Source of the DNA: Macrostomum hystrix
Taxonomy: Eukaryota > Animalia > Platyhelminthes
NCBI GenBank assembly: GCA_950097015.1
Contig: CATNEN010000038.1
Span: 4,092,001-4,156,000 of the forward strand
DNA length: 64,000 nucleotides
Reading direction: 5' to 3'
Positions 1 to 64,000 of this stretch are shown here, in pieces. The notes under the pieces were generated by a model. That model searched no databases. It saw only the letters and a program-made list of their open reading frames with translations, and was not told the origin of the DNA. Position numbers and translations under genes: made by a program. Within the stretch, counting starts at the first letter, position 1, and each line of letters begins with the position of its first letter.

Positions 1-815
1 GGATTGCTAGTCTATCACATAAAATGGATTGCTAGTCTATCACATAAAATGTATTGCTAGTCTATCCCATTGAATGGATTGCTAGTCTATCACATAAAAT
101 GGATTGCTAGTCTATCACATAAAATAGATTGCTAGTCTATCACATAAAATGGATTGCTAGTCTATCACATAAAATGTATTGCTAGTCTATCCCATTGAAT
201 GGATTGCTAGTCTATCACATAAAATGGATTGCTAGTCTATCACATAAAATGGATTGCTAGTCTATCACATAAAATGGATTGCTAGTCTATCCTATTGAAT
301 GGACTACTAGTCTATCCCATAAAATGGATTGCTAGTCTATCCCATTGAATGGGTTGCTAGTCTATCCCATAAAATGGATTGCTAGACTATACCATTGAAT
401 GGATTGCTAGACTATACCATTGAATGGATTGCTAGTCTATCCCGTAAAATGGATTGCTAGACTATACCATTGAATGGATTGCTAGTCTATCACATAAAAT
501 GGATTGCTAGTCTATCACATAAAATGGATTGCTAGTCTATCCTATTGAATGGACTACTAGTCTATCCCATAAAATGGATTGCTAGTCTATCCCATTGAAT
601 GGGTTGCTAGTCTATCCCATAAAATGGATTGCTAGACTATACCATTGAATGGATTGCTAGACTATACCATTGAATGGGTTGCTAGTCTATCCCATAAAAT
701 GGATTGCTAGACTATCCCATAAAAATGGATTGCTAGTCTATTCCATTGAATGGATTGCTAGTCTATACCATTGAATGGATTGCTAGTCTATCCCATAAAA
801 TGGATTGCTAGTCTA
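1..815. repeat. 25-bp minisatellite (GGATTGCTAGTCTATCACATAAAAT and variants), about 32 copies, probably intronic to the CCDC17-like gene
   Basis: Direct periodicity; variants ...CACATAAAAT and ...CCCATTGAAT are interspersed. Confidence 0.95.
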
Positions 816-922
816 GACCAAGAGGGGAATATAACGAATTTAAGACGATCGATGCACCAGACTGGAGAGTCCCTGACGGCTTATCTAGCAGTTGTTACGT
901 CATCGTCAGCCGGACCGCTCAC

Positions 923-3641
923 CTCGCATCACCTCCCGATTTCGCTCCTGCAGCGCCTGTAAATCTTCGTAGAGTCGGCGATTCTCCGCGTCCAGGAGAG
1001 CCGCCTGGCGGCGCTTCTGGGCCTCTTAAAAATGAACAAAGAAGGTCGGAAAGATAGCCGCCATATCTAAGAAAAAATCTAACGAATATATGGACAGAAT
1101 TAGTAGCTGTGGGGTAATTAATAGAATTAAAAAACTTTGGGGTTAATTAAATAACTTTGAGGATAATTAAGTAAAAAGATGATAGTTTAGTATTGTAGTA
1201 AAAATGTGAATAATATAGTAGTTGTGTGTTAAATATAGTAACTATGGTGACACTTTAGTAACTTCCGGGATATAGAGATAACTCAGTAACTCAGTACCTT
1301 AGTATACTCAAATGAAATGATTTCGGGCTGAGGGATTGCGCTTGTAAAAGCTCATGCTTAAAACAACTGTTGCTACAGTCAGTTTGTTCTAAGAAAGGTA
1401 ATCCTAGGAACAAATCACATTTATCCTTCTTAAAGTGACAGAGAAGGTCATTTTATCTGCGGCTCACCCTCCTTCTCGCGTCTCCAGGGCTGTCGGTCGT
1501 TTTTAATCCTCTCCAACTCCAGCGCCTCGTTCATCATGTCCGTCATGCGCTTCAGCGTCTGGGCGTCCGCACCGCCGTTGGCTATGTAGAACTGGCGCAG
1601 CGAGGAAATCTCATTCAGGATGGACTCGGCGTGGTAGGAGGTGCTGAGTTTGAGAGTTAGGCAGTTAGAAATCAATCAGATTATAATAAAAATCCATCTA
1701 GCCCAGCTGGGCCTGATGTACAGCCGCAGCTATTCAAAGGACCACTAGTACTTAGCAGGAGGTAACGCTTGGCTTTCCTGGAAATTTTTTCTGACAAATC
1801 GATGGACTTAGTTGTCTGCGACAATCCCATTTTCCTTGATTCAGTTCATGCACTGCACAACCGGACTCAACAAGAACAAATAAAATCACGCAGAAAGATT
1901 CGAACCTGGGCTGTTTGGACAGCTGCGCCCCCACCAGAGCCTCCTGCACAGCCCGGTTTGCCCTATCGACATCGTCTGCCCGCTCCTCCAGTCGCGCCGC
2001 CGCGTCCAGCTGGCGCCGAAGCCCGCGCGCGCTGCTGTCTGCCGCAGCCGCCTGACGCCGGTCAATCCGGTCCGCCAGCTCGGCGACTCGCGCCTTCTCA
2101 CCCGTGGCCAGCTCCTCCAGGCGCCGGTTGAGCGCCAGCCGCTGCTGCTCCAGCACCTGGCGCCGACGCTGCAGAGCCTGCGGCAGAGGGGCGGCGAATA
2201 CTGGCGGCAATCAGCTAAACAGGGACCAGAAGAACATCAGACCAGAGTTCATTGAGCTCATTGGAGCAAGACAGCCAAATATTTGGCTAATATTTGGGCT
2301 AAAACACGTGCTAAAATTGTTCGCTCTATCCGATGAAACAACTTCCAGAATCACAGAACATCGGCATCGTCGAGATGTTCAAAGATTCTCGTCGGGGTTG
2401 ACTGGCGGCAAAAAACCACAAAAATAGGCAAAAATTTCTGCATACAAAATTTTTTCATGTAATCATGTTGGCTACTATTGCTGACGACATTGTGTTGATT
2501 ATATTGGAAATTTTGAAACGAGTTGTCCTTGTCACCAGGGTCTTCGACAAGAATGGCTGAATATCTCCATGATGCTTGTTCGTATAGCTTGGAAAGTTAG
2601 TTCATCGTAAAGGACGAAAAATGGTGATTCCGATGGTGGACTTTCAAGAAAATCGGTCATTCAGTTTAGGAGCTACAACTGGCGATAAACTTCCGTGGTC
2701 TTTTCCAGGGATAAAAATAGCGTGGTGTATAAACTATTTTAACACTGTTAACAAACCCGCACAAATTTTTACGAAACTCGTGTTGATAACATACGAGCGT
2801 GTTCGTCTATGGGTTTTGTGAGTTAGAGAAAAGTGCTTTCTGTTCTAAAGGATCACTTAAAAAATAGAATTTGTGTTTAAACCAAGTGCGTGAATTATTC
2901 TAAATCTATGCATATAATAATTTTCCCCATAGGGTAAGACCACGGGTAAATTTCAAATACCCACTGCCTATGTCACAATAGGTTCCAAATTTTTACCTAT
3001 TTTTGTGGTTTTTGCCTCCAGACACCCCTATGAGAATCGTTGAATATGTCGACGATGTCGATGTTTTATGATTCTGGAAGCTGTTTCATCGGATAAAGTG
3101 GAAACTTTGTGTCCGTGCTCTGGATTTCCATGCGATTGGTTGAATGTTGTTGGAGATACAGAAAAAGGATAAATTTTGGTATTTGAAATACCCCGTCTGT
3201 GGTCTTCCTACTGCTAAAGAAGTTCCCGAAACACCCAAGGGCCCTCCCGCCGTACTCAATCGGAGAGAAAGAGCAATACAAGCGGATGCTCTACTGAGCA
3301 CAGTGGAATCCTGGCCTGACCTGCAGGTCGGAGCGCAGCTGCGGCTCCCGCGCCCGCTGCCGCTCGCGTCGTCGCGCATTGAAATCTCGCGCGTCCGAGC
3401 CGGCAGGCAGCGACACCTCCGAGGCCCGACTGGCAGCGCGTTGCGATGCGCCGCCGTCGCGGGCCGCATCAGCCGCTGCCGCCTCGGCCATGGCCATCTC
3501 GGAGGCCGCTCGTCGGCCGCTGATGTTTCTCAAGCTGCGCAGGATCTGCGCCTCCTCGGCTTCGCGAAGTTCGCGCAGCTCCCGCCGTCGGCGCTTCATT
3601 GCCTCGAGCTGGGCAGCCAGGGCGGCGTCAGCGTCTGTCAT
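923..3641 (-). CDS. CCDC17: CCDC17-like coiled-coil protein, partial (exons 3641-3321, 2177-1906, 1643-1468, 1024-923; continues past the left edge)
   Basis: Four exons join in frame through GT-AG sites (phases 0, 2, 1). The motifs EISSLRQFYIANGGADAQTL..EALELER and LLDAENRRLYEDLQALQ resemble CCDC17 as I recall it. The start is uncertain because an acceptor lies just upstream at ~3655. Confidence 0.65.
2520..2680 (+). mobile_element. Fragment of a dispersed repeat (possibly Helentron/HINE-like or a DNA element); related copies at ~23060-23140 (-), ~54415-54610 and ~56700-56810
   Basis: Shared blocks TTGTCCTTGTCACCAGGGTCTT-GACAAGAAT and ATGGTGGACTTTCA-GAAAATC...GGAGCTA; each copy carries one or both. 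Confidence 0.6.
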
Positions 3642-5679
3642 GGTCTAAACTGCTGAGGCAAGTGTGTGGAAAAAGAGATTTGTATTGATTTTATATTTAT
3701 TCTTTGTATATTTGAGATTGGGTCAAATGTGAATAAAATTAGTTTCGTACAAAACCACAAAATTCTTGATTATGCCTAGTAAATGTACATTTTTGCAAAA
3801 GATTCTATGCTTAAGAATTAAAAAAAACTTTAGGGTACACTTAAAAAATATATCCGTCCTTACGAATACAAATGTTCATTACTTGTTTTTCTAAAGCATA
3901 AGCATTTTATTGCAAAAAACTAAATAAGGTATACATTAAGCAAAATTTTAACTGCATAGCCATAGTTTTTTTATCAGTTAAACTGTGTAGTACTAATTAA
4001 AATCTAGACATACCAACATAACTTTCACACGATTTATATCAAATGTTTAATTAGCAGTATAGTTTTATACTCCCAGTTTCAAATCACAAACTGCAAAACA
4101 ATGAAAGTGGGATATTCTCAGATATTTACATAAAGATTTATTTGATAGCAAAATTTGAAATGCCATAATACAATAATTGCATACAAGTAATGTATAGGAA
4201 AGGCGAAACGAATTTGAATAGTAAGAAAAAAGTAGTGAATCAAAAACTCCTAAAAATCTATCTACGAAAAAAGAAGCAAAAAAACATAAAAATAAATTTG
4301 TTACCTCTCGCTTCTGCTTATTAGCAAGGACAAGGAAAACTTTAGAAAGTGTCACAAGACACTGACCGACCTGTCAAATTTCCTTAACAACAAAAAAGCA
4401 AATTATCATATACGGAGTTCAAACAACCGTATTGATGTATTTACGTCCAAAAAACTAAACTTTGAAAAAATGCTATAACAGACTGATATTTTAAAACTAC
4501 GCAGATGTTACCACGTTAAAAAATGTAGGTATGTGTATGCTAAATAACAACTTAATAACGTGTAACCAATTATTATTCGTAATTTGCTTACAAAACTGCT
4601 CTTATATTTTAAAATTATAGAAAAAGCTATGAAGTTTTTGACACAAAAAAGTGAATAGCGAAACTTTGTTATACCAAGGAAATAACATCGCGATGTTTGC
4701 ATGAATATGTTCGCAAGCGAGGTATATGAATTCGGAAGAAATATGTTATTATTGTCGACAATGCATGGAAAATTTTACTCATTGTCAATGTTGGGCCTTT
4801 AATTCTTGCCTGTACTAAGCGCTAGCTGGTAAATTTGAATTGCTTTTATGTCATGAAATAAGCAAATGCCCATATATCATCAGTACGTACAACGCGTTCT
4901 TAGCTTTTTTCATGCCGTAACTTAGTTTGAGGCATTTAATTGAGGATATTAAATATAAGAATATGAACGTAAAACTAATAAAACTATATGCTGAACCAGC
5001 AGCCTTCGAACTGCGGCGTATTTACCGTTATATTTTCTAATGCCGCATACAATGAGCCCTGAGATTACAAGACTATACATACATATTTATTATATTAATT
5101 CGTCCTTATACACACCATGCCCCATACCAGGTAAGCTATTTATGGGTCATCGTCTTCTTTAATTTTATTACAGGACTTTTGTTTACATTTCAGGGCTCGT
5201 ATAGTTATAATTTTGTAGATCGATCAGATTTGAGCCTTGGCTCACAAAAACTATAGTACAAAAATAGGGAGCCTCCTGGCTATGCGCCCCAGTCTATGCG
5301 CACAGGTGTACGTGCCCACTAGATGCGCTTTCTGACTAATACGCTCATTTATATGCTCAGATTGTGGCTAAATTTTTCAATATTAAAGAAGAGACAAACA
5401 ATTGCATAAATTGGTTGTTCCACATTATTAAAAAGTATTTTTATAGAAAATCTTGTCGAGTTAATGAGAATGCACGCGGTTGATAGACGGAAGCCATCTA
5501 ATATAAGAAATTGAAACGATGACAGTGATCAGATTATAACAATTGAAGTTCAGTTAAGGTTCTGTTTTTTATTGAAACTGCATCAATCAGCATATTAAAA
5601 AATCGGCGAGTTTCTTTAAGTTACTTGTTGAGCTAGATTGGCTCATACAGTGGGCCGTCAGTAAAAAATGTTTCAGAAC

Positions 5680-7662
5680 CTACGAGCTACGATGTGGAAG
5701 TACGGATGCTTGAACCCGGAGCACGTTTCCGTGACCAATTATATTTATAGGGCCAGACTGAAGCCTCTTGTATCCGTTGCCAGCATTTGCGACAGCTTTT
5801 CGACCCTTGTAGCGCGCGACTGCACGAGCACTACTGCTAGTACTAGGTGTTCCGCGATGAACGCCAGGGTAAGCGACCTCGTCACGACGCACTGGCGTCA
5901 GCTGCACCGCGGTGGAAGGATTTACATGGAGCAGCGATGTTCGGACGGCCGGCTTTGGTTGTTGCACAGACTGTCGAATTTTCACCGTCATTTGTCGCTG
6001 ATACTGCTGGCAATTTGGCTCCGTTACCTCTTCAGGTACATGCCACGCTTGCTGCTCTAACAGATGCTGGCGGATCTGCTCAGTCGGCTGCTGCTCAGGT
6101 TGATGCTGGCGGATCTGCTCAGTCGGCTGCAGCTCGGGCTGATGCTGGTGTATCTGCTGAGTCGGCTGCTGCTCAAGTTGATGCTGGTAGATCTGCTGAG
6201 TCGGCTGCTGCTCAGGTTGATGCTGGAGAATCTGCTCAGTCGGCTGCTGCTCGGGCTGATGCTGGTAGATCTGCTGAGTCGGCTGCTGCTCAAGTTGATG
6301 CTGGAGAATCTGCTCAGTCGGCTGCTGCTCCAACTGATGCTGGAGAATCTGCTCAGTCGGCTGCTGCTCCAACTGATGCTGGAGAATCTGCTCAGTCGGC
6401 TGCTGCTCCAACTGATGCTGGAGAATCTGCTCAGTCGGCTGCTGCTCCAACTGATGCTGGAGAATCTGCTCAGTCGGCTGCTGCTCCAACTGATGCTGGA
6501 GAATCTGCTCAGTCGGCTGCTGCTCCAACTGATGCTGGAGAATCTGCTCAGTCGGCTGCTGCTCCAACTGATGCTGGAGAATCTGCTCAGTCGGCTGCTG
6601 CTCCAACTGATGCTGGAGAATCTGCTCAGTCGGCTGCTGCTCCAACTGATGCTGGAGAATCTGCTCAGTCGGCTGCTGCTCCAACTGATGCTGGAGAATC
6701 TGCTCAGTCGGCTGCTGCTCAGGCTGATGCCGGTAATTCTGATTAAGTGGCTGCTGTGTGATTAGATTCTGTTCGAGGTCTGCAGCACTGCCGTTGAGCA
6801 GCGCTTTGTAAGCGAGGTTGCGCTTTTGCGGTGTAGGTGTGCTGACACGGCTGCTCGTTTGTTTTGATCTCTCGGACGCTTGTTCCTGAGCTTCTACATC
6901 GTCATACTCCTGTGTCGATGGTTGCTGCTGTTGCGGCGCATAAATTTCCTGCTCCTGGGTCGATGACTTCAGTAGACGGTTGGTGAGTCTAGCACGCGGT
7001 ACAGGTGCCTGCTGGACCTGATCTGCATGTGTGACAGTATAAAAAGTTTGGAAAAATTTTGAAGGACTGCCTAAATGCTTCAAATGAATTATATTTTCCT
7101 ACCTTGAGAAACAACTGCAGACACTGTTCCCGCCTCCGATGTCTGCAGAAGTCGCGCTGGAAGTGCACTTTGTTGATCTTCCGGCTCAGGTGAGGCTAAA
7201 TGTTCCTGTGGAGTCTCTTCAGTTAAGATGAATTCATATTCATAGATTTCACTGCCGATTCGCTTTGTGCTCTGGGTGTTTTTAGACTGATTCCCCAGTC
7301 TTAGGCTAGTTTCAAGGTTCAAAAATTCAACTCCGGTGTTCAACATGCGCTGGTACAATTCGGCGTTGTCTGAAGTTCCAGGTTCCGGGACTTGCGGTCC
7401 TGTAAAACAGGCGGTGCATTTTATAAAGGCTTGTAAAAAATTACTTATTAATGAATTAGCAACTCGACTTTTCCCATAAATTACAGCTCCGTTATGACCC
7501 CATCAATAAAAGTGATTGATTTGCACCTGGGACAGCTCTATCGGCAATCATGTATGTCCCTGAATCCAAGCTGGGGTGATTGGTGACGGTCCGATGGTTC
7601 GACTTTCGCTTTCCGAGCGACCGCAGCCGGTGGGTGAACTTAATTATCATAGACCGCGGCAT
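5680..7662 (-). CDS. Uncharacterised ~591-aa Gln/Glu/Pro-rich protein with 13-aa tandem repeats (exons 7662-7527, 7399-7103, 7022-5680)
   Basis: Two phase-1 GT-AG introns join three open segments in frame; repeat unit QHQLEQQPTEQIL. Confidence 0.6.
6060..6730. repeat. 39-bp coding tandem repeat, about 17 copies
   Basis: CTGATGCTGGAGAATCTGCTCAGTCGGCTGCTGCTCCAA periodicity, homogeneous at ~6300-6720 and diverged toward 6060. Confidence 0.95.
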
Positions 7663-9554
7663 GTCTGCAGTCTGATGTCAGCAGCAGGTGAGCTGCATCT
7701 AATTATTGAGAAATGAGCGAGTTCTCAGTCATCTCTGAGAGTGTATTTATACTCCACCTCTTAGTGCCTTCTGTCTCGGTAATGGATGCGTTTCATTTCT
7801 ATAAATAGATCGCCCCGACGAAGCATTGTCGCAGTGCTATTATGCTGAATTGTGTCACAAGCTAGAGTGCATGCAGGTTTCGCATTAACATACGAGTGTT
7901 TCGAATGTACAAACTAAAAAACAAAAGTGGCTGAACTGCGTAAATTCCCCGAGGTTTTGCTGATTAACAAGGTAGTTTCAAGCACTGATTTCTAAAGAAG
8001 TTTCGGAATACTCAAAACTGAACTGGTTGGTGCCAGGTTCTAATAAGTGCTCAGATTTTTTGTGTGCGCATGAGTATAGCTCAATTAGGACTATATTTGG
8101 GTGACAACATTCCTCCTGTCCATTACGCACTTCAAGGTTTTTGTGTATGACTGTTGAACTGTTGTTCCTGAAGGTAGGGTCCATGGAGGGGATGGTTTGG
8201 GTCGGTTTTCGTGTCAGTGGTATGTGATCGATAGGAGCTACGTAGGTACCGCCTAGGTGGGTAGATGTGGGTAAGCTTGATGTGTGTAAGGGTTGGTGGG
8301 TAAATATCGGGTACTGGCATTAGAGGGGGTGAGTCGGTGACGGAATGTGGTCGTGGAATCTGAGTCTGCAGAGGGTCTTGGGGTCGGCGGTGTCGATTTC
8401 AGAATGGGCAAAGATTGTAGTTTTCGATGTGTAAATGGTGGGGTTGACCGACCCCGACACCACCCCACTACAGAACCTAACAACTTTGACACCCACCCCA
8501 CCCAGCCAGCCAATCAGCATTTTCCTACTACAGAAAATTTAGATAGGTGACATGTTACACGGCACAGCAGTTTTCTCCCACAATGTCAAAGTTAAAGTCT
8601 GACTGCAGAAACTGCAGCGGTGTGTGACAGCTTAATGGAATTGTGCGAACGTGGTGTTTAACTTTTGGACCAGCTGTTTATTATGATGCCATGATTTATG
8701 GTTCCATGAGTAATCAGGTAAGTTTGGCTAGTCAGTTCAGGCGAACCAATTGCAAAAAGGAATTTCAAGTATTCAATTCAAGATATTTACAGACAGTTTT
8801 ACTAAAGTCTGTCGATGTGAGCAGAGCTCAAATTCAGTGAGGCTTTGGTTACAACATAGCCTAGCTTTGTATTTGACTGGACAATAATTTTTCTATCTAA
8901 AATGTTTCCACACACAAGCTGGGAGTAAGCCGGTACAATGTAATAAATTTTGGTGCTGAGATCAGTCCGTACGACATGTGAGATGGCAAAGCAGCAAAGC
9001 CATTAAAAGGAGACGTTCAGTCTCAGTTAAAAGCCATAATAAAACAAAAAGACCAGATTTTTCTTAAAAAACGAAAGCTAAATACTACTACTGACAGTAG
9101 TGCGCACAAACTTGGTAAAACAGTGACTAGCTAAAAAGAAAATTGTCAGAATATAAAACTGAGTTGTAAAAATAAACAGCTGCAAAAGCAAACACTGCAA
9201 TTATTTCCACGTGATGTTAAACTTAGAATTTGCCTGTGTATTAAGAAGTCATTGATCATATGACGTAGTTAAACGATCGAGAGACGACATGAAAAATTTC
9301 CAACACCAGATAGGTGACACAACGCTTATAAATACAGAAAAAATATCAGACAAACGTGCAGGTGCACTGCTCGCTAAAAGTACTTAGCAGATGTATGAGA
9401 TGATACTAGATAGTTTCGCTAATTATAGATCGAATCATAGCATTAAAAATTTACTCCGTGTTGCTAGCGTGAAAATAAAACCAATCAGAGACACTTTCAT
9501 GTCTTTGAGTTCTTGATGGCGCTGTGTTTCAGATCGGACGCCCCGTCGGTGACG

Positions 9555-10766
9555 TTAAGCGGTCTGTAAAGTGAAGCGGCGCGGGTCGCTTGTTGACAGT
9601 TGTTTCTGTGTAGGTTCTAAACTCCTATTTCTGCTTGTCCCCAGTCCGAACAGTAGGAGTCCCGTGGCTCTTGCACGCTCTGTTAGGAGTACACACTGCG
9701 ACACTGATACTATTAACATTTTTTAGATCCTGGCTGTGCAAGGCCAAAAAGTCACCCGACTGTCACATGCTTGTTTAGATGAGTCATCAAATCAAATGAA
9801 CTATTGTTAGCCCTCCGGTGTGTGAGAGATACAATTCAGACTACTGACAACAGTAGAAAAGCAAAGACTTGGCTGCAAAACTCTCACATAACACTAAAAA
9901 TATCGCCATAAAATGGCTAGCTTAAAAGAGACTTCTGTGCACACTAAGAGTGGTGGGAGAGGACGGCGTGTGGCTATGGCTGACTGACGAAGGCAAACAA
10001 GCCAGAAACCGGTCTCGGTCTGCCAGCGCGAGGTTCGTTCCCCACTTTTAGTGTGTTACACGTTGACCCAGTAACCCCTTCTGTTAACAAACTACCATTA
10101 ATCTCTCAGCAACATTCTCTATTTCATAATTTACGTTGCGTCACCGTGTGCGCGTTTTGTCAATAGCCCAAGACACAATACCTGAAAATACTCCTTGCTG
10201 AGGTTGGGATCCGGTTTCATGGATTTGGCGCCCGGCTTCCAGTTGGCCGGGCAGACCTCGCCGTGCTTGTCGGTGAACTGGAAGGCCTGCACGAGGCGCA
10301 GGGTCTCGTCGACCGAGCGTCCAACCGGCAGGTCATTGACAGTGATCTGGCGCAGCACGCCAGAGTCGCTGATGATGAACAGGCCGCGGAAGGCCACGCC
10401 TTCATCCTCCTTCAGCACTCCGTAGGCCCGACTAATCGACTGGGACCGATCGGCCAGCAGCGGGAAGTTCAGCTGGCCGATGCCGCCCTCCTTGCGGCCA
10501 GTGTTGGACCAGGCCAGGTGCACAAAGTGACTGTCGGTGCTGCAGGCCAGCAGCTGACAGTTAATGGCCTCAAACTCAGCGGCCCGATCCGAGAAGGCGA
10601 TAATCTCGGTCGGGCAGACAAAAGTGAAATCGGCCGGATAGAAGAACAGCACAACGTATTTGCCGGCATAGTCGGCTAGTGTCACATCGGCAAAGGTCTG
10701 GTTGGGCAGTATGGCCTTGCAGGCGAAGCTGGGGGCCGGCTGGCCTGGCTGCAGCGGCTGCGACAT
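9555..10766 (-). CDS. PRDX: Typical 2-Cys peroxiredoxin (Prx1/AhpC class), ~197 aa; main exon 10766-10182 and a predicted 9-nt last coding exon at 9563-9555
   Basis: [13 protein letters not shown] (peroxidatic Cys), GEVCPANW (resolving Cys), GGIG and EYF motifs; donor TTTCAG|GTATTG. The last exon (TTTACAG|ACC GCT TAA) is less certain. Confidence 0.95.
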
Positions 10767-13424
10767 GACGGCTGGCTGTGGAACGAGAGCGAAGCGTGGA
10801 CTCCGTCACCGGGAGGCTAGTTATTGAGCATTTACTATGTATTTGTCCCACAGACCCAGCAGCTCAAGCTCATTCAGTTGATTTTCGAATGGAAATTACA
10901 TACTGGCGATCCCTAGTAGCACAAGGACTAGTCTTCATTCTAGTCTTCATTCAACCTTATTCTAGTCTTATAAGCTATTAGAACAGGACACAGGCTCATT
11001 ATTTAGATGTAAAACCCTGGCTAAAACACCCTGCACAGCTAGAGGTAGGGGGACCCAGGAGCGAAAATTTTGACCTGATGCAAAATACGACGTATAAGCA
11101 ATGGATAATGTACGAAACAAAAGCTAAACTACTAGTAGGAATTTAAAGCAGTTTTTCGACAGTTTCAGGAAATAGAAAGGGTCTTTTAGTCACAGCCAAG
11201 CAAGCACTATTCCTTCACATGACTTTCAATACGTTTTTAGTCACTCACTATTTTAGTCTGGCTCCTGCGCAAGGACTCTGTCGGTTGTTGTTCTACAACA
11301 AGCAAGCGGCGCTCAAGGAAGCACTTGCATATCTGCTCGCGTGGCTTCGCTGAGGTGTCTAGGGTTGCCGACACGGGTGGAGATAATGAAGGAGAAGGAG
11401 ATGCGGGACCGGACCAACAGAGGCAAGGGAGACAGCAAAGGTTAGCAGAGTGGGCCATAGATAGAATATTTAGAAGATAGCACAATGCTCAGTATGAATT
11501 GTAAATACTAGAGTAGGCTTGTATCAGCCCCATGACTTTCAGTAAAGTTTAATCTGAACTAAATTTAATTTATGTGAAATAACATAAATAATTATTTTCA
11601 AGCAATCACAGCTAATAATCACTGATTGCGTTTATAGGAAGGCATTTCTAGAAATGCAGAATGTGTTTCAGCCCAAAGCACTCGTTGCGTGACTCACATG
11701 TGGCTCAAAGCAGAAACGAAGCTTAATTAAATCAGAAAAATGAAAGAGACATTTTCCGGAAAGTGTGAGAAGCCTGTCTTTCATGCATACGGAGTAGGAG
11801 AGCAGAACTGCCAGATGCCCGGTGGATCACAGACCGCTGTTGTGAAATTTTCTACGGATCAGTCTAGAAAACTGCATGGAGAAAATTCTTAAAATTTAAC
11901 TCGCCCCTACGCCAGGTAAATTACGGATTGCTCCAGTCCAATGGAATATCGAGCGATGAGGAGCAAAAAGGACAGGCAAGCCAGAAGACCTAGAACTGCT
12001 CATTGCTGGTATGTACATTTTGGGCGGGGCAAGGCATTGACAGTTCACCGCAGTAAAAAATGACAGCATTAAGAACATTGAACTCTTCATTCGAATAGAA
12101 ATCTTCCCATTGTACAGTGTAGGAGAAGCAAACTTGCTAATGATGTTGGCTATTCATGAATTTGTTGAAAGGACATGGTTGTCTAAAGCCATGTACAAAT
12201 AGCTATGTTGAAAAACTAACTAGCGATGGGAAAGGCATTGTAACAGATTTTCGCCTGCAAACTCGCTAATGACTAGGTTATTATATTCTATGCTTTTCTT
12301 TTGAACATGTCACAACCTTTCTAGCTAATGTGTCCCCATGTAATGATAAACAGCAGATACATGGCATGCAAATCTCGACATTGTAAGCACAATCTGTCTT
12401 TTTCGTTAATCAGCCAAAGAAAAACGTTAAAGCTTGTCGTAAGGATAGTTTTTTATGCGTGTGATAGTTTGTTCTTTGCTTTACTAACAATTTTCAACAT
12501 TTCATCTCTACTCAGTGTCTAACCAAAGCATATGCCTGAATCCGTTCCTAGAGCTAATTGATTCAGTGGGGCGCAGAGCAGATGACAGCAAACCCGACTG
12601 TCGCAGACACGGTTCAATTTCTTTTTGGGAAGTAATCAATTCCCAGAACCACAGCGCTGATGAAGTCTTGTTGAAAAAAATCACAATGCGTGACAGAGTA
12701 GGCAAAATGTCTCTTCGACGCTTGCTTCATACTTTAGTTGACTGAGTTCCGTTCGGGAGAAAAAAGGCTGCTTCAGGAACTGTCATCAGCAGACACAGCC
12801 GAATGGTACTGGCTTAGGTTTGGTCAGTTCTACATTGCCCAGTCCAATTAAGAAGAGACTGCATGATGGCAACGAGAGGAAAAAACAGTAAATCAGCCAG
12901 CACTGAGCAAAGGCAATTTTTACTAATAATTTATGCCAAGGACTGGGAAAGCACTGCGCCTGCTGATAATGATTGGATACGTTTAATGTTTAAACAACAG
13001 AACGAATTCTAGCGTGCCTAAAGTAATGCTTTTATGAATGATTTGTGAGCATAAACGTAAAGTAAGAAAATAGAATATAGTGCTTTTGAGTTAATAAATG
13101 AGACGATCGGTGATGTAACTTGCTTTTGGGATTGCACTCATGTTACTACAAGGGGAGTTAGTCAAGGACCGCAAAGATTATTATTGCAAAGTTTAATTAT
13201 TTTAAATGCTAATGTTTACAAACTAACGGCTTAAAAGTCTGCATTTTTCAAAGGAACAGGAGGGCTCAGTTCCCGATAAACGCAACTAGAGAAGCTGATA
13301 TCTAGTCAATACGCGAAGCATTATAATAAGAACTTTCAATACTGATTTCAATCGACCTACAACTATGTTTAGTCATAGATTAGTACTATAATTAATGTTC
13401 CAGCACATCGGATCCAACAATAAC

Positions 13425-13754
13425 CTGAGAGAGCGCCGGATACAGTGACGAATGAAGCAACGGAGCGGACGGAGAGCTCAAGCAGTCTTCAAAGCAGCTA
13501 CTGCAGCTGCCATCACGACGGGCGGTCAGAGCTAACGCCGAAGAGGACGATGACAATGGCAGAGCTACTGGAAGCGATGATGGCGTTGGTGAAGGAAGCG
13601 GGCGTCGATTTGGCGGCGGACTGGTTGCGGCCGGAGAGAAGCTCACGTGACGTAGATTGTGCCGCTGATGCTGATCGTGATCATGCTGCTGATGAAACTT
13701 GGGCTGGTCGGCCCTGTCCGTGGAACTAGCAGAAAGCAGCGAAGATGCGTACAT
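13425..13754 (-). CDS. Possible Ser/Pro/His-rich exon (alternative 5' exon of the peroxiredoxin locus or an unknown gene)
   Basis: GC-rich ORF with an upstream acceptor (~13775) and a CAG|GTTATT donor; no recognisable domain. Confidence 0.3.
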
Positions 13755-14454
13755 ATTGTGGATTAAGGAAACTAGAGTAATTTAAACTAAACTAAAGCAG
13801 GAGAGTGGTAACGGCAGCCGACATATTTATCCGCCCGTTTTACAACACTCTCGCCAGCGGGTAAGCCGCATGAGGAACATATGCAGGAGTGGCCACTGCC
13901 GGACAGACAGACGCGGACTATGCAAAGCCACGTGACTGTACTAGCAGTGACTGGACGCGATCCTACGAGCAAGAAATAAAGTGACCAGCTGCCTGCACAG
14001 TGTGTACACTGTGTATTCCCACAACACTCGCGCAGTTCTCAATCTCCACTCAGCTCGGCGAAGAATTTCTCATCCGCCAATAAGAAGGCGCGAAGCTGAT
14101 AACGCCTACACGCGCAAGGAGAACTGATCGATTATTAATCCTGCATGTCAGTTCAAAAACTAGCTATTGGCATAAGTAAATGGCGAATCCAGCGGACTTA
14201 ATGGAAGCTGCGCTTGAACCAGCTAATTCTAAAATCTTTTTTAAACACGCGGCTCTGGCCTAGTATTAGGAGCACTGATAGTAGCGTTTGGCCCACAAAA
14301 AAAGTAAAAAACAAGCAACCTATATATAATGCGTTATAAAAAATCCGGTTTTCATGTTTATATAGATGAAACATTTTTAAATACAAGAGTGGAGATGCAG
14401 CATTTGTGGTTGTTTGGTCTTATGATTACTATGCATTCACACCCAGAGAACCGC

Positions 14455-14905
14455 TCACTCCTCACTGTCGCTGTATTTAATCAAATCAGCTAGGCTAACA
14501 TCGCTACGAGTCAGCAGTATGTCCAGCGCACGCCGACGATCGGCAGTTTCGCGAAGTGCAGCCAACTGCTGGCTAAGCCGCCTTCTCGCCCGACTAGCCG
14601 CCAGTTCCAGCTCTGAGGCACGATGCTCGCAGGCGTCGGCGGCTGACTGTCTGGGGAGGTAAACGAATGATCCGCCAATGCTTAGCCAGAACCGGCCGTC
14701 ATTTGCATCATAGTCAACATCAAAATAATCATCTTTGACAGGTGGCGGAGGCCGTCGTAGTCGCCTCGCTGAGTTGTGCATTGGCGCCAGGCTTTGCTCT
14801 AAGGTTTCAATTTCATGGCGCAGTTGGCAGCAGGAGTCAAGCAACTGGGCAACTGACGAGAGAACCTCAAGGGAGATGTCAGCTGATTGGGATTTAGAGG
14901 AAGCC
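14455..14905 (-). CDS. PDRG1-like / prefoldin beta-type protein, main exon; the start exon is probably upstream
   Basis: Helix, then beta-hairpin FWLSIGGSFVYLPRQSA, then helix, as in the prefoldin/PDRG1 pattern; pyrimidine-rich acceptor TTTTCTATACTCCAG at ~14906. Confidence 0.6.
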
Positions 14906-17900
14906 TGGAGTATAGAAAATATAGGTGCTTTAATAACAAGGCTGCTATTATGTTATGTTAACTCATCACAAAACTACTGTGATCCATAGATAAACAAAAA
15001 TGCTAGCTAAAAGACCATAAACACAAGATAATTATTGTTGAAAATCAATTTTCTATGTAGGCCTAAGAGATCTAGGCCTATAGGAAATAAAATCATTCTT
15101 TCCAAGAAAATATTTTTAAACATCAATAACAATTGGACCTTTTCCATTTGCCATGCATTCTCATTTTTGCTTTTTTGAGGATCCTAAATTTAGAAATTTA
15201 GGAATGTGCTGGGCAGGTCTAAAATAATTCAAGTAGCCTAAAGCCATCCTTGAAAAATCCTTATTAGGTATCCCATACAAGTTTCAAAATTTTAAGTTGT
15301 CAGAACTCTTAAATGAGATATTGAAATGACACACAGACAAACACCACATGAAAATGAGTATAGGTTTATATAGAAATTACATAGGCCCTAATCAATTATT
15401 AGGCATAAACAATTTACTGATTCCTTAGAAACTAATTCAAGTGAAATATAGTTAAATATTAGCTGGTCTAGAATAGCTTTGCCAGAAAGTATTAGATCAG
15501 TAAAAATTAAAATGTAGCTAATTTAGCAACTTTAAGGAACCCTATGGCTATGAAAATTTTGGTAGTTAACAGTAGGCTTAGAATTAAATAATAATAAGTA
15601 GCTACATTATTAATTTGAATAACCCATATAAATTTTATTTCAATGTTAAAATTAAAAAAATTACTAAATTAGTTATGATATTCAGCTAATACTATTATAT
15701 ATATAGTGTTTTAATAGCCATTGCTTTGAGCAAAAGGGCCTAGCCTATAGCTTTTTACAATTAAATTCTGCAAAAAGTAGAGCCAAAAAACTATGTACAA
15801 GCTAGTTCCTAGAACAATGCCTAACTCAATTAGCTAGAACAAAAATATTGGTCAGCTGGAATCAAGTTATTATTTTTTGTTAATTAGGCTAGCTAGCTAG
15901 GCCTAGGCTAATCTTTATAGGCCCCTAGTCATAGCTGTGCTGCCCTGCCCAGCACAGTACAATTAATGTACATTTCCAGTTATTACAACAGCCTAGTAAA
16001 TACAATTTCAATGGCTAGACTTTAACTCAATAGCAATAGCTAGTCAACTCAATATCTTAGTTATTGGCAGAGCTATATATTAGGCTTGTAGGAATAGGCA
16101 TAGGCCTAGGCATATTGGCAATATAAACATATAGGCAGGCCTACTTTTAGGCAAATAGGTAGGCCCTATATCTAGCCAGATAACGATAAGCACAGAAACA
16201 TAGGCTCTGCCTTTAACTTCTAATCTAGCATACTCGCCTAGCTGTTCAATGTGATTCTGCAAATAAAATTAAGATCCCTGCTAGTGCTAGCTATTAGGTA
16301 TTGGACCTTTGTATGAGTTTAAAAATGGATCGTCTAATTTAGAAAATCCGTCGATTACTGAAAATAGAAGCAAGACGACTAATTAACACCTATCATCGCC
16401 GCCTAAAGAACTCGGGACGGTTCTTTACCACAATTGCACCGCATGAGCTAGTAGCAGTGTGTCTACTAAGTGTCAATTGCGGGCAGTAATAATTTAAGCA
16501 CCATAATAAACGGCTTTCTGCGCCCGGTTATCAATTTTTTAACACGCTATAAGCAGAAAAACAAATAGACATTGTGAAATAGTCTAGCGTAAATAAATAC
16601 AAAAGAGAATTTACTATTTTTATTAAAAAAACAATCATTTAAAGTTAAATTTATCGAAGTAATAATTTATCAGTTTCCATAAACATATAGTATCGAATTC
16701 GAATATTGTGGGTGCTTTCAAAAAAATAATCACAGGTGTTTGTGAAACCATTATAGTGGCATTAATTATAAAGGATTAAAAAATGCGAAGATATATAGAT
16801 GTATAACGTAGAAAGCTGTAAAGTTTAATTTGATTTATATTTTACCCTATCAAGAAAGTGTAAGCTAGATAGGTATTGCCGAAACAATGTAAATTTATCG
16901 CTCCGAAGTTGGTTCCTTGTTCCTTTGAGTTTATGTTTTGCACAACATTTTGCCTTCTCTAAAAATGAATCAACTTTAAAGCACTTCTAAATACTTAATA
17001 TAAAGCAATATTATTTGAGTTACCGAATTTCTGTACGTCCATAATCACTAGATAAACGTTTTTTGTATTTAGGAATTTCTATCGAGTTGTTATTTAGTAT
17101 TGTGGCCAAATTTTATGGTCAATAAGCATTATGCTATAGCACCTTCATTATTCTTATTGTTCATTTAAAATGCTTCGAGATGATGAAAGCATTGCTTTTA
17201 GTCGTTTTATCACTATATTATACCGCCTAAGATTGTCGCTGTTGGAAGTAATAAACACAGTTTAATTAGATAATAATATTGTGTAATCGCGAATTAGTCT
17301 ATTTCCTTGAAACAAATATTTACCTGATTCACCGCCCCCTACAGTTAGGCCACTACCTATCTCAGTCTAACTGGTTTAGAATTTTGGTACATTTTTAGCT
17401 TTTGCGTCGTCTCTCTCCCATGGCAATGCCCATGCAAACTTATCAAATGGTTGTCGGGGACCTGTTTTTTGTTAGGCTCCAAACCTTTAGAGGTACTATA
17501 ATTATTTAAGTGGTTGGATCAGCTTTCTACTGAAAGGCAGACACGGCAGCAGTCTCACATGGCTCAGAATATAATATCCGAATTTAGTTAAAATGAACTG
17601 ACATTAACCATATCCTACTCGTAAATAATTTTTTGGTAAAAACCAACTCTAGAAGTTTCTTACCATTCGTCTTGTGTCCTATTTTTTATTAGTCCTTTCT
17701 AGTATTAAAGCACAGAAAAGTTCATAGGGGTCTCAACTCGCTTATCAAGCTAGCTCAGTTATCAGACGAGTTCAATACCTGGATGAGAGCCGTCTATTTA
17801 GCAACTTAAAAACTGCCGAGCATGCACCTAAAATACGCTCGTATGCTACTTTAGTCGCTGGAAAAGAACATTCTTATCTTCTACACAGCTGTCCAGCACA

Positions 17901-18120
17901 GGCGGGCACAGGTAACTCTGGGACATAGGGACGGTGTGAATCACCAGAATTTCGGATTAAATATGGCACTGGTCTTGTAGTTCTGATCAAGCCTGGGTTG
18001 AGGCTAGTTTAATTTTGTGTACATGCAAGCTGATTAGCCAATAGAAGCAATATAAGAGAATTGGCAAGCAGAAACATAGAGGAAAAACAAATAATTAGAG
18101 GAGAGCTAACTACATCTACT

Positions 18121-18434
18121 CAGGGGTCGGCAAACTTATTGGCGTTCTGGCCACTGAGAGAACCTAAAATACGTCAGCGGGCCGCGTTGACGTAGGAATA
18201 TGAGAAAGGAGAAAGATAAGGGGGAGATGAGACACAAGAGAGATAAGACACGGGACAGATGAATCAAGGGAGAGATGAGACCGAGAAGAGATGAAACTCT
18301 CTATCTCCAGATGAGAGAGAGATGAGACAGGGGAAAGATAAGACAGGATACTGTAGGTGTTAGAAGGGGCAGCGGTCTGCATATCGGAGCTTCGAGGGCT
18401 GCATCTGGCCCACGGGCCGGAGTTTTCTAACCTG
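18121..18434. mobile_element. hAT/Charlie-like MITE remnant
   Basis: Left end CAGGGGTCGGCAAACTT; right subterminal GGCCCACGGGCCGGAGTTT typical of Charlie-type ends; right terminus degenerate. Confidence 0.55.
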
Positions 18435-19293
18435 CTTATTCGCTTTTAACGCCTGGCGAGCTGAGCTGATCGCGATTGGCCAACTTGAAGCTTCCGCTGT
18501 GGCTGCGCTTGATATCGGCTTAATTCACCGTCATGTTTTCGCTGTTGAATGTCCCAGCCGCTCGTCGGTATCGGCAGGGTGAGTCAATATTTTTATTAAT
18601 TCTAAACAAATCTGCGTTTTTTATATGGCAAACTGTCACTAAATCTTTTTTTCAGTGCATTCGAAAGCCAACGCAGCCCTCCAGGAGGCGGAGGCGAAAA
18701 ATCAGAAGTCGGAAAGACTGTAGCCACCTCAGACCCATAACAATTCAGTAGTCCATGCAGATCAGCACAATAGGTGACCTTAACAGGACAGGCGAAGCAT
18801 TTCTAATTCTCTATCGCTTTGAAAATTAGTAAAATATAAACTAACATGGCAAGTTTATCAAGTTTAACTTCCTGCAGAACATTTTCACTAGCTGCCACCA
18901 CCAGAGGAACGATAAAATCTCGTTTATACTCAGTAATTAATCACCGTAACTTAACTGTCTGTATTATTATGTGCTTCAATGTGGACTATCGTATTTGGTT
19001 TTACCTATAAATTTCCTAGAACAACATATCAAGCTCGTTAAAAAAGCTCGTAGATTGTGTATGTTCAGAAAAATCAGTACAATCAATCTAGATTTTCTGT
19101 GTCAGCTCGTTAGACTCCTTAGTTTTTATTAGAGTTCTCTTATGATTACTACAAGCTACCTTGTACTGCAAGTCGTTAGTTATCCATCCGCTTGTACTAC
19201 CTTGTTATCCATCCGCTTGTACTACCTTGTTATCCATCCGCTGTATAATTGAATCATTTTTCAGCACTTACAAAGACGTAAATAAAACCAGTC

Positions 19294-21833
19294 ATGACGG
19301 AAGGCCGCAGCGAGCGAGACTTTCAGAGGTTCATGACCGACAAGAAGGTTGAATTAGAAAAGTTTTATGACAAACTCGAGCTGTTGGCTGCACCAGAGCT
19401 GGCCAGAAGAATAGTCAGCAGCAGTGAAAAAATGCAAAACCTGATGCGCGCACTGCAAATTCTGATGAATGATCTTTATGGGGACATGGAGCAGCTGCAG
19501 CTGAGCGAGCCGCAGCTGGCGCAGCACCGTCAGCAAGTCAGCCAGCTGATGGCCAGGCGCTCAAAGCTGTTGGAAGGTCTCAGTCGCATTTGCGTCGAGA
19601 TCTACAGGCTACAGTCTGATGCGTGCTTCAGCAAGCCCGAGCTAGAAAGCGTTAACAAGCTGCAGTCGCACTCACTTTACTTTGTGACAGCAAACTTCCA
19701 CAACTTCACCGACAGTAGCCTTGAATTCTGCATCGCGCTCTCCCGCATCCAACTTCTGTTCCAGGATTTTGTTAAGCCAATGCTGGTGCTTTGGTACGAA
19801 AAACATGAGGACGTCAAAGGCTGTCTTCGAGCTGTCACAGCGTCAATCGGATTTATGTACAACATGCTTTACCGAAGCAATCCTGAGATCCACAGGGCTC
19901 TAGCGGGCTTGAATGTTGCTGTGGCGGTGATTCCTTACCTGAAAAGCTCAATCCTATCAGTACAGACTTCAGCGCTGCTGCTCATCGCATTCGCTCTCGA
20001 CGAGAGCAAGGCGAGCATGTACGGCACCGCCAGGGAGGCGATGGAGTATCTCGTGAGTTGCCTCAGAGAGTCGCTTGACTCAGACGGCAGAAGATCTCAA
20101 GGCTACCACATCTCAGAGCTGACCATCTGCCTGAACCGTTTGGCTCTCAACGACTCCAACAAGCGGCTCTTGGTGAAGCTGGAGCTGCTCCCTGTACTTC
20201 GTAGGATGTGCAGCGGCGACCGAGACGATGACATCGTCGCTGCGTTGGACATTCTGAGCACATTAAGCCGTTTGGCAGAAAATCGTCCTTCAATTGAGCA
20301 GCAGTTCTTGGACGTTCTCGCCAAACTGTTTTCCAGCTCGAAGCGGAACAGCAAAACGGGCGACTTTTTACGAAATTACCGCGCATTGCGGGTCAGTGTA
20401 GCTCGTTGTAAATTAGCATAGTAATTTAAATTTAGTTTGACGCATTTTTTATGCTTCTAATGACTGCTTCATCAATATTCATCACACGGAACAAACTAAT
20501 AAAGGACGTCGACGAGAACCTCGGCGGGCGAGTTTCACGCTGCCATGTCGAGGCCAATCATAAAGGTCCTGCACAGATGCAACACGCATTGGGTCTCGTG
20601 GATGCGCTCAAGAGGCTACAGGTTGATGTAAGACATTTTTTAACGCAAATTATATTATTTATCAAGCCATTTTGAAATTTAGGCAATGTACGGGATAAAC
20701 ATTTTGCAATTAAAAAAGTCTGCATTGGACAGCATGCACTATCTAGCACCCACTCCATGATGCTCCTGTATGAGTAAGAGACGCACCAAGCACGCAAATA
20801 TATTTTCCGAACGCATTAGGCCGCTGCTAAAGCCGTTCCAACACCGCAGATAGCATCGCAGCGACAGCCATCACCGCCACTGAAGTCACTGGCTGACGAA
20901 GCTCCTAGCTTGGACGCGAGCTTCACCTCCTGGGACTTTGTGCAGGAGAATGACAAGAAGAAGTGCATTGGAGCCGGTGGATTCGGCAAGGTGTTCGAGG
21001 CATTCACAGACCGGCACCAGTTCATTGCAGTCAAGGTCATCAAGCCGCTTCTGCAGATGACTCCGGAGGCGCAGCGGAAAATCTTTGAGCAGGAGAAGCG
21101 AGCTCTCGAGCTGCTCACCAAAGTCACACACAGAAACGTCGTTCGCTTCCTCAAAGCTGAGGAGAAGGCCGGCAAATACTTCATCTTCTGTGAGCTGCTG
21201 TCCGGCTGCACCATTGAGCAGCTGATGATGCGACAGGGAAAGCCTATCGACGAAGATGGAATTCGCAAGTTCATCGGACAGGTTGGTGGCAGTGTTTTCA
21301 ATGTGTGCTCAAATGACTAACTCATGCGAGCAGAACATCACCGAGTGTCACGACTCACTCTGCAGACGTGCTCAGCGCTGTCCCACCTGCACGGCCTCAC
21401 CAACCCGATCATCCATCGCGACATCAAGTCGTCGAATCTCATGCTCACCTACTCGGGCACAGTCAAGCTCATCGACTTCGGCTTCGCACGGGAGATCTTC
21501 ACGTCGAAGATGGTCACTCACCAGCAGTGCGGCACTCTGCACTTCATGGCTCCAGAAATCCTCACTGCCGAGGATGAGGTGGCGTACACACCAAAGACCG
21601 ACATGTGGGCGGTCGGCTGCACCGCGTTCGAGATGGCCACACGCGAGCCGCCGAATGCCGACGTGAGGCAGATCTTCCGGCTCGCTGTCCTCGTCTCGAC
21701 CAAGCCCATGCCGCAGCTGCCACAGTCAGTGAGCAGCTCGCTGCGGGACTTTTATCGGGTGTGTGTCCAGCAGGAGCCCAGAGACAGGCCGACCGCGAGC
21801 GAGTTGGCGAGACACCGCTTCCTTGCTGGCTAG
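19294..21833 (+). CDS. ARM-like repeat + Ser/Thr kinase (STE11/MAP3K-like), paralogue A, ~716 aa (exons 19294-20391, 20505-20627, 20820-21281, 21366-21833)
   Basis: All junctions are phase-0 GT-AG and in frame. Kinase motifs GAGGFGKV, AVK, HRDIKSSN, DFG, GTLHFMAPE, DMWAVGCTAFEMATREPP are intact. The helical N-terminus has LNRLALNDSNKRLLVKLELLPVL...AALDILSTLS (ARM-like). Confidence 0.85.
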
Positions 21834-23453
21834 GACGAAGTTAAAGTCTGTTGAGGTATAACTTCAACTGACCAAGCGCAGTTTGATTGTCTCCGTCAGG
21901 TTGATCGATGGTTTGATTACAAGATAAAGTGTATAAGGCGATATGAAATCGAAAGATAAGATGACATTATAATTCATCAGCATGATGTTATCCTTGGTTT
22001 CAGGCGCATTATGGATCGGAAATGTTTTTTTATTCTATTGTATTGTGTTGTTTTTTAATCCATTATTACTGAAACTTATGGAGATCGCACAAATTTGCTT
22101 TCTCAAACTATACATGTACCAATATTCGGCTGTACAAATCTTTCTTGTCCTTTATTCACGTCGGATGATTTAGGATGATGGTTAGTCGTATTGTTCATAA
22201 TTGTGTTTTAGGAGCTGTGTTATATGTACAAATATATTCTAGATTATGTGATAAGTCGATTGAAGTTTACCATGTTGATGAGTTGACTTGTGTCTCCTTA
22301 CAGAACAGAATAGAAATTATGGTGTAGTAATAGCCTGTACGAGCCTGTTCTCTCGTATGTCCTCTATTTCACCTGAAGTGAGCACCACAGGCATATACGA
22401 GTATTATCTGTGGTGAGCGCTAGAAACGTCTCTTAAGGCAATTTTCGAATCGTGTTACATAGTTGTATTCACATTTTTGTCATCTTGTCAGGAAAATGTA
22501 CGCATGGAGGTCCATGGTGGAAAATCCTTAGGCGCCAAAGCCTTTCATTGAATCGAAACACAGAGTGCATTCGATGAATTGAGATGCGGATAAAATTGTT
22601 GATCATTTTCCCTTTGCATAATCAACTAATTGTGTTTTTTTTCATTCTCACCATGGACAACTTATGTCTGCGTACGCCTAAGTGAAATCATGTAGAAAAC
22701 AAAAAAATGCGATTACAGCATAGCCTATTTTTTGTTGTTTTCTTTTGTGCAGTTCTTCGTTTGATCTGATTTTTAACTTGTAAGCAGATTTTTTACCTAA
22801 TTAATTCTTACTACACTATCGATTAATTCCTGAAAAATGGAGAGTTTTTGTTAAGTATCGTTTATTATAATATTAAAATAAACAGCTTTCATTCCCTATT
22901 CACCTTTGGTATTAATTTTTAGCTCTGATTAAATAAAATTTAGCCAAAAATGTTATGCTTTCAGTAGAGAAGCAGAAGTTTCATGTCTAGGATGGCTAGC
23001 ACAATCTGGGGAATCTGGAGAACAATCTTTTTCCCACTGGGGAAAGACCACATGACCAACTTCACGATAGCTCCCAAAACGAATGATAGATTTTAGTGAA
23101 AGTCCACCATTTCGGTCAAAATTTTCCGCCCTTCCCGCAATCAACTAATTTTCATGCCCTCCGAGTCTGCATCATGTGGATTTCATGAAGAAATTAGAGT
23201 AGAACGGAAAATTTTTGTCCGTGATTTTTTTGCGATAGGTTGAATATTTTGGAACAGGTCAAGAAAAAAGGTTTTTGAAATACCCCAGTGGTCGTTCTAC
23301 TAGCTGTAAATATCCTTGATCTGGAGAATCATTAGCTTTCAAACATACATGTTTGATTTATGTTTGATTTATGTTTGACGCAAATAAAAGTAAGACAACT
23401 CACTTATCTTTGCAGCATTATTGCGTGGACCACGAACGCACAGAAGAGCAGCG

Positions 23454-26400
23454 ATGGCGCAAGGCAAAACTGAACGTGATTTCCTTAAGTTCATGGCCGA
23501 GAAAAAGTCTGAGCTGGAAGATTTCTTTAGCACGCTCGAAGTTCTTGTAACGAAAGAGAGGGCTGGAAAAATAGTATCTGACAAAGATAAATTAATAACT
23601 TTGGGACGCTCCCTTCACGCTCTAATGAATGATCATTATGGAAACATGGAGCAGCTGCAGCTGAGCGAGCCGCAGCTGGCGCAGCATCGTCAGCAAGTCA
23701 GCCAGCTGATGGCCAGACGCCCAAAGCTGCTGGAAGGTCTCAGTCGAATATGCATCGACATATATAGGGTGCGGGCTGATGCGTGCTTTAGCAAGACCGA
23801 GCTGGAAAGCGGCAATAAGCTGCAGTCCATTATGTTGTTCTATATAACTGGAAATTTCCACAACTTCACTGACAGCAGCCTGGAATTCTGCCTTTCGCTG
23901 TCTAGAACACCATTTTTCTTCAAAGACTTTGTAAAGCCAATGCTGGGCAGTTGGTTTAACAAGCATGAGATTAACGAGGGTTGCTTCGAAGCAGTTAGCT
24001 CTTCCCTCGGCTTAACGTACAACATGCTGTTCAGGAGCAATCCCGAAATTCTAATGGTCCTTTCAGAAACTAAGGTGGTGGAGTCGGTAGTTCCGTACCT
24101 GAAAAGCTCAATCCTATCAGTACAGACTTCAGCGCTGCTGCTCATCGCATTCGCTCTCGACGAGAGCAAGGCGAGCATGTACGGCACCGCCAGGGAGGCG
24201 ATGGAGTATCTCGTGAGTTGCCTCAGAGAGTCGCTTGACTCAGACGGCAGAAGATCTCAAGGCTACCACATCTCAGAGCTGACCATCTGCCTGAACCGTT
24301 TGGCTCTCAACGACTCCAACAAGCGGCTCTTGGTGAAGCTGGAGCTGCTCCCTGTACTTCGTAGGATGTGCAGCGGCGACCGAGACGATGACATCGTTGC
24401 TGCGTTGGACATTCTGAGCACATTGAGCCGTTTGGCAGAAAATCGTCCTCCAATCGAGCAGCAGTTCTTGGACGTTCTCGCCAAACTGTTTTCCAGCTCG
24501 AAGCGGAACAGCAAAACGGGCGACCTGTTGCGAAATTACCGCTCTTTTAAGGTCAGAAAAAACCACGTTTTCTAAAATTTCCTGCTTCCATCGAGGCGAA
24601 ATTTTCAGAGCCCAACGGATATACTCGTAGTTTAGACAATGCGCAATCTAACGCTTGCATGCAGGAAAATGTGCATAATTTTATGGGAAAGCAGAAGGGA
24701 AACTTTAATTGCTTAACGCAGCTCGTCGAAAGAATATAGAATTTCTCAACAAAAGTCTCACTACATGTGTTAATCAAGGACCTCGATAAGAACCTCAGCG
24801 GGCGAGTTTCCACCGCCGGTGTCGAAACTAGTCAGGATGGGCCTGGACAGAAACAACGTGAGAAGTCTGGTCTAACAGACATGGTCACGAGACTTCGAAT
24901 TGATGTAAGACAATCGCGATTCTATTTTTGAAGCTTTGAAGACACTGAAGTTCATTGGCTAGCAATAAGTGTTGCAACGATATTAAATATTGTTGTGACG
25001 CACACCTCATCCCTGCCCTATCATTTTCTCACCTCTTTCTCGTTCCCTGCCCCGCCGGTCGGCTTGCATGCCCACCCAATTTATTTATCGATCGCCCCGG
25101 CCTACCCCTATTTGTTGTATGTACATCTCACCTGCCCTGCGTGCTCTCTTAACCCCCTGTTGTTTTGTCTCTAAAGCCCCGGAGTTCTGTGTGTGCCGAC
25201 CTAGCCATATAGCTGTGCCCAGCTAATTAGACCCCGCAAAACTCTCGTCCGTCCACCCGTTACCCTGTTTTAATATACTAGTGCGAAAAAACTCGACCGG
25301 CCACCATTGCATCAGTCGAGACACTGTGAGTCGGTTGTTTCTCTCTGTCATTCTGACGCGGGTAGAGCGGCGCTTTTCTGGGGACCTGGGGACTCGCAGC
25401 TTACCCAACCTAGCTATAGGCCTACCTGCACATGTAGGTGACTCACAACAATATTCTAACGTATCTTAATTTATATTTTCCCAGGGCGAGGATGGTTCTG
25501 CGATTCTGCGATTCCATCCCCAAACTGGAGCGAACATCCAGCTGTCACGTGATCGTCTGTGCGCCACCCGACGCAACGCAGAGTTCTGTTGTAGCGAAGC
25601 CCTGGTGTTTAGCAGTAGACCCCTGAGAGAGAATGAGACTCTCACGTGGAAGATTGAAAACAATGATTGCAACACATGGCTAGGTAGATTTAGCTTTGGA
25701 GTGACAGATGCTGACCCAGCGGGTCTGCAGCCGCTGCCAAGTACTTTTGATGAGTTAGAAAGGCTATGGGGAATTTGGTTTGAAAACACGATTATAGTTG
25801 CGTACAAAACCTGTGAAAACCTGGACATTGTCAGCTTGGGTGTAAAGTCATCGGAAACTGTTGGTGTTAGGCTATGCGGCGCCTCTAGCGAACTGCAGCT
25901 CTTCCACAATGGCAACCAGATCGACGTCGGGAAACCAGTGAAAGTGCCGCTGACGACTCCTCTGTGGGCTGTGCTCGATGTCTATGGGCCCTGCACCCAG
26001 GTGTCGATACTGCCGAACGACACGGCAGGTCAGGTGAGACCGATTTTTGTTAGCTTTTGCATTTTTTCTAATTAACATATGTGAATGCTGCACAGAAAAA
26101 CGATTGCTACAATCATGCTATTTCGAAAGGAAGTTGCAGAGAGACAATACCAACAGCGATTGCCACCAGACAATTCGCCGGCTGACGAGGCTCCTAACTT
26201 GGACGCGAGCTTCACCTCCTGGGACTTTGTGCAGGAGAATGACAAGAAGAAGTGCATTGGAGCCGGTGGATTCGGCAAGGTGTTCGAGGCATTCACAGAC
26301 CGGCACCAGTTCATTGCAGTCAAGGTCATCAAGCCGCTTCTGCAGATGACTCCGGAGGCGCAGCGGAAAATCTTTGAGCAGGAGAAGCGAGCTCTCGAGC

Positions 26401-27122
26401 TGCTCACCAAAGTCACACACAGAAACGTCGTTCGCTTCCTCAAAGCTGAGGAGAAGGCCGGCAAATACTTCATCTTCTGTGAGCTGCTGTCCGGCTGCAC
26501 CATTGAGCAGCTGATGATGCGACAGGGAAAGCCTATCGACGAAGATGGAATTCGCAAGTTCATCGGACAGGTTGGTGGCAGTGTTTTCAATGTGTGCTCA
26601 AATGACTAACTCATGCGAGCAGAACATCACCGAGTGTCACGACTCACTCTGCAGACGTGCTCAGCGCTGTCCCACCTGCACGGCCTCACCAACCCGATCA
26701 TCCATCGCGACATCAAGTCGTCGAATCTCATGCTCACCTACTCGGGCACAGTCAAGCTCATCGACTTCGGCTTCGCACGGGAGATCTTCACGTCGAAGAT
26801 GGTCACTCACCAGCAGTGCGGCACTCTGCACTTCATGGCTCCAGAAATCCTCACTGCCGAGGATGAGGTGGCGTACACACCAAAGACCGACATGTGGGCG
26901 GTCGGCTGCACCGCGTTCGAGATGGCCACACGCGAGCCGCCGAATGCCGACGTGAGGCAGATCTTCCGGCTCGCTGTCCTCGTCTCGACCAAGCCCATGC
27001 CGCAGCTGCCACAGTCAGTGAGCAGCTCGCTGCGGGACTTTTATCGGGTGTGTGTCCAGCAGGAGCCCGGAGACAGGCCGACCGCGAGCGAGTTGGCGAG
27101 ACACCGCTTCCTTGCTGGCTAG
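23454..27122 (+). CDS. ARM-like repeat + Neuralized (NHR) domain + Ser/Thr kinase, paralogue B, ~893 aa (exons 23454-24551, 24779-24904, 25485-26033, 26130-26570, 26655-27122)
   Basis: Same exon-1 length (1098 nt) and intron positions as paralogue A. The extra phase-0 exon reads LRFHPQTGANIQLSRD...LVFSSRPLRENE...W.G.FSFGVT..DP...PLWAVLDVYG, the NHR signature. The kinase is nearly identical to A. Confidence 0.85.
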
Positions 27123-29719
27123 GACGAAGTGGAAGCCATTTTGAAGCTGATGAGATAAGTTGTCACTTGTGTTAGTGCTTTCTTAGAATTATTAGTTACG
27201 GATATTTAGGCGTTTGAAGTTTATTAAATAACCAGTCTAGACCAGATGCGTGGTGGACAGAAGTACTGCGTTATCTTTGCACTATTCGATGCCATGTTTT
27301 TTGATTGCCAATTTTTTTCCAGATATCTTTGTCAGAGCCATGCTCGCATGCGAGTGCTATGAGCAGCTGTGCCAATTTTTGTGTGCACAGCCTTCAGTTG
27401 GGGTACTTTGTTTTATTCCAGCCGACAATTTTATTATTTTTTGTAACTAAAGGAATTCATCGCTACATGGCCAGTTTGACGGTTTTTAGTTGCTATCGCT
27501 TCTACCATGAGCACAGGTGCGTCCGACACTGATTGTGAACTGCAGGTTTACCGGACACACGTTACTTTTCTACGTGCAGTATTATGAAATTTATAAGACC
27601 AAATCTGATGCCTTTTTGATTATTAATTCGTGCTTCAAAAAAGCTCTTTTTGCTAAGTCTTCATTTCTCTCAAATCCTGATTTGTTTAATTGCGATTTTA
27701 TCACGAGTACTTACGAGTTTGTAGTGAAAAATTTTCCCTTCAAGTTTACATTGAAACAAACCAAAAGAAATTGATAATAAAGAAAAGCGTGGGAATAAAT
27801 TTTAGGTATATTTTAAATATTCTATCCTCCGCCAAATTGTATATCAAACAAGTGTGAAAATGTTGCTTGACGTGCGTCAATGTTGTTGAAAGCTGGACAA
27901 AAATGTAGAGCATTGCGAAATAACAAAAACGTTCGTTTGCTCATAGCTCGTAATGCCACTCACCTAATTTTAAACTAACTTTTGAAAAACAGTGATGGTA
28001 ATTAGGTTACAGTATGTAAATAAAAAAATTGCAAGACCGAATATCTTTAAGGGTACAGCGCGCACGTTTTCGTTAAAATGCTTGGAGTAACCGCTGAATA
28101 TTACAGCTTTTGTATTTCCTTGAGCAAAAATACCTTTTTAAAAAGGCTGTGGCACAGATCCTACGAGGATCCTCACTGCCAACTACGAGGATGCTCGTAG
28201 AATGACGTCATCAACCTTATGCTACTAATATTTCTTCACTCCAAGAGTAGGCTGAATTGCATATTTACGAGCGTATGAGAACAGTTTAAAGCTGACGAGT
28301 TACAAGGCCAATAGCCTAGCTCTATCGAAACGAAGCATTCATCCTTGTGCAGTACGCAAAGCATTGTGAAATCGACGACTTAGATGAAGAGAAACAAAGC
28401 GAGAACTCCAGATGTGGTGTCGAGTTTAGTTGTTGGCCCATCTGGTGTCTGGACGAAAGTGCAAACAAACTGATTGTCCATGAGCAGATTTGCACAAGGG
28501 CTTTCTTTTAAAATGGAGACATCCTGGAAATGTACGCCAGGAAGAGGTTGCGCCAAGCCCAATGCCTGCGCCCAGGCAGCTGGTTGATGGCGCTATGCAG
28601 CTGCATGCTTGCAGATGTCTGTTGCAGCTTGGATTCCAGACACAGCTTCATCGGTGTACAGTTTCAGTCTTGCTCAGCACAGTTTTATTCACATTAACCA
28701 CGGAAGTTCGAAGCACGTTCGCTGTCGAGATCGCCATCGATAAAAACAGCGCTTTTAAATCGATCTCAAGGGGCAGTGTCCCAGAGGTCTTTAGGGCTGT
28801 TTTAAGGATTCCCTGCGCTTTGAAAGAAGATTAGCAGCAGCCGAGATTACATGATCAGAAACAGCACTGACGTTGGAGGTGAAAGCCTCTTGAGTTTCAG
28901 TTTCGAGATTTCTAAGGTCCGTCCTAAGAAGGAGAGCGCTAGGCTTTTTAACTAAAAAGTAAGACTAAGATCGACCTCGCAATTGACAAGACTTTGATCC
29001 GACTTAATGCAGCTGGTCCGATGCCGGACGATATGTCCGTCAGCAGGCTGAGTTTCCGTTGAAGCCGCCACCGAAAATCATGTCTCGTGTCAGTACGTGA
29101 TCCAGGATGCTCCCAAGAATGTGAGAGTGACCATGAGGAGTAGGCCGCAGTGTGAGAGCGTAGCGTAGACACAGACGAAGCCGTCAAACAGATATCAAGA
29201 GACCCCATTCCATTCGCGTCGATGAAGTCATTTAAGTCGCTTTATTAATGAGCTCCTCTCGTCATACTCGGAACTGGCAACGCAACATTCCTTATCCAAC
29301 TTGTCAACTGACTGTTCCAATGCGAACAATTGATAAAAATCATCGAGAGAAGTGCATCAGCAGCTTTTTTTAAGTCGAAATCATCCATGTACTTCTCGAT
29401 CTAGGTGCCAGTAAGTCCGCTTCTCCATTTCCTTAACTCACCATCCATATAGCACTGTTTCGTAGGACATAGTCTATGGCAGTCTGGTAAGAATGAAACA
29501 GTCACGTAACATTTTGTTCATTCCAATGACATGAGTGTATCCTCGAATATAACCTCGTACCCTCGTATATACACTTAATACGAAAATTTTATTTTGCTAG
29601 ACAAGCAATAAAGAAACAACTAAATATTCTATTTCGGTCACGAATTTTTTTCAGTCATTCTTCGAAGGTTTCTTTGTGCTGAATTTGCGGGGCATATTTT
29701 TTTACATGGCCAAAACACT

Positions 29720-32700
29720 TTAAAAATCAATTAGCTGATCGTCGATGATTGACAGCCGTTCGATCATGTTGTCTGCCGCGGCGGTCGCTGTCTCGTTGCC
29801 CGCAAAGTCGTGAATGCTTCGGAGCAGCTGCCAGAGCCCCAGATGATTGCTCTGGAGCCTGACGGCCTGTCAACAGTGGGGTTAGATGATGTGTATGTGG
29901 GGGATGTGATTGGATATTGGACAGAGAGTGACAGACAGACAGACAGACAGCCAGACAGACAGACAGGCAGGCAGCTCATTACCTGCTCAAGCAGCTGAAT
30001 CGCTTTCTCCAGCTCGCCATTCTGATAGGCCAGAAATTCGCCAAATTTTCTGTGCACCTCAAAGAAGTTAGGATTCAGGTCCAGCGCTCGGATGTACAGG
30101 GCACTCGCTTCCTGATTCTTGTTAAACTGAGCATGGTTTCGTAAACGAATGGTTGCATTAGACTACTAACAGTAGGGTAAGAAATTTTGGTATGCCTATT
30201 TCATTCTACTCACCAGTTTCCATTTGATCTCTGCTAAATCGAGCATAGCCACAACGAAGCTTCCGTCGAGGTTCAGAACTCGTTCAAGCAATTTCTCAGC
30301 TTCCTGGAATTTTTCTTGACGCTTTCGGCTCATCGCCAGCTTGTGCAGAACCTCAGAGTTGTCTGCAATTTTCACGTGCCTACTATGTACCAACATACCT
30401 ATATGTAAAACTTCCCAGTTCCCAGATCCCAGTTCCCAGATCCCAGTTCCCAGATCCCAGATCCCAGTTCCCAGATCCCAGTTCCCAGATCCCAGATCCC
30501 AGTTCCCAGATCCCAGTTCCCAGATCCCAGTTCCCAGATCCCAGTTCCCAGATCCCAGTTCCCAGATCCCAGTTCCCAGATCCCAGTTCCCAGATCCCAG
30601 TTCCCAGATCCCAGTTCCCAGATCCCAGTTCCCAGATCCCAGTTCCCAGATCCCAGTTCCCAGATCCCAGTTCCCAGATCCCAGTTCCCAGATCCATAAA
30701 TTGAGGAAGTAAGCTTACATGGCATTGTTGTAAGAATTTTCGAGGCGACTGTATCAACTTCTGATGGTGACTTGACGGCCACTGAAAGGGCAGGTATTTA
30801 TTGTCTGAGGTTTAGATTTTATTTAATTCACAGACAATTGATTGGCAGGTCACACTCACTTTCGTAGAAAGCGCCCTCAATGTAACCCACCGGCTTCAAA
30901 TTTTGAATGCCAATGGCCAGGGTTGGTTCCAAATTGATGGTGGCATGGTAGAAACCTTCAGGCTGGAAGGTCGGTCAGAAATTCTGTAATTCTTTGAATT
31001 GAACACTTAGAAAAAAAGAACTGGGAAAATAGGAATTGGGGAACAGGGGATTGGGTAGCAGGGGATTTGGGAGCAGGGGATACAGGGGATTGGGGAGCAA
31101 ATATTGGGGAACAAGTAATCGAGGTACGATGAATATGGGATTAAAGTCAGAGTTCGAGTATTGAATATTCAAGTATTGAGTATTCGGCAATTAGGGATTT
31201 AATAATAAAGCTAATAATACAAATAAGAAACCGAAAGCTATTTGGGGATTGCAGGAACAGGAAATTAAATCTTGAGAAGCTAGTGGCAGCTCACAATGTA
31301 GAGGACTTCCCCTGCCGACTGAACGCAGTCGATTGGCTCAACCGCAGCCGCGGCGCCGTCAATCATCGCTGCCATGGTTGTCGCCTGCGGGCCGCGGACC
31401 CGGGCCAGCCAGTCAACGGGTTCAAAGGCGTGATACACTCCGCCGGGTGGGGCCCTGTCACCAGGGTAGAGGAACCAGCGCTTCCGGCCGCTGACCACGG
31501 CGTTCCAGGCGTCAGCGTGCCGGTGGAACGACGCCCCGCTAGTGTTGCCGCCCAAGAACAGATACAGGTCGTGGTCACGTGACTGGAAAAAAATTTGCGG
31601 CATGATTATTTTTTGTGCTGTTCGAAAATTCTTGCATGAGTCTTTCAGCCAATCATAAAGTGCGGCCTTGGATTGAAACACGCTAGGCCAGCGTGCTAAC
31701 ACTAGTACTGCCTTATATGGCAATTTGCGATTTGTCAATCGCTTTGGTTATATTTAAGGATGATAGATTTTTATAGACCAGTGGGGGTCCTTGGCGGAGC
31801 GGTATCGCGTTTGCATCTCGCACCAGGGTCCTGAGCTCGATTCCGCAGCGAGGCCAATTATTTGTTTGGGGCGCAGCCGCGGAGAGAAGGCTTGGAAGCT
31901 TTTCATGTCATTTACGCCCTTGAGGGCCAACATCCAAGGCACAGTGAAAGTGTGCAGTGCCTGACGATGAGAAAGTCAGGGCAGATGTACACACCTGTGT
32001 GAGCGTGTGCCTGTGTATGGTATCTGTGTGCGTGTGTGCTCAGGAGTCAGCGAAGGGCAGAATTGCTTCCTCGCTGGCTGCGGGTCTAATGTCACCAAAT
32101 GATGTGTCACTGCCCGCAGCCCGCCTGCAATTATTATTGATACCAGCTCAACGCTCAACGCTTCTGACTGAAGGGGTCAGGAGTTCGATTCTCAGCCCAA
32201 TAGAAACATTGGAGCACGAAATTTAGCCTGAGTTTAAATTTAGGTGAATTTGGTGCCTCCCCCTGAGTCCATGGACTGAACTGCTGTACAAAGCCGCTCA
32301 ATTGCATCTTGGTTAGGTTTATTTACAATTAGATTTAGTTTTCATATTGAGTTTAATACTTAGGAACGTGATGGAAAGCATAAGAGTTCGACTCTATAAA
32401 GAACAGCTTAGAAACGTGCAAAGCGTAAACATACGTACATTGTAGGACATGATCGGCGGGAACTTCAGTGCAGAATCCATATGCGTTGACTGGAAAAACT
32501 CCCTGCTGAAAATATACCTGCAAAGGTTGAAATTGAATTCAACTGTTCAATTGAATGGTGAAATACGCATTAAAAACTAGTAGCACTTAACTGTACTGTA
32601 CTGAACGGTAATGTACAGAAGTGTACTAGATTCAAGCCCAAACCTCTCTAGAACGTCGAGATCAAAGACTATTATTCTATGGCCTAATCATTGCGTCACG

Positions 32701-33651
32701 GTTATTGCGTACCGACGTGCCTACATGCATATAACATTAGTTATCTTCAAAGACTGACCATAGACGAAGTTTTAGTGTTTGTTATACGCACGAGAGAGAT
32801 GTGACTCCGGGACTCATTTAGGCCATAGAATAATGCACTTGTGTAAGTATGCACTCTAGTATAGTAGTATCCACTGTAGGATGTACAATCCACTATCTAC
32901 TATCAGTAAATCACACTATTACAGGGGTAATTATCACAATGTATAATACACCCCTGTACGCCTAACTAGCACTAATTAATAATTGCAAAGCGTTCAAAAG
33001 CCATCAGATTTTCAACTTTAATGTGTCCGTATGATCTCAGTCTTTGGTGTTTTACTGGCCTTCTTATATCTAATAACGAATTAAAATTTACCGCTTCTCC
33101 GCTGCGCTCTCATTCCGAATGTCCCTTAAAAATCGGCCGAAATTCACCCGATCCTGGCCTTGTCCACCTGACCGGACAATATCGATGGGACGGCCAACCA
33201 GGGCCTCGTAGGAGCCGAACTGCGCGGCCAGACGGTCCAGCGACCAAGCGGCCTCACTAACCAACCAGTCGGCGGCGCCGCGATCAAACTGCAGCAGTAG
33301 CGGTCGCTTCAGTCGGTAGGTGGAACGAAACTCCTCAACGCTCAGGTTCTTCGCCCAGCGTCGATCGATGCCACAGAGTGACGAGGACAACGTCGATGAA
33401 TGACCCGTTCCGCGCGTGGCCGACTTTTGCATGCGTCGCTGCTGAGTACTGTTCAGAGCCGAGGACTTACTTGAGCTGGAGCCGGACTTGCTAGTCGGCG
33501 CTACCAGGAAGTGAACGGCGATGTTGGCCAGAAGAAGCAGGCACAGCACGGAGATCACAGCAGACTTGATAGTCTGCATCAGGGCCGCGTGCCGGCCATT
33601 CATGTGCTGCAATGGCGGCTGACCGCTCGGCCTGGAGGCATGATCCCGCAT
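29720..33651 (-). CDS. Membrane-anchored JMJD8-like JmjC 2OG/Fe dioxygenase with C-terminal TPR repeats, ~522 aa (exons 33651-33092, 32517-32439, 31582-31295, 30962-30860, 30781-30719, 30398-30214, 30126-29983, 29866-29720)
   Basis: Eight exons join in frame. TM segment [20 protein letters not shown]; [13 protein letters not shown]; [28 protein letters not shown]; [16 protein letters not shown]; TPR-like [13 protein letters not shown] and [13 protein letters not shown]. Confidence 0.85.
29928..29975. repeat. (CAGA)n microsatellite, intronic
   Basis: Direct. Confidence 0.85.
30413..30695. repeat. 14-bp (CCCAGTT CCCAGAT) minisatellite, intronic
   Basis: Direct; two alternating 7-mers. Confidence 0.95.
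31790..32140 (+). mobile_element. tRNA-derived SINE, family A (~360 bp, ATT-repeat tail)
   Basis: A/B-box-like head (TGGCGGAGCGGT...GAGCTCGATTCC); body shared with the copies at 52340 and 53272; ATTATT tail. Confidence 0.8.
32150..32290 (+). mobile_element. tRNA-derived SINE, family B, fragment
   Basis: B-box GGAGTTCGATTC and 3' motif AGTCCATGGACTGAAC shared with other copies. Confidence 0.6.
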
Positions 33652-34759
33652 GCTGCTTGACGATGGCTTGTTGCTGAGGGCACCTGCCTGATATAAATTT
33701 AACTGAAACAGATAAACTGAAAACCGCTGAGATAAATTTAAAGGAGCAGTAAGCAGTAAGCAGTAAGCAGCAATCGCGTTTGGTGTCGACTTCTCAGGAC
33801 ACTCGCTAAAACTATTTGTCTATGGCTAACGCCGACCCAACCTCATTCTTTTTGTCTTTCGCTTTCAAAGTCATAGGTATAAATCAGCAGCAGCTGATGC
33901 AGCGCGAGAGAGGATTGAGAGAGAGCTGGAAGAGACGAAATAATAGAGGAGTTTGGAGGCGGGAGAGCCTCCGCTGGTTGGAGGACAGGAGTTGTTTGTT
34001 CCTCCCGCGCGCCCCTGTGCTCATGGACTGCTACACTTAAGGAAAATGCTGAGCCCTCTGAGTACAGTAGCATGCATTACTGCCATGCAATCTTGAGCAA
34101 TGTACGTACTTGTGCAGCTGCATTGTCCAACTCCCCTTGACACTGAAACTGCATGCAGCAGCCCGCATCACTCTGAATTTGCGTCCTTTCATTCAGTCAA
34201 TCAAATCCACCTATGGCCTCATTTTTATCTTTTTTTCTATTTACTTCATGGCTTTTGTCAATACCTAGCATACATGGCAGTCTATAATTCTGAAAGCTCC
34301 TTGAGTCTCAATATCTCTCTGAGATTGAGCACATAGTATAAGAACAACTCGAAATAAACAATGTCGAAAAAATATTTTTTTTAGATTTTATTTTATTGAT
34401 CGAGATAAAAAGTGTCACGGAATGCAAATTGCGTACTTTGTTGAAATCACTCACTCTCAAGTATACGTTTGTAAATCTTCATACTGCATATTTTGCTAAA
34501 TTATATGCATTATCGACAATCAGTAACTAATACTTGCACATTGCATAACAATTTTATCAATACTACTGAAATTATTCAATTCCTGAATACCAGGAGGGGG
34601 TGTTTATTTTATTCATTAAATAACTACACGCTCAGATCGAGAGTTATTTTAATTTGCCCGTTCGAAATTTCAAAGAATCTGTTTTACATAATAACTTTTA
34701 TTGCATCATTCTTTTTGCTACAACAACAAAATACGCTGTCAGGTGGAAAAAAAGCTGCG

Positions 34760-36165
34760 TCACAATGCACGCTTCAGAGCCTGGGCGCGAACAAAGGCCG
34801 CACCGCCGGCAGTGTCCGGGGCGCCAGCATCGGCCAGCAGGCAGTCGACGAAACGCCGAGTTCGGGCCTGGCCGCGCCGGTAGGGTGCCTGCAGGGTTAG
34901 CAGCAGCACTTCCTGCATCGGCTGCGGGCAGTAGGACTCGGCGCGGATGATATGGCCTGCCAGCTGGAGTCGCCGAAGTCGCAGCCGTTCACTTGGACGG
35001 GCCAGGTCGGCGCGGCGATAGAGTGCTGCGTTAGTGATCCGCTCGTCGCTGATCTTAAAGGCGGCGCGCAGCAGGCCAGCGTGCGCCGCATTGACTTGCT
35101 GCTCGAGCGAATCCGTCAGCGTCCAGGTCTCGGCGTTGTACAACAGGACGGTCTCGACCACCGCCTGGAACAACGCCGCCATCTGGCGATCAGGTAGGGC
35201 CTCGGACTGCAGGACCGCCCTCACAGAACGAAAGGCAGCCCAAGCGTACCGGCGGCGATGCCGCAGATCTTCGCGGACGTCTGGTACTAGACCGCCGAGG
35301 TAGACGAACTGCTGACAGCGTGGAAGCTCCGTTACCTGCCCGTCAGCGCCTCGGCTGAAAATTGCGGCCTCGATGTCGCCCGGCACGCTGAGCACAACGG
35401 TCTTCTTCGTGTTGACCAACAGGCCGACACTCGCTGCAGTGCTTACCAGCTTGTCCAGCTGGCGCTGAGCGCCCTCTACGGTAGAGGACAGCAGGGCGAG
35501 GTCATCGGCGTAGCCCAGCACGCTGAGCCGTTTCTCCGGTTGACGTCGACCCACGCGTCGCCGCAGTAGGAAGCCGTCTTCGTCGGTAGGAAGAGCAGTT
35601 CGTAGCATATGGCGCTAGTGTCCCCCCTGGAGCACCCCGGATCGGATGTCTCGAAGGAGTCCAAAAGGCCGTCCGGCGTCATCACAACTGCTCTCGTGCA
35701 CAGTACAACGCCATGATGGCGGAGATCAGCTGTTCTGGCACATGGTACGCGCGGAGCACATGTGGGAGCGCAGCCCTCGCAACCGAGTCGAATGCCTTCA
35801 TCAACAATCAGGTCCAACTGGCGCGTGCGCGCCTCCTCGATGGTTCGGCGAAGAGCTAGGATTTGCGTCACTGTGCCACGGTGGGGCCGAAACCCGTTCT
35901 GCTCAGGTCGCAGGTAGGGATCCAGCACGGGTTGCAACCGCGATAGCAGCATCCGGTTGAACAACTTCGCAACACAGGATTGCAGGCAGATGCCTCGGTG
36001 CTCGTCTAGCCGTGTAGTGCCCGGCTTCTTTGGAATGGCGATGATGTGCGCCATGGTCCACTCGGTAGGTGCCACCTCACCGGAGAGCGGTTCATCACAC
36101 GGGCGACCTCACTGGCCACACAGTGGATGCGCAGCGCCTCGATTGGCACCTCGTCCGGACCCTTT
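34760..36165 (-). mobile_element. 5'-truncated, frameshifted non-LTR retrotransposon (RTE-like) reverse transcriptase
   Basis: IPKKPG...RGICL...KLFNRMLL.RL, EQNGFR, LGYADDL, FVYLGG, VLLYNAETWT and LQLAGHIIR, split across frames. Confidence 0.9.
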
Positions 36166-36203
36166 TGCTAGTATTCGTTTAAAAAATCAATGACAGTAAA
36201 TTG

Positions 36204-36452
36204 ACAATTTCTTCGCTAAAGCATCAAGTTTATGTATAAAAGAGAGCGTTGATGTTTTTTCAGACTATACTGCGATCTATGCTAAATTTAATGTATGTCC
36301 TGTCACAGAGTATTATATTGTAAATAGTAAATTATATTAACAATTTCTTCGCTACAGCATCAAGGTTTATGTATAAAAGAGAGCGTTGATGTTTTTTTCA
36401 TACCATACTGCAATCTATGCTAAATTTAATGTATGTCCTGTCAAAGAGTATT
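36204..36452. repeat. ~135-bp tandem duplication next to the LINE 5' truncation point
   Basis: ACAATTTCTTCGCTA...CTGTCA-AGAGTATTA occurs twice. Confidence 0.8.
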
Positions 36453-39400
36453 ACTTCCACAACTATTTAAGCTGATACGTAGTTTTTTTATTTCTATATA
36501 GCTATATATATAACTAGATGTCATTTGATTCTGAAAACAACATCCTTAATTTTTAACGATCGAAGTCATTGAACGAGTTGTTGAGAATAAAATGCAAGTA
36601 GTTTATATGACATTATTCGCTGCTGTTTCTGAGCAGAAAATCTGCCGATATCGACAACAAAGGACTACAAAGACTAGCTTTGAGTGATAATGGGTGTGAC
36701 TAACTTCATAATCCTAATTTCTAAACTCAAACGCGAGCGTGAAGGATAGTATCACGAAAACTATTTTAACTTGTATAAGCCTTACGCAACTTTAGTAAAA
36801 TAATCTAAAATATAATATTTATTTAGCATTAATAAGTTAGTACTTTTAAATATAACTTAAATTTGCTATTTATCACTAAATATTTTTGTTAATGTGCGTT
36901 GAAATTTATCAAATTGCTTCGATTTAAAATAATGTTTGGCAATTCATTTTTATAATAAAAGTTCAATGCTTACTTACTTTACTGACTTACTGTAAGGCGT
37001 AAGCAGGAACTAGTAATGGTTTCAATTGATATGATGAAAAGTCCATATTTTCGTTTTTTTCTAAGACGACTTTTTCTTTCCATATTCCATATTGGCATAT
37101 TGATATGCATTTTTAGGATTTGTTTGCCCTTGTTTTCGGGGTAATTCCATGTGAAGGTCATCAATGGGACATATTTTTTATGCTATATTTATCAAAGTTT
37201 ATATTTCTATTTGTACATAATTATATATAGTTTTATGTTCAGGTAGTTTTAAACATATTTATCTACCTTTAGGTTTATATTTTTTGTTTTGATCATAGTA
37301 CCCCTACAAACAATAGATAGTGAATCTAGTTTTCATTAAAGAATTTATTAGTCTTAAATTTAACTCAAAGAATATATAAAAAAATAACTTAACATTATTT
37401 TATCTAAAAGCTGAAATAAAAAAGTTTTATGACCTAACATATTTCTTTTTATCATAACTTTTGCTTTGAAAAGTTTGGGCTTTGTTTTTCAAGTGTTAAA
37501 AACGACCATCATTTTTTTAATAAAAAGTTGTTATACCAAGTTCAAAAGGCTTGTGAAGTGATTTTTTTGCTAAAATATTTTCTTAGCCTACATCTAACTA
37601 ACTAACTTAAATATTGTCTTTTTTGTTAGCATGTGATAAGTTTAATATACTTAAAAAACCTGCAAAGTTACCCAACAACCATCATTTCCTGGCATTCTTA
37701 AAACCTATATATATATATTGAGAAAACATTATTACTATAATTTTTTCATAAATTTGATAAAGTTCATATAATTAACTACATCAGTACTGTTCTCAAGTTG
37801 TGTATTTTTAATCAATTTCTCTTGTAAAAGTTTCTTGTGTCAATTTTAAAGACAATACAGGTTCTTGGAATTCAAGCCTTTAAGAGATACTGTTAATCTT
37901 GTTTTATATGCCTTAAATTAAATTATTTTTTTGTTAGTTCATACTAAGCCATTAGTTTATTTAATTGTTTCATGCACTATTCCCTCTATTAACTGATTAG
38001 CCATCTTTATGATTATTGAGTCAGACAATCTTGAAGTTTATGTTTTGTTGAAGGTACATGGTAGGTTTGATCTGAAATGTGAGATTAGGCCTAGTGTAAT
38101 AAATTTTTTGGTTAGAAAAGCATTAAATATTTTTATTAGAACTAATATCAGTTATAAACAATCTTAAAGCCAAGATATTATCCAAAATAGAGAGATTCCT
38201 TATGCTGTTTTAAAAAATGATGGTTGTTCTTTGAAACAAACAACAGTCAGTCCAACAACTGTCATCTAAGAAAAAATGTGCAACACACTTAAAACTGGCT
38301 ACTAACATGTGAAATTAGTTTATAACTGTTTATCTAGCTATTTTTTACTACAACGAATGACTGATTGAGACAAAAACTTGCCTGATTTGCAGGAATCTTG
38401 AACTTATGTTGAAAATTTGAATAGGCCTATACATGTCAACTTTCACCAAAAATGACCATCATTGAAAGTTTCTGTCTGCTACATTAACACAGTAAATAAA
38501 GTTACTTTAAAATGTATATTATCTTAATCTAGAGGTCACACCCATCAATATAAAACATACAAAGTCTTGAGTTAGTTTGTCTTTGGTACAAATAATGATT
38601 ATGTACACCAACACAACAGCTGTCATCTCATGGAATTTGCCTTCAAACTTAATTTTGTCTTAAATTTAATCTATTCTACTCTATGACCTATTAGCTATAA
38701 TATTTCTCTAGCTAACATTTTCTCTATATGAACAACATTTTGGACACATCTAGCCTATTAAAAATTTTCTGGTTGGTGCAGTGTACAATTAGGCAATACA
38801 GCTTAATGTGAGGCGTCACAGCACCCCAATGGTTTTTTTCAGTAGGGATGCACAGGCTAAAGCTGATGTTAGCCTGACATGGTGCTCTGTTAAGCAAAAT
38901 TTTATAGTTCTTGGTGTGTATCCATGAACTTTGTGCAAAAAGTCCAATAGAGGACATTTTGTATTGGATTTCGGCCTTACTACAGTTGAACTTTACTACT
39001 AAGTTCTGACTAACTACAACTAGTTTGTCATTTCATTTATCATTTATTGTTTATTGTTTTAATTTCTAGCATAGATACTTCTTAAAAGCTTCAATACCAT
39101 GCCATTTTTGGATATTTAAAATTCCTACTGCTTGCTAGTGCAAATTCAAATTAAAAATACTCGCACTTTTATGAATCAAACTGCAAGATTGCCAAAATGT
39201 CTTATTCCTAATTGTAGCTGGTAGCAATGGTCTTAAAATATTTCTAGTGTATTCTTTTTTAGCAGTGTAGTAAAATACTTTTTCTTTTGTAAATAGAAGT
39301 GTTAGTATAGCTTGTACAGTTTGTCAGCTATTGAAAATAAGAAATTGAAACATTATATTTGTTCTAACTTAATAATATAAATCTATAATATATTTGAAAT

Positions 39401-39823
39401 GCATTACATCATAACTGAAAGCAACTTATTTTAATGAGAATGTTAGTACTTATTATTTATTTAGTAAAAAAATTGTTTTGAAATGTAGAATAATCTTTTA
39501 TGTAGAATAAAGGAATAAATCTTTTTTAAATACTTGAAAAACTATGTCTATGTCCGCATGTACCTCTGAAAAAGGCTAGACATCTACAAAACCATGAGAA
39601 TATGCAAGTGTTTATTGGCCTAACCACTTCCTGTTTGGTTATTTTTATTACAGTATTTTAATTTAGTGTAATTTTTAATCAAGAGTAGAATCTATGATTG
39701 TATCGATTATTTAACATTTGTTTCATGTACTTTATTTATCTTTCACTTCAGACATTTCATTTCAAGTTGCTTAATTAACATAACTTGGTAGTATATTAAG
39801 TAATAAACTATCAAGCAAAGACA

Positions 39824-45219
<5,396 letters not shown>

Positions 45220-46129
45220 GAGGATTTCAGAATTGCAGGACTCAAATCGACATGAACCAGATGCTAATAGTGAACCTTTCAGTCCCCGATCGCATAATAT
45301 TAGAGTGCAATTCGCTAGCGCACTAATTACTTGCATCTATCTATGATTATTCTCTTTCTAGATTGTTGTTTTTTCTTAGTTTTTTCGCAATTGTAATATT
45401 ACTGCCATGTGAGTAGTATCTCTGCTGCTGTTGTTGATTCGGGCATTGATTATTGTGTTATTTTATACTGACCCCGCAGACTAGCTCTTGAAAATAGAGA
45501 ATAAGTATATCTATATTCCGAAAATTACATTCTGAGTTTACTCTGTAATACATTTGTTTATGCTATTGCTAAATCCGTATTAAAAATTTATCATATTTAT
45601 TCAAGTAACTCATTTTTAACACTTGCCCGGCCCAGTTACTCTTATGCGATGATTCCATATTGAAATGATGGTTTTTAATCTAAAAAATGTCCTTAAAATG
45701 GCTCCATTCTTCAGTTATGCACACACACTGTATGGTTATCCAAGATGATTATCTAATTTTGGTGTTGTCTATTTTCTCCCTAATAGCCTACTAGGAAGTA
45801 CGAGTAGTATCATTGGAGTTTTGCACCTCATTAAATCTAGGTTTGTTCTTGAACAAGATAATTGTCGTTTTGTGATTTATTCGTCATTTTCCTCCCCTTC
45901 TGTTGTTGCGTTGGCCTACTAGCAGTAATTAATCAAGTGGCGCAAATTTATCTATTCATAGACGCATCAAATTTCGTTTCTGCCATTCGGCGCAGCAGTT
46001 AAATTTTCAGTTATAATTATTATTAAATTTAATTAGCCATTAAGAAACAAAAAAGTTTTTTAATGCTCCGAATTTCACTTTATTATTTATTTTTTGCTGT
46101 CGAATCATTTGTAAAAGCAACAAGAAATG

Positions 46130-47660
46130 TCCTCAGATGTCGCATCTTGATCTCTTATATCTCCTCAGTTGTCACATCTTGATCTCTTATATCTCCTCAG
46201 ATGTCGCATCTTGATCTCTTATGTCTCCTCAGTTGTCACATCTTGATCTCTTATATCTCCTCAGATGTCACATCTTGATCTCTTATATCTCCTCAGTTGT
46301 CACATCTTGATCTCTTATATCTCCTCAGATGTCACATCTTGATCTCTTATATCTCCTCAGTTGTCACATCTTGATCTCTTATATCTCCTCAGTTGTCACA
46401 TCTTGATCTCTTATATCTCCTCAGTTGTCACATCTTGATCTCTTATATCTCCTCAGTTGTCACATCTTGATCTCTTATATCGCCTCAGATGTCGCATCTT
46501 GATCTCTTATAAGTCCTCAGATGTCGCATCTTGATCTCGATAAGGTCCTCAGATGTCACATCTTGATCTCTTATAGGTCCTCAGATGTCGCATCTTGATC
46601 TCTTATATCTCCTCAGATGTCACATCTTGATCTCTTATATCTCCTCAGTTGTCACATCTTGATCTCTTATATCTCCTCAGTTGTCACATCTTGATCTCTT
46701 ATATCTCCTCAGTTGTCACATCTTGATCTCTTATATCTCCTCAGTTGTCACATCTTGATCTCTTATATCTCCTCAGTTGTCACATCTTGATCTCTTATAT
46801 CTCCTCAGTTGTCGCATCTTGATCTCTTATAGGTCCTCAGATGTCACATCTTGATCTCTTATAGGTCCTCAGATGTCACATCTTGATCTCTTATAGGTCC
46901 TCAGATGTCACATCTTGATCTCTTATAGGTCCTCAGATGTCACATCTTGATCTCTTATAGGTCCTCAGATGTCGCATCTTGATCTCTTATAGGTCCTCAG
47001 ATGTCACATCTTGATCTCTTATAGGTCCTCAGATGTCACATCTTGATCTCTAATAGGTCCTCAGATGTCACATCTTGATCTCTAATAGGTCCTCAGATGT
47101 CACATCTTGATCTCTTATAGGTCCTCAGATGTCACATCTTGATCTCTTATAGGTCCTCAGATGTCGCATCTTGATCTCTTATAGGTCCTCAGATGTCACA
47201 TCTTGATATCTTATAGGTCCTCAGATGTCACATCTTGATATCTTATAGGTCCTCAGATGTCACATCTTGATCTCTTATAGGTCCTCAGATGTCACATCTT
47301 GATCTCTTATAGGTCCTCAGATGTCACATCTTGATCTCTTATATCTCCTCAGATGTCGCATCTTGATCTCTTATAGGTCCTCAGATGTCACATCTTGATC
47401 TCTTATAGGTCCTCAGATGTCACATCTTGATCTCTTATATCTCCTCAGATGTCACATCTTGATCTCTTATAGGTCCTCAGATGTCACATCTTGATCTCTT
47501 ATAGGTCCTCAGATGTCACATCTTAATCTCTTATATCTCCTCAGATGTCGCATCTTGATCTCGATAAGGTCCTCAGATGTCGCATCTTGATCTCTTATAG
47601 GTCCTCAGATGTCGCATCTTGATCTCGATACGGTCCTCAGATGTCGCATCTTGATCTTTA
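46130..47660. repeat. 32-bp minisatellite, about 47 copies
   Basis: CCTCAG(A/T)TGTCACATCTTGATCTCTTATA(GGT/TCT). Confidence 0.95.
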
Positions 47661-47792
47661 TCATATCCTAAGATCTCTATCAGGTCCTAAGATTGTCTCT
47701 GGGAGTTCATACGAGAAGTTCCAGCTATCGTTGGCGTTGATGTTGGGATTTTGATATAAATATCGAAACTTCTATTGCTAGAAAGCGACAAA

Positions 47793-49678
47793 ATGCCTGA
47801 ATGGACGGGAATAACTCTGAAGTCCACTGTGCGCGAACAGTACGCTGAGAAAATTGAAAACCTGTTCGGCCCCTTCAAACTGGCCAATTGGGAGGCCGCA
47901 TTTGACGAAGCCACCTTTAACGCTTCCTTAGTCAACAGTTGCGAGCTGCGCAACTCGCCTAGCGACACGCCGCGCGGCTGGACTCTCCTACACTTCGCTG
48001 CCAGCGCCGCAGCTCCCGCCTGGGTGGCCGCTCGGCTGGTTGAATCTGGGGCGGTGCGCTGCGCCAAGGACTGGTTGGGCAGGACTCCGTTGGACCTCGC
48101 TAAAGCGAATGCCGACAGTAGCCAGGTGAAATATTGCACCATTTTATTAACAGTTAAAAGGTCATGCCATTTTTCACCTTGGGGAAAGATTTCGGGGCTA
48201 TTTTAAATGGCCATTGTCTACTTCACGAAGCTCCCAAACCGACTGGTGAAATTCAACCAATTGGATCAAAATTCAACCGAGTCGTCCGAGTCAACATCGG
48301 CGAGATATTTTTCTATTCTTGTCGAAGACCCTGTCGAAGATCCATATTGGTTAAATAGTGAAAAAATTAACAACCATTTATTCAATCTGAAATAGTCATT
48401 AACGATAGCCGACATACTTACATTAGGAAATTTTATGAGCAAAATTAATTATGCCCATATTTGTGGTTCTTTCCACCAGGTTCTGTCCGAAGAGGTTGTA
48501 GCCTTATGGTTAGAGCGTCTGACTCACTAATTCAAGGTCTTGGGTTCGATTCCCAATGTGTTCTGAGCAGTGACACATCAAGGACCACTAGAAGTAAAAG
48601 GACGGGAAACTTTGTTTCTTAGAAAATAATTGAAGGCTTGTTTCTTGCGAAAAAAATACACTTGGGAGATAGGAAATTTTCTTTTTCTTTTTTAGGTTTA
48701 AATAATCTTCGTACGGTTTTTTACTAAATAAAATCCAATTTTAACTTGAATCTTAAATTATTGATTGACCAAATTTATATTTGATGTTTTTATACATCAA
48801 TCTTATAGTTTACATTTTTGCCATCATGAATATTGTGTTTCATATTAAAATATTTATCTAGAAAAATAATTTGTTTTGAAATAAGGTATTTTATTTTACC
48901 TTATTGTTACATACAATCAATTTACTGCTTTCTAGTGATAATTATTATGGCATTAAAAATATCAGGTAATATCAAAAGAACTCCGTGTAGTGTATTTTTT
49001 CTCGGAAACCAGCCTTCAAATGTTTCTAAGAAACGTGGTTTCCCGTCCTTCTACTTCTAGTAGTCCTTGTGACACATTCGACTCGGGCAAAGTCTTTGAG
49101 CTCGAATCCATGGCGAGATCAAACTATTTTGGGGCGCAGCCGTAGACAGAAGGCTTGCAGGCCGTGAGGACCAGCTCTCTAGTCCACTGTCAACCCAGAA
49201 ACGATGAGTCAGAATCACATTATCGGAAATGAGTCGGTCTAAAAGAGAGTGCTTGATCGCCCTAATGAATCAAAGCTGTTGGCGCGCCGTTCAACAGGAG
49301 CTGGTGGCAGTCCTGACGCCGGAGTATCGCCTGGCCTCGGAGCAAATCAACGACACCCAGCTGGACGCCATTGAGGGCCACTTCCACAGCCTCATCAGAG
49401 AGGTGTCCAACGAACTGAGCGAGGACCATCAACTGGCTCTGTTGCCAGTTCGAGTCCTACTGGAGTCGTCTAAGTCGAGCCCCGACCAACAATGGAACTT
49501 TCCCATACCGGGCATGTACGGCGGCTTCTATGGGATTCATCTGGTACCCGCAGGGTCTGACGGCTCGGGCGTGTGGCACCTGCTGTGCGATAGCTGGTGC
49601 CGCGTGGTCGGCGGCTCCGGCCGGCGGGACAAAGTCACCGCTGACGGCTGCGAGCTGCTGGAATCCGGCTTCGTCTGA
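47793..49678 (+). CDS. Bacterial-type ankyrin-repeat protein with a conserved C-terminal domain, ~237 aa (exons 47793-48125, 49298-49678)
   Basis: WTLLHFAA...GA...GRTPLDLA ankyrin; phase-0 intron CAG|GT...CAG|GAG; C-terminus FPIPGMYGGF...DSWCRVVGGSG...LLESGFV. Confidence 0.8.
48495..48560 (+). mobile_element. tRNA-like SINE head (family B), intronic
   Basis: GTAGCCTTATGGTTAGAGCG (A box) ... GGTTCGATTCCC (B box); no complete cloverleaf. Confidence 0.6.
48579..49069. mobile_element. hAT-type MITE, 491 bp, ~47-bp imperfect TIRs, perfect 8-bp TSD TGACACAT
   Basis: CAAGGACCACTAGAAGTAAAAGGACGGGAAAC... versus ...GTTTCCCGTCCTTCTACTTCTAGTAGTCCTTG; TGACACAT at 48571-48578 and 49070-49077. Confidence 0.92.
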
Positions 49679-50917
49679 CTGACGTGTCGACGCGTTACAA
49701 ATTTTTAAGGCTTCCAATTCTTTTTTGCTTCAAGTTCACCTTATTCAGAACATGGACAGTTACATGTAGCTGTGTTATATTCAGAAGCTAATCAATTTTA
49801 TTATTATCACAATCTTTTTTAGATAACTATTGTGTACAATGGAACTAAAAGGGAGCATGTTGGGGTCGGAAGTTTGAAATCTCATTCTAAGATTTAAACA
49901 ATTTTCTTTGAGCCATACTCAATCCAAGCCTCTGTGACGATTAAAACACAAAGGACGAAATCGAAGTCTGAGCAGCGGCAATTGTAAGTTCGGCAATTCA
50001 AAGTCAGTAATGTTGGTGACGTAGCGGTAGCACTTTTATTCCGTATGCACTGGGACGTCGACAAGCAGGGTGTAATGTAAGGCGTAGGAGCTCGTAATGG
50101 TGAGTGTCAGAACCGAATGTAGTGGAGTGTAGTGAGTGAGAAAAGTCACGGCACGAAACGTAGAAGAGCGAGAACGGCGATAACGGAAGAGCGCAAGAAC
50201 GAAAGTGAGGAAGAAAGAACCAGTGGAGCGCAGAACCAGTGGAGCGCGAGCGGGAAGGAAAGAAAGCCGCACGAAAGGAAACGTAAAGCGCGAGCGGGCC
50301 TGAAGCCCTTGGTTAAGTAAACTAGGCTGATTGAAAAACAAAGCGATCGATACTTCCGGCCAGCCAGAGCTCGCACGCTCATTGGCCGGGGGGAAAATAC
50401 ATTAAGATACGCGTAGTAAATAGCTAGAATGGCGCGATATACGTTTATGGTTACTGACAGTAGCGCACTAATAATTTGACTTACTAATATAAATTAACAG
50501 AATTGGATAATATGATACGATGAGCTAAAACGGCCCTCGCAAGTACATAATTTGGAAATTAAGCATATAATCAACGCATAGAGTAATATTGTAGGGGCGC
50601 AGGGGTGCCTTCAACAAGTGACAACGTCACACCTCGATTTTCCGATTCATATTGCAAAAAAGTCAAAACTGCAACTGTAACTATAATAGCCTTTATATTT
50701 ATTTAAATTTATACTTTTTAAACAAACAAAAATTTTTATACTTGTGTCATGTGCTGACGACTGATTCATATTTTATACTGCTTTTAATTAAATAGAATGT
50801 TTATGGCTTTTAAATTGTAAATTTCAATAGATTTTTCTTAAAAAAAGATTTCCTTTTGAAAAAAAGTATTATATTTGTCGTTTGTTTTCAAATCACCAAT
50901 CCATTTGCTTTAGATTA

Positions 50918-51149
50918 GGCGCGTGCTAATAAGTGCAGCTAGTTCCCCATCACGCAGTCGGCGCGTGCTAATAAGTGCAGCGAGTTCCCCATCACGCAGT
51001 CGGTGCGTGCTAATAAGTGCAGCGAGTTCCCCCTATCATGCACTCGGCGCGTGCTAATAAGTGCAGCTAGTTCCCCATCACGCAGTCGGTGCGTGCTAAT
51101 AAGTGCAGCGAATTCCCCATTACGCAGTCGGCGCGTGCTAATAAGTGCA
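50918..51149. repeat. 42-bp tandem repeat, about 5.5 copies, upstream of the PanK-like gene
   Basis: GGCGCGTGCTAATAAGTGCAGC(T/G)AGTTCCCCATCACGCAGTC. Confidence 0.9.
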
Positions 51150-51408
51150 GGGGGTGTTGTCCTCTAAGGGCTTGCCTGAGCTTCATAAAAATAGTGTTTA
51201 TCACAAAATACACTGTTTATTCTGTGGTGTTTATGCTGCACTGTCACTATATAAATATTGCAAATGCGGGTACAAAAAGGCGCCCTTAAGCATCGCGAGC
51301 TGTCAATGCACCCCTATCGTCACTCTATTCTCAAGCTTTCAGCAGCAGCAGCAGCAATAAGCATCGCGTCTTTAAGAAAGAAATAAATCTGACGAAGATC
51401 CAGGCACA

Positions 51409-51864
51409 ATGACTGAACCGAAGTTCATCTTTCAAGACCGAGTGGTTGTTCCCAGCAGTCTGCTGGGCGCCCTGCCAAGTCGGTTGAGCTTCGACAACGG
51501 CGCCACGCTGTCAAAGATTCTTTACGTGACCGACTCGACCGATGATGCGGCCGACTCCTGCGTGCTCAACTTTGTCACCGTCGCCAAGGCCGACTTCCCG
51601 GAGGCGATCAGGTGGATCGCTAAACAGCCGGGCTGCCAGCAGACGAGCCAGGCCCGCAGTCTTGTGAAAATGACCGGCGTGAACTTCGCCTATCAGGACC
51701 TGCTCCAGGAGGCCTTCGGTGCCAGTTGCGAGCACGTGATCGAGCTGCTGACGCAGGTGCACGGCAGGGTCGAGTCTTTTGGCCTATTTGAGCTCTTCAA
51801 GCACTCTCGCGCCTGGACTCCGATAGTCTGATTGCTTTCAATCGGGTCGCATAAGACGAGGTCC

Positions 51865-51908
<44 letters not shown>

Positions 51909-52679
51909 GGGCATTCACCTTAAACACTGATTTTCACAGAGTCGAATCGTTTCGTCTGATTCTCTGTCAGAATCGGGTTCAGCGACCTTGGTGCGAGAGA
52001 CTGGCGCGGTTAACCGCTCTGCCACTCAACCCATAGCCCAGTGGTTTTGGAGCTTCGCAATTCTGATTGAGAGGTCGGCAGTTCGAAACTCGATCCAACG
52101 GAAGCATTTTGTATACTTTAGCTGCATTCTTGGCACACAAGTAATTTCCAAGTGCTTCAGTTCTCACAGCAGTAAAATGATTACCAGCATCAGCTGGGGT
52201 AGAAATTTAGGCGGGTGTTGCGGCATCACGAGTCCATGGACTGAACAGCTGTACACAGACCGTACTCTTGCTATCAAACTCAAGTATTCAAGGGGAGGGA
52301 GTTAAGTGGACTCTCGCACTGAGGGTCCCAAAGGAAGTCGGTGGCAGGGCGGTCTAACGCGTTTTCCTATCGCGCCAAGGTCCCTGAGGTCGATTCCGCG
52401 GTGAGGCCACTTTCATTTCGGGCGCAGTCGCGGAGAGATGGCTTGGCGGCTTTCGTGTTATTTACGCCCTTAAGGGCCAACATCCAAGGCACAGTGAAAG
52501 TGCACGCTGCCTGACGATGAGAAATTCAGGGCAGATGTACACACCTGTGAGCGTGTGCCTGTGTACGGTATCTGTGTGCGTGTGTGCTCAGGAGTCAGCG
52601 AAATGTGCAGAATTGCCTCCTCGCTGGCTGCGGGTCTAGTGTCACCGAATGATGTGCCATTGCCCGCAACCATCCTGAA

Positions 52680-52712
<33 letters not shown>

Positions 52713-54358
52713 TAGTGTCCCCTGTGAATGATTGCACACTTCAGGTGCGCGGCTGTCACTGGATGGTAACTAATCTGTCTGAGGAGCAGGTGTTCCTACC
52801 TGCTGTTGAGCCAGACCCGCTGTTCCAAGTGAATCTGGATGACAATCCGCTGCTGGCCAACATTATAGACAAGTTCAAGGTTGAAGGTGAGTGAACATGA
52901 TGTCTCTCCGCTGTAATATTGTGAAAATGTTTTTTGGATAGATATACATGTAGAGGCAAAGGAAGGCTACGCAAGCCTGGGGACCACAAGGAGTTGAAGG
53001 ACAAGAAACTACATTTCTTAGAAAAAGTTTAGAATGCTAGTTTGCTTCACGAAAGAAACTTTATTTCTGAAAATTTGACCTTTGTACCATTTTGTTTACA
53101 AATGGCTATATTATTTCCATTAAAGAGTTTCAAAGCATACAACATTCAAGAACTCATAATACAGTTTCTTGATCACTAATCAGAGGTTGTACTCGTAGTT
53201 GTGGTTTTATTGCTTCAGGAGCATTTTAGGGAAGGTCATGAGGAGAAAAAAAGCATTTGAAACCGATGTATTTGAATAATTGCAGGAGGGTTGCAGGAAA
53301 TGGCTTTGGTGATTTTGTGACACTAGACCCGCAGCCAGCGGGGAGGCAATTCTGCCCATTCCGCTGACTCTTGAGCACACGCGCACACAGATACCGTCCG
53401 TAGGCATACGCTCACACAGGTGTGTACATCTGCCCTGACTTTCGCATCGTCAGGCAGTGTACACTCTCACTGTGTCTTCGAGGTTGGCCCTAAAGGGTGT
53501 AAATTGCACGACAAGCCCCCAAGCCTTCTCTCCATTGACGCTGAATCGAGCTCAGAGACCTTGGTGCGAGAGGCAAACGCGTTAACCGCTCTGCCACTGT
53601 TTCCTTAGGCAAAGGTGACACGCATCTATCATCCCTGATTCGTAGGTGCTGAATCCGCAGCGAAATTTCCCGCCATCCTGGTCTGCCTCGGCTCAGGCAG
53701 CATGATTAGCGTGCTGGACTCTGATGGCAAGATGAGCAGCTTTCACTTCTGCCTGTTGGGCGGCAAGAGCCTCCAGGGCATGGCCAGGCTGATGATCGGG
53801 ACGGCCGACTATGACGAGATCATGGCTCTGGCTGAGAGGGGCGACCGGGCCAATGTGGACCTGCTCGTCAAGGAGGTTTGATTAGCTGAGTCTTTCGCTT
53901 TGAATGAACTCGTTGTGGTAGTTTTCGAGCAGCTCCCGCTGTCACCCATTGTTATGCATGCCTTCCAGGTCATCGCCAATGACCCGGCCAGCCCGTACGG
54001 CCAGTTCAACGGCGACATCCCCATGATGCACTTTGGCAAGGCGGCAGAGGACCGTCTAAGCCGGGACGGCGCTCGCCGCGAAGACGTGGCCCGCAGCCTG
54101 GTGTCGCTGTTCTGCGCCAACCTGCTGGGCAGCCTGGTGTCCATCAGCACCCTGAGCAAGGTGCCCATGGTGTACTTTGCTGGCAATTTTTTTGCCAACG
54201 CCTTGGCTAGGCGAGAGTTTGAGAACGCCAAGAGTCTGCTCACTCGGATTGGCGCCGGATTCAAGCATCGGTTCATCAGGAACGGTGGTCACCTGGGAGC
54301 CGCTGGCGCTCTTGTGGCGACTAACATGGACGCTCCCGCTTATCTGAAATTCGTCTAA
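51409..54358 (+). CDS. Divergent type II pantothenate kinase-like (fumble family) protein, ~369 aa (exons 51409-51756, 52745-52886, 53646-53875, 53969-54358)
   Basis: SFDNGATLSKILY, ELLTQVRGCHW, FPAILVCLGSG, LGG, LAERGDRANVDLLVKE, HFGK, DVARSLV, VYFAGNF, FIRNGGHLGAAGAL; exons in frame. Confidence 0.85.
51866..51906. repeat. (GT)n microsatellite
   Basis: Direct. Confidence 0.95.
52055..52255 (+). mobile_element. SINE family B copy
   Basis: CAGTTCGAAAC B-box-like; GCTTCAGTTC...TACCAGCATCAGCTGGGG...AGTCCATGGACTGAACAGCTG. Confidence 0.6.
52340..52712 (+). mobile_element. SINE family A, near-full-length copy with (ATT)n tail
   Basis: GTGGCAGGGCGGTCTAACGCG head, GAGGTCGATTCC B box, body nearly identical to the 31790 copy, about 10 ATT units. 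Confidence 0.85.
53272..53600 (-). mobile_element. SINE family A copy, inverted
   Basis: Reverse complement matches the family A body and head (GTGGCAGAGCGGTTAACGCG). Confidence 0.8.
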
Positions 54359-55352
54359 GGCTCTGGTGGTGAAAAAAGGGCAAAATTTGTCTACTCGTTA
54401 AATCTAATCATGTAATCAAGTCCTTGTCCTTGGCACCAAGGTCTGTGACAAGAATCGCCATGTATCTCAACGATGCTGGCTCGTACGGCTAAGTTTATTC
54501 TATAGGGCGGAAAAAATTATTCAGATGGTGGACTTTCACGAAAATCAGTGATTCGGTTTTGGAGCTATCGTGAATTAGGCAGCGCGCATTTTAAATAGCC
54601 CCCATGGTGAACAAAACGCATAGACTGGTTTGGCTCTGGCCCGGACACGAAGGCTTCAAAGAGAATAATACTATTGAAAGGCAGTTTTTTGTTTAAAGAA
54701 ACTGCATATCGCGTTCTTATTGATATTTACAGAATGTTTATCACTTCAGCTTTTTAGTGTAAATCAAAATAAATACGCTTTTTAACTTTCGAGAAGCGCA
54801 ATTTTCATATTCGTATTTTTTTAATCATCTTTTATTATTTGAACTAGATCACGCATATCAAACCGACAAACCAATAAAAACGCAACAAGACATGAAAACC
54901 TAATTTTAAACACAATAATACTGTTTATTGTATGAAAAATAGCTTCTTCTATTGTTGTTTATTTTATTATCACAAAGAAGAAAATTTCAGTGGCATGACC
55001 AGGCGAACGTAGATATTTTCCAGCTTATTGGGCTGAAGTACAAGGAAGTTTAGTGACTGGGTAAAAATCACAAATCCTAAAAAATTCTGGAATAGTACCA
55101 GGAATATGGGACTACAAAGCACAGTGAAAATCTTCATTATATTGCCGTCAAATAACACCTGAAAAACTGTTTTTAAATGCGCGACACTGTCTATTCACTC
55201 TACTTAATGTAACTTTTCTGCCTGTACAAATTATATCGTTCTGAACTATTGGAATATGAGCATTCAGAATTAATTTCATTTGCCTCAATCACATACGAGC
55301 ATTTTCGAATCAAAACGAGAAGTGTGTGCAAAATACTAAATGACCTTTAACC

Positions 55353-58300
55353 CTAGGCCGACCTTGTTACATCAGTCCTAGGTTCGTCGTCATCGCTAGT
55401 GCGACTTCCTTGACTGGGCCTCCCAGCTTCTTGGCTAGCGCCGCCGAAGTTGTACTTTAGTTCGGTGGATCGGCACACAGCAGCGGCTGTTAAACTGGGC
55501 AGCGCCATCTGGATTCGCGGCGCCCTGGACGGATCCAGCAGGTGATCAAACAGCTGGCTGAGGTTTTTCAGTGCGGTAGCTCGCCAGTCAGCTGGTGTGG
55601 TTACACGGCAGCTGCAGGCGAGGCCGTAGATGTTCAGGTTCAGCAGCAGGGCGGCCCGGCCGAAGCCGCTCCTGTCTTTGCCGGCTCGCCGGTAGAGGGG
55701 AAACACGGTAGCCTCGTCGGCCGAGCCGCTGCGTGTCGGTGTCAGGTCGTCGCGAATGAGCGATTTCGAGCCGCACAGAATGACGGCGTGCCGCTGCAGG
55801 TGTTTAAAGAGAGACCGATTCACCGATCATAGAACTTAAAGGTTGTAGCCTAGCAGTTTTAGCCTTGGACTAACGGCATGAAGGTCGAGGGTTCGATTCG
55901 TAAAATATCTGGAAAAGTATGGGACGCCTAGCAAGACAATTAACTCCGCAATGCTTCAGTTCAACCGACTGCTAACTGGGTACCGGCATCAGCTGGCACA
56001 AGAGCAGCGGCTGTGCTGTCGGCTGCACATCTGACCCAAGTATGGCAGTTGTTATCTATTTTTTATTTTTAGTCATATTGTTGAGACGACTATTATCCAT
56101 ATTCTAAGAGGAACGAAATCCCCATCCTAAAACGAGTATCCCGAGAGTCATTGTCAGGAGGTCAGGCTGACTCGCAGCCGCAGCTGTCACTCACCAGCGG
56201 GCAGTCAATCACAGCTCCAGTCAGCGTGACCATCTGGGCTGTCAGACCATAGGCAGCGGCGCAGAGCTTCTCTTCCGATTTGGTCAGTTTCAACCAGCAG
56301 CCGCTCAGCGGCGGTTGCAAGCTGACGCCGGCGATGCTGTCGCCCTGGTTGCCCAGGCGGAATATCTGACGCAGCTCCGTCAGCGAAATGGCTCTCTGGG
56401 CTGCCAGCTGCAGCCGCAGCGATTGCGCACTGGTGCGGCTCTTGGCCAAATCTGATCCGCTTCGTTCGAGGACCTCCTGTGCCGCTTCGATTGATTGGCG
56501 AACTGTAACAAAATTGATTGACAGGTTGACTGCAAACATTCATAGGATGAAACATTTTCCGGATAATTATTCTGCTCACAAAACTTCATCATGTCGGATC
56601 TTACTGTTGTATTGCATTGATTAGAATGTTAATTAGGCTCGTAATTTTTTTTTCAACCAATATGGAATTCGCAATAGAGGCTTATACTGAGCAATGTTCG
56701 TTGTCCTTGTCACCAGGGTCTTAGACAGGAATCACTTTCACATAAATCGTCATCGGTTTGGGAGCTATGGTGAAGTAGGCAGTGCGCATATTGTAATACC
56801 CCCGTGGTCTATCACCAGGGGGGAATAGCATGGTATTTTTACTGTTAAACAGGCGGGTGATTCGCCAGTTCATACACGGGTTCTGGTGGTTTGATTTAGA
56901 GAATTTTTAGTATCGAAAAAGCATGAAAATCTCACGCTCAGCAATGCAGGCGTTCAATTGTGCGTTGCTGCCTCGCAGCTGCTCCAACTGATGACGCCAG
57001 TTGGCTAGGCTGCTCAGCCGATTATGCAGCACTTGACGATTGAGCATCAGGATTTCGAGCGACTCGGAGGAAGACTGCTCAGCCAAAGCTGACTGGGTGC
57101 AACTTCTCAAACGAGTTGCGGTCCGCTCGAGATCGATGGACTTAACGTCCAGCCCAAGAAGCCGCCGAAGACTCAGCACGCTGTAGGAAGCAGTGCGTCC
57201 GCTGCTGTTGAAGCTCGCAAGTTCGACGCTCAGGTGGCAACGGCTAGTCGATAACTTGAGTCCATTGTGAGTCTCTGGGGCGACAAACAGGTAGATGCCT
57301 TTGAATCGAAGCGCCACGCGGGCAGCTGAAGCTGACATCTGTGTGGCCAGCGAGTCGTCCGTGGTGACGCAATCTTGGCCATAGAGGCTGCGCCTACGAG
57401 GTGCTGGTAGCCTCAAGTCCTCTTGACGACGCAGATCAGTGTCATCGTACTCGCTGGCCGACGGCAGGGTCGGTGGACGCCGCAAATCGCGCGCCAATTG
57501 AAGATCAGCAATGCTCAGCAACAGGCGCCTGGCAGACTTGTCAAATGTGTCAATCTTGTCTCTGTGGTTGCTAGGCAGTTTGTTGCCAGGGACGCTGTAG
57601 AAAGCGATGGAGAATCTGGACAGCCGACGGACGGGGCATGCGATTGGCGAGCCGCAGAGGGCGTCGGTCATGCTCGGTGTTTGGTCCCATCGAAGTAGGC
57701 CGTCGTAGCATCTGGTCACAAACTCTGAGCTGATTTTTAAATACAAGCAAAGCTTTAATTGTCAATAATTGAGTTGACAATTTGAATTGTCAAAGCTTGA
57801 ATAGAAGGTTCAGAAGCTCCGCCTAGGCAAAGGCCATTAGACGAAGAAGGCTGAGATGGCGCAGACACATGTGGTGGTCCACAAGCTGATGAAGTCAAAC
57901 AGCTTGACAAAGCTTTTCTGAGTTAAAGGGTGTACCTGATTGATTGTCACTTATAGTAAAAAATTGGTCCTTAATTTAGAATCTTCAATATCTGCCTTTG
58001 TTTCAGGTGCGTCAGAAGGATCTTTGTAGTTAGAGTGATTAGAGCGCCATACTCACGACTTGAAGGTCGGGAGTTCGATTTCCGAATCCACTGGTACTAT
58101 TTGTTTGTCATTTAAAAAGCATTAGCTGGAGCAATTGAGGGTTGGGTGTCGCGTCCCCCCAGTCCATGGACTGGACAGCTGCATGCAGCCGACAGTTTTT
58201 CAGCTGCATTTATGATTCAAATGGAGGCAGGCTTAAAAAAAAGATTTAAATTCTGTTGCAACAGAAAAACTGTCATTCGTAGTACATATGGCATTGAGTT

Positions 58301-58577
58301 GCACTTTCTAGCTATTTTAGAACCTATAGCTATTTTAAAATTGAGCAAACAAACTAATTAACACACAACCACAACACTTAATTGCCACTCACCGCAATAT
58401 TTGCTTCTGACAGACTGAATCAGACTGAAACAACTCAAAGTAGACCTGGCTATCGACAGTAAGGCTCGAATCATCGCTTCCAACATGGCATGGCTGGAGA
58501 ATGACAGCCTCAAGATGGCGCAAGCGAAGGGTAGAAAGAAACTCGCCGAGGGTTAAATAATGTGAGGACATTGCCAT
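55353..58577 (-). CDS. UVRAG: UVRAG (Vps38) homologue, ~575 aa (exons 58577-58393, 57729-56936, 56502-56195, 55793-55353)
   Basis: LRLRHL...YFEL...RSE; central coiled coil; AAAYGLTAQMV..PLRH..GSKSLIRDD; FPLY...FGRAALLLNLNI; exon phases 2, 1, 0 are consistent. Confidence 0.85.
55840..56000 (+). mobile_element. SINE family B copy with CORE-like segment, in a UVRAG intron
   Basis: GGTTGTAGCCTAGCAGT...GGGTTCGATTC; GCAAGACAATTAACTCCGCAATGCTTCAGTTCAACC...TGGGTACCGGCATCAGCTGG. Confidence 0.7.
58025..58185 (+). mobile_element. SINE family B copy, in a UVRAG intron
   Basis: GTAGTTAGAGTGATTAGAGCG...GGAGTTCGATTTCC...AGTCCATGGACTGGACAGCTG. Confidence 0.65.
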
Positions 58578-59949
58578 GTGTATATTCTTTAGTGTTTTAA
58601 TTGTTTCATTTACCTAGATTTCTTTGAACCTTGTGGTCAAGTCTAACAACTTAGACTTGATTGAAAGCATGAACAAAATTACTGTTTTTATGACATAGAG
58701 TCAGAAAGCAGACTGGAATGAGATATGAGATATGGTTTATGAAATGGTTTTGATTCAAACGAATAATAATCAAGGCTTTTTTAGACTCTCTACTTAAGTT
58801 TTTTTTTATGTCATACACTAAGGCACAGATCACACAATTAGTTCCATAGAAAGAAGTAAAAAATAGTCATGAAATTCGTAACATTGGTAACACTCCTTAC
58901 TTAACTGCACGAGCAATAACATTAGTTAAAGAAATTTAGTTAAAAACTTGCCTATTAGTAAATACATATTAGTCATTTGGTCATTAGTCATATCAATATA
59001 TTCTTAATATATGCATTAGTTATATAGTGATAACAAATGCAAAATAGCAGCAAAATAAATAATAACTGAACAATGAAAAAATTCTGTAAACAGACTTCAA
59101 GCAATCACACTACTGCGCGAAGCATTAAGCTTATTAAATGACATTCTAATAAAAACATTTGTAGGATTCTTTCAAACATTATAAATAAAAATAATCCAAA
59201 ATTTTTTTTGACAAAAAACTGAAAACGTGCATTGCATCAAAGAATATGTTTAAAGAAGTCTGTAGACTTCCTTTAAAAATTCTGATCTATAAGAAAATGT
59301 GTCCGTCAAATGTTAATTGTGTTGTCAGCAGTCAGATCGTATGGTTATGTGGCTAAAATTGAAACATTTTTTAATACCAATCAGACGAAAAAACTGACCA
59401 GTTTCTCTTTCAAAAAAGATTAATTCATTCTAATTTTTTTAACAGACAAATGAATCAACATATCGATTGTTCAAGTGTTATATATACGAGATACAAATAA
59501 AATTGTTTTTGTGTAAGTACTACAACTGAGCGACTTCTAAGAAGATAACATGTTTAAAAAAGCGCAAAATTTACCACCAACGAGTGTTATAGCAAAAGTA
59601 GGCCTACTTTAGATTATAGGCCTATATGAATGTATTGATGATTATATTATAAAATAGTCAATCTGCTACTTATTGCTCTGACTTATGTATCAAGCGTGCG
59701 ACAAAAAGATAAACCACAGGACAGTAACAGCTCGTAAAAAAATGGTCCTGACTCTTGTTAAGCGACAATTTTCGGAAACAAAACGTTCTGCGATATTTCT
59801 GTGCCTCTATTTAAAGAATATTTGCTTCCAAATGACAAGTATAAGAAAGAAAATGTAATCAATGAATAGAAATGGCATAGGCCTATATTCCTTTTTTATA
59901 CCAGTGCTGGGGGAAATAAATGTTTGAGTAACTCGTTTATTTATACAAT

Positions 59950-60335
59950 AGGTTGATTAGCTCTTTGTAGTTTTTCTACCGCGCATGTCATGCAAATAAC
60001 AATTTTAGGTCTTACATTAGCAGCCCTGAAAAATGCTGTCCCTTAATAGTGATAGGATAGAGCCTAGGCCGTTGCTTTAGACCTAGATGTTCTCTCTCGA
60101 AAAAAGTTTGGTTTGAAAAGTTGATTAATACACAGCACTTTAGCAATTTAACTACAGGTTTTTAGGCTCTTCACTTGTATCTTATACACACTGTTCTTTA
60201 ACACTCATGGCGTATATATTTTAAATGCATTATCGCCTCTCTGCTTTTCCTGCCTCTCTGTGTGTGGCCTCACTAACTTAACTCTCACTAATTTTCTCTG
60301 GCTTCTCCATTTTGATTTCTCTCACATGTATGATA
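59950..60335 (+). repeat. ~350-380 bp dispersed repeat, copy 1 (copy 2 at ~62958-63300)
   Basis: Colinear blocks GGTT-ATTAGCTCTTTGTAG...GGTCTTACATTAGCAGCCCTG...GGCCTCACTAACT-AACTCTCACTAATTTTCTCTGGCTTCT. Confidence 0.8.
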
Positions 60336-61081
60336 ATGTTGTATAATTTTATAATAAATTGTAAATAAGTAAATGGGTAGGCCTATGACCTAGGTCTTCC
60401 CAATAGAAAATTCTTTGGTAGGCCTAGTGCCTATAATATACCCTAGCTTAGGGCCTATTGTTTTGTATTGAGCAGTATCAAATCTTCAGGTCATATGCCT
60501 AGCTATTGCAATGTAGCCTAGCTCACTTTGTCTTCTTGAAGCCTTTTTAAGATCACAAACAAATATTTTCTTAAAGTCAGTCTAACCACTTATTCAAGAG
60601 AACAAACATTTTGAAAGCCCTGATTAGCAATGTTAAGTCTAGACTAGAATTCAATTTTCAAAGCAAGGACAAGGTTTAGTAATGTTTGCCTACTACTAGG
60701 CATATCTACCTTGTTAGTTTGATGTAGCCTATCTATGTTATTATTATATGTAAGAATTTTCCAACAGTTTTATGGTTTAAAGGCCATATTGAGTGAGTGA
60801 GTGTTTTTGTGTTGCACCAAGGCTAAACTAAATAAGAAGAAAAATATTTGCTAATGTTTTGTTTTTGACATTCTACTAAGCTGCAATTTCAATTTAGCAA
60901 TCCTGGCTTTACTATATTTACAGGCTTTAATTTTATTGAAAAGTTTTAGCAATCTTTTTCAGTGTTTTATTTATCACAAAGAGAACTAGTTCAATTATTC
61001 ATGTTTTATATTTTCATAGTAATGTTTTAAAGGCCCAGTGACTGGTGAACTCTACATTTTCAGCACTCAAGACAAAAAAAG

Positions 61082-61480
61082 ATGAAGCTTCTTCTGCACA
61101 ACATGCTGACCTCAACCATGATCAAAGGGGTTAAGAAAGGCTATCCGCTGCTATTGCGGGCCACCAAAGTGGAACTGCAGCCAGTAGAATTTGATGCTGG
61201 CTTTGTAGTTCGCATGCTGCCCAGGCTGGACTGGACTGGCCTGACCTCGGCTATGCAGTGCTTGAACCAGCCTGGCCTGCTAGCTGACAGCCTGCCAGAC
61301 CTGCCACCGACTGTTCCCGATGATTACGCCAGTAATGAGGAGTTCTTGAAGATGGCTCACACCGCCCTGATGCAACTGGAAGTGATGGAAGGCTGTCTGG
61401 TCTGCCCAGAGACTGGGCGCGAGTTTCCCATTGTGAAAGGCATTCCCAACATGCTGATTAATGATAATGAGGCTGCATGA
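61082..61480 (+). CDS. TRMT112: Multifunctional methyltransferase subunit TRM112
   Basis: MKLLLHNMLTS..IKGVKKGYPL; EEFLK.AH.AL..EV.EG.L.CPETGREFPI.KGIPNML. Confidence 0.97.
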   Translation: MKLLLHNMLTSTMIKGVKKGYPLLLRATKVELQPVEFDAGFVVRMLPRLDWTGLTSAMQCLNQPGLLADSLPDLPPTVPDDYASNEEFLKMAHTALMQLEVMEGCLVCPETGREFPIVKGIPNMLINDNEAA

Positions 61481-61903
61481 AGCCATGAAGTTCCGATGGG
61501 CTTGACCTGATGCTTCTGAAGAGTCTCCATTGAATTAAGATCGCACCTTTTCTTGTTTTTTTTTCCAACTATTGTTACGCCTGAAGTCCAGTTTATTGCT
61601 GATTTAGTGTCATATTTTTATTATTGATTTGCGAAGGCCTATAGCTGTTCTAATTAGCGTTTATTATCAAAATGGATTGCATTTGCATTGCTATTCTGTC
61701 AGCTAAAATTTGTGCTGAATTAAGTTTTCTTTCAAAATAATTTTTTAAGCGTTGTAATTTCTAGACACATTTGCTGGCGCCTCTTGTCATCCGGCTAAAA
61801 TATCAGCAAGTGTGCTCAATAAATATATAAACTTCTCCTTTGACTATATTATGCGGATAAATAATGCAACATTAATTTGTGTTTCTCTGGGCTTTTTAAT
61901 TTA

Positions 61904-62728
61904 CTGGTCTTTTGATGCGCAATCACCTGTTATATAGCTTGCCACTGGATGCATCACCTGTTAGACAGCTGGTCTTTTGATGCGTAATCACCTGTTATAT
62001 AGCTTGCCACTGGATGCATCACCTGTTAGACAGCTGGTCTCTTGATGCGTAATCACCTGTTATATAGCTTGCCACTGGATGCATCACCTGTTAGACAGCT
62101 GGTCTTTTGATGCGTAATCACCTGTTATATAGCTTGCCACTGGATGCATCACCTGTTAGACAGCTGGTCTCTTGATGCGTAATCACCTGTTATATAGCTT
62201 GCCACTGGATGCATCACCTGTTAGACAGCTGGTCTCTTGATGCGTAATCACCTGTTATATAGCTTGCCACTGGATGCATCACCTGTTAGACAGCTGGTCT
62301 CTTGATGCGTAATCACCTGTTATATAGCTTGCCACTGGATGCATCACCTGTTAGACAGCTGGTCTCTTGATGCGTAATCACCTGTTATATAGCTTGCCAC
62401 TGGATGCATCACCTGTTAGACAGCTGGTCTCTTGATGCGTAATCACCTGTTATATAGCTTGCCACTGGATGCATCACCTGTTAGACAGCTGGTCTCTTGA
62501 TGCGTAATCACCTGTTATATAGCTTGCCACTGGATGCATCACCTGTTAGACAGCTGGTCTCTTGATGCGTAATCACCTGTTATATAGCTTGCCACTGGAT
62601 GCATCACCTGTTAGACAGCTGGTCTCTTGATACGTAATTACCTGTTAGACAGCTGGTCTCTTGATACGTAATCACCTGTTATATAGTTCGCCACTGGATG
62701 CGTCACCTGCTAGTAGACAGCTGGTCTC
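61904..62728. repeat. 65-bp tandem repeat (a diverged ~32+33 dimer), about 12 copies
   Basis: CTGGTCTCTTGATGCGTAATCACCTGTTATATAGCTTGCCACTGGATGCATCACCTGTTAGACAG; both halves contain ATCACCTGTTA. Confidence 0.95.
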
Positions 62729-62957
62729 CAGACCCCATTTTCTAGTGTCTACTTGTTTGCCAGTCAGCGCAAATAGTATTTTTGGTGCGACTAGAGTATT
62801 CTTATAAATTTTTGGCTCATTCGTAATGATTATCTGGCTCTAATTTTGTTTTCTTACGGCAGCCACATTAGATGATTATTTGTATCGAGTAAACTCAGGT
62901 TTTTTAGTTTATGATGTTTTAGTGAACCCAATTTTATATCTAAATGTTTAATCATCA

Positions 62958-63300
62958 GGTTAATTAGCTCTTTGTAGAGTTTTTCTGCCGCGTGTGACAT
63001 GCAAATAACATTTTCAGGTCTTACATTAGCAGCCCTGTGGTGATAGGCCGTTTCTCTAGCTGTTCTCTCTCGAAAATGGTTTGGTTTGCAAAGTTTATAA
63101 ATACACAGTGCTACAACAACAGGTTTTTAGGCATTTCACCCGTATCTTGTACGCACTGCTTTTTAACTCTCATAGAGTATATATTTTTAGCTGCATTATC
63201 GCTTCTCTGCTTTTCCTGCCTCTCCGCATTTGGCCTCACTAACTCAACTCTCACTAATTTTCTCTGGCTTCTTCATTCGGATTTCTCGCACATGTATAAA
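62958..63300 (+). repeat. Dispersed repeat, copy 2 (see 59950)
   Basis: Colinear similarity to 59950-60335. Confidence 0.8.
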
Positions 63301-63599
63301 TAAGTTTAGACGATTCGAATCTGCTTAAAGAAGACTGTCTAGAGAGGGAAACACGACTGAAGAGCTGCTTGCCTTCGACTGCGACTTCGAACTCGCTGGT
63401 TCTGCATCGAATTCGGACGAAACTAGGAGCGGAGCTTTTGATGCATAATAAGGAGACTTCTAAGGCGCTTTTTTAAGCGAAAAAAATATTCTATCATACC
63501 GCTATATCATCACATACATGCATGGTGTCATCCAGATCAGTAGCTTCTGTTCGCCTGCGTGTAGGGATCCGCTTGGAGCTGCGGATGTTGCAGTTGCTG

Positions 63600-63960
63600 C
63601 TAGTGTTGCTGACCTCGCAGCTGGCATCGAGCAGCCGATATTTGCAGCAACAACAGTCCGTGATCTCCGACGGTCTCAATGATGCCGTGTTCAACGACCC
63701 GACAGATCTGGCCAGCTCCGGTTGTCACCGAGCTGTGGACGAACATGGCGTTGTTCGCTTCCTCGTGCTCGACGCCGGCTCTACTGGTACTCGAGCGGTG
63801 CTGCATCAGTTTCAAGTTGAGAGGCTGAAATCCTCCGCCGAAACGGTACATGGGCCGTTGCTTCAATATCGACACCTGAATCTCATTCGGTTCATCAGAA
63901 GGCCGGGCCTGTCGGCTTTTCGAAACTTTCCCGAGCGATGCCGCAGTCAAGTGAAGTTGC
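63600..63960 (-). CDS. Possible terminal exon of a gene entering from the right edge
   Basis: GC-rich open frame after a CTAACAG acceptor-like site; no recognisable domain. Confidence 0.25.
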
Positions 63961-64000
63961 TGTTAGCGGAGGCGTCGGCTGCCGTGCCACCCGGTCAGCG

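What the first reader, a model, noticed from the sequence alone, without database searches (positions are those of the whole stretch)
19294..27122. Tandem ARM-repeat / MAP3K-type kinase fusion genes: a candidate single-chain sensor-kinase system
Seen: the ARM-like and kinase ORFs, separate in the ORF track, splice in frame through phase-0 GT-AG introns into one protein in both copies (~716 and ~893 aa). The kinase keeps its catalytic motifs and STE11-like subdomains (GTLHFMAPE, DMWAVGCTAFEMATREPP). Recalled, not searched: the segment LNRLALNDSNKRLLV..LLPVL..DIVAALDILSTLS resembles the ARM region of invertebrate ARM-TIR (SARM-like) proteins. Established: C. elegans TIR-1/SARM1 signals through the MAP3K NSY-1/ASK1. 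Inference: here the TIR effector is replaced by a fused MAP3K-like kinase, giving a possible innate-immune or stress receptor-kinase. I do not recognise this as a named architecture.
Basis: partly seen in the sequence, partly recalled or inferred. Interest (0 to 1): 0.85.

Follow-up and report, generated by a model that had tools for sequence, protein, structure and literature searches.

The report
Flatworm armadillo-repeat kinase fusion genes
Two neighbouring, expressed genes of the flatworm Macrostomum hystrix each join the armadillo-repeat domain of an invertebrate ARM-TIR protein to an active STE-type protein kinase in place of the TIR domain, a natural swap of the signalling output.

Summary
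RNA contigs from three runs show every proposed GT-AG junction. Each gene gives one mRNA joining a 366-aa N-terminal domain to a C-terminal kinase. Copy 1 is 19294-21833 (716 aa, or 706 aa with the commoner acceptor at 20850). Copy 2 is 23454-27122 (893 aa), is SL trans-spliced, and carries a one-exon Neuralized (NHR) domain.

The N-terminus is a canonical ARM fold (pLDDT 92, Z about 20). Its homologues are overwhelmingly invertebrate ARM-TIR proteins. Its closest paralogue in the same genome (contig 39) is an ARM-TIR gene with the same exon-1 boundary. The kinase is catalytically intact. It nests within Macrostomum ankyrin-repeat kinases and lies nearest vertebrate MAP3K19, but STE20 kinases score equally well. 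So the genes are chimeras of two lineage-expanded families.

Specific SARM1 likeness, ASK1/MAP3K identity and an immune role are not shown.

The architecture also exists in M. lignano, filed as unnamed hypothetical proteins (PAA94232.1). I found it nowhere else and in no paper.

The two copies are old duplicates (dS saturated, dN/dS 0.15-0.27). Gene conversion has made the kinase, its intron and the distal ARM repeats identical.

It is a new variant of a known kind, of moderate interest.

The parts
19294..20391 (+). Copy 1 exon 1: start codon and the 366-aa armadillo-repeat domain of the ARM-TIR family
   Evidence: Open frame. AF2 pLDDT 92 and all-helical. VIA Z 19-20 to designed ARM, APC and beta-catenin. 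phmmer finds 188 homologues, mostly ARM-TIR. The donor at 20392 is used in RNA.
20505..20627 (+). Copy 1 exon 2: 41-aa linker that starts with the D-x-NLGGR-x-S motif shared with exon 2 of the ARM-TIR paralogue
   Evidence: Junctions 20391/20505 and 20627/20820 or 20850 appear in RNA contigs. BLASTP to L013 exon 2 matches only the first 10 residues, E 6e-4. No TIR remnant is present.
20820..21281 (+). Copy 1 exon 3: Pro/Ser-rich pre-kinase segment and kinase N-lobe. The alternative, commoner acceptor is at 20850
   Evidence: Pkinase 4.2e-11. Joints 20627>20850 (X3-X5) and 20627>20820 (X3). Homologous from the pre-kinase segment onward to the kinase exon of the ANK-kinase L014.
21366..21833 (+). 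Copy 1 exon 4: kinase C-lobe (HRD, DFG and APE motifs intact) and stop codon. It follows an 84-nt phase-0 intron (21282-21365)
   Evidence: Pkinase 1.3e-40. Joint 21281/21366 is seen in all three runs. The intron lies at the same place in L014.
23416..24551 (+). Copy 2 exon 1: spliced-leader acceptor at 23415/23416, 38-nt 5'UTR, ATG at 23454 and a 366-aa ARM domain
   Evidence: The loose 22-nt leader before 23415 in X3-X5 matches the 3' end of the published 35-nt M. lignano SL (PMC8629364). It is 77% identical to the copy 1 ARM. Weak ARM_PUB hit, 1.8e-4.
24779..24904 (+). Copy 2 exon 2: 42-aa linker
   Evidence: Joints 24551/24779 and 24904/25485 are seen in all three runs.
25485..26033 (+). 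Copy 2 exon 3: one complete Neuralized homology repeat (NHR) on a single exon between two phase-0 introns. Copy 1 lacks it
   Evidence: PF07177 8.6e-29, profile positions 1-148 of 149. Both joints are seen in all three runs. The only other NHR locus in the genome is 37% identical.
26130..26570 (+). Copy 2 exon 4: pre-kinase segment and kinase N-lobe
   Evidence: Pkinase 3.7e-11. Joint 26033/26130 is seen in all three runs. Identical to copy 1 from 26199.
26655..27122 (+). Copy 2 exon 5: kinase C-lobe and stop codon
   Evidence: Pkinase 3.1e-40. It has one difference from copy 1, at 21780/27069, Arg>Gly. Contigs run on into the copy 2 3'UTR (table 7).
20900..21841 (.). Gene-conversion tract, paired with 26189-27130: the kinase coding sequence plus its 84-nt intron, with 1 difference in about 930 nt. 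It ends 8 nt after the stop codon
   Evidence: Identity profile at offset 5289. Repeat family D1.
19954..20370 (.). Gene-conversion tract, paired with 24114-24530: distal ARM repeats (codons about 221-350), 95-100% identical. The rest of the exon is 57-93% identical by 60-nt window
   Evidence: Identity profile at offset 4160 and windowed dS/dN.

Best explanation
The window is contig 38 of the Macrostomum hystrix assembly. It holds two tandem, transcribed paralogues, each encoding a single chain. The chain has an N-terminal canonical armadillo-repeat domain of the invertebrate ARM-TIR family, a short linker exon, and a C-terminal, catalytically intact STE-group Ser/Thr kinase. Copy 2 has in addition a one-exon NHR domain.

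Shown: the genes are chimeras of two lineage-expanded families. The ARM and linker exons come from a Macrostomum ARM-TIR gene. The two kinase exons come from the Macrostomum ankyrin-repeat (MAP3K19-like) kinase family. The fusion predates the split of M. hystrix and M. lignano. The two copies are old duplicates under purifying selection. Recent gene conversion has homogenised their kinase and distal ARM repeats.

Inferred mechanism: the ARM superhelix keeps the family's nearly invariant groove residues and serves as the binding or regulatory module for a peptide or protein partner. It localises or gates the attached kinase. The output of this ARM module is therefore phosphorylation, probably entry into a MAPK-type cascade, instead of the TIR (probably NADase or oligomerisation) output of its sister genes. 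The NHR in copy 2 adds a second protein-binding module.

The physiological setting is inferred only from the ARM-TIR kinship. It would be innate-immune-like or stress signalling in a phylum that lacks Toll-like receptors.
For: Transcripts: all junctions are seen in RNA contigs, and the spliced leader sits on copy 2 (SL sequence from PMC8629364).

Species: the assembly has 220,453,370 bases in 42 contigs with N50 13,505,968. This equals the M. hystrix entry in Table 1 of PMC10468722.

ARM fold: pLDDT 92, pTM 0.90. Z 19-20 over about 290 residues to designed ARM, APC, beta-catenin and Vac8. The ARM-only profile hits Vac8 at 2e-27 and beta-catenin at 5e-16.

Family: 188 homologues were found. TIR_2 is present in 51 of 74 scanned, and about 100 of 150 by a local HMM.

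ARM tree: the ARM-kinase clade has support 100/99. It is sister to the genome's own ARM-TIR gene L013 (100/98). Both sit inside a Macrostomum ARM-TIR expansion (100/100).

Shared gene structure with L013: the same phase-0 end of exon 1, and the same opening motif in exon 2.

Other ARM loci: 7 of the other ARM-family loci in the genome have a TIR_2 hit just downstream on the same strand. There is none in this window.

Kinase tree: the ARM-kinase clade is sister to ANK-kinases P0169 and L014 (98/94). It lies within the Macrostomum ANK-kinases (100/99), which are sister to MAP3K19 (86/85). The kinase-internal intron is at the same position in L014.

Catalytic motifs, read directly from the sequence: GAGGFGKV, AVKVIK, HRDIKSSN, DFG and MAPE.

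Selection and conversion: dN/dS is 0.15-0.27 where dS is 0.4 to over 2. The kinase and its intron are identical between copies.

M. lignano has a 718-aa orthologue with the same architecture.
Against: No functional datum exists for these genes or for any ARM-TIR protein's ARM domain. Binding, gating and an immune role are all inference.

The ARM-to-kinase docking test gave no answer.

The STE subfamily is unresolved.

The intron in front of the kinase exon is phase 0 here but phase 2 in the ANK-kinase L014. The join was therefore not a simple same-phase intron recombination.

After its first 10 residues, exon 2 resembles neither parent.

No single RNA contig covers a whole mRNA, because the assemblies break where the copies are identical.
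Confidence: 0.75

Rival explanations
1. The protein is a SARM1/TIR-1-like sensor whose ARM domain senses a metabolite (NAD+/NMN-like) or a damage signal. It has short-circuited the TIR-1 to NSY-1/ASK1 step by fusing directly to an ASK1-type MAP3K, and it acts in innate immunity or stress.
For: The ARM is homologous to ARM-TIR proteins. The kinase is STE-group, with MAP3K19 as its nearest named relative and MAP3K clusters prominent in the Atlas structure search. TIR-1/SARM acts upstream of NSY-1/ASK1 in C. elegans; this is established knowledge and was not tested here. Flatworms lack TLRs but keep TIR proteins (PMC7958881).
Against: SARM1 is absent from the 60 best profile matches shown and the 50 best structural matches shown. 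The domain looks like canonical Vac8, beta-catenin or APC-type ARM. No SAM domain is present. The sister gene's TIR is TIR_2-type and shows no significant match to the SARM1 TIR. ASK1 scores below the STE20 kinases (113 against 146 bits). The kinase derives from ANK-kinases, not from an ASK orthologue.
Confidence: 0.12
2. A lineage-specific signalling kinase with no immune role. In this reading the ARM domain is just one of several interchangeable targeting domains (ANK, ARM, NHR) attached to a rapidly expanding Macrostomum kinase family. That family would be used, for example, in reproduction, stem-cell or tissue signalling.
For: The kinase family is greatly expanded: at least 19 further loci at E<=1e-30 in M. 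hystrix. It is mostly fused to ANK repeats. dN/dS of 0.15-0.27 shows ordinary purifying selection, not diversifying selection. ARM domains of this family are also joined to NHR, Mind-bomb repeats and other domains in other phyla.
Against: The ARM module is otherwise almost always coupled to TIR, a domain tied to immunity or cell death. No expression or phenotype data point either way.
Confidence: 0.3
3. Annotation or assembly artefact: the ARM and kinase ORFs are separate genes, or one copy is a pseudogene.
For: No single RNA contig spans a whole mRNA. One X4 contig keeps intron 1 of copy 1, which would end the frame after the ARM domain.
Against: Spliced contigs join the ARM exon tail to the linker and to the kinase exon in both copies in three runs. 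All frames are open. Selection is purifying. An orthologue of the same architecture exists in M. lignano.
Confidence: 0.02

Closest known systems
Invertebrate ARM-TIR proteins, a class of TIR-domain-containing proteins of unknown function (listed for example in Aplysia, PMC9334734)
   Same: The ARM domain is homologous: phmmer E down to 6e-53 within Macrostomum, and 1e-12 to 1e-7 to mollusc, brachiopod, nemertean, echinoderm, annelid and coral proteins. The domain is N-terminal in both. The exon-1 boundary and the exon-2 opening motif match those of the genome's own ARM-TIR paralogue.
   Different: The TIR domain, and the SAM-like tail seen in the paralogue, are absent. An STE kinase takes their place. 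No TIR remnant is detectable.
SARM1 / C. elegans TIR-1
   Same: An N-terminal ARM domain is followed by an effector domain in one chain. Its pathway feeds a MAP3K (established knowledge).
   Different: There are no SAM domains and no TIR. The ARM domain is not detectably closer to SARM1 than to generic ARM proteins. The kinase does not derive from ASK1.
Macrostomum ankyrin-repeat kinases (M. lignano P0168-P0173; M. hystrix contig 7 locus L014) and vertebrate MAP3K19 (YSK4)
   Same: The kinase domain is 45-66% identical to the ANK-kinases and about 35% identical to MAP3K19. The kinase has the same two-exon structure and the same internal intron position. The pre-kinase segment is homologous.
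   Different: The N-terminal repeat domain is ARM of the ARM-TIR type instead of ANK. The intron in front of the kinase exon has a different phase (0 against 2).
NHR-ARM proteins of the hemichordate Ptychodera flava (named 'neuralized-like protein 4', P0079 and P0104)
   Same: An NHR domain and an ARM domain of the same family sit in one chain, as in copy 2.
   Different: The NHR lies N-terminal to the ARM, and there is no kinase.
Other ARM-plus-kinase proteins: LRRK2-type ROCO kinases (from general knowledge) and the stramenopile MLKL_N-kinase-ARM protein P0069
   Same: ARM repeats and a protein kinase occur in one polypeptide.
   Different: The kinase group, domain order and companion domains differ (Roc-COR, MLKL_N). 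These are independent inventions.

Membership tests
Armadillo-repeat superfamily | Right-handed superhelix of three-helix ARM repeats | tested here: met
   AF2 model pLDDT 92. VIA Z 19-20, 270-300 residues aligned to designed ARM, APC, beta-catenin, Vac8 and importin-alpha. Foldseek probability 1.00.
Armadillo-repeat superfamily | Sequence similarity to ARM repeats | tested here: met
   The single exons miss Pfam thresholds. The family profile A2 hits Vac8 at 2e-27 and beta-catenin at 5e-16. Of 74 homologues, 27 carry Pfam Arm and 31 carry ARM_ARMC5.
Invertebrate ARM-TIR proteins | ARM domain of this family | tested here: met
   phmmer. The tree nests the window's ARM domains inside the ARM-TIR clade with support 100/98 and 100/100.
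Invertebrate ARM-TIR proteins | C-terminal TIR domain | tested here: not met
   No TIR in any exon. No TIR_2 hit in the window in the whole-genome scan. No remnant in exon 2. The genes are derivatives of the family, not members.
SARM1 / TIR-1 | ARM followed by two SAM domains and a TIR | tested here: not met
   Pfam finds neither SAM nor TIR.
SARM1 / TIR-1 | ARM domain specifically related to the SARM1 ARM | tested here: not met
   SARM1 is not among the 60 best profile matches shown or the 50 best structural matches shown. Lower ranks were not displayed, so a distant relation is not excluded.
Active eukaryotic protein kinase (Pkinase) | Gly-rich loop, VAIK Lys, HRD, DFG and APE motifs | tested here: met
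   Pfam 1.3e-40 and 4e-11 on the two exons. The motifs were read in the translations. The full-length orthologue P0002 scores 6.6e-57 over profile positions 3-263 of 263.
STE11 / MAP3K family | Kinase domain groups with STE11 members rather than STE20 or others | tested here: inconclusive
   It is sister to MAP3K19 at 86/85 in a tree that lacks MST, PAK, ASK and MEKK references. Bit scores: MAP3K19 142-150, MST4/STK24 141-146, MAP3K2 114, ASK1 113. The Atlas structure search lists mostly MAP3K clusters.
STE11 / MAP3K family | Phosphorylates a MAP2K | not testable with these tools
   This needs a biochemical assay.
Neuralized homology repeat (copy 2 only) | Full-length match to PF07177 above the curated cut-off | tested here: met
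   100.8 bits against a cut-off of 23.3, profile positions 1-148 of 149.
Macrostomum ANK-repeat kinases | Kinase domain within the clade | tested here: met
   Clade support 100/99, and sister to P0169 and L014 at 98/94.
Macrostomum ANK-repeat kinases | N-terminal ankyrin repeats | tested here: not met
   No ANK hit in any exon of either copy.

The most novel reading that the evidence does not exclude
The ARM domain of the widespread but uncharacterised ARM-TIR family would be a portable sensor module. In Macrostomum it would have been rewired from a TIR (NADase or oligomerisation) output to a MAPK-cascade kinase output. That would give a single-chain cytosolic sensor-kinase for innate immunity or stress in a phylum without Toll-like receptors. 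The two copies would keep different sensing surfaces (the diverged ARM N-terminal two thirds, with or without NHR) while gene conversion holds one common effector, much as in paired immune receptors.
Probability: 0.2. Interest if true: 0.8.

Novelty: new variant of a known kind. Interest (0 to 1): 0.52.

Why it matters
ARM-TIR proteins are numerous in molluscs, annelids, echinoderms, cnidarians and flatworms, yet nobody knows what their ARM domain senses or binds. Here nature has attached the same ARM module to a kinase, whose activity and substrates are far easier to assay than TIR signalling.

The genus is also tractable. Its model species M. lignano has an orthologue, and in situ hybridisation and gene knock-down are in use in flatworm work (titles listed). 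That makes the function of the ARM module directly testable.

The locus is also a clean, transcript-verified case of several processes together: exon-level domain shuffling (ARM exons, kinase exons and a plug-in NHR exon), and gene conversion confined to the effector part of a tandem pair.

The SARM1 and ASK1 analogy is not borne out. The proteins already sit in databases as hypothetical proteins. Lineage-specific domain shuffling in such families is common in invertebrates (for example amphioxus, PMC2575513).

Tried and rejected
- Complex prediction of ARM (residues 1-366) with kinase (450-718) of the orthologue P0002 gave no answer, score 0.00. It is evidence neither way.
- I looked for a TIR remnant in exon 2 or in the linker of P0002 and P0152. 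hmmsearch with all filters off gave only negative scores. BLASTP supports only the first 10 residues of exon 2.
- SARM1 likeness was tested by sequence profile and by structure. SARM1 was not among the matches shown. The sister gene's TIR against the PDB gave only an insignificant match to a bacterial Cat1 TIR.
- The search for homologous proteins with the ARM exon alone found one fragment, because of its length and word limits. The exhaustive phmmer search was needed.
- The Atlas feature search on the kinase returned generic kinases (TSSK, ULK3 and others) and did not help classification.
I could therefore not check M. lignano synteny: whether it has a tandem pair, or an NHR-bearing copy.
- The first ARM tree, with 154 rows, did not finish. 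I rebuilt it with 46 rows. The rows left out are lower-scoring ARM-TIR homologues from other phyla.
- A literature search for the M. lignano gene identifiers found nothing. A search for ARM with TIR, kinase domain and domain shuffling found no description of this architecture.
- The spliced proteins were never joined. Every search used single exons by reference, and the public M. lignano protein P0002 stood in for the full-length chain.

Full report
**What is there.** The region holds two head-to-tail genes on the + strand. Copy 1 has four coding exons: 19294-20391, 20505-20627, 20820 (or 20850)-21281 and 21366-21833. Copy 2 has five: 23454-24551, 24779-24904, 25485-26033, 26130-26570 and 26655-27122. 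All introns are GT-AG and phase 0. Pfam finds a protein kinase split over the last two exons of each copy. It finds a complete Neuralized homology repeat on exon 3 of copy 2. On the first exons it finds only a sub-threshold ARM hit. The catalytic motifs are all present in the translations (Gly-rich loop, AVKVIK, HRDIKSSN, DFG, MAPE). I never built or searched a joined protein. Where a full-length chain was needed I used the public M. lignano protein P0002.

**Transcripts.** Runs X3-X5 behave as RNA. Their contigs skip exactly the predicted introns and carry a spliced leader. In each run one 830-nt contig links the copy 2 exon 1 tail, exon 2, the NHR exon and the first 100 nt of the kinase exon.

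For copy 1 the commoner acceptor of exon 3 is 20850 (three runs). Both are in frame, giving 706 and 716 aa. One X4 contig keeps intron 1 while splicing intron 2, which would end the frame after the ARM domain.

The contigs break at 20909/26198, where the two copies become identical. So no contig spans a whole mRNA, but the pieces overlap by 30 nt inside a single open exon.

The 22 loose letters in front of 23415, with the next base, equal the last 23 nt of the 35-nt spliced leader published for M. lignano (PMC8629364). Copy 2 is therefore SL trans-spliced 38 nt before its ATG.

**Organism.** The assembly has 220,453,370 bases in 42 contigs, with one contig of 13,505,968 bases. These figures equal the M. 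hystrix entry (total length, contig number, N50) in Table 1 of PMC10468722.

**The N-terminal domain.** An AlphaFold2 model built on 74 homologues is very confident (pLDDT 92, pTM 0.90) and all-helical. It aligns over about 270-300 residues at Z 19-20 with designed armadillo proteins, APC, beta-catenin, Vac8 and importin-alpha. A profile of TIR-less family members hits Vac8 (2e-27) and beta-catenin (5e-16). The fold question is settled: it is a canonical ARM domain. SARM1 appears in neither displayed list.

**Family of the ARM domain.** An exhaustive phmmer search of 1.84 billion representatives gave 188 hits. About 100 of the best 150 have a TIR domain C-terminal to the ARM match (local HMM). 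Pfam finds TIR_2 in 51 of the 74 proteins scanned. Named examples come from M. lignano, gastropods, a bivalve, a brachiopod, a nemertean, a starfish, annelids and corals. This is the 'ARM-TIR' class listed in invertebrate immunome surveys, and its function is unknown (PMC9334734).

Only one cluster has ARM followed by a kinase: M. lignano P0002 and P0152 (718 aa, filed as 'hypothetical protein'), which are 71% identical to copy 1 in the ARM part. A stramenopile protein has the reverse order with other domains.

**Origin of the ARM part.** M. hystrix has three full-length copies of this ARM exon. Two are in the window. The third is on contig 39, 49% identical. The contig-39 gene continues into a TIR_2 domain. 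Its first exon ends at the same codon with a phase-0 GT. Its second exon opens with the same D-x-NLGGR-x-S motif.

In a maximum-likelihood tree the ARM-kinase sequences of both species form one clade (100/99). That clade is sister to the contig-39 ARM-TIR gene (100/98). Both sit inside a Macrostomum ARM-TIR expansion (100/100). Seven other ARM-family loci in the genome have a TIR_2 match just downstream on the same strand. The window has none.

**Origin of the kinase part.** The closest kinases are Macrostomum proteins with long ankyrin-repeat N-termini (M. lignano P0168-P0173, 44-61% identity) and a contig-7 locus in M. hystrix (L014, 66% in the C-lobe). L014 shares the pre-kinase segment and has the kinase-internal intron at the same place.

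In the kinase tree the ARM-kinase clade is sister to P0169 and L014 (98/94). It lies within the ANK-kinases (100/99), which in turn are sister to vertebrate MAP3K19 (86/85). That tree lacks MST, PAK, ASK and MEKK references. Against solved structures the STE20 kinases MST4 and STK24 score 141-146 bits, MAP3K2 scores 114 and ASK1 scores 113. MAP3K19 proteins score 142-150 bits. The kinase is safely STE-group, but 'MAP3K' is not established.

The intron in front of the kinase exon is phase 2 in L014 and phase 0 here. After its first ten residues, exon 2 resembles neither parent, and no TIR remnant is detectable. The exact breakpoint is therefore blurred.

**The two copies.** The kinase coding sequence, its 84-nt intron and 8 nt past the stop codon are identical apart from one base (21780). 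ARM codons about 221-350 are also identical. The rest of the ARM exon is 57-93% identical by 60-nt window, with dS from 0.4 to saturation and dN/dS of 0.15-0.27.

In the unconverted segments copy 1 is closer to the M. lignano protein than to copy 2: 56, 69 and 70% against 49, 61 and 59% identity. The duplication is therefore probably older than the species split. The grouping of the two copies together in the ARM tree is then an effect of gene conversion. This last step is inference.

The NHR exon encodes exactly one domain between phase-0 introns. Its only relative in the genome is 37% identical. No NHR-bearing kinase appeared among the M. lignano hits.

**Mechanism.** The following are shown:
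- Both genes encode one chain with ARM followed by kinase.
- The kinase has intact catalytic motifs.
- The ARM domain keeps the residues that are nearly invariant across the ARM-TIR family: N190, E275, N289, K290 and L324.
- Both copies are under purifying selection.

The following is inferred. The ARM superhelix is the binding or regulatory module, and the kinase has replaced TIR as its output. A docking prediction gave no answer. An immune or stress role rests only on the kinship with TIR proteins, in a phylum reported to lack Toll-like receptors (PMC7958881).

**Verdict.** It is not supported for SARM1 likeness or ASK1-type identity, and it is untested for function. I found no paper describing the architecture, but predicted proteins are already public. 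It is a new variant of a known kind, of moderate interest.

Noticed in passing
window 23416-23560: The spliced leader ends in ATG, and here that ATG is out of frame with the main start at 23454. By my reading of the sequence it opens an upstream ORF of roughly 45 codons that overlaps the real start codon and could damp translation of copy 2.
   Followed up: partly
window 20335-20938 (run X4, record 10): One RNA contig keeps intron 1 of copy 1 (20392-20504) yet splices 20627 to 20850. The frame would then stop at 20419-20421. The result would be an ARM-only product of 375 aa or a decay target.
   Followed up: no
window 21812-22816: RNA contigs cover about 1 kb downstream of the copy 1 stop codon. 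Coverage then drops to nothing until the copy 2 leader acceptor. This is either a long 3'UTR of copy 1 or a separate transcript.
   Followed up: no
window 25126-25447: A 322-nt RNA contig (X5 only, low depth) lies inside the 580-nt intron in front of the NHR exon. It may be a retained intron piece or an intronic transcript.
   Followed up: no
window 10131-10766 (-): An intact single-ORF peroxiredoxin of 211 aa: AhpC-TSA 8e-39 plus the 1-Cys Prx C-terminal domain.
   Followed up: partly
window 34760-36075 (-): Two overlapping ORFs with weak reverse-transcriptase matches (RVT_1, about 1e-6). This is probably a decayed retroelement.
   Followed up: no
window 46001-48000: Strong strand asymmetry in one 2-kb bin: GC skew -0.24 and AT skew -0.24. 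I did not look at the cause.
   Followed up: no
G000 contig 38, 17955229-17995979 (outside the window): A tandem array of at least five nearly identical genes with two TIR_2 matches each, spaced about 7-13 kb apart. This is a separate TIR expansion in the same genome.
   Followed up: no
L013 6127-6400 (-), contig 39: The sister ARM-TIR gene ends in a tail after the TIR domain that looks like a SAM-type helix bundle by eye. Several family members have weak SAM hits. Pfam did not call it in L013.
   Followed up: partly
L014 555-2866, contig 7: Long coding-looking tandem repeats (7-residue and roughly 20-residue units) lie next to a GPCR-like ORF, a few kb from the ANK-kinase gene and on its downstream side.
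   Followed up: no
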